From contig JAHHIK010000011.1 of assembly GCA_019358935.1 (NCBI GenBank), positions 40,469 to 104,468 on the forward strand: 64,000 nucleotides of DNA, given 5' to 3'. Position numbers and translations under genes: made by a program. This DNA comes from Tolypothrix carrinoi HA7290-LM1 (GTDB lineage Bacteria; Cyanobacteriota; Cyanobacteriia; Cyanobacteriales; Nostocaceae). Below the pieces are notes generated by a model. It saw nothing but the letters and a program-made list of their open reading frames with translations. It did no database searches and was not told the DNA's origin. Below are positions 1 to 64,000 of this stretch, piece after piece; within the stretch, counting starts at the first letter, position 1, and each line of letters opens with the position of its first letter.

Positions 1-532
1 CCACACCGTTGGGAATTACGGCAATATTTTCTTCTGGCACACCCATACGTGCTAGTAATTCTCGCTGAATTTGAGAAAATACAATCACGCGATCGTAGTT
101 ACCCAAAAAAGGCGCATAAAGTTGATACGCCAAAAGTTGTGTTCCTGATATCAGTTTTGCCCCTTTGCCAGCAAACGGTGTGTGAAAAGTGGCAACTAAG
201 GGCAAATTCAGTTCTTCACAGATTTCTGGCAGAACAAAGTCAAGCGGAGATAAAGTCAAAGAAGCATGAACTACATCCGGCTTGATACGTTTTAACGACT
301 GAGTTAAAACCTTGGTCGCTTTAAAAGTCGGAATTGTGTAAACCTGGGACTTGTAAATGAAGGGTAGCGGAACCTCTGGGCAATTGGGCCAGCTGTCGGC
401 TTGAGATTCTTCTTGGGCGAAGTGAAGGAAACTAACTTGATGTCCCCTGTCTAGCAAGGCATTTGTGATTTCCCGACTGTAGGTGACATTGCCGCAAAAG
501 GGTGATTTTTTTCCAATCCAGGCTATACGCAT
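1..532 (-). CDS. GT4 glycosyltransferase, 5' part (runs off the window); resembles cyanobacterial DGDG synthase DgdA
   Basis: Manual translation from ATG at 532: MRIAWIGKKSPFCGNVTYSREITNALLDRGHQVSFLHF...VVHASLTLSPLDF...ATFH...IPNGV, a GT-B fold N-terminus. Not in the ORF track because it is truncated. Confidence 0.75.
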   Translation of the reverse strand, partial: MRIAWIGKKSPFCGNVTYSREITNALLDRGHQVSFLHFAQEESQADSWPNCPEVPLPFIYKSQVYTIPTFKATKVLTQSLKRIKPDVVHASLTLSPLDFVLPEICEELNLPLVATFHTPFAGKGAKLISGTQLLAYQLYAPFLGNYDRVIVFSQIQRELLARMGVPEENIAVIPNGV

Positions 533-908
533 TCTTTATTAGCTATCAGGAAAGCGGGTTTGATCTATCAGCTAAATGTCCTTTCTTTTTCGTGTTTTGT
601 GCTGTTGTACTTGCTAGGTTTTTACTTATTAGAAAATCCCGCGATTACCCAATTCCCAGCGCAAAATTTGACGTTGCTCTACGAAAGTGCATTTTATGGA
701 TTTTTTACTTTACTTTTAAGTTGCTAATTCCTAATAAGTTCATAACAACTTACATAGATGCGATGTATCGCCTCTAGTTAATGTCAGGTTTATTCCCAGC
801 AAGTACCTGATAAATCATTATTGACTTCAGTTTAGCACGAAAACAAAAGCTTTCAGTAAATAATTGATAATGCCAGAAGAGTGAATAATAACTCCTTTTT
901 TTTGATAA

Positions 909-2522
909 CTACTCAGAGAAGTTATACCAGGTTAATATACTACCTGAAAAGACGATCGCCGCCAATCCCAAAAATACAGCTTGTAATCCAACGAATGTTT
1001 CTGCTACTCCTGCCAATGCCAAGGGTAAAGTAAGGGCAATATTAATCACATTGTTTTGCAGTCCAAAGACTTTACCACGCATTTCGGGTGGGGTTTCGCT
1101 TTGGATCGCTGTTTGCATGGGGATACCGACTAACGCTCCACACACACCCAACAGCGCTATTAATAAAAGGATAATCCATAACTGTGTTGTGAATATCGAC
1201 AAACCAATCAAGGATGCTGTCATACCCATACATCCAAATACACTTAATTGGGTATAAGAAAAGCGTTGACAAAATTGACCAAGAATGGTTGCCCCAAGAG
1301 CAATACCAACACCACCAGATGCGAGTAAAAAGCCGAATTGGGAGGCTTTTAAGTTGGGAATTATTTCTGCCATGCGAACCGCGAGAACAGTTAAGGCGGC
1401 AAAGACAGAAAATAAGATAATAAGTTGGATTAAAGCATTGCGAAGGCGATGATTTTCTCCTAGATACTTAAAACCATCACGCAGGTCAGCAAAAACGTGG
1501 GGGTATTCTGCTTGATTTGAGTGAGATTTTTCGTTAGTTGACAAAAGTAACAAAATTATGCTGGCGATCGCATAACTACCACCCACCAAAAGTTCTTTAC
1601 CCAATCCTCCGCTACCACCAACAATTAACTGCCAAACATGGTCAGCTAAAGCTAACAGCGGTTCCCCGACAGCAAACCCGACAATCACCGATGCCATCAT
1701 CGTTGTTGTATACAGCGAGTTAGCCGAGAGTAAATCTTGCTCTTTCACTACCAAAGGAATCGCTGCTTGTTCTGCTGGTGCAAAAAACTGCGTCAGTGTC
1801 GAAACCAAAAAAGTTACAACTAAAATCATGCAAAAACCAACTGGCAAAACTCCGATTGGCTTCCAATCATGAGTTAACCACAACAGCATTGGAATTGCCA
1901 AAACCAAAATACCGCGCCAAACATTCGTTGCTACTAGCACTGCCTTTTTTGACCAGCGGTCTACAAATACACCCGCAACAGAACCAAACAACACCGCAGG
2001 AATGGTAAAAGTCATCATCAGCGCTGATACCCAACCGCTAATACTTTGATCGCTTGCCTGAAACTGAGTATTTATCAAAGCAATCATCAGCACTAGATAT
2101 ACTTTATCTGCCAATTGGCAGAAGACTTGACCACCCCAAAGAGCTAAAAAATTAGGATTTTTGAATACAGGTAAAAAACCCTGTTCACCATCAGCTGATA
2201 CAGCTTCCTTATTATCTGGCGGTTCTTTGCCATTTGTAGAGGTTAATGGCTTATGCTCAGAAGCATCAATTTTGCCATTTTCAGCGGTTTTTTTTTCGCC
2301 ACCTTTTGTGAGATCGCTTTTTGGTATTTCCGAGTTTGACAAATTTTTCTCGTTTTGATAAACGTCTGGAGACATTTCTTGGCTATACAAGCGATCGCTT
2401 GTATTCGGTACAGCACTAAGATGTGGTGCTTGTGGTGATGAGTTGAGTGTCCTATTATGTTTTTTGCCGTGACTGGGGGAGCGCGGCAAGATTTTTGGTT
2501 CTAAATCAGACGGTTGCATCAT
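909..2522 (-). CDS. MFS transporter
   Basis: Multiple TM helices, MFS motif A ([10 protein letters not shown]), C-terminal [10 protein letters not shown]. Start placed at ATG 2522. Confidence 0.9.
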
Positions 2523-3510
2523 AGTTGGCAGCAAAATAAGAATCGATCAACGCAGCGGAGCGAATAGGACGACCTAAATGATATTGAGCATATAAGCGCA
2601 AAATTTGCTCAACAGATAACCAGCCATCATTGGCAGCATCAATAGGCATTATCTCTGGTTGCGACAACTGCTGGAGCATAGCCAGTTCTGTCGCATTTAG
2701 TCGGCTAGAAAGCACTGGTATTTCTTGGCGATGGACAATGGTTTCGTAGGTTGAGGAGGATGGGGAAGACAAGGGAGAGGGGGGAGACAAGGGAGAGGGG
2801 GAGGACAAGGGAGAGATAGGAATTTGTTTCTTACCCCCTTGTCCCCCCTGTCTCCCTTGTCCCCCTTGTCCCCCTTGTCCCCCTCTCTCCCACTCCCCCC
2901 CTCTCCCTTTCTCCCCTTCTTTTCGCAAGCGCTCCAAAGCTTGTAAACTAACTGTTCCACCAGCAGAGACACTAAATCCTACCTGAGCCTTGGGGTCTGA
3001 AAAGTCTGGTATTAAGGGACTTTGAGTCAAGCAACAAACTTGCACTTGGGGGGTGAGTCCTGAATTCGCTAAAAGGTGAAATACAGCATGTGCCAGATGA
3101 GCGAAAATACTTTTTACTTGTGTGGTGGGTATCGCTTCCAACCTACCCAGATGTTCATTGAGTAACTCATACAATTCCTCTTGGGGTTGTTCGCTTAGAG
3201 CTTGACATAATACAATTTCTGCTAAATACTGACTAGCAGCTAGTTTTCCTAAGTCTTTACCAAGACCTGGATAAGTTTTTATAGTTTGCGCTTGTGTAAT
3301 TTTGTCAAGCGATCGCCCTTGGGCAATCAGTAGTTCATTGACAACAAACATCCCGCTCCTACCACCAAGGCTTGATTTGTGCTTGCGTGCCCCTGGAGCA
3401 ATTGCTCGAATCAAACCAAACTCTCGTGTCAAAATTGTCACTAGCCTATCGGCTTCGCCAAACGCCTGGGTTTTCAGATTAATCCCAGTTGCTTTATAAG
3501 TTCTACTCAT
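2506..3510 (-). CDS. recO: DNA repair protein RecO with an in-frame repeat-derived insertion
   Basis: N-terminal OB-fold [26 protein letters not shown]; conserved deoC-recO-MFS-GT order. Confidence 0.93.
2755..2921. repeat. STRR-type G/C-skewed tandem repeats inside recO
   Basis: GACAAGGGAGAGGGGG-like units followed by CCCCTTGTC units. Confidence 0.85.
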
Positions 3511-3559
3511 TAGTCATTGGTCAAAGTCGGTTAGTAGTTAGTGGTTAGTAGTTAGTGGT

Positions 3560-3604
3560 GAGGCAGCGCGGTCATGTTCGTTACCCCCATGAGCGACTGC
3601 CTCT
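3560..3604 (+). repeat. 45-nt dispersed structured element (single copy) within TAGTAGT repeats
   Basis: GAGGCAGCGCGG...ATGAGCGACTGCC; same family as 23280-23414 and 55645-55779. Confidence 0.7.
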
Positions 3605-3687
3605 CCCGTTGGGTTAGTAGTTAGTAGTGAAGAAAATCGACTAACTACTAACAATTCCCCGACTAACAAAAAACAAATAACTACTCT

Positions 3688-4362
3688 CTATGATTCCAGG
3701 GTATCGCGCTGGCGGATCAAATCGATACCGCGAGAAGTGCCTAATCTAGTCGCACCCGCTACAATTAAGTCTAAAGCTTGCGAGGCGGTACGAATTCCTC
3801 CTGAAGCTTTAATTCCCACTCTTTCTCGTGCCACTTCTTTCAAAAGTCGTACATCTGCCACTGTCGCACCACCATTCCAGCCTGTACAGGTTTTGAGAAA
3901 TGCTGCCCCTGCATCCATAGCTATTTCTGCTGCCACGCTTTTCTCCGTATCCGTCAGCAGATTAGTTTCCAATATTACCTTTACTTGTTGCCCAGCGGCT
4001 TCGCAAATTTCGGCAATTTCCCGATGTATTTCCTCAGTTTTGCCAGCTTTCAACCAGCCCAAATTAATTACCACATCCAATTCAGCAGCACCATTTTCTA
4101 GTGCTTCTTGAGCTTCAAACAGCTTGACGGCTGAAGTTGTAGCCCCAGTGGGAAAGCCAATCACCGTACAGACTTTAGGATTTTTGCCGTGGAGGAGTTC
4201 CGCCGCTTGCTTGACATGGACGGGGTAGACGCAAACCGCTGCAAAGCCAAATCTGTCTGCTTCTTCACACCATTGCTTAACGTGCTCGCTTGTAGCCGTG
4301 GGCATCAGCAGCGCATGATCGATGTATGGCGCAATATCAATGTCTGGATAATCTGCTGCCAT
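3688..4362 (-). CDS. deoC: Deoxyribose-phosphate aldolase
   Basis: [48 protein letters not shown] motifs. Confidence 0.96.
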
Positions 4363-4506
4363 TGTTACTTTTACCAGTAATTGATTATTAAACTTTATTT
4401 AGAATCTTAAAGACATTTTTATTAAATTAAACCATAATTCGTGACATTTTTCTTGAGTATGTGACAGCTGATTGAGTGTTGAGGGTAGTTTCGCTCTCTA
4501 TTACCC

Positions 4507-5751
4507 TTAGTGTTTAAGTTGACATTCGGCACTCGTCAGGGTAAGAAAATGAAAAGCATTGCGATCGCTGCAAAGCGTGCCGTAGCGATCGCCCCCGAAT
4601 CGAGCATCGCCTGTTGCTAAAAAGTCAAGGATAGTTTGCGCTAACTTTTTTGCAGCTAGATATGGTACACCATTACCAATAGTTTTAAACATATTCGTCA
4701 ACGTCATATTCTCTGGAAGCACAAAATTTGCGGGTAAAGATTGTATCGCTAAAGCTTCCGCTACAGAAATTCTTCTAACTTTGTAGGGATGCAAATGTAC
4801 TTCATTATTGCCATAACAAGCTGTGGGAGAATAACGCCATCGGTGAAGACGCTTATAAGACTTTTTGGAATCATCTCCTTCATCAACAACAGCAAATTTT
4901 TTTATACCAGCCCTAGGTTGAAAATAGTGTTTTGAATTGGCATGATTTAATACATCATTTTTTCTAAACCAGTATTCAACAGTTAGTTCCTGAAGAATCC
5001 CATCAGGAGATGACAGTATAGAATCTTCTTTGAATAATTCACGCATCCCCCAAGGGTAAGAAAAGACTTTATCTTGAGGATATAAAATATGCTTTTTCCA
5101 AGGAAAAGTACCTTCAGGAAGAATATTTTCACTCGGAAGTATTATTCCCATATCTTGAATAAGCTTTTTTTGAAAGCCAATAAGAATAATTCTTTCTCTA
5201 TCTTGAGGTACACCATATTCAATCGCATTAATTAACCGCTCTGTTAATACATAACCAGCTTGCTGCAATTGTTGTTTCAGCGCTTCAAAAAATAAACGGT
5301 GTTTTGTCGTCTTCCACAATCCCTTGACGTTTTCAAATAAAAAGAAATCAGGTTGCTGTTGGCAAATTAATTCAACATAGGAAGCCGAAAGTTTACCATT
5401 ATCTCCCAAGCGTCCTTTGTTCTTACCACCAACAGAAAAATCAGGACAAGGAGGACCACCAATAAAACCAATTATATTATTAGATTTGCGGCAATCTTGT
5501 ACTAACTCTCGCAGACGTTGTGCTGGTAAACCTTCAATAAGTTTGGTTACGTCGGCTTCTTCCCCATAATGATATCCGTATTTCGGTAATGGCAGATTGA
5601 GAGCCTGCCGTGAATAACGATATGCTGTCATGAAAGGGGAAAAAAGTTCATTTACATAAACGATATTAAAACCGTTGGTTTCAAAACCTAAATCAAGGAA
5701 ACCAGAGCCGGCAAAAAAGGAAAAGATGGAAGGGCGATCGCTTGTCATCAC
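4507..5751 (-). CDS. C5 DNA cytosine methyltransferase, orphan (resembles the M.Cfr10I/RCCGGY group)
   Basis: Motif I FAGSG, IV GGPPCPDFS, VI ENVKG, VIII QDRER, X IGNGV. Specificity is recalled from the RLHRWRYSPT.YGNNEVHLHP segment and is unverified. Confidence 0.9.
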   Translation of the reverse strand: MMTSDRPSIFSFFAGSGFLDLGFETNGFNIVYVNELFSPFMTAYRYSRQALNLPLPKYGYHYGEEADVTKLIEGLPAQRLRELVQDCRKSNNIIGFIGGPPCPDFSVGGKNKGRLGDNGKLSASYVELICQQQPDFFLFENVKGLWKTTKHRLFFEALKQQLQQAGYVLTERLINAIEYGVPQDRERIILIGFQKKLIQDMGIILPSENILPEGTFPWKKHILYPQDKVFSYPWGMRELFKEDSILSSPDGILQELTVEYWFRKNDVLNHANSKHYFQPRAGIKKFAVVDEGDDSKKSYKRLHRWRYSPTACYGNNEVHLHPYKVRRISVAEALAIQSLPANFVLPENMTLTNMFKTIGNGVPYLAAKKLAQTILDFLATGDARFGGDRYGTLCSDRNAFHFLTLTSAECQLKH

Positions 5752-5877
5752 ATTAACGCTGCTTACTCTAAACTAAAGTATATTAGCGCCATATCCCGCT
5801 GCTAATTGCAAGTTTTATGCCGAAAGAAGATAAATTTGATTTATCACAAGCTAGCACCTCTGATATCCTCGGTTATG

Positions 5878-6309
5878 ATGACTTTCGAGCGTGAACTGAA
5901 AACACGGATTTCTCACGCTCAATTACGAGCGGCTGTTGCTGTCAACAAAGAGTTAGTATTACTTTACTGGCAAATTGGGCGAGATATTCTTCACAGACAG
6001 CAGCAGCAAGGATGGGGAGCAAAAGTAATCAACCGTCTTGCAACTGACTTGCAGCAAGCTTTTCCAGAAATCAAAGGTTTCTCACCAAAGACGGCTTCGG
6101 TTGCCCATCCCACGGCTGGGGTGGGAGGAATCGCCGTCCGCCGTCTTGGGCACAGTCTAATTCCGTATTCCTTAGAAGCACAAAAGCCAGTTTTTGATTG
6201 TACTAGTGCAGATGGTCTTCGGGGGGCACACATTAGTAGAGCCAGAGACTCAGTTGATTATTTTGAACCGATAGTAAAAAGGCTTCTGACCGTAATTAAT
6301 AATATCTAA
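5878..6309 (+). pseudogene. Chimeric relic: DUF1016/YhcG N-terminus fused to a ParA-like C-terminal fragment
   Basis: AAVAVNKELVLLYWQIG...WGAKVINRLATDL..FP..KGFS stops at ~6090. A GC-rich palindrome follows, then HSLIPYSLEAQKPVF...ADG..GAH. Confidence 0.65.
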
Positions 6310-6359
6310 AAATACATTGCTTTAATAAGTGTAGGGTAGGCAATGCCCACCCTACTCAA

Positions 6360-6447
6360 CTTTGCGCCTTTGCGCCTTTGCGTGAGATTACTCTTCCTAC
6401 CTTTTAATCACCAATAGCTTCAGCCTGTGCTTCTGGTAACAAACGCT
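6360..6447. repeat. Direct repeat copy A (88 bp), duplicate of the DUF697 gene 3' end at 7203-7290
   Basis: Hand alignment: 5 mismatches in 88 nt. Confidence 0.9.
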
Positions 6448-6494
6448 GCATATCCCAAGTCGATATTTAGAGCAATCTCACAAGGATTTGAACT

Positions 6495-6743
6495 ATGTCT
6501 GAACCATTCATTGACCTTGATGCAATTTTCAATCATGCTTTGCAGGAAACCGAAGATGGTATGAAACTTGGCTTTGATATTAGTGAACCTTGTCTTGTGA
6601 CACCGTTAGAATGGTACGCCAATAAATATCCAGAGATTGCGGAACGCTGCAATAAAGCTTTGTTAGAACTTATTGATAAGCAAGCAGCTACTACTCCTGA
6701 ATTAGTAGCTGCATACTCTGAAATTGATCTGGACGGATTTTAA
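6495..6743 (+). CDS. Hypothetical small acidic protein
   Basis: 82-aa ORF with ATG and upstream AAGGA; no family recognised. Confidence 0.6.
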   Translation: MSEPFIDLDAIFNHALQETEDGMKLGFDISEPCLVTPLEWYANKYPEIAERCNKALLELIDKQAATTPELVAAYSEIDLDGF

Positions 6744-6800
6744 AGGCAGCGGAGATATTGGAATAAATAAAAATAACCTAGTAGGTTAAAGAATTAAAAC

Positions 6801-7139
6801 TTATTTTGGCAAAATTTTCATGATATAGTCAATCATTTGTTTAACAGTTACGTACCCATTTAAAAAGTATCCTTCAGGAATTTTTATCCCGAATTCTTCT
6901 TCTATAGCTATCAAGAATTCAACTTGATCTATTTCATCTATACCTAGAGGATTTACTTTTGGATCAGTAGTGACACGACTAAAACCGCAAGAAATCCTCG
7001 CGTCAAATGGAGATATGAATTCCACAGGAAGAAAAATTGGTGTGTCTAAAGTGATACTCTCTTTCTCTGCTAATAATTGTTCTGCTATAACTTGCTGCAA
7101 TTTTGGGAAAATATCTAAAAAAGAATATTTATCAACCAT
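6801..7139 (-). CDS. Acyl-carrier-protein-like protein lacking the phosphopantetheine serine
   Basis: QQVIAEQL...LGIDEIDQVEFLIAIEEEFGIKIP...VTVKQMIDYI aligns with AcpP at 55264; DSL is replaced by DEI. Confidence 0.75.
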   Translation of the reverse strand: MVDKYSFLDIFPKLQQVIAEQLLAEKESITLDTPIFLPVEFISPFDARISCGFSRVTTDPKVNPLGIDEIDQVEFLIAIEEEFGIKIPEGYFLNGYVTVKQMIDYIMKILPK

Positions 7140-7202
7140 TTAATTTAATACGTTTTAAATAATTTACTTGATTAAGTCTCACGCAAAGACAAAGAAGAAA
7201 TC

Positions 7203-7290
7203 CTTTGCGTCTTTGCGGCTTTGCGTGAGATTATTCTTCCTACCTTTTAACCACTAATAGCTTCAGCCTGTGCTTCTGGTAACAAACGCT
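7203..7290. repeat. Direct repeat copy B (88 bp)
   Basis: Matches 6360-6447. Confidence 0.9.
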
Positions 7291-8668
7291 TCACACCTTG
7301 CTTAACAAACCCCTGCAAAAAACCAATTTGCTGATTTTGCACAAAGACATTTTGCAACGTTTGCCGCAATTTATCGAGATTCAAACCACCTTCAGAATTT
7401 AAGGCAATTTCCTGCTGCTCGAAATACTCGATTAAGCTTAAACCTGCTACTCTGGTAAGATAAGCTGCACTCACACCTTGCACGACACCACCAGCAACAA
7501 AGGTGACAGCATTACTCTTGAGGACAGTGCTAACAGCTTTCGTAGAAAGTTCTACCAAACCGAGTTTCAGCATCAAACTTCCCATTGCACCGGCTACAGT
7601 TTGCGCTTGTTCAAGGGAAAATTTCTGCTGATAAATACCACCCAAATCGATTACCATTTGGGCATTAATTGCCGCTGTTGCCAAAATATCCAACGCTGGT
7701 ACTGGGTTAGCGAATGCCGCAGCCGCAGCGATCCACTGATATTGTTCTATTATGGGAGTTGCGCGATCGCCTCTCACCTGATTCAACAACTTCTTCGCAT
7801 CAGCTTTCAGCAACTTCGCTTTTCTCATCGTAGTTGTCCACACCAGTTGTTGTTTTTGCTGTGCGACAATCTCATTTAACTGCTGCGTCAACTGCTGAAT
7901 GTCTGGTGCAGGTTGTTCCATCCATTCTTGCAGGGAACCGTCTTCTTGATGCTTCCGCACCTTGATGGGCAAAGGAGACACCGCTGTTGCAACTACATTC
8001 GTCTGCATCCGCTGTTTCAACGACAGTAACACGCTTGCGCGTTCGTCTGGTAAATACTGGTCTTGTTTGTTGAAAACCAGCATTGCAGGTTGATTTGCTG
8101 CCTTTAACTGCTGTAAACTTTTAAATTCTGAATCTGTCAAATCACCGTTTGTCAAAAACAGAACAAAATCAGATTGATTAACTTCTGAAGTAGCAGTATC
8201 TGACTTTTCACTTGCTTCTACAAACAAAGGTGCTGTTTCGTTGAATTGTACAGATGCGAAATTTTTCCGTAGAACTTGAATTAAGGTGGTTTTACCTACC
8301 GACTTTCCACCAGTAACAGCTAGTTTAATTTCTTGTCTATCTAATTCAAAGAATAATTGATTAACTTGTTCTCGCAGCGTTTTTAAAGCTGGATGGTTTT
8401 CAGCTTCACCTGCAAGTTGGTTAATTACGACTTCAGTAAGTGCGATCGCTTCTTCTACTCTAGCCCGATTTACAGGCATTCCATCAAAGATATCAGAAGC
8501 ATTTTTGCCGCGATTTGGCTTAAATAACCACAAACCACCACCAACTGCTACGAGACTCAATAAACCAAACTCTCCCACCTGCACCATTGAATGGTGCATA
8601 TTTTGCAAAATCCATAGAGAAAAGGACAGTCCCAATCCTCCCACTAAAATCGGTCGCTGCAACTTCAC
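7247..8668 (-). CDS. GTP-binding DUF697/YcjF-family protein
   Basis: P-loop GGKSVGKTT, G4 NKQD, C-terminal AAAAAFANPVPALD. GTG start assumed at 8668. Confidence 0.85.
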   Translation of the reverse strand: MKLQRPILVGGLGLSFSLWILQNMHHSMVQVGEFGLLSLVAVGGGLWLFKPNRGKNASDIFDGMPVNRARVEEAIALTEVVINQLAGEAENHPALKTLREQVNQLFFELDRQEIKLAVTGGKSVGKTTLIQVLRKNFASVQFNETAPLFVEASEKSDTATSEVNQSDFVLFLTNGDLTDSEFKSLQQLKAANQPAMLVFNKQDQYLPDERASVLLSLKQRMQTNVVATAVSPLPIKVRKHQEDGSLQEWMEQPAPDIQQLTQQLNEIVAQQKQQLVWTTTMRKAKLLKADAKKLLNQVRGDRATPIIEQYQWIAAAAAFANPVPALDILATAAINAQMVIDLGGIYQQKFSLEQAQTVAGAMGSLMLKLGLVELSTKAVSTVLKSNAVTFVAGGVVQGVSAAYLTRVAGLSLIEYFEQQEIALNSEGGLNLDKLRQTLQNVFVQNQQIGFLQGFVKQGVKRLLPEAQAEAISG

Positions 8669-8880
8669 AACTATGATTCTCCGCGCTTTTTCGATCCCTT
8701 CTCCTCCAGAATAGATCAAAAATTCCCTTGGACAAATTCCACAGGCAACTCCAGACAATCTTCTTTACTTACAAACGGCAGTAAAATTAACTCCCAAGTG
8801 TTGTGATACCGGGCTAAACGTGGTTTACCTGCCGCTTGTCAGTCTCAACAAAGTGTATTTTGGTATCATAGCTTATGAAC
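8640..8880. repeat. Direct repeat copy 1 (~241 bp): DUF697 5' end plus degenerate endonuclease 3' end
   Basis: Matches 10658-10899; near-identical for the first ~157 nt, diverged with an indel afterwards. Confidence 0.92.
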
Positions 8881-8883
8881 CAT

Positions 8884-8973
8884 AGGACTTACGCAACAAG
8901 GACTTGAAAGCGTTATACCGTAGCGATAATTCATGAATTATCGCTACTTGAGTTATGTTTTGCGCTCATTCCT
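8884..8973. mobile_element. MITE-like element with internal GTAG...CTAC palindrome
   Basis: Ends AGGACTTACGCA / TGCGCTCATTCCT; perfect 28-nt palindrome at 8920-8947; inverted sister copy at 16859-16953. Confidence 0.65.
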
Positions 8974-9080
8974 GAACCAATACGGTTCAGTTAAAACTCA
9001 AATTTAGGTAAATAAAGTATTGTTGCCAAAAATGATAATTGAGTGTCGTGTATCTCAGGGATTTATAGCCGCTCCAAAAG

Positions 9081-9989
9081 GTGAGAGTCATGTCAAAGAC
9101 AGAGCATGAATGCTGCGCTATAGAAAAGGCAATCTTAAAAAGCTTTAATCGTCAATCTCTACTCTCCAACGACAATTTGCTTTGGAGCGGTATCCGCTTC
9201 CAGTTCACTCATAGCAACAGCGCAAGTGCATTGCCAGAGGAGATTATCTTTCCAGAAAATGCGATTCATATTTATACAGAAATGCCGTCTGATTATGTTA
9301 TTGAAGCGCGAATTAATGGACGATCGCAAAAAAGCTCGCTTGTCACGGGTCATAGTCTCATCATTCCACGCGGCACTGCTTATTGGCAATCAGACAACCA
9401 CAAAAGCAAAGGCATTACTTTAGGTTTGAATTCCAGCTTTCTTGCCCGCACTCTCTCTGAATCGATTGACTTAGATTGTCTGGAACTGCAACCGCAATTT
9501 CCGACGTTTGACCCCCTCATTTATCAAATTGGGCTAGCGCTAAAAGCTGAATTAGAACAGAATCGGTATTCTAGCCGCTTATATGCAGAATCTGCCGCGA
9601 CGTTTCTCGTCACCCATCTTTTCCACCATTACGCTTGTCGCTTGACAAAAGAGCAAATCACAACAAGTGGCTTGCCTAAGTACAAATTACAACAAGTCAT
9701 TGATTACATTCATGCCAACCTTGACTGTGATATTGGCTTGACTGAATTGGCTGACTTGGCTTTGATGAGTCTCTCCCACTTCTCTCGATTATTCAAACAA
9801 TCAACGGGATACTCACCCCATCAGTTTGTCATCAAGTGCCGCGTCGAGCAAGCTCGTGAACTCCTCCTCAAAAGTGATTTGTCGATCGCGGATATCAGTT
9901 ATCAAGTCGGCTTTGCCAATCAGGGGCATTTAACCAATCATTTTAAGCGTCTGCTAGGAGTCACGCCTAAAGTCGTTCGAGAAAAATAG
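9081..9989 (+). CDS. AraC-family transcriptional regulator
   Basis: C-terminal double HTH: LADLALMSLSHFSRLFKQSTG...IADISYQVGFANQGHLTNHFKR. Confidence 0.93.
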   Translation: MRVMSKTEHECCAIEKAILKSFNRQSLLSNDNLLWSGIRFQFTHSNSASALPEEIIFPENAIHIYTEMPSDYVIEARINGRSQKSSLVTGHSLIIPRGTAYWQSDNHKSKGITLGLNSSFLARTLSESIDLDCLELQPQFPTFDPLIYQIGLALKAELEQNRYSSRLYAESAATFLVTHLFHHYACRLTKEQITTSGLPKYKLQQVIDYIHANLDCDIGLTELADLALMSLSHFSRLFKQSTGYSPHQFVIKCRVEQARELLLKSDLSIADISYQVGFANQGHLTNHFKRLLGVTPKVVREK

Positions 9990-10184
9990 CAGAAACGTGT
10001 AAAAAAAGTCAAAACTTGTAAGATTAACTAAGAGTGCGATCGCTACTTTAGAAATCAGGATGCGCTGCAAGTGTCATTTGCTAGGCTGGATACTTTTATC
10101 CACCCTACAAGTTAAAAATTATAGCAGATTGCAACTGCGTCCTAGAAGTAACAAAACTTAGAGCTTCCAAGGAAAGATATTCTT

Positions 10185-10598
10185 ATGGGAATAAAATTTA
10201 CCGGCGGTTGTCTGTGCGGATCTGTCCGCTATGAATGTTCAGCCGAACCGCTTGCAATGGGCAATTGTCACTGTCGCGATTGTCAACGAGTGACAGGAAG
10301 TGCTTATGCTTCCGGACTTATGGTGCCGCAGAATACAGTTACCATCACCGGAGATGTGAAATACTATGATGTAATTGGCGATAGTGGCAGCATTGTTGGT
10401 CGGGGCTTTTGCCCAAACTGCGGTTCCCGATTATTTAGCAAACCCCCAAACCCTGAGCTTATGAACATTATGGCAGGGAGTCTCGATGACCCAAGCTGGT
10501 TTAGACCTGTAATGGATGTTTATACAGCCAGTGCCCAGCCGTGGGATTACATGAACCCGGATCTGCACAAATTTGCCAAGATGCCACCGATGCTTTAA
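10185..10598 (+). CDS. GFA / CENP-V family Zn-binding protein
   Basis: GGCLCG.VRY, CHCRDCQR, FCPNCGS motifs. Confidence 0.92.
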   Translation: MGIKFTGGCLCGSVRYECSAEPLAMGNCHCRDCQRVTGSAYASGLMVPQNTVTITGDVKYYDVIGDSGSIVGRGFCPNCGSRLFSKPPNPELMNIMAGSLDDPSWFRPVMDVYTASAQPWDYMNPDLHKFAKMPPML

Positions 10599-10657
10599 AG
10601 TCCCGCGTCATGATGCCTGCCAGACCAACCACGCTTCGTCCGCATCAAGAGTGGCAG

Positions 10658-10899
10658 CCCACTAAAATTGGTCGCTGCAACTTCACAACTATGATTCTCC
10701 GCGCTTTTTCGATCCCTTCTCCTCCAGAATAGATCAAAAATTCCCTTGGACAAATTCCACAGGCAACTCCAGACAATTTTCTTTACTTACAAACGGCAGT
10801 AAAATTAACTCCCAAGCATCACGATACTTAGCTGAACGTGGTTTACGCTGCCGCTTGTCTGTTTCAACAAAGTGTATTTCGCTACCATAGCTTATGAAC
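10658..10899. repeat. Direct repeat copy 2 (~242 bp)
   Basis: Matches 8640-8880; carries the intact endonuclease 3' end and a dead-end copy of the DUF697 start. Confidence 0.92.
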
Positions 10900-11216
10900 A
10901 CATCTACCGGGAAGATATAGAACAGATCAAGTTTCTCTATATATACCAAGGCAAAATCAAAGTCGGATTTTTTGTACGCTTCTCTAACCATTAGTCGCCG
11001 ATTTGTCTTGGTGCGGCGATTATCTACGACATAATTACCTGAAGGCTGATCAAACCAGGCATATTTAACTTGGATTTTAATCAGAGTTCCTTCGACATCA
11101 AACGCCAAATCGTAAGGAAGGCGATCGCCAACGGGCTTTAAAACTCCCCAACCACGCTTTAAGGCATGAAGAATTGCAGCTTGTTCTGCTATGTCTCCTC
11201 TTAGCTTTGTGTCCAT
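10734..11216 (-). CDS. PD-(D/E)XK homing endonuclease, I-Ssp6803I-like, free-standing
   Basis: TKLRGDIAEQAA, KPVGDRLPYDL, IKIQVK, NYVVDNRRTKTNRR, DFDF, FPVDVFISYGSEIH.VETDKRQRKPRS closely match I-Ssp6803I as I recall it. Confidence 0.9.
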   Translation of the reverse strand: MDTKLRGDIAEQAAILHALKRGWGVLKPVGDRLPYDLAFDVEGTLIKIQVKYAWFDQPSGNYVVDNRRTKTNRRLMVREAYKKSDFDFALVYIEKLDLFYIFPVDVFISYGSEIHFVETDKRQRKPRSAKYRDAWELILLPFVSKENCLELPVEFVQGNF

Positions 11217-11248
11217 TTGTTACTTGGATATAGCTGCTAATCAGCATA

Positions 11249-11293
11249 AAACAAAACCCTGCAACTTTTGAGTGTTACAGGGTTTTGTTTTTT
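11249..11293 (-). terminator. Intrinsic terminator after tRNA-fMet
   Basis: Inverted repeat AAACAAAACCCTG...CAGGGTTTTGTTTT between the tRNA 3' end and the endonuclease gene. Confidence 0.7.
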
Positions 11294-11297
11294 AAGT

Positions 11298-11618
11298 TGG
11301 TGGCGGGAAGTGGATTTGAACCACTGACCTTCGGGTTATGCTTACCATCTACAGTTTTCACTGCCTGGATTAACCAGTTTGTGGTCTGGACTGTCCCTTT
11401 ACCCTCAGCTTTCCTGTTAGGGTACCTGCCTTCCAGTCTCTACACCTTCTCCATTTCTGGAGCTTGGTTCGGGATTACCGCGCTAGTGGCTTCCCCGAGT
11501 TTGACAGGTAATCATACGTAAGTTTCTTTACGTACCGCCCATAGTAAGACTAACTTTTAAGCGTTTAGTCAATCTTACTCGTTGAGCCCGACGAGCTACC
11601 AGGCTGCTCTATCCCGCG
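11298..11618 (-). tRNA. trnfM: Initiator tRNA-fMet(CAT), split by a group I intron (exon 1 11585-11618, exon 2 11298-11340)
   Basis: Spliced: CGCGGGATAGAGCAGCCTGGTAGCTCGTCGGGCT^CATAACCCGAAGGTCAGTGGTTCAAATCCACTTCCCGCCACCA; unpaired C1, three G-C pairs in the anticodon stem, encoded CCA. Confidence 0.95.
11341..11584 (-). ncRNA. Group I self-splicing intron (244 nt, no internal ORF)
   Basis: Inserted after U33, ends in G. Core P/Q/R/S-like elements AAACTCGGGGAA, AATCCCGAACC, GTAGAGACTGGAA, AAGGGACAGTCC. IGS TATGGGC can pair with GCT^CA (U-G wobble) and with 3' exon CATA. Confidence 0.92.
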
Positions 11619-11659
11619 TCGTCTTTATTTACTATAACCCAAGCTTTTAAATTTGGCAA

Positions 11660-12613
11660 CTACAAAAGTGATAATTCTCCAACAACTTCTAAACGCTTGT
11701 ATTTCCCGAAGTTCATAAACTTTTCTGACAAACTTTGAGCGACGCTGGGGCTAATCCAGCCCATCTGCTGAAGCACATGAATAGCAACAGCGTATTTTGC
11801 TCGCTTTGCTCCATCTATGACTTTAATTGCCAATCCCATGCCTTCACCAAGTCGAGAAATGCACTGCACTCCTTCGGCACCGGATTTACTTACCAGTTCT
11901 CCTGGAGCCAAACGCATCAGTTCTGTATCAAATTCTCCGTCTCCCGCTACCAAATTGGGATGATGAGTCATGGCACGGACAATGCGCTCCATATCCAAAT
12001 TGTTACCCGACGCTAGCAGAGCATATAAAGACGCTATTTGAGCAAGTTGCATGAAATAGGTGGGTACACCACAATCATCACGAGCGCTGATAAATTCTTC
12101 TGCCGGCATTCGTAGCAATTCTGCTACTTTGCTGACAATCAATTGCTGGATGGGGTGTTTGCGTTCCAAGTAGTTATTTAAAGGAAAATGGCGCTGCTGA
12201 CACACGGCTAACATCCCCGCATGTTTACCAGAGCAGTTGTATTCCAAACGACTTTTTTTACCTTCGGGAATCGGACATTGAAGTGCGCTGGGATCGAGAT
12301 CGGCACGCCAAAGAATATTAAATGCTTGTCGTACCTGCTCGATTGTACCTTTGTGAGAAGATACGATAATTGCTAAGTCGCGATCGCTCAAATCATAACG
12401 TTCCAGTGTACCTGTGCTGGTAACAGCCAGTGCCTGAAATGGTTTGAGGGCTGAACGGACAAAAGTTGCTGTTTCGGCGTTTCCCGCAACGGATAGCACC
12501 CGTCCCCGTTCATCGCAGACAACAGCTTGGACTATGTGCCTCGATTCAATAATCCCTTCCCGCAGCAACCTTACTTCAAGTGCTGCCGCTTGAGTTCGTT
12601 TTCCCCTGGTCAT
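11660..12613 (-). CDS. L-asparaginase II family protein
   Basis: RSALKPFQA, SSHKG, NCSGKHAGM, DDCG.P, KSGAEG. Confidence 0.9.
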   Translation of the reverse strand: MTRGKRTQAAALEVRLLREGIIESRHIVQAVVCDERGRVLSVAGNAETATFVRSALKPFQALAVTSTGTLERYDLSDRDLAIIVSSHKGTIEQVRQAFNILWRADLDPSALQCPIPEGKKSRLEYNCSGKHAGMLAVCQQRHFPLNNYLERKHPIQQLIVSKVAELLRMPAEEFISARDDCGVPTYFMQLAQIASLYALLASGNNLDMERIVRAMTHHPNLVAGDGEFDTELMRLAPGELVSKSGAEGVQCISRLGEGMGLAIKVIDGAKRAKYAVAIHVLQQMGWISPSVAQSLSEKFMNFGKYKRLEVVGELSLL

Positions 12614-12700
12614 GGGTGAGAATATATCATTTTTTGGAGTTGTGAGTTATGAGTTATGAGTTATGAGTTATTCCTTGATTAACTAATCACTCCTAACTAT

Positions 12701-13201
12701 TTAAAGTAAATGCCAAATTATCGTACCAGCAACTAGCAATCCCGCCAAGCAAAGACTCGTTATTTGTAAGCGACGGATAATTGGTTTGATTTCATAGCTG
12801 ACGATTAAGCGATCGCGCATTAGGACTTCTTGGGGTTTTGCCCAAGTTTGTCCGTCGTACCAACCTGATTCTTCATAAAATATTACCGGACTGAACAGGC
12901 GATCGCGTATATAAGACCAGCCCAAATACAGCCTTATCAGTCCCAGAACTACCCCTACACTCGCTCCACCAGCTCCACACAGCAGAAACTGGGCAATATA
13001 CTTATTTGGGGTAAAACTTGCTGCCGCAACTGGTGCTGCCACCACCCAAGATAAACCCCAAATCCAAACCATTTTTGTGATATACTCGCGCCAACTTAAG
13101 GTGCAATCACGAAATAGCCAAGAAATTTTTAATTCTTCATACTCATTCAGCGGTTGCTGTTCAGCGGGAACTGGGCAATTTGAAACCGAGGAATTTATCA
13201 T
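12701..13201 (-). CDS. ycf36: Ycf36/CGLD27 (DUF1230) membrane protein
   Basis: [25 protein letters not shown]. Confidence 0.85.
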
Positions 13202-13653
13202 GTTGGTTTACCCCCACCCTCAGAAGGTTTTGGATACTCTATGCGTTCCGCATGACCCCAAAACGCTTCTAAATTATAAAACTCGCGTTCTTTAGGCATC
13301 ATCACATGAACGATTATGTCGCCGTAGTCTTGCAAAACCCAATTTCCCTCGGCTTTTCCTGCTGTCCGCAAGGGATTTCGTTGTAACTCTGTAAAGACTT
13401 TTTCTTCTATTGCGTCGGCGATCGCTCTTACTTGTACTCTTGAATAACCAGTCATCATCACAAAGTAATCCGCCAAGTAAGATACTTCTGCTACATGAAG
13501 CAATACAATATCACCTGCTTTGCGATCTGATGCTGCTTCGACGATAGTTTCCGCTAACTTTCTACTCATCTGGTCGCTGTCAGTTGATGAGCTTGGAAAT
13601 GCTTTCTCGCTTAAAAATACAGATTGTAATGGAATTCCTTGGAAATCAGACAT
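13198..13653 (-). CDS. rsfS: Ribosome silencing factor
   Basis: [40 protein letters not shown]. Confidence 0.95.
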
Positions 13654-13816
13654 TAAACCTCAGGTGCTTTCTGTTTTTTGGCAACTACTTTTTACAATTC
13701 TTAATTAATAAAATTTAAGAGAATTGTAAAAGTGCGAACTGGTTTTTTTGAATACTAACAAAAAATCGATTGTCGTTGAAGTTGCATTGATAATTGGTGT
13801 GATGTTACCATCGACC

Positions 13817-14416
13817 TCAGCTGACAAAGGGACGGATTGTGGTTTGCTTGCGTGATTTTTGCAAGAACCAATTCCGGGTTAAGATTGTGCGCTGATGAAT
13901 CAAGCAAGAACTTTCGATTAAGAATTTTAAAGAATAATCGCTAGTTTTCCAGACAGCTCTGTCTATATTTTCTCGGCTAATAGCTCGTAGATTTTCTAAT
14001 TCTGGGGTATCGCCGCGTCCTGGTTCCAGAGTATCTGCTACAAACACGATACAACTTAGGAGACTCATACCTGGTCTACCTAAAGTGTGATTGGCGATCG
14101 CTTGTAATACTTCTTCATCTTCTACGCCAAATGTATCTCTAGCGATAATAGCACTTACGTCTGCATGTAACAGATGGGGGGCGGCTTCCATCACATAATC
14201 AACTTCCAAACCTTCTTTACGTGCGATTGACAAGAGTTTTTGTGGCGGAAAGTATTTTGCCAAATCGTGCATCAACCCTGATGTAGCAGCTTTTGTTACA
14301 TCTTCAAGTTGATAATGAACAGCTAGCTCAATTGCCATCTGCTCTACTCTGAGAATATGGTTGACTCTAGAAGGAGGCACATTTTCTGCTAACCAGGCGA
14401 GGACTTGTTCGCGCAT
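13817..14416 (-). CDS. yqeK: HD-domain Ap4A hydrolase YqeK
   Basis: R.NHILRV, LMHDLAK, LLHA, AIANHT.G, VADTLEPGR; adjacent to rsfS. Confidence 0.88.
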   Translation of the reverse strand: MREQVLAWLAENVPPSRVNHILRVEQMAIELAVHYQLEDVTKAATSGLMHDLAKYFPPQKLLSIARKEGLEVDYVMEAAPHLLHADVSAIIARDTFGVEDEEVLQAIANHTLGRPGMSLLSCIVFVADTLEPGRGDTPELENLRAISRENIDRAVWKTSDYSLKFLIESSCLIHQRTILTRNWFLQKSRKQTTIRPFVS

Positions 14417-14647
14417 AATGGCTATAACGAATTGAAGCTTTTGGCAAAAAACCGCTTTCGAGGTGAATGATAAATTTATATTTTATTTTAACCGAGTTCT
14501 CACTTTGAATTGGGTTAACTGAGCGATCGCCTAACTTTTTGCCATATATACCTATATTTTACACATTTAAACAGCCAGAAGCAGGAGCTAGTTTAAAACT
14601 ATCTCCTGCTAATCTGACGTGCGATTTTAATCTAATGGTACTATAGA

Positions 14648-15919
14648 TTACACTTCCTGTTTTGACACTACCGTAGACTCAATAATTGGAGTCTGTGCCT
14701 TGACTGAGTAACACAACAACTCATAATTATTTAAGGCTTGGTCAAACGAATATTGCTCAATCGCAAATTGGCGACTGTTATAACCGAGAGTTTTAACTTT
14801 TTCTGGATTTTGGTACAAGTCTAAAACTGCCGCTGCTAAAGCTTGCGAGTCTTCTGGAGTCACCACAAGACCCCCGCCACTTTGTTTAATCGCTCTTGCT
14901 GCTGTACCATTATCGGGTACAGATGCGACTAACGCCCGACCGCTGGCAAGTAGCACTTGAATTTTTGATGGCATATTGAAGGATATAACATTTTTCTTTT
15001 GCACCACCAAACCGACATCAGCAGCTGCTAACATTTCTGGCAGCTTTTCGCGGGGTTGAAAAGGTAATAGTAAAACGTTATCTGCACCGATATTTTGACA
15101 TTCTTGTTGCAATCGCTGCAAACCTTTTGCCTCACCGACAATCACAAAAGCAATATCGGGAACATCGCGCAACGCAGCAGCAGCTTTCACAACAGTTTCT
15201 AAGCCTTGGGTGAGGGCAATATTTCCAGAATACAAAACGACAAATTTGCCATCTAGGTTGTGTGCGGCACGAAAAGCGTTATTTTCTTTCGGCAAAGGGC
15301 GGATAAAATTAACATCAACCCAGTTAGGAATTTGCACAATTTTGTTAGCAGGTACACCTTTAGAACGCAAATTATCTACAAAACCATCGGCGATGACGCT
15401 TATTTTTGTTGCAGTGCGGTAAGCAAATTTTTCTAAAGTGGCAAAAACCTGGATGAGAAATTTATTTTTGAGTAAACCGACGTGAACAGCGGCTTCGGGT
15501 AATATATCTTGAAGATTTAACACTACCGGGCAATCATGCAGCCATCCTAAAAGGGTAGTTGGGATGCAAACCGGTAAAGATGGTGACGTGGAGAGAATTA
15601 CATCTGGACGCCAGCCAAAAAGCGCGGGCAAAAAACTGGAGACAACGAAGCTAGCATCTAGCAACACTCGATCTAGCAAGTTGGGTTGAGGACGAATCCA
15701 AACATAACTGCGTTGGATTTGAACGCCATTTTTATATTCATTTACATATAACTTGCCCCGATAGCCTTCGTATATTTGACGTTCAGGGTAGTTAGGCATA
15801 GCAGTAACTACGCGTACTTCATGCCCGCGTTTGACTAGTCCCTCTGCTAATTCAGTCATTAGAGGGGCGATACCAATTGGTTCTGGATAGTAGTTGTAGG
15901 AGTAAATTAAAATTCGCAT
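14648..15919 (-). CDS. GT4 glycosyltransferase (WcaI-like)
   Basis: NYYPEPIGIA, PNYP, IPNWVD, YSGNI...QGL, MPSKI. Confidence 0.9.
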   Translation of the reverse strand: MRILIYSYNYYPEPIGIAPLMTELAEGLVKRGHEVRVVTAMPNYPERQIYEGYRGKLYVNEYKNGVQIQRSYVWIRPQPNLLDRVLLDASFVVSSFLPALFGWRPDVILSTSPSLPVCIPTTLLGWLHDCPVVLNLQDILPEAAVHVGLLKNKFLIQVFATLEKFAYRTATKISVIADGFVDNLRSKGVPANKIVQIPNWVDVNFIRPLPKENNAFRAAHNLDGKFVVLYSGNIALTQGLETVVKAAAALRDVPDIAFVIVGEAKGLQRLQQECQNIGADNVLLLPFQPREKLPEMLAAADVGLVVQKKNVISFNMPSKIQVLLASGRALVASVPDNGTAARAIKQSGGGLVVTPEDSQALAAAVLDLYQNPEKVKTLGYNSRQFAIEQYSFDQALNNYELLCYSVKAQTPIIESTVVSKQEV

Positions 15920-16171
15920 AAAAAATTATTCAGAATGACCCCAGTTTTTTGTTTAATGAATGACAACACTTGCTAGCAAAATCGTTTCGCACAAGCGTAG
16001 CGCCTATGTTTTAATTTTGGCTTTAAAATCTCTTCATGTCAGTGATTATTCGTTGAAGATTGAGTAAAATTTGATAGCATGTGCTGAGTTAGTACATGAT
16101 ATTTTTTTTACTATTTGATTAATTTTTGGAGTATATGTTTTTATTATTCATTTACGTAAAAACCGTTTGAA

Positions 16172-16350
16172 GAAAGGCAGAGGGCAGGAGGCAGCTATGC
16201 TGAAGGAGCAATCGGATGGGGATTCAAACCCCAACCGATTGAATCCACCGTGTAGACGGTGGGGTTTTATACCCAGTTGGCTCCAGCCAGAAGGCTGAAT
16301 CAAAGACATAATTTATACCTTCTGCCCTCTGCCCTCTGCCTTCTGCCTTC
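16172..16350. repeat. GGCAGAG/CTGCCCT heptamer-bounded inverted repeat element
   Basis: GAAGGCAGAGGGCAGGAGGCAG at left, CTGCCCTCTGCCCTCTGCCTTCTGCCTTC at right, internal hairpins. Confidence 0.6.
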
Positions 16351-16858
16351 CGCCGAAGGCGGATAATTATTAGTAGAATAGGACACGAGACACGGCAGAT
16401 TTTGCTAACAATAGCGGTATTGCCACGGTTTTTAATCAATTTCTGACTTAAAAATTGAGATAGTAGAACTTAAAAAATATTGCTAAGTTGTGTGCCAGCA
16501 GCTTTGCCTGGAGGCATTTTTAAAGAGAAAATACATTGGCAACATACAAACCATCGCTTTGCGGGTTCTGTTGCTTAATCGCTAGGGGTTTTTTCAAAAA
16601 GACTATTGGGAGTATGAAGGCGATGTCTATCGACAAGCCTTTCCCTTGTCTACGCACTCGTATGGTTACAAAAATTTATGTAAATCTACTCAAATAACTT
16701 TTAAAATCTTTATTTTGGCAGATGTTTTGCGTAAGGCGGGTAAAAACGAGAATCCCGGTTTCTTTAAGAAACCGGGATTCTGAACGTCATGCTGAATAGT
16801 TAAAAGACAAGAATAGGACACTTGCGTGCTTTGGTAAAACTGTCCTTCTTTCTTGCAT

Positions 16859-16953
16859 AGGAATGAGCGCAAAAATAATAGCCAAAGCTTATTATACAGT
16901 AGCGGGAATTCATGAATTACCGCTACTTACGACGTTACTATTGCGTAAGTTCT
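16859..16953. mobile_element. MITE-like element, inverted sister of 8884-8973
   Basis: Ends AGGAATGAGCGCA / TGCGTAAGTTCT; internal GTAGCGGGAATTCATGAATTACCGCTAC. Confidence 0.65.
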
Positions 16954-16976
16954 GTTGTACTAATTTGGGTAATTGG

Positions 16977-17972
16977 CTAAACAGCACCACTATTTCTATT
17001 AAACAGGATGGCTACCGTTTTGAAAATCAGTTTTAAATCGTACAGTAAGCTCCAGTTTTTTTGATACTGCAAATCTAAGCGAATTACATCCTCAAAACTA
17101 CGTACAGCAGAGCGCCCATTTACTTGCCATTCTCCTGTCATACCGGGTTTAACATCCAAACGTTGCCACTCCGGTACTTCATAGCGTTCCACCTCATCGG
17201 GTGTGGGTGGTCTGGTGCCAACTAAACTCATTTCTCCTTTAAGGACGTTCCAAAATTGGGGGAGTTCATCCAAACTGGTTCGCCGCAAAAAGCGCCCAAC
17301 CCGTGTAATTCTTGGGTCGTTGTCATTCTTAAAGAAAGCACCTTCGACTTGATTTTTGACTTGAGCTTTCTTCGCTTCTGCATCGACACACATCGAGCGG
17401 AATTTCCAAATCTGAAAACGTTTACCCATCCAACCACAGCGGGTTTGCTTAAAGAAAATCGGACCGGGATCGTTGATTTGAATGGCAGTGGCTATGGGAA
17501 TAAATAAAACTGCCGTAATTACCAAACCTACCAATGACCCGATAACATCTATAACCCGTTTCATCCAAGAGCGCACGCTTGGATGAGTAGTCGGTAACTG
17601 CTCACCCAACTTTTGGGGTTCTCTTGGGGGTGTGTCTCCAAGAGACTCAATCGAAAAAACCTGATCCAGTCCTGTGAGGTTAAGCACTGCCATTACCTGA
17701 GGGGTAACATTTTGCAGTGTAAGAGCGATTCCTTTTTCCTGAGCGGTTTTCAAATTACTGACGAGGGCACCTAAACCACTACTGTCCATAAAAGTAGTTT
17801 GGTGGAAGTCAATAATTATTTGCTTGGGATGGGAATTTACCTCGATTAACTCTTGGCAGGTTTGCTTAAAGGTTACAGCCTCAAGCACGCTCAACCGTGC
17901 GGGTATCTGCACTATAGCCGTGTCGTTTAGGGAAGTAACCGGAAAATCCACCTCTTTGGGTTGGCTAGTCAT
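16977..17972 (-). CDS. STAS domain + bacterial sugar transferase (priming glycosyltransferase)
   Basis: FMDSSGLGAL STAS motif; KFRSM, DPRITRVGRFLRRTSLDELPQ, GEMSLVGTRP, KPGMTG.WQV. Confidence 0.92.
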   Translation of the reverse strand: MTSQPKEVDFPVTSLNDTAIVQIPARLSVLEAVTFKQTCQELIEVNSHPKQIIIDFHQTTFMDSSGLGALVSNLKTAQEKGIALTLQNVTPQVMAVLNLTGLDQVFSIESLGDTPPREPQKLGEQLPTTHPSVRSWMKRVIDVIGSLVGLVITAVLFIPIATAIQINDPGPIFFKQTRCGWMGKRFQIWKFRSMCVDAEAKKAQVKNQVEGAFFKNDNDPRITRVGRFLRRTSLDELPQFWNVLKGEMSLVGTRPPTPDEVERYEVPEWQRLDVKPGMTGEWQVNGRSAVRSFEDVIRLDLQYQKNWSLLYDLKLIFKTVAILFNRNSGAV

Positions 17973-18193
17973 GAAGCTCTGCACTTTCGTTGCCTTATAA
18001 ATGTAATCTGCCAAACAGTGTTTTGTCTTAGCGAATAACCGAACTATCGTGCTTAACCAATAGGAATCAAAGTTAATTGCTAGTAGCTTAGTGTGAAATT
18101 GAATATCGTCTGCGACGATTCACAATATAACAAAAAGCTAAAAAACATCCTTGTTGTTGTGTCGGCGCGACGAGTAGGCGTTGCTATCATCGA

Positions 18194-18597
18194 ATGACTG
18201 CTAATACTGTTACACCAACCGCACGCCCAGTCGAGGTCTTTTGTGCCATTCAAGAAGAAGGACTAAATGTGGGAACACGTCAAATTTTTATTCGGTTTGC
18301 TCTTTGTGATTGGCATTGTCACTTTTGTGATAGCGCTCACACTTGGAATGCACCCTCGATTTGTCGGATAGAGCGATCGCCTGGATTACGTGATGAGTGA
18401 AATTCACAAAGAATCCTGTCCCACTACCCATTTTAATAGAATGGGTTGAGCTGCAAAATCTACCTTGTCTACACGATAACATTAGCAAGACTTGGGGCGA
18501 ACCACTTCTTCATGCCTTATTTTCAGATAATTTTTACCTCAAATCCGCTCCACCACTGGTTTACCTATATACCTGGAGACCGGCGGACATCGCATGA
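18194..18597 (+). pseudogene. queE: Frameshifted, truncated queE (7-carboxy-7-deazaguanine synthase)
   Basis: EVF.AIQ.EG...G.RQIFIRF..CDWHCHFCDS radical-SAM motif; similarity continues in another frame (LHDNIS..GEPLLH); C-terminal half absent. Confidence 0.8.
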
Positions 18598-18666
18598 CAA
18601 ACAATCATAGCGATGATTTTGCCCTACTTAGATTCTGTAGGTTTGATGGGAGCGTTGTTGGTGGTT

Positions 18667-18860
18667 GGGCAATGGGCATTGGGCATTGGGCATTGGGCAT
18701 TGGGCATTGGGCATTGGGCATTGGGCATTGGGCAATGGGCAATGGGCATTGGGCATTGGTAATTGTCTCCCTTGTCCCCCTTGTCCCCCTTGTCCCCCTT
18801 GTCCCCCTTGTCCCCATGCCCGATGCCCGCTTGCCTGCTTGCCCCATGCCCCATGCCCCA
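18667..18860. repeat. STRR cluster (GGGCATT)n + (CCCCTTGTC)n
   Basis: Direct reading of tandem units. Confidence 0.95.
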
Positions 18861-18976
18861 CTAACCCCAAACAGTTTTGTAAAGCTATCATCAAGCAAAA
18901 AATAAATTTGATGAATTTTTGGCGTCAAAATCAGTACATACTTTTACGGTTAATCTGTTCTTAATACCAAAGTCAG

Positions 18977-20539
18977 ATGCTGAGAAAGGTGATTATTTGG
19001 GTCTTAGCCATGATGAAAGCAAAACATTGGCTTTCCGTATTAAGCTGTTCGGTGATGGTCTGTGCAGCTAGCATTACGGGGTATGCAACATCAGCCTACG
19101 GTCTTTCTCTGACCAATACTCTGACAATTCCTGGTGAAAGTACGGATTTATATTCTTCTCTTGGTAATGGTGCTAACGCCAACCGTTTGGGATTTTTCTC
19201 GGATCTCTACTACGATCGCTACCAGAACGTTTATTACGGTTTAAGCGATCGCGGTCCGGGTGGTGGTGTAATTGACTATAATCCGCGAGTAGAGAAATTT
19301 TCTTTGGATGTTGACTCAAAAACGGGGGCGATCGCTAACTTTAAACTATTAGACACTATTCTTTTCACTAAGGATGGTCAAAACTTCAACGGCTTGAAGC
19401 CTGATTTATTACCTAACGGCAATAAAGCATCTCTTGGTCTTAGCTTTGACTCTGAGGGGTTTGCTGTCGCTTCTAACGGCAACTTCTACGTCTCTGATGA
19501 ATATGGTCCGTCTGTTTACGAATTCAGTCCTACAGGCTCATTTATCCGGGCATTTGCAACTCCAGAAAATATAATTCCCAAACAAAGTGATGGGACAATT
19601 AACTATGTTGATGGTCGTCCAACCATTACCAGCGGTCGTCAAGATAACCGAGGATTTGAAGGATTGACTCTTAGCCCGGATGGTAGCAAACTATATACAT
19701 TGCTGCAAGACCCCTTGGTAAATGAAGGTTCGCCAGATGGTCGGCGCAGTCGCAATATAAGATTAGTAGAATTTGATACGAAAACAGGTAAAAGTACTGC
19801 TCAGTACATTTATCAATTAGAAAGTTTGGCAGATATTAACGATCGCATTCCCGGAACCAATGATGATTTTGGGGCAAATTCCCAAGGTCGCAATATTGGG
19901 ATCAGTGCAATTACAGCTTTGAATGACAAAGAATTTTTGGTGCTAGAACGAGATAATCGCGGGTTTGGGGTAGACGCGCTACTAGGTCTAACTGAAAACC
20001 CATCGACAACACCACAGCCTGTTGGTAGCAAGCGTGTATATAAGATTAACCTGACGGATGCAACCGATGTTAGCGGTATCAGTCTGGCAAATACTAATAC
20101 TTTGCTAGCGCAAATCAATCCCGTCAACAAATCGCTATTTTTGGATATTGCGAAAGCTTTGAGTCCAGATAATTCGGGAGATTGGACAAAGATAGCAGAA
20201 AAAATGGAAGGACTAGCGATCGGTCCACAACTTAAAGATGGTTCCTATACGCTGCTAATTGGTACTGATAATGATTACAGCGTGACGCAAATTGGCGATC
20301 AGTTAACACAGTTCGATATTTGCAGTAACAACAATGGTACTAGCGTTAGTCGCCTACCCATCGACAAAGGCTGTCCTACAGGTCAAAAGTTAGTCCCTGG
20401 CTACCTTTATTCATTTAAAGTGACTGCCGCTGAGTTAGGCAACTTTATTCCACCATCTAAGAAAGTACCAGAACCAACGGCAACTGTTGGGATAATGCTG
20501 CTAGGTTTAAGTGGCTTTTGGTTGAAACGGCGTTCTTAG
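18977..20539 (+). CDS. Esterase-like/phytase-like secreted protein with PEP-CTERM tail
   Basis: Signal peptide, LSDRGP, DSEG, SDEYGP, NRGFEG, EKMEG, TDNDY; VPEP + TM helix + KRR. Confidence 0.9.
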   Translation: MLRKVIIWVLAMMKAKHWLSVLSCSVMVCAASITGYATSAYGLSLTNTLTIPGESTDLYSSLGNGANANRLGFFSDLYYDRYQNVYYGLSDRGPGGGVIDYNPRVEKFSLDVDSKTGAIANFKLLDTILFTKDGQNFNGLKPDLLPNGNKASLGLSFDSEGFAVASNGNFYVSDEYGPSVYEFSPTGSFIRAFATPENIIPKQSDGTINYVDGRPTITSGRQDNRGFEGLTLSPDGSKLYTLLQDPLVNEGSPDGRRSRNIRLVEFDTKTGKSTAQYIYQLESLADINDRIPGTNDDFGANSQGRNIGISAITALNDKEFLVLERDNRGFGVDALLGLTENPSTTPQPVGSKRVYKINLTDATDVSGISLANTNTLLAQINPVNKSLFLDIAKALSPDNSGDWTKIAEKMEGLAIGPQLKDGSYTLLIGTDNDYSVTQIGDQLTQFDICSNNNGTSVSRLPIDKGCPTGQKLVPGYLYSFKVTAAELGNFIPPSKKVPEPTATVGIMLLGLSGFWLKRRS

Positions 20540-20545
20540 GTAAGA

Positions 20546-20728
20546 GGGAATGGGGAATGGGGAATGGGGAATGGGGAATGGGGAATGGGGAATGGGGAAT
20601 GGGTAATCGGGCAAGAGAGGGAAAATTCCTCCTTGTCCTCCTTGTCCCCCTTGTCCCCCTGTCCCCTTGTCCCCTTGTCCCCCTTGTCCCCCTTGTCCCC
20701 CTTGTCCCCCTTGTCCCCCTTGTCCCCC
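20546..20728. repeat. STRR cluster (GGGAATG)n + (CCCCTTGTC)n between convergent genes
   Basis: Direct reading of tandem units. Confidence 0.95.
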
Positions 20729-20735
20729 TATCTCC

Positions 20736-21380
20736 CTACATTCCCCCATCATCAATAGTCTTAGATTTAGCTTTTGCCTTATTAGCGCTGCGTTTGAGTG
20801 CAGAAAGGCGTCCTTCGTATTTAGAACGTTCGCGCTTGCTGGCAGTGTTGTCAATTAGGGTTTTTAAAGCGCTGCCGAGACTTTTGTAAGCGTTGGGGAG
20901 ACTATAACCAAAGCGAGTTGCGAGTGCGATCGCTTTTTCATCTGCGTCGATCAGTTCTCTTATTTGCTTTTCGCCATTATTCTTTTGATATAATCGCCAG
21001 CCAGAAACGCCACACAAAGCCAAGGCTAACACCAGCAGCAATCCATCCTGCACCCACAATTCACCGACAGCACCTCCTAAACCAATCGCTAGAGCCGCCA
21101 TTTCCCATCCATCTTTGGGGATGGTATCATTTTGCACGCGGGCGACTTCGTGCCAAAAAAGTAGGTTACGCTGATCCATTGCGAGCGCATCCCATTTCAC
21201 CAGGTCAATTTGGATTTCTACCTGGTCTTTGCCAATTTCTTCGCAGCGGACCAGGGGTGGATTAACCTCAGTTGTGCCTTCAACCGTTACCCAGCTCTGC
21301 AATTCTGGCGGTAGTAAGTTTTTCAACCGCCGAAGTTCACTCATTTCCGCTTTGGCAGAGGAGGTTGCATAGGATGTCAT
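20736..21380 (-). CDS. DUF3318 family protein
   Basis: QRNLLFWHEVAR, GWEMAALAIGLGG, ADEKAI; conserved cyanobacterial protein. Confidence 0.75.
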   Translation of the reverse strand: MTSYATSSAKAEMSELRRLKNLLPPELQSWVTVEGTTEVNPPLVRCEEIGKDQVEIQIDLVKWDALAMDQRNLLFWHEVARVQNDTIPKDGWEMAALAIGLGGAVGELWVQDGLLLVLALALCGVSGWRLYQKNNGEKQIRELIDADEKAIALATRFGYSLPNAYKSLGSALKTLIDNTASKRERSKYEGRLSALKRSANKAKAKSKTIDDGGM

Positions 21381-21458
21381 AAAATCCAGCCCTAGAAAAA
21401 TTCAGTATATAGTGAGGGTATCACTTTGGAGTATAGCTATAAAGAGTGATAATTTGCC

Positions 21459-22016
21459 TCACTCGTTAGGAAAACTTCCGCGTTTTTTCCGTGCTTCCAT
21501 TGCCTTCTCCAGAAGTTCTAGTAATCCTGGAGCTTCTTCTTGAATACTCAGCAATAGTCTTTCGCCAAGTTCGACATTTCCAGGATCTTGTCCTGTTACC
21601 ATCACCTCTAAGAGACGCGGGATGGCAACGCTATCCACAATTTGAATTAAACCCGAAAGACAACGGTTAAATTGTTTTTCGGTAAGAATCGAGTCTTCTA
21701 AAGGAAACTCAATAATCGCCCGGATTTCGCCATCAGATGGGTCATACTCCCATTGAAGCATTTTCGTTTCCCAGGAAATAGCAAGCATCGTCTGGAGGAT
21801 AGCTCCTTTATAAGGATGGTCTTTCACTCCCTGAAGAACTTGAGGGGCAAATACCCGGAAAAATTTTCCCTCTTCATCCAACTGGACAACAATCAGAAAA
21901 TCCTCTAAATTTTCTGCTTCCACACCTGTGATAATACGGTCTTCTTCGTCATCAAGACGGTAGTCCCAACCAAGTTTGTCTAGGTATTTGGCAATCTGTT
22001 GCAGATTAGCTCCCAT
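21459..22016 (-). CDS. YbjN-like / conserved cyanobacterial hypothetical protein
   Basis: WETKMLQWEYDPSDGEIRAIIEFPLED. Confidence 0.65.
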   Translation of the reverse strand: MGANLQQIAKYLDKLGWDYRLDDEEDRIITGVEAENLEDFLIVVQLDEEGKFFRVFAPQVLQGVKDHPYKGAILQTMLAISWETKMLQWEYDPSDGEIRAIIEFPLEDSILTEKQFNRCLSGLIQIVDSVAIPRLLEVMVTGQDPGNVELGERLLLSIQEEAPGLLELLEKAMEARKKRGSFPNE

Positions 22017-22240
22017 AAAAGCCTCACAACGAACGGTGGAGCGGCTGTCACCAGACCTAGTTTAACTTGGCTTTGGTAACGCCATAACATCATAAGGGGA
22101 AGGGGGAAAGGGGGAAAGGGGGAAACGCTGCCTTCTGGGGTTGCTAGGGGCGTTTGGAATCATGCGATCGCCATTATCCGTCCAATAACAGATTTAAGTA
22201 AGTTGTGGTTGTTACTTAAAATAGAACGAATTCTGTATAA

Positions 22241-23248
22241 ATGAATATGTCAGACTATTCGAGCATAACAGCAGCCATCATCCAGCAAGCTAAAAAGCTT
22301 GAGAATACTTTACCAATAAAAAACGAAGCTTGCCGTCCCAAATTCTTTTTTCACCCCGAACCTACTGCAAAAGTTTTTATTTTCTTCCACGGATTTACAG
22401 CGGGTCCTTATCAATTTGAACCGTTAGGAAAAGCATTATTTGAAGCAGGTTATAATGTTTTAGTTCCATTGCAGCCCGGTCATGGAGTCGCAGGAAAATG
22501 GGACAAGGATAATCCACCTCCTTTGCCAAGTGAAATCGAAATTTATCAAAATTTTGCTTTTTCTTGGTTGGAAGTTGCTCAAAAGTTAGGAGATAAAGTA
22601 ATAGTTGGCGGATTATCTACTGGGGCAAATTTAGCAGCTTGGTTAGCATTAGAACGTCCTCAAGAAATTGAGCGAAATTTATTATTTGCGCCATCGCTTG
22701 GTAGTAATAATGCAGTGGTAGATTTTTTAGTAGAAGTGTTGCCTATTTATTACGAATGGTTAAACAAAGATAATTCCGGTAACTTTGGTTATGATGGCTT
22801 TTTGATTCCAGCATTTAGGATATTTTTAGATATGGGTAAAGAGATTTTGTCGCGCGTGGAAAAAGAGCCAACAGTGCCGATGTTTGTGATTTATAGTGAA
22901 AGCGATCGCGCTATCAACCACCATGAAATAAAGATTTTATTTGAATCTGTATTAAAACAGCAGCCATCATGGTATCACCGCTTTGATAAAACTCTAGAAA
23001 TTCCCCACACGATGATGACTAAAGCTGAGGGAAATAAATATCAAGACTTGCTGATTACTTTAGTTAAAGCTTATGTGGAAAGCGATATAACTTGGGATGA
23101 ATTGATAAAAGTGGGTTATTTGATACTTCAAGGTAAAACTTTTGAGGCTGCTGTGAGTGAATTAGATTTAGGTGAAAGAGTTACTCCAGATTTGTCAGTT
23201 TTGGTGGCGGTGATGGATGATAAAATGATTATTGATGGTTATAATTGA
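22241..23248 (+). CDS. Alpha/beta hydrolase (carboxylesterase-like)
   Basis: HGFT oxyanion motif, GLSTG nucleophile elbow, PGHG. Confidence 0.85.
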   Translation: MNMSDYSSITAAIIQQAKKLENTLPIKNEACRPKFFFHPEPTAKVFIFFHGFTAGPYQFEPLGKALFEAGYNVLVPLQPGHGVAGKWDKDNPPPLPSEIEIYQNFAFSWLEVAQKLGDKVIVGGLSTGANLAAWLALERPQEIERNLLFAPSLGSNNAVVDFLVEVLPIYYEWLNKDNSGNFGYDGFLIPAFRIFLDMGKEILSRVEKEPTVPMFVIYSESDRAINHHEIKILFESVLKQQPSWYHRFDKTLEIPHTMMTKAEGNKYQDLLITLVKAYVESDITWDELIKVGYLILQGKTFEAAVSELDLGERVTPDLSVLVAVMDDKMIIDGYN

Positions 23249-23279
23249 AGTCAAGATATAAGTTTTTCAACGCAAAGGG

Positions 23280-23414
23280 GAGGCAGCGCGTTGCGGAGCC
23301 AGCGCTGTGCGGAGGTCACGAGCGTTGAGGAGCCAGTGCGTTGCGGAGGTCACGAGCGTTGTAGCACCTGGCGTGCGACTGGCGTGGGGTTCCCCCCGTT
23401 GTAGCGACTGCCGT
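23280..23414 (+). repeat. Three 45-nt elements nested inside each other
   Basis: Outer 23280-23295+23386-23414, middle 23296-23329+23375-23385, inner 23330-23374. Confidence 0.8.
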
Positions 23415-23524
23415 CGCGCAGAGGTAAACGCAGAGGAGCGCAGAGTTATAGTTTATTATCTTATTGTGTTCCTACTCTGTGTTCTCTGTGCCTAGTAAGG
23501 TTCGTAAAAGATACGAAAGCGAGT

Positions 23525-23761
23525 TTATAAAATTTGGATAGAAGCGGTGCGTCGCTTAACTAAGTAAATGGCAAATAGCTGCTCTGAAGCCTCTGCTAAC
23601 TGTAAAAGTTCACGCAAGTTTTCACTATGAGCTATTAAGCCATTTGCATTGTAAGCAACATATTGATTTTTATATAAATCTAATAACATTTGGCGGTTTT
23701 GGTTCAGCCACTTCAGCATCTCGCGGCTTTCATTTTGGTCAGGTGTTTTACTCATACTCAT
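23525..23761 (-). CDS. DUF5678-like small protein
   Basis: WL..N...L...YKNQYVAY...GLIAHS..L pattern. Confidence 0.55.
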   Translation of the reverse strand: MSMSKTPDQNESREMLKWLNQNRQMLLDLYKNQYVAYNANGLIAHSENLRELLQLAEASEQLFAIYLVKRRTASIQIL

Positions 23762-23854
23762 CTAAATAAACATAAATTAGATTTACTTTGTCTACATTTT
23801 CCATAGCTTTAAGCAGATGTTTTTTGTTAGCTAAAGCAAATTCATAAAATATCA

Positions 23855-24286
23855 TTAATCCTCTGGAGGATGCCAACCAGCAAGCACCCAATAACTGCGA
23901 ACTTCTAAGGCATCCGGATCATCACTTAAATGTAAAACTGCAACAGAAGCGCGACCAGTTGGTGTTTTGCCAACAATACGCAAACCATCTTCAGTCCAGC
24001 AAAAATGTTCAGACCAAACTTGGTTGCGCGGGTTAAAAAGTTTTACCGTTTCCCTCGTCTCCAGGTCAATTCCTGTCGTTTTATCGCTTTTGTAGCCATT
24101 ACAAAGTGGGCAGGCTAACCACAAGTTCGATTCATCATTGCTGCCACCTTTAGAAATCGGGATAATGTGTTCAATCTCCAAACGTGCCATCACTAAACGT
24201 TGAGGACTTAAGCAATAACCACAACGGTTTCTAGCAGCAGTGCGGACACGACGCTCTATCTCTACAGGGATGTAACTTCGAGCCAT
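23855..24286 (-). CDS. HNH endonuclease
   Basis: RCGYC, EIEHIIP.SKGG....NL.LAC..CN, LFNPR.Q.W.EHF.W. Confidence 0.92.
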   Translation of the reverse strand: MARSYIPVEIERRVRTAARNRCGYCLSPQRLVMARLEIEHIIPISKGGSNDESNLWLACPLCNGYKSDKTTGIDLETRETVKLFNPRNQVWSEHFCWTEDGLRIVGKTPTGRASVAVLHLSDDPDALEVRSYWVLAGWHPPED

Positions 24287-24291
24287 TGCTG

Positions 24292-24654
24292 TTAAGTAAG
24301 AGCCGATTTCAAGCCACGTTCAACAGCTACTTTTAAGGCTCTCGCTTTACGTACCAAACCCTTTCGGTAGACTTGCATCAGTTCATCTAATTGTCTAACT
24401 TCTGCTTCATTAAGCTGTCCCTCTTGGTTACGCGCTAAGAGATCGCTAAAAACCTCTTGCTGCTCAGTTTCCATCTGCATATCGCACAGAGCCAAAACCT
24501 GCTCATTAGGTAATGACTCTATAGGTAATTCGGTAATCGCACGGTCAATAAATTCTAGTAATACATCTTCAAGTCGCTGATGTGTGAAAGCAGCGATTTC
24601 CTTAGCTCTTTGTGCCAGCGTCTCAGGAAGTTGAAGGGTGACAATTTCAGCCAT
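24292..24654 (-). CDS. Hypothetical protein upstream of HNH (RHH-like N-terminus, putative antitoxin)
   Basis: VTLQLPE.L..RAK; C-terminal RKARAL..AVERG; 5-nt gap to the HNH gene. Confidence 0.6.
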   Translation of the reverse strand: MAEIVTLQLPETLAQRAKEIAAFTHQRLEDVLLEFIDRAITELPIESLPNEQVLALCDMQMETEQQEVFSDLLARNQEGQLNEAEVRQLDELMQVYRKGLVRKARALKVAVERGLKSALT

Positions 24655-24850
24655 TTGCTACCAGATAAGCCTTTTACTTTCGATTGTATCCATATTTGGA
24701 TGTAGTCGGTCGTAGTAGTATGCGGCTCCTTACATAACCCAAACCGAGAATAACTGAATTGTTAGATACTGGCAGCACTGCGGGAATACTGAGTAAAGCG
24801 CAGATAGTTGGTGAGTGCGCTGCTGACAATTTAGCAATTTGGAGAAGATT

Positions 24851-25915
24851 ATGGACACAGTTACAGCAACATTTTCAATTCCTGAGTGGATTGAACAGAA
24901 GTTGAAAACTAAAGCCTACGAACGTGTTGGAGGTGTTATTCGTGATTCACAAACAAAGCACATAGTTGCTATGTTACGTGAAGCAGCACCTAATCTGACT
25001 CAAGCCTCAACAATACTTTCTCAATTTGGTTCAGCTGCAAGTATTCTCAATCTTGGTGTCTCCGTAATAGGATTTGCCTTGGTAATCAATCGCTTAGAGG
25101 AAATTGAACAGCGTCTCAAACTTGTAGAAAAAGACCATTAGCAGCTTAATCGTAAATTTGACATTTCTGTATACGCTAATTTTCGTGCTGCTCTTGATTT
25201 AGCGCGTGATGCTTTTACAATGACTAAACCTGAAAATCGCGTCAACATGGCAAATTTAGCTATTAACAGATTTTTGGAAGCTCAACATACTTATGTTGGT
25301 TATCTTGAAACAGCATTGGAAGAAGATATTCAAGTTGCTGATGAGGATATTTCATCCGTGTTAACGTCTGTAATTAGACCGCGTTGGTATGTTGCGGAGG
25401 AATATCTTTTGTCATTATTTTTAACGTATGTAGTTAGAGCGCGTTGCTATTTAGAACTAGAAGAAATTGAAACTGCACGTCGTTGTCTACAAGAAGGTGC
25501 AGAAGTTCTTCGTCCTTATATTGGACAGTTTAGCGGACATGTAATGGTATCCAATCAAAAATCTGATGAAAAAGCTCAACATAAAATGATGGGAGCGATG
25601 TTTCAAGAAGGCTTCCGACAGACATATTTGCCCTTTTTGCCACCCTCCAATGATACCTTAGAATGCCATGCTGAGGGCGTTATAGCAATTATTCAACAAC
25701 CTGAACTAAAACGTGCAGCAAAGAAAAAAGCTATGTCCATGTGGGAAAACTATCGCCGTTTTGAAGCATATCAAGCCGAAATTCAAGCGATCGCCCAACT
25801 AAAAATCAGCTTTCACGAATGGCTTAAACTAACTCCATCTGACGCAAAACCCGACAGCGCCGAATTGATGTATATCATCCCATCCAAACCTCTAGAACTA
25901 CAGCCATCTTGTTGA
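24851..25915 (+). pseudogene. Hypothetical protein interrupted by one in-frame TAG (25139-25141)
   Basis: ORFs 24839-25141 and 25220-25915 share a frame and the 26 codons between them are open. Confidence 0.7.
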
Positions 25916-25963
25916 AACTTAGCTCTCTTCTCTCTGCGTTCTCTGCGCCTCTGCGGTTCGTAT

Positions 25964-25990
25964 AAAAAAAGGCGAACAAAAGTTCGCCTA
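25964..25990 (-). terminator. Intrinsic terminator after chlN
   Basis: Minus strand AGGCGAAC-TTTT-GTTCGCCT followed by a T run. Confidence 0.65.
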
Positions 25991-26018
25991 ACTTCACATA
26001 ATTTCGCTAATAAAAACC

Positions 26019-27446
<1,428 letters not shown>

Positions 27447-27599
27447 TTAAAGTTAGGAGAACGGAGTTATGAGTTAGGAGAACGGAGTATGAGTTATGAG
27501 TTATGAGTTGAAGAATTTTTAACTTTTCACTTGAAACTCCTAACTCCTCACTCCTCACTTTTAACTCCTCACTTTTACTTTCTTCTCCTAACTTTGTAA

Positions 27600-28424
27600 T
27601 TACGCGTTGGGGAAAAGGCGGGCAATTTCCGAGTCGTCAAAAACGCCAGATGGCAAATCTTCCCCTGATGCCGATCTCTCTTCACCCCAGACATCAGACA
27701 ACACGTCGCTAAATGCATTTTCGTCTGGTGTATCCAAATCATCCAGCATGTTTTGCGCCAAGTTAGCTGATGGTGTTGCTGCGGAGATTTTGCTGTCGCT
27801 ATCCTTCAAGTCATCAAAGGAAATATCGCCAAAATCATCTACAGATTCGTTGCTGGGTGTTTGGTTTGAGTTTTGCCCATTCGTGAAGGAAATATCGCCA
27901 AATCCATTTGCAGTTTGATTCGACACTGGTACTTCAGCAATTTCCCCTAGGGACATTTGGCTAAACTCATCTGGTATTAGCATTTCTTGATGAGAATCTA
28001 CCATCACGAACTCGTGAATAATCGCCTCTTCCCCAAAGCCATTTTCATTCGGAATCGTCAAGGTTTCATCATGAGGCTTTCCCTGCATGATTCCTTCTGA
28101 TTCCATATCTTCTTCTGCTTTGGGCATGACGCGGTTGCCCAAAGCCATGTCAGGATCGAAATGCAAATCCAGCACTTCTATCAAAGTATCTGCGTCTGGA
28201 TTCAATTTCGCAAAGGGCAGCATTAACTGCGCTAGTTTCGGTTCCAGCGCGTTAACGACTCCCAGGATGAGGTAAGACGGTGGTCGCTTTCCACCATCGG
28301 GGGTGTAAACCGATTCCACCTCCATGTGGAGAGTAATCCAGTCACGATTCACCTGAAAAAATTGCAACCACTTTTGTCTTAAAGAATCTGTAAAGCTGTA
28401 AAAGAAAGCCATATTGTCCCTCAT
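27600..28424 (-). CDS. DUF5331-domain protein between chlL and chlN
   Basis: KWLQFFQVNRDWI, RPPSYLILGVVNALEP, LHFDPD; acidic tail. Confidence 0.7.
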   Translation of the reverse strand: MRDNMAFFYSFTDSLRQKWLQFFQVNRDWITLHMEVESVYTPDGGKRPPSYLILGVVNALEPKLAQLMLPFAKLNPDADTLIEVLDLHFDPDMALGNRVMPKAEEDMESEGIMQGKPHDETLTIPNENGFGEEAIIHEFVMVDSHQEMLIPDEFSQMSLGEIAEVPVSNQTANGFGDISFTNGQNSNQTPSNESVDDFGDISFDDLKDSDSKISAATPSANLAQNMLDDLDTPDENAFSDVLSDVWGEERSASGEDLPSGVFDDSEIARLFPNA

Positions 28425-28442
28425 CCTGAGAAAATAGATGAT

Positions 28443-29309
28443 TTATACAATCATCAAGTCTAATTCCTCTTCCGGATTAGTAACCTGGGGTTTACTCGGA
28501 TTTAAGTAAAAATCAGACAACAAAGAGAACAATTCCCGGTCTGGGCTGTCGTTAGGTACAACACCTTCTGGACGCGCTAAAATTTGGTCGGCGATGTTGA
28601 GGTAGTAATCGCAAACGTAGTTCAGAGAAGGATCGTTTTCTGCCATTTCAAACAAAGTCTTGCCTTTGACGCGAGAAACACGGATGTCTTCTATCAAAGG
28701 TAATACTTCCAGTACTGGCATGGGTACTGCTTCTATGTATTTCTCGATCAAGTCGCGCTTGGAAGTGCGATTACCAATTAATCCAGCTAAACGCAATGGG
28801 TGAGTGCGTGCTTTTTCGCGTACTGAAGCTGCAATGCGATTTGCTGCAAATAAAGCATCAAAGCCGTTGTCGGTAACAATCAAGCAGTAATCAGCATAGT
28901 TGAGAGGTGCTGCAAAACCACCACATACAACGTCACCGAGAACGTCAAATAATATCACATCGTACTCATCAAAGGCGTTGAGTTCTTTGAGTAATTTCAC
29001 GGTTTCGCCGACTACGTATCCGCCACATCCGGCACCAGCAGGCGGTCCACCGGCTTCAACACAATCGACACCACCGTAGCCTTTGTAGATTACATCTTCG
29101 GGCCAGACATCTTCGTAGTGATAGTCTTTTTCTTGCAGGGTGTCGATAATTGTCGGAATCAAAAACCCTGTCAAGGTAAAAGTACTGTCGTGTTTCGGGT
29201 CGCACCCAATTTGGAGAACTTTCTTCCCGCGTCTGGCTAGGGCGACGGAGATGTTACAGCTGGTTGTGGATTTACCGATACCACCTTTTCCGTAAACTGC
29301 TAATTTCAC
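28443..29309 (-). CDS. chlL: Dark-operative protochlorophyllide reductase Fe protein
   Basis: [44 protein letters not shown] start. Confidence 0.98.
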
Positions 29310-29949
29310 TTTTGTTTGCCTCTTATAGTTTCTTTTCAAACTTCTTGGCTAAAACATTTGCCTTCACCTAGCCGCACAAGGCGCGATGTGTGAGGTCTTC
29401 GTCATTATTGTCTAAATTCAATGTAAAAGAAAGTGGCGGTGAATCTGTCATAGGGTTATATTAGACAGATTTTGTCTCAATCAATCATATTTGGGTTTTA
29501 ATTCGCTATAAAACTATACAAAGCCTCAAAAAAGTCAAAATTAATATTTTTAGTAACTTAATAAATAAAATTAGTTACAAAACACAAAAAGCTTAATTGC
29601 CTTTTTCAATGGACTTTATAGAAGTAACTTATGGTCAAATTAGTTTATTTTGGGAAATGGCAATTTAGTTATGAGTGCTTGCGGCTATCTGATGAAGCAC
29701 TGACAGCAAAAGCTGTGTAGGCTAAGTTGGTTTCTATAAACTCAGTTTTTCGGCTTGGAAATCAAGGTTTTTTTGGCGAATATGCAGATAAAGTTGCTTT
29801 TGTCAATCACAATAAATGGGTAATTGACTGGGAAAGCAAGATTGGGCGATCGCTCATTTCGACTAATTTCTAGTTATTTGTAAAAAATTATTAATTTCCA
29901 GAATATTGATTAAATTTCTTTAAGAAGAGGCATTTTCTTATCTTCTGAG

Positions 29950-30204
29950 TTAAGATACATCCTCGGATACTGCCCTTATTTCTTCTAATGTTTGCCAGCC
30001 GGCTTGCCACTGAGAATTATCTTGTAATAATTTGGCATTGAGCCAAAAACGAACATTGGGATCGCAAGCAGCAACCATCTCAGCATAAACCCACTTAGCC
30101 TGATTTTTGCGATTGACGACTTGGAAATGTCGCCAACCATCTACTTTTTGCTGCGCTGTCCATTTAGAACCGACTAAATAAGGAAATTTTTGTTTTTTAG
30201 GCAT
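29950..30204 (-). CDS. TIGR02450-family Trp-rich protein
   Basis: GSKWTA....GWRHFQV...W..GW; real start at ATG 30204, upstream ORF extension is repeat DNA. Confidence 0.8.
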   Translation of the reverse strand: MPKKQKFPYLVGSKWTAQQKVDGWRHFQVVNRKNQAKWVYAEMVAACDPNVRFWLNAKLLQDNSQWQAGWQTLEEIRAVSEDVS

Positions 30205-30395
30205 TGGTAATTGGTAATTGGTAATTGGTAATTGGTAATTGGTAATTGGTAATTGGGCATTGGTCATTGGGCAATGGGCATGGGGCATTGGTAATTTTAA
30301 CTCCTCCTGCTCCCCCTGCTCCCCCTGCTCCCCCTGCTCCCCCTGCTCCCCTTGTCCCCCTTGTCCCCCTTGTCCCCCTTGTCCCCCCTGTCCCC
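30205..30395. repeat. STRR cluster (TGGTAAT)n, (CCCCTGCTC)n, (CCCCTTGTC)n
   Basis: Direct reading of tandem units. Confidence 0.95.
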
Positions 30396-30755
30396 TCATC
30401 CCCCACGGACAAAGGTGTGACAAACCAACTCACCATTTTCTTCAACGCAGAGGGAAAACGATTTAATATGAAGCCAACAACTGCTGATCTGATTGTTAAT
30501 TTTGCGGGTTTTTTTAGATAAGCGTTGCCGGACGACTTCGTTTGGACAGAGAATTTCTAAAGTACCCTTGCCATCTTCGTGGTATTCAATGCGAAATCGG
30601 CAGTCTTGCAACATTGCGCGGCTGCTACTGTCGAAAAACCGCTTAAAGCGCTGTAGCAATTCGCCTTCGTTCATTTCGCTGACGCGCTTCCGGAGAATGA
30701 AATCTTCTTCTTCAAATTCAAAGTCATCATCCTCGAAGTCGTGGGTGTCAATCAT
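30396..30755 (-). CDS. Hypothetical protein
   Basis: 119-aa ORF with ATG and acidic N-terminus. Confidence 0.6.
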
Positions 30756-30942
30756 AAGATTGTATTAACTATTCGACTTAAGATTATGGTAACTTTTTGT
30801 GTGCCGGGGGGGATGGGGAGAGGGGGAGAGGGGGGGATGGGGGGATGAGGGGGAAAAGAAAGAATTCAGCAAGATTCCTCATAAATTGGGGAATTGTGTG
30901 ATTACACTGTGAAGGTGATTGTTGAATCTACTGGTTTAAATT

Positions 30943-31853
30943 ATGCCTATAACCTTCGCCTTCGCCCTCAGTCAACAGCAAACTTTTGAATTGCGCTGTG
31001 ATTATGGGTCACGTCGCTTGGATAAAGTAGAGTTATTAGCATTAATTGACCAGTGTGAGCAAAATTACTACTCTAAGGAGAGCGATCGCCTACCCTATCT
31101 TACCGAAATTGGACGACAGCTTTATTCTTGGCTGGATGGCAAGGAAGGATGGCTGAGAAAGTCGCTAGATGAGACGGATGAACAAACGATTTATTTAGAT
31201 TTGATCCAAACTAGCGAAGCGCAGGGATTGAACCCAGAAACGGAACGTGTCGCTTTGGGATTGGCACATTTGCCTTGGGAATTGCTATGCGATCGCACAG
31301 GGTTTTTACTGCAACGGCAAGATATTGCCGTGTTGCCAGTGCGTTCTGTGCAGCAACGCAATACCAAAGTTGCTGAGGTGGCAAATCGCCCGTTGCGGCT
31401 GTTGTTTATGGCGACTTCTCCAGAACACCCAGCAATTGCACCGTTACAATTTGAGCAAGAAGAGGCGAATATTCTCACAGCGACGAAAGAACAGCCTTTG
31501 GCGTTGATTGTGGAAGAAAGCGGTTCGGTGACTGAGTTGGAGAATTTGGTTCAGTCATACCCACCAGATTATTTTGATGTGTTCCATTTGACGGGACATA
31601 AAGTAATTTATACAGAAGAATATTTCGGTAGCTATCTGCCAGAAAAACCCCAAATCAAGGATTATACTTTCTGCTTTATCACTGAGGATGAGGTAGGTAA
31701 TGTGCAATTTACTACCGTTGAGCATTTGGCGAAAGCCTTCAAGAAACGCTTTCCCCGCGTGATATTTCTCTCTGGCTGTCACACGGGGTAAGTTGCCAAT
31801 AAAGGAACAGTACCTTCGATGGCGCAGGCTTTGGTGAAAGCGGGTGCGGGTGA
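30943..31853 (+). pseudogene. CHAT-domain (caspase-like) protein with nonsense stop and truncation
   Basis: LAHLPWELL, PLRLLFMATSP, FHLTGH, FLSGCHTG; in-frame TAA at 31789 followed by VANKGTVPSMAQALVKAG, then an abrupt end. Confidence 0.8.
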
Positions 31854-31892
31854 CGAAAGTCAGTTTTATACAAGGAAAGCGCCAAACAGTTA

Positions 31893-34136
31893 TTACTCTT
31901 TGACGCAATCAATCATGTAGCGCTTGCCCGACGAACTTTGCTCAATACGCAGCCCGTGGATTTCAATCTCGAAGCCGGGGAACTGTCGGTCAAATTCGCG
32001 TGTGAACCTGAGGTACTCGATAATCGAGCGGCTTTCAGGGATGAAGCGTTCTCCAGGCATGATGACGGGGATGCCTGGGGGGGTAGGAGCTACCATGGTT
32101 GCAGAAATCCGACCAATGGCTTCCTCAATATCTACATGCTCAACATGACCATGCACCAAGGCGTTGTAGGCATCGGCTGGACGCATCGCCGGTTCGGGAA
32201 GCGTTAGATACATATCATGCATAGCTTGCAATATATTGTTGGCACGGTAGCACTCGTGGATTGCAGTGCAAAGGTCGCGCAGACCCTTGCTATGTACGGC
32301 ATTATGTGGCGCAACGCTCTTGAGCGCCTTATCAAGGGGGGCGTTGGAGTCGTAGAGACGCTTGAACTTCAGGAGCTCCGTTAGCAACGTACTCCACTTG
32401 CCCTTGGTGATCCCGATTGAGAATAACACTAGCAGGGAGTATACCCCAGTTTTCTCCACCGTCAGCCCCTGCTCCCACAGGAACTTGGAGAGAACTGCCG
32501 CCGGGATACCAACCTCTCCTTCTCCTGCGCCCACTCCAGGACAGATAATGGTGACTTTAATCGGATCGAGAATTGCTTGACCCGAAGTGAGACCGGCGAA
32601 ACCATGCCAGTTCGCTTCTGCTTGTAGCTGCCAATCCTCTGTCTTGACCGCATCGTTGTTGAGGGGAACGTCCTCAGGCTGCCACGTAGAAAACCACCAA
32701 TCGCTAGGCTCGAATTCCTTACGCATGTCACGCATTAGCCGTCGGAATGTTATCGCTTCATCAATGGTTTCTTGCAGAAGGGTGCGTCCGCCACGCCCTG
32801 CCATCATCCGCGATGCCACATCTAAAGAAGCCATTATCGGGTAATGGGGCGAGGTGGAGGTGTGCATCAAAAAGGCATCATTAAAACGATGGATGTCGAG
32901 GGACTGCTTCTGACTGTTTTTCACATGAACCATCGCAGCTTGGGAGAAGGCAGCGAGAAGTTTGTGAGTGGACTGGGTCGCGAACACAATTGGGTGTTCC
33001 GCCCGTGGAGAACTCTTTGACATCCCGTAATGACCCTCGTAGAACTCGTGAAACGCAGCATAGGCAAACCATGCCTCGTCAAAATGTAGGGCATCTACTG
33101 CATCACCAATTTGCTCCTTGATAGCATCTGCGTTGTAGCAGATACCGTCATACGTCGAGTTAGTTACCACCGCCATCCGTGCTTTCTTACCGTAATTGCG
33201 GGCAAGGGGATTTGCCGCGATCTTCGCCTCAATTGCTTGCGGTGAGAATTGATCTAGGCTAATAGGTCCGATAATGCCATGCTCATTCCGTGACGGCGTT
33301 AAATAGACAGGGATAGCCCCAGTCATAACGATGATATGCAAAATAGACTTGTGGCAGTTGCGATCGACCAAAACGATATCATCGCGACCCACCATCCCGT
33401 GCCACACAATCTTGTTTGCCGTCGAGTTGCCGTTGATGACAAACAGGGTGTGGTCAGCACCAAAATTGCGTGCCGCTTCTATCTCAGCATCAGCGATCGG
33501 ACCAGTGTGATCGAGAAGCGATCCCAGTTCAGGCACGGAGATTGAGAGGTCAGTGCGGAAAACGTTCTCACCATAGAACTGGTGAAAAGCCCGACCTACA
33601 GGGCTTTTGATAAAGGCAACCCCCCCGGCGTGTCCGGGTGTATGCCAGGAATATGCGGACTCCTCGGCATGATGCACCATCGCTTTGAAAAACGGAGGCA
33701 AGAGATTCTCCAGGTAATCTTGGGCAGCACGCGCAACCTGGCGAGCGAGGAACTCAGAGGTATCCTCAAACAAATAGATCACGCCTTCTACCTGACTCAG
33801 ATACTGTAGCTGCAACTCCTCGACAGTTTTTCGTTCACCTACGTAGAAGATTGGTATGTTCTCGTTCTTCCGATGAGCAGCATCTAGGAGAGCCTGCAAA
33901 TGCGCTGCGAAGTGAACCCCCTCCTCGGAGCCTTCCACTGAAATCAAGATACAGGAGAAGGCGTTGAAGCCTCCGGCTACGGTTGCTGCGTCTGTGTAGG
34001 TTTCTAAATTCAAGACTTTGAAGTTCAAGTTTTCTAATTCCGTTGCCAGCCTCCGCATGAAAACACCAGCAGCGTTCTCTGAGTGGAAGTCAGCATCAAC
34101 AATCAAGATTGGAAAATCTAAAGCACGGTTTCACAT
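31893..34136 (-). CDS. Orn/Lys/Arg decarboxylase (PLP-dependent, LdcI/AdiA-type with wing domain); natural start disrupted
   Basis: WHTPGHAGG, DRNCHKS, NSTYDG, HFDEAW, TQSTHK, HTSTSP, PPGIP, FPGFE.EIHG. ATG at 34136 is followed by TGA; open from TTG 34106. Confidence 0.88.
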
Positions 34137-34289
34137 TGTAGTTTTTTTACTGTGATGATTTTGCATTACTCTTAAGATCGCATTTTATAACGCTTATACC
34201 CCAAGGCAAAGGCACCTTAAAGAGGCACAGATATAATTGACGAAAAATCTATTTTGTGTATTAAGTCGAAAAATCAGATTGCTCGCTTT

Positions 34290-34607
34290 TACGTTGTCTG
34301 GCTTGAACAGGAGTTTTAACAGTGCTCGTTCTTGACAATGCTTCCGTGCATCAAAGTAAATTGACACAAAAGAATTTTCAACACTGGTACTCTCAAGGAC
34401 TATTGTTATTTTTCTTGCCTGCTTATAATCCACAAATGAACCGTATCGAAGATGAATGGTTGCATCTTAAACGTGACGAACTTGCTGAAAGGGTATTTGA
34501 AGATGAATACGAGAAGCGCGATCGCCATTATCGAAGGTATAGAAAGTAGAAAGCACAAGGTCAGTATCAAATTGAGCGTTTTACGTTTAATTAGGTTGAC
34601 CTACTTA
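34290..34607 (+). mobile_element. IS630-family transposase 3' remnant with right end
   Basis: VLDNASVH...FLPAYNPQMNRIEDEWLHLK DDE segment; frameshifted tail; ends ...GACCTACTTA. Confidence 0.8.
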
Positions 34608-34699
34608 GGAGAAACAAAAGTGCGTAGAAAGTAGCCCGTCGTAGACATCGCATCACCCTGCGTTACCCTAAAATTAGTTGTTGATGGTGTCGGTAGCTT

Positions 34700-34969
34700 A
34701 TGGAATCTATAAACATTACACTACCAGATGAGCTAGGTGATGCTCTCAATTCTTATATCCGCGATCGCGAAGTTTCCTTACCTGCTAATGCGATTGTAGA
34801 AACTGCGCTCAAAGAATTTTTAACCCAACGTGGCTATTTACCCCCGCAACGACAAAGTTTACACCTCACTCCTGCACCAAAGCAAAGTGGTTTTCAAGAT
34901 ACCTCAGTAAATCACGATAAAATTCTCGCTGAACAAGCATCGCAGAAATTACCGCCAAATATACGTTGA
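34700..34969 (+). CDS. RHH-type antitoxin (VapB-like)
   Basis: INITLPDEL..AL..Y...AIVETALKEFL; C-terminal SG..DTSVNHD. Confidence 0.7.
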   Translation: MESINITLPDELGDALNSYIRDREVSLPANAIVETALKEFLTQRGYLPPQRQSLHLTPAPKQSGFQDTSVNHDKILAEQASQKLPPNIR

Positions 34970-35206
34970 GAGCCAGAAAACGCCGACACTGGACTTTTAT
35001 ATGCTGCTGTAGATGTAGATGACCAATATCATGAGCGATCGCAAGCCGAACTACAGCGTATAGACCTAGAAAATTTAACAGTTGTAGTTGGGTTTCCTGT
35101 ATATTTAGATACTTATAATCTGTTGCTATATCGTCTTGGAACTCAACAAGCGATCGGTTTTGCCAGACAATGTATAGAAGCCGTTAATTTCCTTATTGAC
35201 GGCTAG
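34966..35206 (+). pseudogene. Truncated PIN-domain (VapC-like) toxin
   Basis: Manual translation ADTGLLYAAVDVDDQYHERS...VYLDTYNLL; start frameshifted, C-terminal half missing. Confidence 0.7.
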
Positions 35207-35274
35207 AGAGTAGCTAGGTGAATTAGGGTCACTAGACCTTAAAAGAATATTGGTATCAAGAAGATATCTAGCCA

Positions 35275-35517
35275 TCAATCCTCATAAATGCTGTCACGGC
35301 GTAGGGCTTCATCTGGAAGTCCTGGGCTATCTTTGTCATGGCTTTCTGCCCAATCTATCCATTGTTTAACCCGTTCTGCCGTCGTCAGAGAATTTAGGGG
35401 TACGTGTTTTTCTGGGGTAGATTTGTGCAAGATAAAATCGACAAAATCTAAAACTTCTTGCTGTTTATCGGCAGTTAAATCTCGCCATTTATTAAGTAAC
35501 AGTTGTTCGGTATTCAT
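35275..35517 (-). CDS. DUF2281-like putative antitoxin
   Basis: L..DKQQEVLDFVDFI; LPDEALRRDSIY tail. Confidence 0.65.
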   Translation of the reverse strand: MNTEQLLLNKWRDLTADKQQEVLDFVDFILHKSTPEKHVPLNSLTTAERVKQWIDWAESHDKDSPGLPDEALRRDSIYED

Positions 35518-35570
35518 CAGCTTATTTATCCTGTGATATAAATTAGATAAAACGTTCAGTGTAAAGCTTT

Positions 35571-35768
35571 TTACTCTTCACCTTCAATTTTGCGCCGGAA
35601 TACCTCTTCCATTTGTTGCCAACCTTCTTCAGTATCGGGAAACTTATACTGTTTAGCCTTGGGATTACGACGACTCATTAAAATACGCAATGCTTCAATA
35701 TCTTCTCGATGTGCCAGTACATAAGCTCTCAGTTCGGCTCTAGGCATTTTTTCAAAATCCGGCTTCAT
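35571..35768 (-). CDS. DUF6887-like small protein
   Basis: MKPDFEKM.RAELRAYVLAHRED.EA. Confidence 0.6.
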   Translation of the reverse strand: MKPDFEKMPRAELRAYVLAHREDIEALRILMSRRNPKAKQYKFPDTEEGWQQMEEVFRRKIEGEE

Positions 35769-35943
35769 TTATAAACTCCCAGATTCCCTCACGGTTGATA
35801 ATAATTTCGATAGTTTCTCCAGCCAGAATATATATCTCTCCTGTTTTTTCATCAAAGCGAAATAAATGAATATCCTGATACAGATTGGATAACATCTGAC
35901 ACACCTTGATGCATTCGATTCCTTGCTTTGCCGTGGGTAAAAT
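35752..35943 (-). CDS. DUF6888-like small protein (partner of DUF6887); start uncertain
   Basis: Manual translation LPTAKQGIECIKVCQMLSNLYQDIHLFRFDEKTGEIYILAGETIEIIINREGIWEF; overlaps the next start; no canonical start codon found. Confidence 0.5.
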   Translation of the reverse strand: MLPTAKQGIECIKVCQMLSNLYQDIHLFRFDEKTGEIYILAGETIEIIINREGIWEFINEAGF

Positions 35944-36049
35944 AGTCTTTCCTCAATTGTGACATAGCTATTTTCACACGAGGCGTTACTTTTTAATTAG
36001 TTATTGACAATGCCACAAGCTTATGAATTCATTTTTTAAATAACGTGAA

Positions 36050-36604
36050 TTACGCTGTTGTAGCAAGGCGAAAATCTGCTATAATAGGTAACTCGAATAA
36101 AGTTTTCTCTGACAGCCTTTTGGAGAAAAATAAAATTTCCAAGTTTTCAATTTCGCCAGTATCTGGGTTGAGCCGAGCAATTACACCATAGTCAATTTCT
36201 TCTGATTCTTGTTCTGCGTATGGTTGGCGTTTGTTGATATAGAGAATATCACCCTCGCGATCGTATTCAAACCCTAATTTCGCGTCCATATAGTTTCTCC
36301 TTTCCTTCATTTTTTTGGAAATATAAGCTGTAACAATCCAATGGCGTTCTTGGGGAAATGTATCGGTAACTACGGCTACTATGGCAAAAGAGCCTTTGCG
36401 GAGAGTAGGAAACCAGCGAGAAAATAAGAGCGTATTTTCAAAACGTAGATCGCACCGAACTTCGTCAGGATCGCTCAAGGTGTCAGCAATTAAGTCAAGG
36501 TAGGTTGTTGGTAAATCGGGATGCCTTTGAAGAATATGTCTTTCGCGTTCTTGGGTTAGTTCAACCTCACTATCAAGATAGGGGCAAAAAAATTGCTCTG
36601 CCAC
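36050..36604 (-). CDS. Fusion of a RelE/BrnT-like nuclease domain and a DUF2283 domain
   Basis: N-part HILQRHP...TLSDPDEV...WIVTAY; C-part YDREGDILYI...NPDTGEIENLEIL with internal AGGAG + ATG at 36289. Confidence 0.65.
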   Translation of the reverse strand: MAEQFFCPYLDSEVELTQERERHILQRHPDLPTTYLDLIADTLSDPDEVRCDLRFENTLLFSRWFPTLRKGSFAIVAVVTDTFPQERHWIVTAYISKKMKERRNYMDAKLGFEYDREGDILYINKRQPYAEQESEEIDYGVIARLNPDTGEIENLEILFFSKRLSEKTLFELPIIADFRLATTA

Positions 36605-36882
36605 AGTTTCTCTACTTTATTTATATATTCCAGTAAAAGGTATAAAAATACTCTTCACGCATACACTCTGCTGTTGACAATTGTAAAAGCAAATACCGCC
36701 TTTAGTGCTTCAGGGTTGGGGGTGAGGTTTTTTCCCGGACGGTAATCCTACTTGAGAATGACGTGAAGACCGATCTTTGTAGTTGTCCGCGTCTTTTTAC
36801 AATCAGTTTATCAGAAAAAATTTTATTGTTTTTCTCTTGGCGCTGTTTAAACGCCTTCATTAGTTAGTTGAGTCAAAAGCCT

Positions 36883-39501
36883 ATGCAACCCACTAACCCC
36901 AACCAATTTACCGAAAAAGCCTGGGAAGCGATCGCGCACACTCCAGATATTGCTAAACAATATCAACTTCAGCAGATCGAAAGCGAACACTTAATGAAGG
37001 CACTGCTAGAACAAGAAGGACTAGCTAGCGGTGTTTTTACTAAAGCCGGTGTAAATCTCCAAAAATTACGCGATCGCACTGAACAATTCATTCAACGTCA
37101 GCCGAAAGTTTCCGGTAGCAGCAGTTCCGTTTACTTAGGACGCAGCTTGGATACACTGTTAGATCGCGCTGATGGCTATCGCAAAGAATTTCAAGACGAA
37201 TACATCTCTATTGAACACTTATTACTCGCCTACGCCAAGGATGACCGCTTTGGCAAAAGTCTATTCCAAGAATTTGGATTAGACGAAGGCAAATTAAAGA
37301 ATATCATTAAACAAATTCGTGGGAACCAGAAAGTGACCGACCAAAATCCAGAAGGCAAATATGAAGCACTGGAAAAATATGGGCGTGACCTCACCGAAGC
37401 TGCCCGTCAAGGTAAACTTGATCCAGTGATTGGACGCGATGATGAAATTCGCCGCACCATTCAAATTCTCTCGCGTCGTACCAAAAATAACCCCGTACTG
37501 ATTGGGGAACCGGGTGTGGGTAAAACTGCGATCGCTGAAGGATTAGCACAGCGCATCGTTGCAGGTGATGTCCCTCAATCTCTCAAAGACCGCAGGCTGA
37601 TAGCTTTAGATATGGGTGCTTTGATTGCGGGAGCAAAATTCCGGGGTGAATTTGAAGAACGTCTCAAAGCAGTATTAAAAGAAGTTACCGAATCTGGCGG
37701 CAATATTGTATTATTTATCGATGAAATTCACACCGTAGTCGGTGCCGGTGCGACTCAAGGTGCGATGGACGCAGGTAACTTGTTAAAACCGATGTTAGCG
37801 CGGGGTGAATTGCGCTGTATTGGGGCGACAACTCTTGACGAATACCGCAAGTATATCGAAAAAGATGCCGCTTTGGAAAGACGTTTCCAGCAGGTTTATG
37901 TCGATCAGCCGAGTGTATCCGATACTATTTCGATTTTGCGGGGGTTGAGAGAACGTTATGAAAACCACCACGGGGTAAAGATTTCTGATAGTGCTTTAGT
38001 TGCAGCTGCTATCTTGTCGAGTCGATATATTAGCGATCGCTTTCTTCCCGATAAAGCGATCGACTTGGTAGACGAAGCCGCAGCGAGACTGAAAATGGAG
38101 ATTACCTCCAAACCCGAAGAACTCGACGAAATCGACCGCAAAATTCTCCAATTAGAAATGGAAAGGCTTTCTCTCCAAAAAGAAAGCGATGCAGGTTCTC
38201 GCGAACGTTTAGAAAGACTAGAAAAAGAACTTGCGGATTTTAAAGAAGAACAAAGAACGTTCAATACTCAATGGCAGTCTGAAAAAGATATTATCACCAA
38301 AATTCAGTCTGTTAAACAAGATATTGAACGGGTAAATCTGGAAATTCAACAAGCAGAACGCGACTACGATCTTAACCGCGCTGCTGAGTTGAAATATGGC
38401 AAATTAACAGATTTACATCGTCAATTAGAAGCCGCAGAAACTGAACTTGCCCAAACGCAACACAGTGGAAAATCACTGTTGCGAGAAGAAGTAACTGAAG
38501 CTGATATTGCGGAAGTTATTTCTAAGTGGACGGGAATTCCTATCAGCAAGCTGGTGGAATCTGAAAAAGAAAAACTCCTGCAATTAGAAGATGAACTGCA
38601 CCACCGGGTCGTCGGACAAGATGAAGCGGTAACAGCTGTAGCGGATGCAATTCAACGTTCTCGCGCTGGACTTGCAGATCCCAATCGTCCCATTGCTAGC
38701 TTTATTTTCCTCGGTCCTACGGGTGTGGGTAAAACCGAATTAGCGAAAGCGCTAGCCGCATATCTCTTCGACACGGAAGAAGCGCTGGTACGAATTGATA
38801 TGTCTGAGTATATGGAGAAACACGCAGTTTCTCGCCTCATCGGTGCGCCTCCCGGATACGTGGGATACGATGAGGGCGGACAACTCACCGAAGCCGTTCG
38901 TCGTCGTCCTTATGCGGTGCTGCTATTCGACGAAATCGAAAAAGCACACCCCGATGTATTTAATATCTTTCTGCAAATTCTTGATGATGGGCGTGTGACT
39001 GATGCTCAAGGTCATACAGTTGACTTTAAGAACACGATCATCATTATGACTAGCAACATCGGTTCGCAGTATATTCTCGATGTGGCGGGGGATGATTCAC
39101 GTTATGATGAAATGCGTCATCGCGTGATGGAAGCGATGCGGAATAGCTTCCGTCCGGAGTTTCTCAACCGCATTGACGAAACGATAATCTTCCACCCACT
39201 GCACAAAGGCGAATTGCGGCATATTGTACAGTTGCAAGTAAATAGACTGCGACAAAGATTGAGCGATCGCAAGATTTCTCTCAAACTCTCCGATTCTGCT
39301 CTTGACTTTTTGGCAGAAGTAGGATATGACCCAGTATTTGGCGCACGTCCTTTAAAAAGAGCGATTCAACGCGAGTTAGAAACTCAAATTGCCAAAGCTA
39401 TCTTACGCGGTGAATTCAACGATGGCGATACAATTTTTGTGGATGTGCAAAATGAGCGTTTGTCTTTCAATCGTTTGCCGGCTGAGGTATTTACCAGCTA
39501 A
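36883..39501 (+). CDS. clpB: Chaperone ClpB
   Basis: Two AAA+ modules ([16 protein letters not shown]), middle coiled coil (AAELKYG), GARPLKR. Confidence 0.98.
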
Positions 39502-39532
39502 TTAGATGCAAGATTAAGACCCCCCACATATT

Positions 39533-39562
39533 GTAGAGACGTTCGGTGTGGAACGTCTCTAC
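39533..39562. repeat. REP-like palindrome GTAGAGACGTT...AACGTCTCTAC
   Basis: Further copies at 40733-40762, 42615-42644 and 44247-44275. Confidence 0.85.
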
Positions 39563-39600
39563 GACGGTATGGTGTTTTTATTAATGTTAATTCAACAAAG

Positions 39601-40068
39601 ATGAAAAGCCATCTAGCACTCGCAGGTCCGTTTTACGGCAAAGCTGAGGTTTGTGAATCAATACTTAGAACTTTACCCGAATGGTTTGGGAAAGAGACAG
39701 CGCTAATTCAATACCTGAAAGACATAGAAAGGCTACCAAGTTTACTTGCTGTAGTAGATAATGAGTGTGTAGGTTTTCTTACCTTCAAGCTGCATAATGA
39801 ATACGCAGCGGAACTGTATATTATCGGTGTTCGTCCCGAATATCACCGTCAAGGTATTGGTCGTGCGTTAGTGAACCGCGTAGAGTCGATTATACGTCAG
39901 CAGAGTATAGAATATTGGCAGGTTAAGACTCTTGCTTCATCTCACCCAGATAAATTTTATGCACAAACAAGAGCGTTTTATTTCAGTATGGGATTTAGAC
40001 CCCTAGAAGTATTTACACAACTTTGGGGCGAAGATAATCCCTGTATGTTAATGGTCAAGCGCTTATAA
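39601..40068 (+). CDS. GNAT N-acetyltransferase
   Basis: V.PEYHRQGIGRAL acetyl-CoA motif; FY.SMGF. Confidence 0.9.
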   Translation: MKSHLALAGPFYGKAEVCESILRTLPEWFGKETALIQYLKDIERLPSLLAVVDNECVGFLTFKLHNEYAAELYIIGVRPEYHRQGIGRALVNRVESIIRQQSIEYWQVKTLASSHPDKFYAQTRAFYFSMGFRPLEVFTQLWGEDNPCMLMVKRL

Positions 40069-40349
40069 ATTGCTTATATTAAAAAAATTATTCATCAAAA
40101 AATACTTCATATATCTCAGTAACTAAGTGGCGCAATTAAAGATAAAATGTAATTATTGTTCGTAGTGAGCGGTTTACCGCTCAATTGCATTCATTTTTAA
40201 GCACTTTGAAGCACTGAAGTGCTTACTACGTTAAAATGCTTTTATTTACACTTGAGTACTTAAGTCGATTATGAAATCTGGAATTATCTAGTTAAGTAAT
40301 GTAGTTTTACAATGAATGCACAAGTAACAATCATTGGAGGATAAATTTT

Positions 40350-40589
40350 ATGTCTTTAGAACAGGTTGATGCTTTTTATGACCTTGTGAGTTCAGATCAA
40401 GCTATTTACGAGCAATATTACAATAAGTGCTGTCGTCTGGGGTTTTTAGGCAGCTATCATTGGGATAAAAGCAAGATTGTTGATTTTGCGGCTAATTTGG
40501 GCTACAGCTTTAGTGAAAATGATTTAGATCAAGTATGGTTTGGAAATGAGCCAAGTTTTTCTGCTCAATCGCTGAATTTATCCAAATAA
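40350..40589 (+). CDS. Nif11-like domain small protein
   Basis: MSLEQVDAF...IVDFAANLGYSFSENDL; GGAGG RBS. Confidence 0.65.
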   Translation: MSLEQVDAFYDLVSSDQAIYEQYYNKCCRLGFLGSYHWDKSKIVDFAANLGYSFSENDLDQVWFGNEPSFSAQSLNLSK

Positions 40590-40732
40590 AAGCATATGTC
40601 TTGAATTAATTGGCATTTTTATATTTTTTAACTGAATAATTTTAGAATATACGTTTTGATATGACTACAAACAAAGACGTTTTCCCCACCGAGGAAAGCG
40701 TCTTTTATAGTATCCGACAAATCACATATATT

Positions 40733-40762
40733 GTAGAGACGTTCCGGACCGAACGTCTCTAC
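40733..40762. repeat. REP-like GTAG palindrome
   Basis: GTAGAGACGTTCCGGACCGAACGTCTCTAC. Confidence 0.85.
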
Positions 40763-40857
40763 GACGGTTTTTTGGTAAAATGAGGGGTCAGACCTACCAT
40801 TCGCCAACGGTATCCTGGTAGGGGGGGGTTAGGTTCCGATTTTGATGTTTACATCTT

Positions 40858-41433
40858 CTAAAAACCTGAACCTGGTTGCTGTAAAAATTCTTCTTCCTCT
40901 AAGCTGGAAATGCGCCCTAAAATTGCATTGCGATGAGGAAATCGCCCAAAACGCTCAATTATTTCTAGGTGACGATATGCATATTCAATTGCTTCAGCGC
41001 TGTCAGGATCGTGGCTGAGTTGCTGAAATAGCTTTACACTCTGATGCTGATGATCTAGATTTTCGCTGTGTTCAAAAGGTAAGTAGATAAACCAGCGTTG
41101 TACAGGCAAAAAGTGGCGATCGTAACCGAGTGCGATCGCCTGCTGCGCTGCTGAAAGTGCTTCCCAATCAGTCGCGAAGGCTTCAGGAGTACCCCGAAAT
41201 ATACTTCGGGGAAACTGATCTAACAACAAAATCAGCGCCAGACAAGTTTCCGGTAAATCGATCCAATCGTCTAGGTGTCCCGCTGCCGCTTTTTGGTAAT
41301 CTGTGCCGAATCGAGTTCGCAGTTCCTCATCAAACTCTGGTGTTTTATTAAACCAAGTTTTTCGAGGTTTACCGTAATTCGGTTCATCAGGATGACCAAA
41401 CCAAAATTCTAAAATAGGTTTTGCCTGTGACAT
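40858..41433 (-). CDS. DUF924 family protein
   Basis: ILEFWF, LLDQFPR, YLPFEHSE, FGRFPHRN. Confidence 0.92.
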   Translation of the reverse strand: MSQAKPILEFWFGHPDEPNYGKPRKTWFNKTPEFDEELRTRFGTDYQKAAAGHLDDWIDLPETCLALILLLDQFPRSIFRGTPEAFATDWEALSAAQQAIALGYDRHFLPVQRWFIYLPFEHSENLDHQHQSVKLFQQLSHDPDSAEAIEYAYRHLEIIERFGRFPHRNAILGRISSLEEEEFLQQPGSGF

Positions 41434-41438
41434 TGGTA

Positions 41439-41993
41439 TTACTGACCTAACATAAGCACTTGTCGCATTTTACGCATATTTGCGGGCAATTCTAAATTCA
41501 TTGCTTGTTGAATAAACATCGATGGTATGGGAATATTAGGCGTAGCTTGCACAGTATAAGCTAGCAATGTGCCGTTACCGCAATCTTTTAGCTCTAAATT
41601 AGCTGTAAAGTCTTCAAAAGTTCCTTTTTCCATCCGAAATTGAATTCGCTGCCCAATTTCTTCGGCAACGTTCAGGTAGATTTCAACTTGTGCTGTAAAA
41701 AAGAAAAATGCCTTTTGTGCCGCTTGATACAGACGCTTGACTTCACCTCGTTGTATAATCTCGCTTTTTGTTATATCAGGAAAATATTGCACCCAACGCG
41801 GGTAATCTGTGAGTTGCTGCCAGACATGCGATCGCACTAAAGGCACATACATCCAAGCGGTGACAGCACCACCCCAAGCATTGTGCGATCGCGTTTCTAC
41901 CAAAATCTCACCCTGCATCAGTAACTTTTGCTTGTCTTGACTCCAAGTCATATCGGAACCTCTAGTAATATTTGGGATATAAGACGCAGACAT
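41439..41993 (-). CDS. SRPBCC / polyketide cyclase-like protein
   Basis: VWQQLTDY..W..YFP START-like pattern. Confidence 0.8.
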   Translation of the reverse strand: MSASYIPNITRGSDMTWSQDKQKLLMQGEILVETRSHNAWGGAVTAWMYVPLVRSHVWQQLTDYPRWVQYFPDITKSEIIQRGEVKRLYQAAQKAFFFFTAQVEIYLNVAEEIGQRIQFRMEKGTFEDFTANLELKDCGNGTLLAYTVQATPNIPIPSMFIQQAMNLELPANMRKMRQVLMLGQ

Positions 41994-42303
41994 ATTGATT
42001 TTGGTTACTCCTCAAACCCACTTACGCAGTTGAAATGTAAAGTCTTTAACTTCATCGATGACAACCGACTAATTGTAGTTCCACTTCCATAGATAAATTT
42101 TCCGGAAAAACTGCTTCTAAGGTTATTATTCCCAAGATTTACGGAAAAGTATGTAATTTTATGATGAATTTCCCCCTTCATCGGTAAATACTGAACTAGC
42201 TTTAAAGTACAGCCTTTGACACTACTCGTCTATGACGTAAAATTATGAAGTTTTTGCCTTTTCGTTATGCTTTGATAAGCTGTTGCGTTCTGAGGGCAAT
42301 TAT

Positions 42304-42504
42304 ATGAGTCAATCTTCTAATAAATTAAATCGTCGATTAACCCAAACTTGCGGCTTCCTTTTTGGAATTGCGATCGCCGTTTGGGTACTCAGAGGTTTTG
42401 GAATTCTCGGTTTTATGCCGGGAGGTGTAATTTGGCTGTTGTTTTTGGCGGCGACGATGACAGCGATTCTCAGTTACATGCAAAAAACTTGGTGGCGGTT
42501 TTAA
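42304..42504 (+). CDS. Small membrane hypothetical protein
   Basis: Two TM segments; VWVLRGFGIL.F.PGG. Confidence 0.65.
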   Translation: MSQSSNKLNRRLTQTCGFLFGIAIAVWVLRGFGILGFMPGGVIWLLFLAATMTAILSYMQKTWWRF

Positions 42505-42569
42505 AAGCGCAAAAACGCCCGTCCCCCCCGCAGGCTTTGTTTGTATAGCTTCACCCTTCTAGGGTGTAA

Positions 42570-42671
42570 TATCATGTCCGGTTAATTAACAGTAATAAAA
42601 ACATCCTAACCCTCGTAGAGACGTTCCGGACCGAACGTCTCTACAATATATGTAATTTGCCGGACATAATA
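42570..42671. mobile_element. MITE-like element enclosing a REP palindrome
   Basis: Ends TATCATGTCCGG / CCGGACATAATA; REP at 42615-42644. Confidence 0.6.
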
Positions 42672-42714
42672 TAAAATATCAGGGAATGCAGATGATTAAA
42701 CAGGGGAGGCAAAC

Positions 42715-42876
42715 ATGGAACAGTATGTATGTAGCGTCTGCGCCTATGAATACGATCCCGAAGTAGGCGATCCAGATAGCGGAATTGAAGCAGGGACAGC
42801 TTTTGAAGATATACCAGATGATTGGGTGTGTCCGGTTTGCGGTGCAGGCAAAGAGGAATTTGAACCCGCAGAATAA
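42715..42876 (+). CDS. Rubredoxin (53 aa; below the ORF-track cutoff)
   Basis: [57 protein letters not shown]. Confidence 0.95.
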
Positions 42877-42935
42877 TAAAAAAATAGCTAGTCTAGAATT
42901 AAGACGCTGTTATTTTATTAGGGAATTTAAGTCTG

Positions 42936-44159
42936 TTGCAATTGAAAGTTGTTGTAATTGGAGGTGGGGCAGCCGGATTTTTTAGCGCGATCGCTACCAA
43001 GAAAGCGAATCCGCACGCCCATGTTACTTTAATTGAAGCCAGCCAAATCGTGTTGGCGAAAGTTCGCGTTTCTGGTGGGGGACGCTGTAATGTCACTCAC
43101 GCTTGTTTTGACCCAGCCATTTTAGTGCAAAATTATCCCAGAGGTGGAAAAGCCCTCCGGGGTGCTTTTTCTCGCTTTCAAACCAAAGATACGATAACTT
43201 GGTTTGCGATGCATAAAGTACCGCTGAAAACTGAAGCTGATGGACGAATGTTTCCGATTACGAATACTTCGGAAACGGTTGTCAACTGTTTGCTGAATAC
43301 TGCTTTTGAAGCTGGGGTAGAAATTCGCACTTCTGCACCTGTTGTTGGTGTAAAACGACAAAATGAAGGCTTTGAAATTATTTTCAAGTCGGGAGAAACT
43401 ATAAAGTGTGATCGCTTGCTCTTAGCAACGGGAAGCAACCCTGTAGGCTATAGAATAGCTAAAGAACTCGGTCATCAAATTGAGGCACCTGTTCCTTCTT
43501 TATTTACTTTCAATATTGGTGATGAAAAATTGCGCTCATTAGCTGGTGTTAGTGTAGAATCGGCACGTTTGCGCTTATTGTGCGGTGGAAAATCTCAATT
43601 AGAACAAACAGGACCTTTGCTAATTACTCATTGGGGTTTGAGTGGACCGGCGGTGTTGAAACTTTCGGCTTGGGGTGCGAGAGTACTGCGCGAAAGTCAC
43701 TATCAAGCGACTTTGATGATAAATTGGTTGCCTGATTTGCAGCAAGATGAAGTGCGGCAAAAAATCTTAGCAGTTAAAAATGAATGGGGCAAGAAGGCGA
43801 TCGCTTTACATCGCGGTGTTGATTTACCGCATCGTTTGTGGCAATACATCATTGCCCGTTCAGATATTACTACAGAAGAACGTTGGGCAGAAATATCTAA
43901 CAAAAAATTAAATAAACTTATTCAAGAACTGACTCAGGGAGAATATTTAATCAACGGTAAAGGTGTTTTCAAAGAAGAATTTGTTACTTGTGGTGGTGTC
44001 AACTTAAAAGAAGTCAACTTTAAGACAATGGAAAGCCGCATAATTCCCGGACTTTATTTTGCTGGAGAAATCCTCGATATTGATGGAGTTACCGGCGGTT
44101 TTAACTTCCAAAGTGCTTGGACTACAGGACATTTAGCCGGTTTAGCAATGGCAAGATAA
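42936..44159 (+). CDS. HI0933/BaiN-family flavoprotein
   Basis: GGGAAG, SGGGRCNVT, THWGLSGP, VTCGGV, GEILDIDGVTGGFNFQ. Confidence 0.92.
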   Translation: MQLKVVVIGGGAAGFFSAIATKKANPHAHVTLIEASQIVLAKVRVSGGGRCNVTHACFDPAILVQNYPRGGKALRGAFSRFQTKDTITWFAMHKVPLKTEADGRMFPITNTSETVVNCLLNTAFEAGVEIRTSAPVVGVKRQNEGFEIIFKSGETIKCDRLLLATGSNPVGYRIAKELGHQIEAPVPSLFTFNIGDEKLRSLAGVSVESARLRLLCGGKSQLEQTGPLLITHWGLSGPAVLKLSAWGARVLRESHYQATLMINWLPDLQQDEVRQKILAVKNEWGKKAIALHRGVDLPHRLWQYIIARSDITTEERWAEISNKKLNKLIQELTQGEYLINGKGVFKEEFVTCGGVNLKEVNFKTMESRIIPGLYFAGEILDIDGVTGGFNFQSAWTTGHLAGLAMAR

Positions 44160-44203
44160 TATTAACAAAAGACTCGCATTTTAAATCGGTAAAAACTGTA
44201 GTT

Positions 44204-44275
44204 TAGAGACGTTCCACAACCGTCGTAGAGACGTTCCACAACCGTCGTAGAGACGTTCCGGTGGAACGTCTCTAC
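44204..44275. repeat. 22-bp tandem amplification of a REP half plus one full REP
   Basis: TAGAGACGTTCCACAACCGTCG twice, then TAGAGACGTTCCGGTGGAACGTCTCTAC. Confidence 0.85.
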
Positions 44276-44520
44276 ATCATATGTAATAAACCTATGAACA
44301 GGGTGTGGGGGGTAGGGTGTAGGGTGTGGGGAACCCCATAATTAAAATCAGGGGTTTCAAGCATGGACGCTGTATTTCTCGTACTACGTATCTCGAAATA
44401 CATATTTTCTTTAATTCCATGTATAAATACAGGGGCTTGTATCATGAGTCTTTGGGGCTAGATTTAACCTGCAACCCCTACACCCCACACCCTTACACCC
44501 CGCCCCAAAGGGGCTTGGTC

Positions 44521-44790
44521 ATGATATTAGTTGTTGATGATGGTTCACTAGACTGAATTGCGATCAAAGATAAACGTGTCACTTTATTGCAACAATCTAA
44601 TGCTGGAGTTGCAGCTGCTGTGTAAGTGTGCGATGACGATCGCACACTCACAATAAGTGAATATATTGCCCCAATTGATGCTGATGACATTTGGTATCCG
44701 CAAAATCTAGAAAAACAAGTGCAATGTATGCTATCGTCCGAACAATCACAAGGATTGACCTATGCACTTGTCAGCACACATTGATAAGGA
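44521..44790 (+). pseudogene. Degraded GT2 glycosyltransferase fragment
   Basis: ILVVDDGS, QQSNAGVAAA, EYIAPIDADDIWYPQNLEKQV with internal stops and frameshifts. Confidence 0.75.
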
Positions 44791-44924
44791 AGGATTACTA
44801 ACTGGCAGATATGATTATTAAAGATTAACTCAAATTGCTAAAAATTATTATCAAACATATTAAAACTAGACAAGCTTTTTTGGTAATTAAGTGCTATTAT
44901 ATACCTAACATTTAATATAAACTA

Positions 44925-46715
44925 ATGAAAAGTACGGGAATAATTAAAAAACTATTTCCACTGCTAAACCTGTATCCGTGGGCAATTCCAGTAATTATCA
45001 TCTTAGGAATTTTAACTTCTTTATCTGAAGGTTTGGGAATTAGTTTATTTATTCCATTTCTTCAAAGTTTAGAACCCGGAAACTCTCAATCGGCAAGTGG
45101 AACATTTTTAGGAACTATTTTAAATCGATTATTTAGTGATATTCCCCCAAGTAACCGACTGCTAATTATTCCTTTATCTATTTTCGGGTGCGTTCTTCTA
45201 AAAAATTTACTTGCTTATAGCAGTTCGCTTCTTTCGGTTTGGCTTTATTGGCGTATTGGTTCTCAATTAGTATCTAAACTTTTTCAGCAGATATTAAGCG
45301 TCAGCTATAGTTTTTTAGACTCTAAGCAATCAGGTAAATTAGTCAATACACTGCATACGGAAAGTTGGCGTGCATGTGATGCGATATTAATTTTAATTAA
45401 TATAATCATCAATTTATCTACAGTTCTTGTTTTTGTTGTCTTCTTAATGCTAACTTCTTGGCAACTGACTTTTTTAGTAGCTGTTGCTTTGTTAGGAATT
45501 TCACTAATAATTCAGCAAGTAACACGTAAAACAAAGAAGCTAGGAAGACAAGCAGTACAGGCAAACGATCACCTTGCTAATCGGATGATCGAAGGGTTTT
45601 ATGGAATGCGGGTAATTAGAGCTTTTGGTCAAGAAGCTTACGAATATAAGCGTTTTGAGAAGCTAACAAACGAGGTAAGTCTTGCCGCATTCAAACTGGC
45701 GAAACTCTACACCATCTCTGGACCACTTTCGGAAGTTTTATCGGTGGCTTTGTTGGTGTGTATTATGATTATCGCTTTGCAAAATAAAGCGAATCTACCG
45801 ACTTTGCTAACCTTTATCTTTATGCTTTATCGCTTACAGCCATCGGTGAGGAAATTAGATAGCGATCGCGTAAATTTAATTGGCTTATTAGCATCAGTTG
45901 AAGATGTCGTATCTCTGTTAGAAATTCCCGAACAGCAATTTATTCGTACAGGAAATGTTTATTGTCATGGTTTAAAGCGATCGCTCACATTTAAATCTGT
46001 TGGTTTCCGCTACAATCCCACAGACAAACCTGCACTAAACGGCGTTTCTTTTTCTATTAACAAAGGAAAAACTACAGCGATAGTTGGACCTTCAGGTGCG
46101 GGTAAATCGACGCTGATTGGTTTAATTTGCCGTTTTTATGACGTTACACAAGGAGAAATTTACGTTGACGATCATCCTCTACGAGAATTAGATTTAGCCT
46201 CTTGGCGAAATCACATTGCGATTGTCAGCCAAGACATTTATATTTTTAATACCACAGTGCGGGACAACATAGCTTACGGTCGTTTAGATGCTACAGAAGC
46301 GGAAATTATCAACGCGGCTAAACAAGCAAACGCTCATGAGTTTATCAATAAATTACCCGAAGGCTATGATACCATATTGGGCGATCGCGGCGTTCGTCTT
46401 TCCGGCGGACAAAGACAGCGCATAGCTTTAGCGCGTGCTATTATCCGCGATCCGCAAATATTTATTCTCGACGAAGCAACTAACGCACTCGATAGCGTTT
46501 CTGAAAACATAATTCAAGAGGCAATTAATACATTTGGTCAAAATCGCACAGTAATTATTATCGCCCATCGTTTATCCACAATTGAACAAGCAGATAAAAT
46601 CCTTGTATTACAAGAAGGACGAGTTGTAGAACAAGGAAATTTTCCGCAATTGTTACAAATGAACGGGTTATTTTCCCAGCTTTATCACTTACAATACGGT
46701 GGAGTTGAAAACTGA
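44925..46715 (+). CDS. ABC transporter, fused permease/ATPase (HepA/MsbA-like)
   Basis: TM domain; GPSGAGKST, LSGGQRQR, ILDEAT, IAHRLST. Confidence 0.93.
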   Translation: MKSTGIIKKLFPLLNLYPWAIPVIIILGILTSLSEGLGISLFIPFLQSLEPGNSQSASGTFLGTILNRLFSDIPPSNRLLIIPLSIFGCVLLKNLLAYSSSLLSVWLYWRIGSQLVSKLFQQILSVSYSFLDSKQSGKLVNTLHTESWRACDAILILINIIINLSTVLVFVVFLMLTSWQLTFLVAVALLGISLIIQQVTRKTKKLGRQAVQANDHLANRMIEGFYGMRVIRAFGQEAYEYKRFEKLTNEVSLAAFKLAKLYTISGPLSEVLSVALLVCIMIIALQNKANLPTLLTFIFMLYRLQPSVRKLDSDRVNLIGLLASVEDVVSLLEIPEQQFIRTGNVYCHGLKRSLTFKSVGFRYNPTDKPALNGVSFSINKGKTTAIVGPSGAGKSTLIGLICRFYDVTQGEIYVDDHPLRELDLASWRNHIAIVSQDIYIFNTTVRDNIAYGRLDATEAEIINAAKQANAHEFINKLPEGYDTILGDRGVRLSGGQRQRIALARAIIRDPQIFILDEATNALDSVSENIIQEAINTFGQNRTVIIIAHRLSTIEQADKILVLQEGRVVEQGNFPQLLQMNGLFSQLYHLQYGGVEN

Positions 46716-46770
46716 CATTTTCAGTTTTATTTACTCTTAAAGAAAGAATAAATAACTCTTAACTAAATAG

Positions 46771-47529
46771 ATGAAAGACACTCTAAAATCAATTGCCAAA
46801 CGCACATTACCTGCTTATCTTCACCGTTGGATAGGAATACAATTAAAGGGTGACAGATATATCCCACCGGTGGGTGCAGTAGACTTTGGTAGTCTGCGAA
46901 GAGTAACGCCAATCAGCCGACAATTTGGCTATGACCGAGGTTTACCGGTTGACCGTTACTATATAGAAAAGTTTCTCGCCAAAAATGCGGCTGATGTCAA
47001 AGGACGTGTATTAGAAATTGGTGACAATTCATACACGCGCCAATTTGGAGGTAATAACGTCACTCAAAGCGATGTGCTTCATATAGTTGAAGGTAATCCA
47101 CAAGCAACCATCGTTGGCGATTTAACCAACGCCGAACACATACCTTCAGATATCTTTGACTGCTTTATTCTGACGCAAACATTGCAATGTATTTACGATA
47201 CGCGGGCAGCACTCAAGACAATATACCGTATTCTCAAACCAGGTGGAGTTGTACTAGCTACATTTTCGGGTATTAGTTTGACACCTGCCGATGAATGGGG
47301 AGATTACTGGTGTTGGAATTTTACCAGCCAATCAGGAAAACGGCTGTTTGCAGAGTTCTTCTCAGAAGCAAATATTCAGCTAGAGAGTTACGGAAATGTG
47401 TTAGCAGCGATCGCCTTTTTGCAAGGTTTAGCCACCGAAGAACTGCATTCATCAGAATTAGATCACCGCGATCGTCCATATGAACTACTAATAACTGTCC
47501 GCGCTGTCAAACCAAAGGAAATATTATGA
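46771..47529 (+). CDS. SAM-dependent methyltransferase (polysaccharide-locus type)
   Basis: RVLEIGD, FDCFILTQTL, RILKPGGV. Confidence 0.85.
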   Translation: MKDTLKSIAKRTLPAYLHRWIGIQLKGDRYIPPVGAVDFGSLRRVTPISRQFGYDRGLPVDRYYIEKFLAKNAADVKGRVLEIGDNSYTRQFGGNNVTQSDVLHIVEGNPQATIVGDLTNAEHIPSDIFDCFILTQTLQCIYDTRAALKTIYRILKPGGVVLATFSGISLTPADEWGDYWCWNFTSQSGKRLFAEFFSEANIQLESYGNVLAAIAFLQGLATEELHSSELDHRDRPYELLITVRAVKPKEIL

Positions 47530-48542
47530 GGATACCTGGAAGCGGCAAATTAAAGCGAATAGCAAGACGAGTGCGAAACCGCATCGCACCAGGAGGATTG
47601 ATTCTCATGTACCATCGCGTAACTGAAATTGAATCCGATCCTTGGAAATTGTGCGTTAGTCCAGCTTATTTTGCCGAACATTTGCAAGTATTACAAAAAC
47701 TCGGTTGTGCCGTGCGCTTACAACAATTAAACCAAACTTTGAAAAATGGTAAGCGTCCCCATCGTCAAGTAGTCATCACCTTTGATGATGGTTACACCGA
47801 TAATTTGTATAACGCAAAACCTTTATTAGAACAGTATGAAATTCCCGCTACCATCTTTTTGACAACAGGATACATGCAACAAAAGCGTGAATTTTGGTCG
47901 GATGAACTGGAGAGGATATTGCTACAACCAGGGATTTTACCAGAAGTTTTGTCTTTAAATATTAACGGCACTAGCTACGAATGGAAGTTAGACGCAACAG
48001 CTAATGATAGCGATAAATCAAACAACTTGGATCTTAAACATGCGAACGAACGTTATTCTCTTTACTACTCGCTTTATGAATTACTTTACCCCTTATCCGC
48101 AATAGAGCGATCGCATCTTTTAGATCAACTACTTTTATGGGCAAACAAAAAGCCAGAATTACGTTTAACTCACCGGATGATGACAATGAAGGAATTATCT
48201 AGTTTACAACCAGGAAACATCATCGAAATTGGCGGTCATACAGTCACACATCCATTTCTTGCCACAATTTCCCCAGAACAACAGCTTCATGAAATTCAAG
48301 AAAATAAAATCCAACTAGAAGAGATTTTCGGACATCCAATCGAAAGTTTTGCCTATCCCCACGGAAATTATAACAGCGAAACTAGCGAAATAGTCCGCCA
48401 AGCCGGATTTACCTGCGCTTGTACTACCAATGCAAACATTGTCGGCAAAAATAGCGATCGCTTTCAACTACCTCGCTTTGCTGTCGAAAATTGGAATGGA
48501 GAAGAATTTGCCAAACAATTATCAAAATGGTTCCTTAACTAA
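47526..48542 (+). CDS. Polysaccharide deacetylase (CE4)
   Basis: LMYHRV, TFDDGY, GGHTVTHP, FAYPHG. Confidence 0.92.
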   Translation: MRIPGSGKLKRIARRVRNRIAPGGLILMYHRVTEIESDPWKLCVSPAYFAEHLQVLQKLGCAVRLQQLNQTLKNGKRPHRQVVITFDDGYTDNLYNAKPLLEQYEIPATIFLTTGYMQQKREFWSDELERILLQPGILPEVLSLNINGTSYEWKLDATANDSDKSNNLDLKHANERYSLYYSLYELLYPLSAIERSHLLDQLLLWANKKPELRLTHRMMTMKELSSLQPGNIIEIGGHTVTHPFLATISPEQQLHEIQENKIQLEEIFGHPIESFAYPHGNYNSETSEIVRQAGFTCACTTNANIVGKNSDRFQLPRFAVENWNGEEFAKQLSKWFLN

Positions 48543-48692
48543 GAATAAAGGATGGGAAAAAGACCTTTAAACAAGAAATATTTTGAGCAACTAAATACAA
48601 ACACTCTGCGTTACTCTGCGCTAACCTCAGCGTTCCTTTGCGTTTAAACTCTTTATTCCCCCTTCTTCCTAAATATTATTCAAAAAAACGCC

Positions 48693-49613
48693 ATGAGTAG
48701 CAAACCATTAATTTCTGCTATAATTATTTTCTTAAACGCTGAAAAGTTCATCTCTGAAGCGATCGCCAGCGTATTTGCCCAAACTTATGATAACTGGGAA
48801 CTATTATTAGTAGATGACGGTTCCACCGATAATAGCACTGCGATCGCTCAAAAATATGCAGAGAAATATCCAGAAAAAGTCCGCTATTTAGAACACCCAA
48901 ACCACCAAAATCTGGCACAGAGTGTTTCCCGCAACCTGGGTATCAGCAAAGCTAAAGGAGAGTATATCGCCTTTTTAGACGCTGATGATATCTGGCTTGC
49001 GCCAAAACTAGAAAAGCAGCTAGCAATTTTGCAATCATACCCCGAAGCAGGGATGGTTTACGGAGCAACGCAGATGTGGTTTAGCTGGACTGGTAAGCCA
49101 GAAGATATGACACGCGATCGCTACCGCAAACTTGGCGTCAAACCCGATACATTGATTCAACCACCAAATCTGCTTCCGCTGTTTTTACGCGCAAAAGCAG
49201 AAACACCCGGTACTTGTGGAGTTCTGATTAAACGCGAAGTCATAGAAGCTGTTGGTGGACATGAAGAAAGCTTTGGCAGCATGTACGAAGACCAAGCTTT
49301 CTTCGCGAAAATTTGCTTGAAATACCCTGTATTTATCGAGAGTGGCTGTTGGGATAAATATCGACAACACCCTGATTCTACTTGTTACGTAGCCGAGCGA
49401 ACAGGAGAATATCATATCACAGACATCACTCCTAGCTACGCGACTTACTTAAATTGGCTGGAGGAATATTTGGTAAAAGAAAAGCTCGTAAATACCGAAG
49501 TCTGGCAAGCTTTACAAAGAGTATTATTTTTCGTGCGCCATCCTTCAATTTATCACTATTATCGACGTCTCCGGCGCGTTATCTGGAAATTCAAGGCACT
49601 ACTCAAGAAGTAA
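48693..49613 (+). CDS. GT2 glycosyltransferase
   Basis: VDDGSTD, RNLG, FLDADD, ED motif. Confidence 0.92.
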   Translation: MSSKPLISAIIIFLNAEKFISEAIASVFAQTYDNWELLLVDDGSTDNSTAIAQKYAEKYPEKVRYLEHPNHQNLAQSVSRNLGISKAKGEYIAFLDADDIWLAPKLEKQLAILQSYPEAGMVYGATQMWFSWTGKPEDMTRDRYRKLGVKPDTLIQPPNLLPLFLRAKAETPGTCGVLIKREVIEAVGGHEESFGSMYEDQAFFAKICLKYPVFIESGCWDKYRQHPDSTCYVAERTGEYHITDITPSYATYLNWLEEYLVKEKLVNTEVWQALQRVLFFVRHPSIYHYYRRLRRVIWKFKALLKK

Positions 49614-49813
49614 TTTGGGGAAGAATGGGAAAAAACAGACGTTGCATAACTTTCAGCAGCGCCGAAAAATTTCAACTAATGCAAAGCTGTACTTATACCA
49701 TTTTACTAAAAGTCTGATATAAATCATTCTCTTTTCCCCTGCAAGAATGCAAGATGTGTCCCCTGCGGTCTATTTGTATCAACCTTAAAGTGAAACGGTA
49801 TTAGCCTCGTATC

Positions 49814-51394
49814 ATGAGAATGCGTATTTCCCAAATTAATAAATCTTATCTGCTGATAGCTATTCTATTAGCTGCTGCAATCCTGCGCTTCGATGGGATA
49901 AACCAACCATTCATTGATCTGACCACTTGGCGAGAGTCGGACACAGCAACGATAGCAGACAACTTTTACCGTGGAAATTGGAATATTTTATATCCAGAAA
50001 TTAGCTGGAATGGTCCGGGACAAAACTACGTTGGGTACGAATTTCAAACGTTGACCTATATTACAGCAATGTTATATCGCCTTTTTGGTCAGCATGACTG
50101 GGTTGGGCGCAGTGTAACAGCGTTGTTTGGCTTATGGAGCATTTTTGCATTCTATCAACTGGTTCGTCGTGTCTGGGATGAAAAACATGCTCTTGCCAGC
50201 GCCACATTCCTGGCAATTTTACCAGGGAGTATCTACATCGATCGCTCTTTTGTTCCAGATCCCGTGATGGTTTCGCTGGTAGTAACCAGCTTCTGGTTGC
50301 TGGTCGCCTACTTACAAACCGAACGCCTATATTATTTATTATTAGCAACCCTGATTGGGATGTTGGGTTTCTTAACTAAAATTACTGGTATTTTCGTCGG
50401 AATTCCGATGCTAATTGCAATTATAACAATCCTGGCTCGCAAGCGAATGCTACGCTCAAAGCAGCTATCCCTCATTTGCGTTGCAACCATTGTAATGTTT
50501 GTACCAGTGATTGCATACTATTTGTGGGCACATTACATTTCTTTCAATTACCCACCTTATCACATTGCCGCTTCCGGAAATTGGCTTTGGAGCCAGGGGT
50601 TAAGCAAATGGTTGCAAGAAAAATATTTCCTTGAAAAACTGTTTTGGATTTTGAGGGACTTCTGGACAAAACCTGCAATCATTCTTGTTTTTGTTGGTTT
50701 GTTGCTTCGTCCGGACCTATACAATCGTGATGACAATAAAGCACCGTGGCTGTTCCATTGGTGGATCGTTGCTATAGTTATTTATTATCTCATTGGAGCC
50801 AAACAGCTTGTTGATAACCCCACAAATTTAAATATTATTAACCCGGCTGCCGCAGCATTAGCAGGACATGCCGTGATTGCGATCGCATTATGGTGCAAAC
50901 GCAGAGTGGGATATCCTGCTACAGTGGCGTTTATGGCAGCAATAATCTTGTTTATCGGTGGATTTGGATATCAGGATTTGAAGGGTATATACTACCAGCC
51001 CACGGCTGAAAAAGACTACAAACTAGGACTTGCACTGCGATCGCTAAGTCAACCAAGCGATTTAGTCGTCACTATAGCCCATAATATTGGCAATCCGGTT
51101 GCTATCTACTACAGCCAACGACGTGGCTGGGTATTTCCACCTGCTTGGAAAGGGGTCGTATGGTGGGCAGATGATGACATGAAAAATAATAGCAAGACAA
51201 TTCGACTATTAGAAGAACTTCGCGCTAAAGGTGCAGACTGGCTTGGCATTGTTAATGACCAAAAAATTCAGCTTTCAAAAGATAATCCTAAATTCTTTAA
51301 GTATATACAGCGAACATTTGAAGTTAATCAAGAAAGCCCAGATTACGTTATTTATCGAATTTCTTTAGATAAGAGACTGCCTTCTAAGACCTGA
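49814..51394 (+). CDS. ArnT/PMT-type membrane glycosyltransferase
   Basis: Multi-TM protein; WRESDT.TIA.NF, SFVPDP, LTK motifs. Confidence 0.8.
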   Translation: MRMRISQINKSYLLIAILLAAAILRFDGINQPFIDLTTWRESDTATIADNFYRGNWNILYPEISWNGPGQNYVGYEFQTLTYITAMLYRLFGQHDWVGRSVTALFGLWSIFAFYQLVRRVWDEKHALASATFLAILPGSIYIDRSFVPDPVMVSLVVTSFWLLVAYLQTERLYYLLLATLIGMLGFLTKITGIFVGIPMLIAIITILARKRMLRSKQLSLICVATIVMFVPVIAYYLWAHYISFNYPPYHIAASGNWLWSQGLSKWLQEKYFLEKLFWILRDFWTKPAIILVFVGLLLRPDLYNRDDNKAPWLFHWWIVAIVIYYLIGAKQLVDNPTNLNIINPAAAALAGHAVIAIALWCKRRVGYPATVAFMAAIILFIGGFGYQDLKGIYYQPTAEKDYKLGLALRSLSQPSDLVVTIAHNIGNPVAIYYSQRRGWVFPPAWKGVVWWADDDMKNNSKTIRLLEELRAKGADWLGIVNDQKIQLSKDNPKFFKYIQRTFEVNQESPDYVIYRISLDKRLPSKT

Positions 51395-51428
51395 GTTGAC
51401 CAAGCCCCGAGTCTCGCGGGGTGTGGGG

Positions 51429-51474
51429 GAGCCACTGCGGTGGACGGGTTTCCACAGCAGTAAGCAAGTGGCGT
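51429..51474 (+). repeat. 46-nt copy of the dispersed structured element, inserted in a GGGGTGT repeat
   Basis: GAGCCACTGCGG...AGCAAGTGGCGT with a covarying stem. Confidence 0.65.
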
Positions 51475-51741
51475 TGTGGGGTTGCAGGTTTCGGGGAAGA
51501 AACAGCCCCAACAACCGCCGATCGCGATACAAGCCCCGTAATTTCTGCGACGATTGCACCATGCAAAGTCCAAGCGAAGTCCAATGCCGTCTTCCCCCTA
51601 CACCCTACCCCCTACCCCCTACACCCTTCTTCGTGACCTAAGTATAGTACGATCGCATGGCAACCTTCATCTACAGAAAACAATCATTACTACGAGAGCG
51701 ATAATTATCTAGCCCTTGTAAATGGCTTCTGAACAAACAAC

Positions 51742-52785
51742 ATGAAATTTAGCGAAATCGTTGAAAAACTCAAAGGCAGTGCCACCGCGAACAGCCTCAC
51801 ACCTAATAAAGACGAAGATATCGAAATTACAGGAGTAGCAGCGGTTGATGAAGCGATCGCAGGTCATCTCAGCTACATAGAGGGACCCAAATTTGCCTCT
51901 TTTGTCGGCAAGACCAATGCTAGTGCTTTAATTTTACCACAAGACGAAACATTACAAAAGCTTGCATCAGAACGCGGTATCGCTTGGATAGCCACGCGAG
52001 ATCCGCGCTTGATGTTTGCTGCATCGATCGCACTTTTTTATCAACCATACCGCCCAACTCCAGAAATACATCCTACCGCCGTAATTCACCCGACAGCAAA
52101 AATTGGCACTGATGTTTACATTGGTCCTCATGCAGTGATTCAGCAAGAAGCAGAAATCGGCAATCAAGTCTGCATTCATCCGAATGCAGTAGTTTATCCA
52201 AATGTGAAAATAGGCGATCGCACAATTTTACACGCTAATTGTACCATCCACGAACGCGCCCACATTGGCGCAGATTGCGTCATTCACAGTGGTGCTGTCA
52301 TCGGTTCTGAAGGCTTTGGCTTTGTTCCCATTGCCACCGGTTGGTTCAAAATGGAACAATCCGGTTATACTGTCTTAGAAGATGGCGTAGAAATTGGCTG
52401 CAACAGCGCCATAGACCGCCCATCCGTCGGTGAAACCCGCATAGGACGCAGTACAAAAATTGACAACTTAGTGCAAATAGGACACGGTTGCCAAATAGGT
52501 GCATACTGTGCTATAGCCGGACAATCTGGCATGGCAGGAGGCGTAAAAATTGGCAATCGGGTTATATTGGCTGGACAATCAGGAATAGCCAATCAAGCGA
52601 AAATGGGTGATGGTGCGATCGCTACAGCGCAAGCGGGAATTCTTAGCGATGTTCCCCCAGGAGAAATTGTTTCTGGAACACCTGCAATGCCTCACAAAAT
52701 CTTTTTGAGAGTAGCAGCGATTTATAGCCGCTTACCACAAATGTATCAAACATTGAAACAATTGCAGCGTTTAGGGGAAAAGTAA
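51742..52785 (+). CDS. lpxD: UDP-3-O-acylglucosamine N-acyltransferase
   Basis: Hexapeptide repeats, GSEGFGF, KIDNLVQIGH. Confidence 0.95.
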   Translation: MKFSEIVEKLKGSATANSLTPNKDEDIEITGVAAVDEAIAGHLSYIEGPKFASFVGKTNASALILPQDETLQKLASERGIAWIATRDPRLMFAASIALFYQPYRPTPEIHPTAVIHPTAKIGTDVYIGPHAVIQQEAEIGNQVCIHPNAVVYPNVKIGDRTILHANCTIHERAHIGADCVIHSGAVIGSEGFGFVPIATGWFKMEQSGYTVLEDGVEIGCNSAIDRPSVGETRIGRSTKIDNLVQIGHGCQIGAYCAIAGQSGMAGGVKIGNRVILAGQSGIANQAKMGDGAIATAQAGILSDVPPGEIVSGTPAMPHKIFLRVAAIYSRLPQMYQTLKQLQRLGEK

Positions 52786-52820
52786 GTCCTAACTTATTTC
52801 TGGGAAGCACTACAAAAGTG

Positions 52821-52836
52821 GTAGGGTTTCCCTCAC
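52821..52836. promoter_or_regulatory. Possible K-box/Rre1-type site upstream of hspA
   Basis: Reverse strand GTGAGG-GAAA-CCCTAC versus recalled consensus GTTCGG-NNAN-CCNNAC. Confidence 0.35.
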
Positions 52837-52992
52837 TAATCAAACTTTGATTTGATTTTAATATAAACTCAAAGGCGATAAAGAAAGCGCCTAATAAAAA
52901 CAAAATACAAGCTGCGCCTTGTGTTTTTTGCTAAAGCTTGACTGAACTTTTACTTCAATCACAACACTGATTTAATGGAGGTTAATTAAGTT

Positions 52993-53454
52993 ATGGCATT
53001 AATACGTTGGCAACCTTTCCAAGAAATGGAAACTCTGCGGCATCAAATGGATAAAATGTTTGATGAACTAGCAGGATATAACCGAGAAGTGACAAAAACT
53101 TGGTCCCCTGCGGTCGAATTGGAAGATACAAACGACCAGCTAATTTTACGCGCTGAAGTTCCTGGTCTTGAAGGTAAAGACTTAGATATTCAAGTAGCGC
53201 GGGAAGCAGTTTCGATAGCGGGTGAAACTCGCTATGAAAACAAAGCCGAAGAACGCGGTTATTTGCGCTCAGAGTTCCGTTATGGTAAATTCCAACGGAC
53301 AATCCCGCTACCTGCTGCAATTAAAAATGACCAAGTTCAAGCCGAATTCAAAAATGGCATTTTAACATTAACAATGCCTAAAGCCGAAGAAGCCAAAAAC
53401 AAAGTAGTGAAAATTAACTTGGCAGATGACAAAACGGCGCTTCCTAGTTCATAA
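52993..53454 (+). CDS. hspA: Small heat-shock protein Hsp20
   Basis: MALIRWQPF, AEVPG, SEFRYGKFQR, A.FKNGILTLT.PK. Confidence 0.93.
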   Translation: MALIRWQPFQEMETLRHQMDKMFDELAGYNREVTKTWSPAVELEDTNDQLILRAEVPGLEGKDLDIQVAREAVSIAGETRYENKAEERGYLRSEFRYGKFQRTIPLPAAIKNDQVQAEFKNGILTLTMPKAEEAKNKVVKINLADDKTALPSS

Positions 53455-53571
53455 TTAGCTAAAACTGTGGAAGTTTGTTTAATTGCCATAGGTGAATAGT
53501 TTACTCTCACGCGATCGCCCTTTTATAGCAGTGCGATCGCGGTTATTTTTTCAAGTAAAACAATACCGATT

Positions 53572-53802
53572 TTATAAATCGTTTAAATCATCCTCGCTTT
53601 CATCAGCAGCAGCGTGAGGTAATATAGAGCGATCGTCATCTGCGATTCGCGTGGGTACACCCAAATGCTTGCGAGCATCTTGCTCTGCAATATTACGGTC
53701 TTCATCGGTATCAAACTGTTGCTCATCCAGGAGATATTTGCTACGTGCTGCTTGATCTAGACTTGGAGCTTGACCATTCTTCCACTTATACTTAAAGTCC
53801 AT
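53572..53802 (-). CDS. Hypothetical small acidic protein
   Basis: 76-aa ORF with ATG and GAGG RBS. Confidence 0.55.
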   Translation of the reverse strand: MDFKYKWKNGQAPSLDQAARSKYLLDEQQFDTDEDRNIAEQDARKHLGVPTRIADDDRSILPHAAADESEDDLNDL

Positions 53803-53926
53803 AAATCAACCTCAACTAATCACTGGCATTTAATCTCATCGCCTTTGTTGAGTACCTCTAACGCTAGATAGGTTGAGGAAATTATATTTACCATGATTTT
53901 GGGGGATGTTTGTAATTTGCCGCGTG

Positions 53927-53978
53927 AAAAAAGCGCGATCGCATTTGTTGAATTTGACTCATGCGATCGCGCTTTTTT
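53927..53978. terminator. Bidirectional hairpin terminator built on two HIP1 sites
   Basis: AAAAAAGCGCGATCGCAT...ATGCGATCGCGCTTTTTT downstream of the HdrB-like gene. Confidence 0.6.
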
Positions 53979-54024
53979 AACGTAATAACGACTTTAGTCG
54001 TTAAATTAAGCGTTAAAACGCTTA

Positions 54025-54930
54025 CTACAAGCCTAATTTCTCCAACACTGGCTTAGTAGAAACAATGTGCCTTTCTAAACCGAGTTCTTGCGGACTAACT
54101 CCTAACGCCAAAGCAATCAACTGCGGTAAATGCAACACCGGCAAACCTAATTTTTGCCCGATGACTTTTTCCACCTCAGGCTGACGAGAATCTAAATTCA
54201 AATGACACAACGGACAAGGTGTAACAATACAATCAGCGCCTGATGTTAGTGCATCTTGAATATGCATCCCCGCCATTTTAAAAGATTGGGTAGTAGCATA
54301 ACTCGAAAGAGGCCATCCGCAACATTGCGTCCGACCTCGATAATAAATTGGCGTTGCACCGATTGCCCGAAAAACATTTTCCATTGCTTCCGGTTGGAAA
54401 GGGTCATCATAAGGCATAGATTTTTGGGCACGGAGAAGATAGCAGCCATAAAAAGCCGCACATTTTAACCCACTCAACTTACGGGTGACTCGTTTTTGAA
54501 TTTCCTCTATACCATAATCTGTTACCAAAGCATACAGGAGATGTTTAACTTCAGTGCTTCCCCGATAAGGTGAACAGCTTTCTTTTTCCAAAAAGCCATT
54601 AACTTTGTCGATGTATTGGGGGTCAGTTTTTTGACATTCTTTCAAGCGCTCATCAACGTGACCAATCACGCCTTGACAAGTGCTGCAATGTGTGAGTAGC
54701 GGCAAATTTAATTCTTCTGCTAAAGCGATATTCCGGGCATTAACCGTATCTTCCAACAGTTGGGAATCTTCCTTAAAAGTGCCCGAACCGCAGCAAGCAG
54801 CCTTTTTCAATTCTACTAGTTCAATACCCAGAGCTTTAGTTAAAGCTTTGGTTGACAAGCTTAACTCGCGGCAAGCACCTTGGGCAACACAACCTGGAAA
54901 GTAAGCGTATTTTAGCGTCTGAGATAGCAT
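54025..54930 (-). CDS. hdrB: Heterodisulfide reductase subunit B-like (CCG-domain) protein
   Basis: YFPGC, ACCG, CSTC, FYGC, QCCG, CPLCHLNLD. Confidence 0.88.
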   Translation of the reverse strand: MLSQTLKYAYFPGCVAQGACRELSLSTKALTKALGIELVELKKAACCGSGTFKEDSQLLEDTVNARNIALAEELNLPLLTHCSTCQGVIGHVDERLKECQKTDPQYIDKVNGFLEKESCSPYRGSTEVKHLLYALVTDYGIEEIQKRVTRKLSGLKCAAFYGCYLLRAQKSMPYDDPFQPEAMENVFRAIGATPIYYRGRTQCCGWPLSSYATTQSFKMAGMHIQDALTSGADCIVTPCPLCHLNLDSRQPEVEKVIGQKLGLPVLHLPQLIALALGVSPQELGLERHIVSTKPVLEKLGL

Positions 54931-55263
54931 AAAAGTATATTTGAGTTAGGCAGTTGCCCTTAAACAATAACTGTTTTATCATTTCTTGTCCGTGATGCTG
55001 GCAAAGCTTTGTATCTAAATTGGGACATCGGCAAAAAATTTAGTCAGAATTGAATAAGGAAAGCATTTACATTCATCAGCGCGATCGCGCATCTTCAATT
55101 GGCGTTGCCCAACTGTTCTTTAATAGAAAATGGGTCAGGGATTTTCCTAAGAAAAACCCTAATCCTGTGTACGGGCGATCGCGGTTGACGATAAGATGTA
55201 TATGCTCAAAACCACATCGCCCATAAAGGGCGGATCGTAGCAACTGGTTAAGGACTTTTATCT

Positions 55264-55518
55264 ATGAGTGAAGCGGAAATTTTTGAAAAGGTCAAGAAAA
55301 TCGTCGCCGAGCAACTTAGCGTTACTGAGGCTGACACGATTAAACCACAATCCAATTTTGCCAACGATCTACAGGCTGATTCCTTAGATACAGTTGAACT
55401 GGTAATGGCTTTAGAAGAAGAATTTGATATTGAAATTCCCGATGAAGCCGCCGAAAAAATTACCACCGTTCAAGAAGCAGTAGACTACATCAACAACAAA
55501 GTTGCCGCATCCGCCTAA
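55264..55518 (+). CDS. acpP: Acyl carrier protein
   Basis: [20 protein letters not shown]; upstream of fabF. Confidence 0.97.
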
Positions 55519-55644
55519 AGACTGGGGACTGGGGATTAGGGACGCTTGGACTGGGGATTTGAAGAGGGGAAAAGGGGTGCATCGGAAAAGGGAAAAGCCC
55601 TCATGAATGCCCAATTACCCATTACCGCGTTCCCCCCTTCGGGG

Positions 55645-55779
55645 TTCTGAAGTCGCTCATGGGGGAGACCACGGCAGGTGCTGTAGCCTGTGGAACCCTT
55701 TCAGCAGTCGCTCATGGGGGAAACCCCCAAGACCGCGCTGCTTCACCACCGCACTGCCTCCCCAAGACCGCGCTGGCTC
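55645..55779 (-). repeat. Three 45-nt elements nested inside each other
   Basis: Outer 55645-55670+55761-55779, middle 55671-55699+55745-55760, inner 55700-55744. Confidence 0.75.
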
Positions 55780-55852
55780 ACCATTACCCAGTCCCCAGTC
55801 CCCAGTCCCCAGTCCCTTTATTTGCAGCTTTCTCGCCACCCTAACTATCGTC

Positions 55853-57103
55853 ATGACAGATTTTATACGTAAGCGCGTTGTTGTAACTGGTGTTGGCGCG
55901 CTTACACCGATTGGTAAAACACCAGCCGAATATTGGTCCGGATTAATGGAAGGACGCAATGGCATCGACTACATCAGTTTATTTGATGCAAAGAGCCATG
56001 ATTGCCGCATTGCTGGTGAGGTGAAAGACTTCGATCCACATGAGTACATGGAGCGCAAAGAAGCCAAGCGCATGGATCGGTTTTCCCAATTTGGAGTTGC
56101 GGGTGCAAAACAGGCTCTAGCAGATGCTGGATTAGTCATCAATGACCTGAACGCAGAACAAGTGGGTGTAATCATCGGTTCCGGCGTTGGCGGCATTAAA
56201 GTGATGGAAGACCAGCAAACTATCTACCTCAACCGCGGTCCGGATCGCTGTAGTCCTTTCATGATTCCGATGATGATCGCTAATATGGCAGCGGGGTTGA
56301 CAGCGATTCACACTGGTGCTAGAGGTCCAAATTCCTGCTCCGTCACTGCTTGCGCTGCCGGCTCGAATGCGATTGGAGATGCTTTTCGCCTAATTCAAAA
56401 TGGATATGCCCAAGCGATGATTTGCGGTGGATGCGAAGCGGCAGTTACACCCTTGTCTCTAGCTGGATTTGCCGCATGTAAAGCCCTTTCGTGTCGGAAT
56501 GATGACCCCGCACACGCTAGCCGTCCATTTGACCGCGATCGCAACGGATTTGTCATGGGTGAAGGTGCGGGAATTTTAATTCTAGAAGAGCTGCAACACG
56601 CCTTAAGTCGCAAGGCTCGTATTTATGCGGAAATTGTCGGCTATGGCATGACCTGTGATGCATACCATATCACTTCCCCCGTCCCCGGCGGTGAAGGAGC
56701 CGCCAGAGCCATACAACTGGCATTAAAAGACGGCGGAATAACTCCAGATATGGTAAACTACATCAACGCTCACGGCACCAGCACCCCGGCGAACGATTCG
56801 ACAGAAACCGCCGCGATGAAAAAAGCTCTGGGAGAACACGCTTATAAAATAGCAATCAGTTCCACCAAATCCATGACCGGTCATTTGTTAGGTGGTTCTG
56901 GAGGCATTGAAGCCGTGGCAACAGTATTAGCGATCGCCAACGAGAAAATTCCCCCGACAATTAATTTAGAAAACCCAGATCCAGAGTGTGACCTGGATTA
57001 TGTTCCCAACACAAGCCGCAATTTGAATGTCGATGTGGCACTTTCCAATTCTTTTGGGTTTGGCGGACACAATGTCACGCTAGCCTTTAAGAAGTACCGC
57101 TAA
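55853..57103 (+). CDS. fabF: 3-oxoacyl-ACP synthase II
   Basis: RVVVTGVG, TACAAG, NAHGTST, TGHLLG, SNSFGFGGHN; real ATG at 55853. Confidence 0.96.
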   Translation: MTDFIRKRVVVTGVGALTPIGKTPAEYWSGLMEGRNGIDYISLFDAKSHDCRIAGEVKDFDPHEYMERKEAKRMDRFSQFGVAGAKQALADAGLVINDLNAEQVGVIIGSGVGGIKVMEDQQTIYLNRGPDRCSPFMIPMMIANMAAGLTAIHTGARGPNSCSVTACAAGSNAIGDAFRLIQNGYAQAMICGGCEAAVTPLSLAGFAACKALSCRNDDPAHASRPFDRDRNGFVMGEGAGILILEELQHALSRKARIYAEIVGYGMTCDAYHITSPVPGGEGAARAIQLALKDGGITPDMVNYINAHGTSTPANDSTETAAMKKALGEHAYKIAISSTKSMTGHLLGGSGGIEAVATVLAIANEKIPPTINLENPDPECDLDYVPNTSRNLNVDVALSNSFGFGGHNVTLAFKKYR

Positions 57104-57357
57104 GATCCAAAATCTGCCGCTGGTCGGATCTCTTGATAATTTGAGCAAAATGTATCAAAAATGTCATTCTGCTTTGATTTAAGAGTTCAGCATGACCAGA
57201 TTATCTGTTTGATCGATCGCTCTAATTCAAGAGATCCCGCTTGTCTGTCGTCAGCAGGCAATGGGATGATGAGGATACTGCTTGGGGTAATCATCCAAAA
57301 CAACCCCAGTAATGATTAGCTTAAAGAGTGCTAAACCGTCGTTAAATATAAGAGATT

Positions 57358-59370
57358 ATGGCTGTTGCAACCCAATCCCTCGAAGAACTTTGTATTAACT
57401 CGATTCGCTTTTTGGCTATTGATGCCGTAGAAAAAGCCAAATCGGGACACCCAGGACTGCCAATGGGTGCGGCACCAATGGCGTTTGTGCTGTGGGACCG
57501 CTTTATGCGGTACAATCCCAAAAATCCCAAGTGGTTTAACCGCGATCGCTTTGTATTGTCAGCCGGTCACGGCTCGATGTTGCAGTATGCCCTCCTACAC
57601 CTGACAGGCTTCGACAGCGTAAGTATTGAAGACATCAAGCAGTTCCGTCAGTGGGAATCCAAAACCCCCGGACACCCGGAAAACTTCATGACCGAAGGTG
57701 TAGAAGTTACTACCGGACCATTGGGACAAGGAATTGCCAACGCTGTCGGTTTAGCGATCGCAGAAGCGCACCTAGCCGCTAAATTCAACAAACCCGATGC
57801 CAAGATTGTTGACCACTACACCTACGTAATTTTGGGTGACGGTTGCAACATGGAAGGCATTTCCGGTGAAGCTTGTTCTTTCGCAGGACACTTGGGATTA
57901 GGCAAACTCATCGCTCTGTACGACGACAACCACATCTCCATCGATGGTTCTACAGATGTAGCATTCACCGAAGATGTTTCCAAGCGCTTTGAAGCATACG
58001 GCTGGCACGTTTTGCATGTCGAAGATGGTAATAAAGATTTAGCTGCAATTGAAAAGGCGATCGCCGAAGCTAAATCCGTCACCGACAAGCCGACCATGAT
58101 TAAGGTGACAACCACCATCGGTTACGGTTCCCCCAACAAAGCAAACACTGCCGGCATTCACGGTTCAGCGTTGGGCGGCGATGAAGTAACTCTAACCCGG
58201 AATAACTTAGAGTGGACATACGAGCCTTTCGTAGTCCCAGAAGATGCCAAAAATCACATGGGTAAAGCCGTTGAGCGCGGTGCTAACTACGAAGCCGAGT
58301 GGAATAAGACCTTTGGCGACTACAAAGCCAAATACGCCGAAGAAGCGGCTCTATTTGAACGTTTCATCAGTGGCAAACTCCCCGACGGTTGGGACAAGGT
58401 ACTACCTACCTACACCCCGGAAGACAAAGGATTACCCACCCGCAAACACTCAGAAAACTGCCTCAACAAACTAGCGAAGGTTTTACCTGAGTTAATTGGT
58501 GGTTCGGCTGACTTAACCCACTCCAACCTGACCGAAATCAAAGGTACCGGCGATTTCCAAAAAGGACAATACGAAAACCCCAACATCCACTTTGGTGTGC
58601 GGGAACACGCTATGGGTGCAATTTGTAACGGTATAGCGCTGCATCAATCGGGATTAATTCCTTACGGTGCCACCTTTTTGATTTTCACAGACTACATGCG
58701 TGCTGCCATCCGCTTATCTGCCCTATCTCAAGCGGGTTCGATTTGGGTGATGACTCACGACTCGATTGGACAAGGTGAAGATGGTCCAACGCACCAACCG
58801 ATTGAAACTCTAGCTTCTTTGAGAGCGATTCCTAACTTAACAGTAATTCGTCCCGCAGACGGAAACGAATCTTCTGGTGCTTACAAAGTAGCGATCGAGA
58901 AGTCGAAGGAAAACGCTCCCACTTTGTTAGCTTTCACCCGTCAAAATGTCCCCAACTTGGCAGGTACATCAATTGAGGGCGTGACCAAGGGTGCATACAC
59001 CGTGGTAGATTCTGAGGGTACACCAGAGTTGATTTTGATTGGCACTGGTTCAGAATTGAGCCTCTGCGTCACCGCAGCTGAGAAACTCACCAGCGAAGGC
59101 AAGAAAGTCCGTGTTGTCTCGATGCCTTCTTGGGAACTGTTTGAAGCACAGGATGCAGCTTATAAAGAGTCTATTCTACCAAAAGCTGTCACCAAGCGCG
59201 TGTCTGTAGAAGCTGCCGCTAGTTTCGGCTGGCACAAGTATGTCGGCACCGAAGGTGATTGTGTGAGCATTGATCGCTTTGGTGCTTCTGCTCCAGGTGG
59301 TGTTTGTTTGGAGAAGTTTGGCTTTAGCGTTGAGAATGTGTTAGCTAAAGCGAAAGAAGTTTTGGGTTAA
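57358..59370 (+). CDS. tkt: Transketolase
   Basis: [37 protein letters not shown]. Confidence 0.98.
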
Positions 59371-59398
59371 TTCGCAACAGATTAATCTCGTTTTTTTA

Positions 59399-59429
59399 AG
59401 GGGTGGGCATTTTGCCTGCCCTTTTTTTT
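59399..59429 (+). terminator. Intrinsic terminator after tkt
   Basis: GGGTGGGCA-TTT-TGCCTGCCC followed by T8. Confidence 0.75.
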
Positions 59430-59497
59430 AACGCAGAGGAGCGCTGAGGTTTACGCGGAGGGACGCTGAGGGAGATTGATTATAATTGGGGTAATTA

Positions 59498-59794
59498 ATG
59501 AAGAATTGGGAGGAAGTTATGCAGGAAGTTTCTAGCGAAAGAGCTGCACTTCTAGCCCGGATATCCAGAATAGTAGAAAGTTTGATGCAAAAGGATACTA
59601 GTTATCAATATTACTTAAAGAAAGATAAAGCAATTCAAATGATATTTAAATACTATTCGGAGAAGGTTTCTATGGAGAAACTCAAAGCTATGTCTGATTT
59701 CAAATTAACAGGCTTTGTTGAGGGAGATATGATGACTCTGCTATTGATTGAAGGGGAAGATGATATAGACCTGAAAGCGATACACTATATTTAG
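59498..59794 (+). CDS. Hypothetical protein
   Basis: 98-aa AT-rich ORF; no family recognised. Confidence 0.5.
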   Translation: MKNWEEVMQEVSSERAALLARISRIVESLMQKDTSYQYYLKKDKAIQMIFKYYSEKVSMEKLKAMSDFKLTGFVEGDMMTLLLIEGEDDIDLKAIHYI

Positions 59795-59921
59795 ATATGC
59801 TAAATTCCGGATCAAGAAAATAATATTTTATATAACTTAATGTAATGATTAAAAATAGGGCGACACCTGCGGCACGCGGGTACGCGATCGCGTTATAATC
59901 TTTAATGCACTCCCGAAATAT

Positions 59922-59935
59922 AGTACTATTGTACT
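59922..59935. promoter_or_regulatory. Putative cyanobacterial LexA box upstream of the AAA ATPase
   Basis: AGTACTATTGTACT fully matches RGTACNNNDGTWCB; TATAAT at 59894; ATG at 59974. Confidence 0.6.
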
Positions 59936-59973
59936 ATATCAACAAAAAATTACTATTTATACTGAGAGGCAGT

Positions 59974-60975
59974 ATGAAAGGAGAGCTTCTCAAGAGATTT
60001 TTTAGGGCGATCGCTAGTTCAGATCAAGAGGCTATTGACAAGCTTACATATTTAGTCATTGAGGAAGAGCGGAGTAAGGGACATACTCTCTTAGCTGACC
60101 AGTTAGAGAATATCACTAAAAAGAGCCAGAAACAGAAGTCTAGCGACATCAGCAAACCTGTTTCCTCAGTACCAGACACCTTACAAGCGCTAACTGAATT
60201 ACCAACCAGTAAGCGATTTAATCTTCCCCTAGTAACTATCATACCAAGGGAGAAATTGCGGCATCACATGGTGTTGCCGGAAAATATTGAGAAACGTTTT
60301 CGCCGAATTGAGCGTGAGTATGCAGCAAGAGATAGGCTTGCTCATCATGGACTGCGTTACAGGCAAAAAATTCTGCTCTATGGTCCTCCTGGCTGTGGAA
60401 AGACGCTAGGAGCAGAACGTTTGGCTTGGAATACAGGTTTACCACTCCTGAAAGTGCGGTTTGATGCAATGGTGTCATCTTTTCTAGGCGAAACTGCAAG
60501 CAATTTGAGACTTGTATTTGAGGATGCCTCAAAAAATCCATGTTTGTTGTTTCTTGATGAATGTGACTCAATTGCTAAGACACGAGAAGACTCTCAGGAA
60601 GTAGGAGAAATTAAGCGAGTAGTAAATACATTTCTGCAAATCTTGGATGAATATCAACCATCTTCTGGACTTTTGGTAGCAGCTACAAACCTAAATAAAT
60701 CTCTAGATACTGCCCTTTGGAGAAGATTTGATGACTTAATTGCAGTACCCAAACCCGGAGAACAAGAGCTAGAATTTATACTAAAGGAAACACTATCTGC
60801 AATTGAAGTGGGATCTATCAACTGGTCAAAGATCATTGAGCAGATGAAAGGTTTTTCTGCGGCTCAAGCTGTGAGGGTTGCACAGGATGCAGCTAAACGA
60901 GCAATCCTTGAACGAGAGGAGCTAGTCATTCACGAACACTTAGAAGAAGCGATCGCAGAAATCAAAGTTTCCTAG
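59974..60975 (+). CDS. AAA+ ATPase, IetA-like
   Basis: IEEERSKGHTLLADQL N-terminus, GPPGCGKT, FLDECD, GEIKRVVN, AATN, D.ALWRRFD. Confidence 0.88.
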   Translation: MKGELLKRFFRAIASSDQEAIDKLTYLVIEEERSKGHTLLADQLENITKKSQKQKSSDISKPVSSVPDTLQALTELPTSKRFNLPLVTIIPREKLRHHMVLPENIEKRFRRIEREYAARDRLAHHGLRYRQKILLYGPPGCGKTLGAERLAWNTGLPLLKVRFDAMVSSFLGETASNLRLVFEDASKNPCLLFLDECDSIAKTREDSQEVGEIKRVVNTFLQILDEYQPSSGLLVAATNLNKSLDTALWRRFDDLIAVPKPGEQELEFILKETLSAIEVGSINWSKIIEQMKGFSAAQAVRVAQDAAKRAILEREELVIHEHLEEAIAEIKVS

Positions 60976-61003
60976 TACTAATTTTTGGTGTCTGGATAAA
61001 TAA

Positions 61004-63607
61004 ATGGTTGAAAGTTCTCAGGGTTTTCCGCATATCGATCTCAGGTTAACAAGACAAGGAAGTGCTGTACCACCAACAGGAGGAGGAAAAAAGAATCCCA
61101 TAACAGTCGTTAATCTGGGTAATCGTCAGGGACATGGAAATAAACTTAAAGGTTCGGTCGAATCCTTAATATTTGATTGGCAAGAAACTCAAGAAAAACG
61201 TCAGCAAGAGGGAAAGCCGCCACTTCCTGAAAAATCTAAACCTATCATTTTAAAGATTGATCCTATTGCTTTCGATGTAGAGGATTTGAGAAAGTATGGT
61301 ATTGAGGTCATTGCTGAATTAGAAGATGGATATATTATTGGGGCTTCTGCCAACGATCCAGAATTAAGTGAACTTCAAAAAAAGATAGAAAAATTTATTA
61401 AGGAAGAGCGTGGTGGTAATAAAGTTGCCGAAATATGGGAAATTCTGGATGGAACTAGAAGACCAGAATACATTCTATCACCAGAATTACTTAATAAATG
61501 GGAGCAAATTATTGATGATAACCTTTTTATCGTAGATGTGGGAATTTCCTGCATAGGCACTAAGTCTCAATTTTATGATTATCCAGAACGAAAGCCTAAT
61601 GAAACTGATGAAAGATATACTAGACGAGTTAGTGAATGGATAAACAAACGTGATTCAACATACCAGCAATGGGATGATATAAAGTCTGAAAGAGAAGATG
61701 ATTTTACAGCTTTTGTTGAAGGATATCAGGGAGAGATTTTCAATATTATTGATGGACATATTCCTAATTCTGCTCAATTACCAGATAGTTTTTCTTGCAG
61801 AATTAAAATTTCTGGTAAGGGATTAAAAGATTTAGTTTTAAATTTTCCGTATATTTTTGATGTCAGTTTACCTGATGATCTGGCTGAATTTGTTCAGCAG
61901 GAAGCTTTATCAGATGTTGATAATCTCGATTTTCAACTAGAGCCTCCAGAATCAAATGCTCCTCAAGTATGTGTTATTGATAGTGGTATTCAAGAAAATC
62001 ATTTTCTTTTAAAGGCAGCAATTGATTCACAAAGCTCAAGGTCTTGGGTTCCAGGAGAAACTGATACAGCTGCTGACTATTATGGCAACGGTGGACACGG
62101 AACTAGAGTAGCTGGTGCGGTTCTTTACCCCAGGACTATACCTCGTAGTGGCAAGGAAAAATCAATTTGCTGGATTCAAAATGCAAGAGTTCTGGATGCT
62201 AACTGTGAACTACCTAAACAGCTATTTCCCCCTAATCTTCTAAGTGAAGTTGTAGAAATTTACCACGAGCAAACAAAAACAAGAATTTTTAATCACTGTA
62301 TTGCTGGGTCTGTTCCTTGCAGAACCCAATATATGAGTCCTTGGGCAGCAACGATTGATAATTTGACATGGAAAAAGGATATCCTGTTTATTGTCGCATC
62401 TGGTAATTTACCTTCAGAAGGCAGAAAAATAGGCTCTACAAGATTATCTGTGAAAGAACATCTGGCAGCCAATCGACCATACCCAGATTATCTGTTAGAG
62501 GATTCATGTAGAATAGCTAACCCTGCACAAAGCTTTCAAGCTTTAACAGTTGGTTCAATTGCTCTAAGTTATTACCATCAATTTCCCTATTCTTCTATCT
62601 CACAGAAGGATAAACCATCAGCATTTTCATGCTCTGGATTGGGAATTTGGAAGACGATTAAGCCAGAAGTAGTTGAATATGGTGGGGATTTTGTCATAGA
62701 CGAAGGTATACCACCTAACATCACATATCCTCAAAATGTTTGTCCTGAATTAGTGCGGTCAACATTGAATGGTGGACCAGCGCTTGCTTGTGACAATGTT
62801 GGAACATCATTTGCAGTACCAAAAGTAAGCCATATTGCTGCGCGTTTAGCTGCTGAGTTGCCTAATGAAAATTGCCTTCTTTACCGTGCATTAATAGTGC
62901 AATCAGCAAGATGGCCTGAATGGACAATGGCAGATGATGTTAATAAACTGCACGTTCTTCGTCAAATTGGTTATGGTCTTCCCAATGTTGATCGTGCTTT
63001 GGGTAATGCTCCCAATAGAATCACTTTAATGACAACAGGAGAACGCCGTATTGTAGCTAAACAAGCTCATGTTTACCAAGTAAAACTACCAGAAAAATTA
63101 CGTTCTCAAGGAGAGTCATTTAAGATTCTTGTGGAAGTTACTTTATCGTACAAAGCACAACCACGTCGAACCCGCAGAAATCGCCGAAAATATCTTTCAA
63201 CTTGGCTCGATTGGGAATGTAGTAAAAAAGGAGAAGATCCACAAAGTTTTATGAACAGGGTTTTGAAGGAGCATGATGCTCCAGAAGATGCTGAAAAGGG
63301 GGATAAAGGCTTCCAATGGACTCTTGGTAAAAGATCAAAAAACCACGGGAAAATTGAGGGCGTTTCTAGAAGTGCAGGAACCCTTCAGAAGGATTGGACT
63401 ATTGTGGATTCATTTGAACTCACAGAAGCATTCTCTATTGCAGTAGTTGGACATGAAGGTTGGAATAACGATCCAGAAGCTAGTGTTCCATATTCTCTTG
63501 TTGTAAGCTTTGAAGCTATACAAGCTGGTGTTCTAATTTATACGCCTTTTGTTGAAGCTCAAGTTGAAACAGAAGTTCAGGCTGAGGTAGAGATTCAATC
63601 TCTATAG
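61004..63607 (+). CDS. S8 (subtilisin-like) serine protease, IetS-like
   Basis: Catalytic triad VIDSG / GHGTRVAG / GTSFAVP; IKPEVVEYGGD; GYGLP; no signal peptide; 28 nt after the ATPase. Confidence 0.88.
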   Translation: MVESSQGFPHIDLRLTRQGSAVPPTGGGKKNPITVVNLGNRQGHGNKLKGSVESLIFDWQETQEKRQQEGKPPLPEKSKPIILKIDPIAFDVEDLRKYGIEVIAELEDGYIIGASANDPELSELQKKIEKFIKEERGGNKVAEIWEILDGTRRPEYILSPELLNKWEQIIDDNLFIVDVGISCIGTKSQFYDYPERKPNETDERYTRRVSEWINKRDSTYQQWDDIKSEREDDFTAFVEGYQGEIFNIIDGHIPNSAQLPDSFSCRIKISGKGLKDLVLNFPYIFDVSLPDDLAEFVQQEALSDVDNLDFQLEPPESNAPQVCVIDSGIQENHFLLKAAIDSQSSRSWVPGETDTAADYYGNGGHGTRVAGAVLYPRTIPRSGKEKSICWIQNARVLDANCELPKQLFPPNLLSEVVEIYHEQTKTRIFNHCIAGSVPCRTQYMSPWAATIDNLTWKKDILFIVASGNLPSEGRKIGSTRLSVKEHLAANRPYPDYLLEDSCRIANPAQSFQALTVGSIALSYYHQFPYSSISQKDKPSAFSCSGLGIWKTIKPEVVEYGGDFVIDEGIPPNITYPQNVCPELVRSTLNGGPALACDNVGTSFAVPKVSHIAARLAAELPNENCLLYRALIVQSARWPEWTMADDVNKLHVLRQIGYGLPNVDRALGNAPNRITLMTTGERRIVAKQAHVYQVKLPEKLRSQGESFKILVEVTLSYKAQPRRTRRNRRKYLSTWLDWECSKKGEDPQSFMNRVLKEHDAPEDAEKGDKGFQWTLGKRSKNHGKIEGVSRSAGTLQKDWTIVDSFELTEAFSIAVVGHEGWNNDPEASVPYSLVVSFEAIQAGVLIYTPFVEAQVETEVQAEVEIQSL

Positions 63608-63635
63608 TGGGTCACGGTAGAGCGATCGCCTGCTT

Positions 63636-63799
63636 TATGAACGCGGACATTATCCGATAGAATCGATGGGTGTAGAATTAGGAATTTGGCAAGGTCACTA
63701 TCAAAATGTAGAACTACCCTGGTTGCGCTGGTGGGATAATCAGGGAAATTTGCTGTTGACTGTCCTGGGAAAATACGCAACGTTTGGCAGCGCTCGTTA
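63636..63799 (+). pseudogene. C-terminal fragment of a Uma2-family endonuclease
   Basis: Manual translation ERGHYPIESMGVELGIWQGHYQNVELPWLRWWDNQGNLLLT. Confidence 0.65.
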
Positions 63800-63865
63800 A
63801 AAGAATTCTAAGTTAACCCGCGCTATGAGTTAGTATGATTCTTATCGGGCGGAAACTAAACGCCT

Positions 63866-64000
63866 GGTTTACAAGAAACTGACGGGAATTTGAAAGCCCC
63901 GGAAGAAGAGGTGCGTAGCACCGTATTCTGTGCTTTAGACCGGGGATGAAAAACGACTCGGCAGGATTTATCCTGCTGTGGGTATTTCTTTTGGTTTAGG
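63866..64000. mobile_element. Possible IS200/IS605-type element end
   Basis: GAAAGCCCCGG...GCTTTAGACCGGGGATG subterminal hairpin-like motif; no transposase in the window. Confidence 0.35.

Follow-up and report, generated by a model that had tools for sequence, protein, structure and literature searches.

The sole initiator-tRNA gene of Tolypothrix carrinoi HA7290-LM1 probably harbors a two-part selfish element, which consists of an ORF-less, presumably self-splicing group I intron and a relocated orthologue of the homing endonuclease I-Ssp6803I that descends from an intron-resident gene. The new observation made here is an intron-derived stretch of about 80 nt at the 3' end of the free-standing nuclease genes.

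Structure of the trnfM locus

Coordinates refer to the window, i.e. the whole 64,000-nt stretch of contig JAHHIK010000011.1 (GCA_019358935.1) that was analyzed, in which the tRNA, the intron, and the nuclease gene all lie on the minus strand. Re-reading of the sequence reproduced exactly the span 10734-11618 given for the element by the initial annotation. The following features were identified.

11631..11659, minus strand: sigma-70-like candidate promoter of the tRNA gene, TTGCCA-17-TATAGT (10/12 matches, by consensus match only)
11618-11298, minus strand: whole tRNA-fMet gene with encoded CCA (sequence)
11585..11618, minus strand: first exon of tRNA-fMet, from the acceptor stem through position 33, ending in GGGCT (last base T at 11585)
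11341..11584, minus strand: ORF-less group I intron, 244 nt, last base G (permissive Rfam scan, consensus fold)
11544..11578, minus strand: hairpin extending P1 (alignment pairs 19-54 to 30-44, many compensatory changes)
11537..11541, minus strand: internal guide UGGGC, predicted to pair with the exon end GCU/CA, with U.G at the splice site (pairs 10-62 to 14-58)
11298..11340, minus strand: tRNA-fMet exon 2, starting with CATAACCC at 11340 and running to the CCA (100% identity to relatives)
11248..11291, minus strand: terminator-like hairpin of the tRNA gene, 18 bp, A-run/U-run stem (-30.2 kcal/mol, z -6.25)
11233..11245, minus strand: short palindrome GCTGATTAGCAGC in the spacer, after the terminator and before the ATG (within the motif TTTTATGCTGAT..AGCTA)
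10734..11216, minus strand: free-standing PD-(D/E)XK homing-endonuclease gene, 160 aa, I-Ssp6803I homologue (ORF, Pfam and PDB matches)
10752..10821, minus strand: intron-derived stretch in the nuclease gene, gene nt 396-465 corresponding to intron positions 19-88 (nhmmer, alignment)
8640..8880, minus strand: partial duplicate of the 3' end of the nuclease gene and of the adjoining 76 nt (direct repeat of 10658-10897)

The split of tRNA-fMet at GGGCT^CATAA by a 244-nt group I intron, as the initial annotation had it, was borne out to the exact length (11584-11341), and its P1 region indeed holds only a short hairpin (11578-11544). An intact nuclease gene had also been placed about 80 nt past the CCA, on the same strand and beyond the tRNA terminator; the distance from the CCA to its ATG is 81 nt, with the terminator-like hairpin (11291-11248) intervening. 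Exon 1 is 100% identical to exon 1 of the intronless trnfM genes of relatives, and the genome, which is 99.65% complete, has a single copy of it. The sequence itself shows the three G-C pairs of the anticodon stem and a C1xC72 mismatch, and the TTGCCA/TATAGT-or-TATACT arrangement is also found 5' of the tRNA in the relatives compared. The two direct repeats listed above flank a 1.78-kb insert, which encodes an AraC-type regulator (9081-9989) and GFA (10185-10598) and is absent from two other genomes (G004 and G008).

Standard tools overlook this locus: ARAGORN reported no tRNA anywhere in the window, and Rfam at the gathering score gave no intron or tRNA match in it, both being limits of the tools and not signs of absence. 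A permissive Rfam scan detected Intron_gpI at 11371-11568 on the minus strand (47.1 bits against a gathering score of 50, E 1.4e-10). Matches to the same model at 10 of the 18 relatives' loci scanned scored 45.2-55.3 bits, four of them (52.8-55.3) above 50. Default tRNA finders would accordingly miss the sole initiator-tRNA gene in such genomes, which matters for their annotation. The splice-site pair U12.G60, formed by U with a G of the guide, is conserved in all 35 aligned introns, as is a last intron base G directly before CATAA; in the consensus fold of these 35 sequences, 28 of the 73 predicted pairs still pair despite changes on both sides.

The insertion point of the intron falls between positions 10 and 11 of the 23-bp anticodon-region site TCGTCGGGCT/CATAACCCGAAGG, and no intact target site was found in the whole genome with up to three mismatches allowed. 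A variant stem occurs in one other genome (G030). By interrupting the target that homology predicts for the enzyme, the intron would make its own allele immune. Contigs from RNA libraries cover the unspliced intron, although contigs cannot prove transcripts and DNA carry-over is possible; gaps in this cover carry no weight. Joints skipping the 244 nt were considered as proof of splicing and set aside, their shorter side being only 24 letters and their source perhaps intronless organisms.

The terminator-like hairpin follows trnfM in nearly all loci with a short spacer, and also in a relative with neither intron nor nuclease (G010), although a simple terminator scan of the window did not list it. 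The motif TTTTATGCTGAT..AGCTA is common to many nuclease-bearing loci, whereas in G010 the spacer sequence diverges after TTTTAT. No promoter before the nuclease gene was recognized by a simple scan, which, like the hairpin separating that gene from the tRNA, counts against the two-part element; the palindrome GCTGATTAGCAGC may be a promoter or a processing signal. RNA-library contigs in relatives cover parts of the nuclease gene, again with possible DNA carry-over, and a contig of one relative that ends 13 nt before the ATG and continues into an apparent adapter was judged too thin to define a transcript start.

Identity of the nuclease and selection acting on it

The protein matches Pfam family PF11645 (PDDEXK_5) with 187.4 bits against a cut-off of 26.1 (E 1.5e-55, profile positions 1-137 of 138); no NCBIfam model matches it. 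The alignment to I-Ssp6803I proposed in the initial annotation (PDB 2OST, chain A, E 6.9e-68) is gapless over residues 2-141, at an identity of roughly 70% by eye. Residues E11, D36, Q49, and K51, which we take to be the catalytic ones of this type of enzyme, are kept here and invariant in all eight aligned proteins. D36, Q49, and K51 are the same in 2OST, where position 11 is Q; it is E in the genomic ORF of a Synechocystis-like genome. Since the ORF begins 81 nt after the CCA and not inside the intron, the protein is a homologue of an intron-encoded enzyme and is not itself intron-encoded. The name given by NCBI to its homologues is 'group I intron-associated PD-(D/E)XK endonuclease'; roughly 2100 protein clusters were obtained, and there is also a paralogue family of 221 aa.

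The nuclease is 83-94% identical to its seven relatives in the alignment, with 106 invariant columns. The gene is under strong purifying selection: the median dN/dS over 1474 pairs is 0.073, it is still 0.05 at dS of about 1, and comparison with the closest relatives gives 0.06-0.13. Selection this strong at dS of about 1 exceeds what is expected for a purely selfish gene without steady transfer, and is compatible as well with a function of the gene in the host.

Distribution of the intron and the nuclease

A total of 204 loci were found. Among the 80 best related loci, the free-standing layout is found in 63, all of them cyanobacterial, and the gene lies inside the intron (type B) in 17, mostly from other phyla. 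The spacer measures 50-138 nt in 55 of the 63 free-standing loci and 236-2082 nt in the remaining 8, and 57 of the 63 ORFs are at least 141 aa long. In type B introns the start codon is located 10-29 nt past the 5' splice site, and the nuclease ORF occupies the loop of the P1 hairpin.

We surveyed 301 genomes of the family of the host for co-occurrence of the components, as had been suggested with the initial annotation. An intact nuclease is present in 49 genomes, all of which have the intron and none the intact 23-bp target; the Fisher p value for 0/49 is 5e-35, which overstates the independence of the data because genomes of one family are related. The other states are a broken nuclease with the intron (15 genomes), the intron without nuclease (12), an intronless trnfM with only decayed nuclease remnants (15), and neither intron nor nuclease (205). 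Intron and intact target do not occur together in any of the 76 intron-bearing genomes. The intact genes belong to 21 genera, counted by genus labels, and in at least four genera (g1, g5, g22, and g54) other members carry the intact target. In one relative (G001) with flanks 96.5-97.9% identical, the intron is absent and only a 3' remnant of the nuclease is left, while the gene of a sister genome (G009), 98% identical, has a frameshift at residue ~128.

The distances between introns and between nucleases are correlated (Mantel r 0.715, with none of 999 permutations as high). Orthologues beside unaltered intronless trnfM genes, named in the initial annotation as a finding that would refute it, were not seen in intact form: the intronless alleles hold decayed remnants (15 genomes) or nothing (205). 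An apparent exception, an open 154-aa ORF by an intronless trnfM (G079), was dismissed because its residues 27-64, which hold D36, Q49, and K51 in the intact homologues, are replaced. A locus first taken to lack the tRNA (L008, genome G028) was likewise reassigned, since an intron-bearing trnfM was found 2.3 kb upstream of the nuclease; this is the largest gap observed, and no intact nuclease gene was seen away from trnfM. Carriers on mobile replicons were sought without success, all 17 phage records being less than 60% identical and no plasmid giving a match. The 63 of 80 loci and the 301-genome comparison support the earlier proposal of a two-part element on the chromosome, in which an ORF-less intron is paired with a free-standing I-Ssp6803I homologue, and the distribution fits such an element passing through the homing cycle.

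Intron-derived 3' end of the free-standing genes

Over their final ~80 nt, the free-standing genes show homology to intron positions ~19-96, with the reading frame preserved. The matched region comprises the 3' strand of the P1 hairpin, the guide, P2, P3, J3/4, and P4, and the type B genes read through the same ribozyme region in the same frame. The ORF-less intron aligns with the gene from the P1 loop onward. In an nhmmer search of 64 loci with a profile of whole ORF-less introns, the window matched at E 0.0062, and E values below 0.01 were obtained in 33 loci and in none of the reversed controls. There was no match at E<1 in 26 of the 64 loci, and the match in L092 (E 0.18) lies outside the 3' end of the gene. 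A profile built from type B cores starting at P3 yielded one marginal match. When the intron of the window is compared with its own gene, 40 of 57 positions are identical and 32 of 1000 shuffles are equally good, so that the signal is weak here; for loci L054, L047, and L048, none of 1000 shuffles was as good.

The tail is most likely a copy of intron sequence, and the sequence relationships point to descent of the free-standing gene from an intron-resident one. The initial annotation had allowed for the state either before or after intron invasion; the in-frame, intron-derived 3' end of the gene suggests that the free-standing form most likely arose after intron residence. A quick tree gives weak support for a single origin of this form (support 83, three label changes). 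The spacer before the ATG contains no intron relics (0 matches), as examined for an origin by tandem duplication, and neither 5' leader sequence nor a second tRNA promoter has left a relic before the nuclease gene (0 matches). A 10-mer shared by the intron of the window and some spacers was dropped as a chance match.

Proposed mechanism and alternatives

We propose that the nuclease would cut intronless trnfM alleles, either on other chromosome copies or on DNA taken up from relatives, and that repair would then copy the donor allele. The intron and the nuclease gene could be co-converted together, because the gene starts only ~125 nt from the cut. The intron would render its own allele uncuttable, and splicing would keep the essential tRNA functional. 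In the course of relocation the intron would have kept the ribozyme and lost the ORF from its P1 loop, the nuclease gene not being an outside arrival.

Domestication of the nuclease is an unlikely alternative. A former homing enzyme that hardly homes horizontally any more, or not at all, might be retained to the benefit of the host or the intron, perhaps for purging intronless copies among the many chromosome copies or for some other DNA transaction. The low dN/dS (median 0.073 over the 1474 pairs, 0.05 at dS of about 1) agrees with such a role, as does a mostly tree-like distribution within cyanobacteria, and a separate gene past the terminator could have its own regulation. However, decay is frequent, with the gene broken or in pieces in 31 of the 80 family genomes that have any trace of it; 205 of the 301 genomes lack the nuclease, its presence varies between genomes with 96-98% identical flanks, and no intact gene was seen farther from trnfM than the 2.3 kb of G028.

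Two other explanations are very improbable. The ORF could be that of an inactive relic, open by chance or owing to recent history, whose product no longer cuts, and broken copies in many relatives, including sister genome G009, lend this idea some plausibility; it is at odds with the full-length PF11645 match (1-137 of 138), the 106 invariant columns among eight sequences, the dN/dS of 0.06-0.13 to the closest relatives, and a genome devoid of the intact target. Equally disfavored is a state preceding invasion, in which a free-standing nuclease targets the insertion site and has not yet entered the intron, as is reportedly the pathway proposed for phages T3/PhiI (Bonocora and Shub 2009; summarized in PMC3984707). 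The layout does match the collaborative-homing scheme given in an excerpt of PMC3984707, but the 3' end of the gene copies the ribozyme core (P2, P3, J3/4, P4) in the intron-resident frame, and the alignment of the ORF-less intron to the gene starts at the P1 loop.

Beyond the two-part element itself, we are inclined to favor, with less assurance, a broader reading: that the nuclease gene left the intron and became its neighbor, that the two-part form is prevailing and long-lived in cyanobacteria, and that it represents the first chromosomal case of collaborative homing, reached in the direction opposite to the accepted one, the invasion of an intron by a free-standing nuclease. The move would then be recorded in the ~80-nt stretch, and the intron-resident sister form would meanwhile have spread into the trnfM genes of six or more other phyla of bacteria.

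What is known of how mobile introns and nucleases join and part comes largely from a handful of phage examples. In the present case, one universally conserved target is occupied by both architectures of one nuclease family, with a sequence record of direction, and one bacterial family provides a natural series with every state of the cycle. As a chromosomal system it is tractable for studying the possible joint spread of intron and nuclease by co-conversion, the cost that a nuclease gene borne in P1 imposes on splicing when the tRNA is essential, and the reasons why strong purifying selection persists on a selfish nuclease. No description of the free-standing layout was found in the literature searched, though it may be mentioned in Bonocora and Shub 2001/2009, Biniszkiewicz 1994, or Paquin 1997.

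Comparison with known systems

Among the closest known systems is I-Ssp6803I of the Synechocystis PCC 6803 tRNA-fMet intron (Bonocora and Shub 2001; Zhao et al. 2007; as cited in excerpts of PMC3384342 and PMC1995217). According to an excerpt of PMC3073962 (Table 1), its ORF is inserted in P1, with an overlap of 61 nt with P1/P2, and a Synechocystis-like genome in our set (G476) has the published 655-nt intron with a 150-aa ORF. The two systems share the host gene, the insertion point GGGCT/CATAA, and the intron family, and their nucleases match closely (2OST, E 6.9e-68). They differ in that the ORF here lies outside the intron, past the tRNA terminator, and the intron is only 244 nt; moreover, the Synechocystis ORF stops in P2, whereas the tail of the protein described here is longer and derives from ribozyme P3-P4.

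Collaborative (trans) homing has been described for F-CphI with the psbA intron of S-PM2 and for mobE with the T4 nrdB intron (Zeng et al. 2009; Wilson and Edgell 2009; summarized in an excerpt of PMC3984707). In those cases, as here, a free-standing nuclease gene adjoins an ORF-less intron, and the presumed target coincides with the insertion site, making immunity by the intron and co-conversion of both parts possible. The setting differs in being a tRNA gene on a bacterial chromosome and not a phage protein gene, and the nuclease is a PD-(D/E)XK enzyme homologous to a known intron-resident one. Because of this homology and of the piece of intron that it carries, the nuclease appears to have left the intron and not to have converged on it.

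The homing cycle leads from invasion through fixation and decay to loss (Goddard and Burt 1999, cited in an excerpt of PMC1995217; summarized in an excerpt of PMC3984707). All states expected from it are found within one family (49, 15, 12, 15, and 205 genomes), with the difference that the element is made of two physically separate parts; therefore, once the intron is gone, remnants of the nuclease can linger at the intronless site.

A further parallel is that of gene 5.3 of phage T3, which is free-standing, and I-TslI of PhiI, which resides in an intron. Bonocora and Shub reportedly showed in 2009 that these endonucleases are homologous and have the same conserved target, and the free-standing form, located beside an intronless gene, is said to have been read by them as a mobile-intron precursor. 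In both systems homologous nucleases occur in the two architectures at one conserved target. In the present case, however, the free-standing form adjoins an intron-bearing gene, and its sequence indicates the opposite direction.

Organization of the tRNA-fMet locus

The initial annotation described a tRNA-fMet gene (trnfM) split at GGGCT by a 244-nt group I intron and followed, about 80 nt past the CCA, by an intact nuclease gene. Re-examination of the window bore out both the coordinates and this description. The tRNA, the intron and the nuclease gene all lie on the minus strand, and a repeat-flanked insert is found behind them.

Features of the trnfM locus (window positions)
11659-11631, minus strand: candidate sigma-70-like promoter (sequence motif TTGCCA-17-TATAGT) upstream of tRNA-fMet
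11618-11298, minus strand: tRNA-fMet gene, anticodon loop split after GGGCT (T 11585)
11584-11341, minus strand: group I intron, 244 nt, within the tRNA-fMet anticodon loop
11578-11544, minus strand: hairpin extending P1 (consensus fold of 35 introns)
from 11340, minus strand: tRNA-fMet exon 2, beginning CATAACCC, with the encoded CCA at its end
11216-10734, minus strand: nuclease open frame, 160 codons, starting 81 nt past the CCA
8640-8880 and 10658-10897: direct repeat, 240 bp, flanking the insert
8881-10657: insert, 1.78 kb
9081-9989: AraC-type regulator, in the insert
10185-10598: GFA-family gene, in the insert

ARAGORN with default settings reported no tRNA in the whole 64-kb window and thus missed the intron-split initiator tRNA; tRNA-fMet may be absent from the automatic annotation of genomes with such a split gene. 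The Rfam scan of the window gave no match at the gathering score, and a permissive scan matched the intron to Intron_gpI with 47.1 bits (E 1.4e-10; threshold 50). The same model matched 10 of 18 scanned loci of relatives (45.2-55.3 bits). The consensus fold computed from an alignment of 35 tRNA-fMet introns comprises P1, the P1-extending hairpin, P2 and the core, with pairing maintained despite changes on both sides in 28 of 73 pairs. In all 35 introns the splice-site U pairs with G of the guide UGGGC in P1, and the last base is G.

Behind the tRNA stands an 18-bp hairpin (-30.2 kcal/mol, z -6.25). Between this terminator-like hairpin and the nuclease start, many loci share a conserved motif, TTTTATGCTGATT..CAGCTA, that includes a small palindrome (window 11233-11252), a candidate promoter or processing signal.

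The nuclease covers 137 of the 138 profile positions of Pfam PDDEXK_5 (E 1.5e-55), and its match to I-Ssp6803I (PDB 2OST) is gapless over residues 2-141 (E 6.9e-68). Its homologues carry the NCBI name 'group I intron-associated PD-(D/E)XK endonuclease'. Purifying selection on the free-standing genes is strong (median dN/dS 0.073 over 1474 pairs; 0.05-0.13 for the window nuclease versus seven relatives). Many relatives conserve, at places other than trnfM, a distant paralogue, a 221-aa open frame (L003, G000:C50:36176-36460) with 34% identity over residues 3-103. It may be a PDDEXK_5-like gene of the host and could serve as outgroup for rooting.

Co-occurrence of intron, nuclease and target

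Exon 1 of trnfM is single-copy in the 99.65%-complete assembly, which in its entirety holds no uninterrupted 23-bp anticodon-region site TCGTCGGGCTCATAACCCGAAGG within 3 mismatches. We searched 301 genomes of the same family with the protein, the intact target (at most 1 mismatch) and the intron DNA, counting the intron as present given a full-length match at E 1e-29 or better. Weak 62-nt intron matches were read as hits to the conserved core of a different group I intron, presumably the one in tRNA-Leu(UAA), and left uncounted. The protein matched from residue 1 in 53 genomes, of which the 12 flagged for stops were inspected individually; the stops lay in the variable tail in 8 and were premature in 4. 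A weak remnant in genome G005 (E 6.6e-8, below the 1e-8 limit) was tallied as no nuclease.

Nuclease, intron and target in 301 genomes
Intact nuclease: 49 genomes (intron in 49/49, intact target in 0/49)
Broken or partial nuclease, with intron: 15 genomes
Broken or partial nuclease, trnfM intronless with intact target: 15 genomes
Broken or partial nuclease, contig edge: 1 genome
Nuclease absent, intronless: 205 genomes
Nuclease absent, intron only: 12 genomes
Nuclease absent, neither intron nor target found: 4 genomes (3 of them 81-84% complete)

The intact nuclease is thus always accompanied by the intron and never by an intact target, and none of the 76 intron-bearing genomes among the 301 has both intron and intact target. 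Fisher's test on the nuclease and target distribution gives 5e-35 with related genomes that are not independent, and the genus-level spread is more telling: by genus labels, intact nuclease genes occur in 21 genera, of which at least g1, g5, g22 and g54 have intronless members as well. In one genome (G001) with flanks 96.5-97.9% identical to those of the window, a perfect intronless tRNA is found and the nuclease gene is reduced to its last third. Intron and nuclease distances are correlated, in line with the linked phylogenies expected in the initial annotation (Mantel r 0.715, reached in 0 of 999 permutations); shared ancestry alone would also produce such a correlation.

An orthologue next to an unaltered intronless trnfM would speak against the proposed pairing, and the sole open frame so placed is that of G079, which has lost residues 27-64. 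It was ruled out as an intact nuclease, because this segment holds D36, Q49 and K51 in intact homologues. The G079 frame (L123 5090-5548; 154 aa) is still open and keeps the first 9 and last ~95 nuclease residues, with ~40 unrelated residues substituted in the middle.

One genome with an intact nuclease and intron-bearing trnfM also has, at a contig end (L037, G030:C7), a second, intronless initiator-like tRNA. An A-T pair replaces the target G-C in its anticodon stem, so that the 23-bp site differs at two symmetric positions; this tRNA represents a resistant allele or else contamination (genome 12.3 Mb, 4% contamination).

Two layouts and the direction of change

Relatives of the nuclease were searched in one genome per species, yielding 204 encoding loci, and tRNA exons were located in the best 80. 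In 63 of these 80, all cyanobacterial by content, the order is exon 1, an ORF-less intron of ~240-330 nt, exon 2 and the nuclease on the same strand (type A). The taxa include Nostoc, Tolypothrix, Calothrix, Scytonema, Cylindrospermum, Anabaena, Chroococcidiopsis, Microseira, Aliterella and Leptolyngbyaceae; two oddly labelled bins, L060 ('Acetobacteraceae', probably mis-binned) and L050 ('uncultured bacterium'), fall among Nostoc and other cyanobacterial rows in the tree. The tRNA-nuclease spacer measures 50-138 nt at 55 loci and is longer, 236-2082 nt, at the other 8, and the frames have at least 141 aa in 57 of 63 and are shortened in 6.

The other 17 of the best 80 encode the nuclease within the intron (type B; exon 1 alone found in 2). 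These introns are 644-663 nt long, and their ORF starts 18-29 nt past the 5' splice site. They come from metagenome-assembled genomes labelled Nitrospirota, Chloroflexota, Acidobacteriota, Planctomycetota, Methylomirabilota, Patescibacteria, and Proteobacteria or Deltaproteobacteria. With a 2.3-Mb genome from the cyanobacterial phylum included, the introns with an I-Ssp6803I-like ORF in P1 (L096-L117, L134) range from 624 to 663 nt, and their proteins share 69-81% identity with the window nuclease. This distribution points to spread between phyla at a target that is conserved universally. In a further sample of 401 cyanobacterial genomes, type B occurs in a Synechocystis-like family, one genome having the published 655-nt intron with a 150-aa ORF (table of PMC1995217); two other lineages have type B and one more has type A. 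Table 1 of PMC3073962 places the Synechocystis ORF in P1, with a P1/P2 overlap of 61 nt.

In type B the reading frame continues into the ribozyme. In the P1 hairpin the 3' strand consists of the codons for ..AWELILQ.. (in locus L097, GTTAATTCTGC pairs with GCAGGATTAAC, which precedes the start codon), QWA covers the guide sequence, the following codons form P2, and CCTGTCAAATTCGGGGAAGCC, encoding ..SPVKFGEAV.., is P3, J3/4 and P4, with the stop codon 89-180 nt ahead of the 3' splice site. Type A proteins end, in the same frame, in ..CV(R/C)SPV(K/Q/S)F(G/Q)EAGF-stop (DNA, for example, CGCCTGTCTCATTCGGGGAAGCAGGG). When a profile of 64 ORF-less introns was compared with 64 free-standing genes, each extended by 300 nt downstream, 38 matched at E<1 and 33 at E<0.01 (window gene, E 0.0062), 37 of the 38 collinearly (intron positions ~19-96, gene nt ~396-473), with no match on reversed sequences. 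Single introns resemble their own genes at 38/50 (L054), 49/70 (L047) and 31/42 (L048) identical positions, scores that none of 1000 shuffles matched in each case; the window has 40/57, a score matched by 32 of 1000 shuffles.

Since P3, J3/4 and P4, assigned from the Rfam model alignment, are ribozyme core, the shared segment was ribozyme first and coding second; and since the gene reads it in the same frame as type B, the gene was most likely once inside the intron. Type A has this segment in duplicate, one copy at work in the intron and the other making up the gene's tail. Alignment of the ORF-less intron with the gene begins in the intron's P1 loop and continues onward, as deletion of the ORF from this loop would predict. 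A search of the spacer ahead of the gene found no remnant of an intron leader or second tRNA promoter. The initial annotation had left open whether the arrangement preceded or followed intron invasion; the ribozyme-derived tail leans clearly toward the free-standing form being derived, a state after intron residence and not before invasion.

Of 59 type A proteins, 56 group together in a quick tree, with weak support (83), and layout labels change 3 times on this tree versus a mean of 19.4 in shuffles; a single origin of the free-standing form is weakly supported. In each of two genomes (G092:C162:37939-38206 and G139:C98:66459-66728), a pair of intronless copies of the trnfM target site lies with ~245 nt between them, suggesting that one genus has its initiator-tRNA genes in tandem. 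Such tandems bear on a duplication route for parting intron and nuclease.

Proposed mechanism and possible recombination at the locus

The intron interrupts the target, and the nuclease is conserved and intact solely where the target is gone. The enzyme would cut intronless trnfM, and donor-templated repair would copy the intron together with the nearby nuclease gene, which starts ~125 nt from the insertion point; splicing would keep the sole initiator tRNA working. Once targets are exhausted, the gene would decay and the intron be lost, leaving 3' remnants. Plausible benefits of the move, which we propose here, would be that P1 of the intron is freed of a 450-nt insert and that the nuclease, because of the hairpin behind the tRNA, is no longer transcribed at the tRNA level. 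In four metatranscriptome runs there are contigs in which the near-identical intron (1-2 differences) is unspliced and joined to both exons, and contigs of relatives' nuclease genes; such contigs cannot establish transcripts, and the libraries may include DNA.

The direct repeat consists of the final 164 nt of the nuclease gene and the next 76 nt, extending into the start of a DUF697 gene; its copies differ at 2 positions in the first ~160 nt and are ~80% alike in the remainder. The insert is common to the window and G009, while G004 and G008 have one repeat copy without it, and in G001 part of it lies directly behind the intronless tRNA. This pattern suggests repeated recombination at the locus.

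Comparison with known systems

The observation in the initial annotation is confirmed, and its reading as a two-part selfish element is supported in its core by the genome comparison, with the activities predicted. It is of relevance to those studying mobile introns. The I-Ssp6803I family and the cyanobacterial tRNA-fMet intron were already known; we found no account of the free-standing layout in the openly available full texts searched. The proposed mode is that of phage collaborative or trans homing, as presented in PMC3984707. The present pair differs from the phage cases in residing in a bacterial chromosome, at a tRNA gene, in the homology of its nuclease to the intron-resident enzyme of the same site, and in the evidence that its free-standing form is derived.
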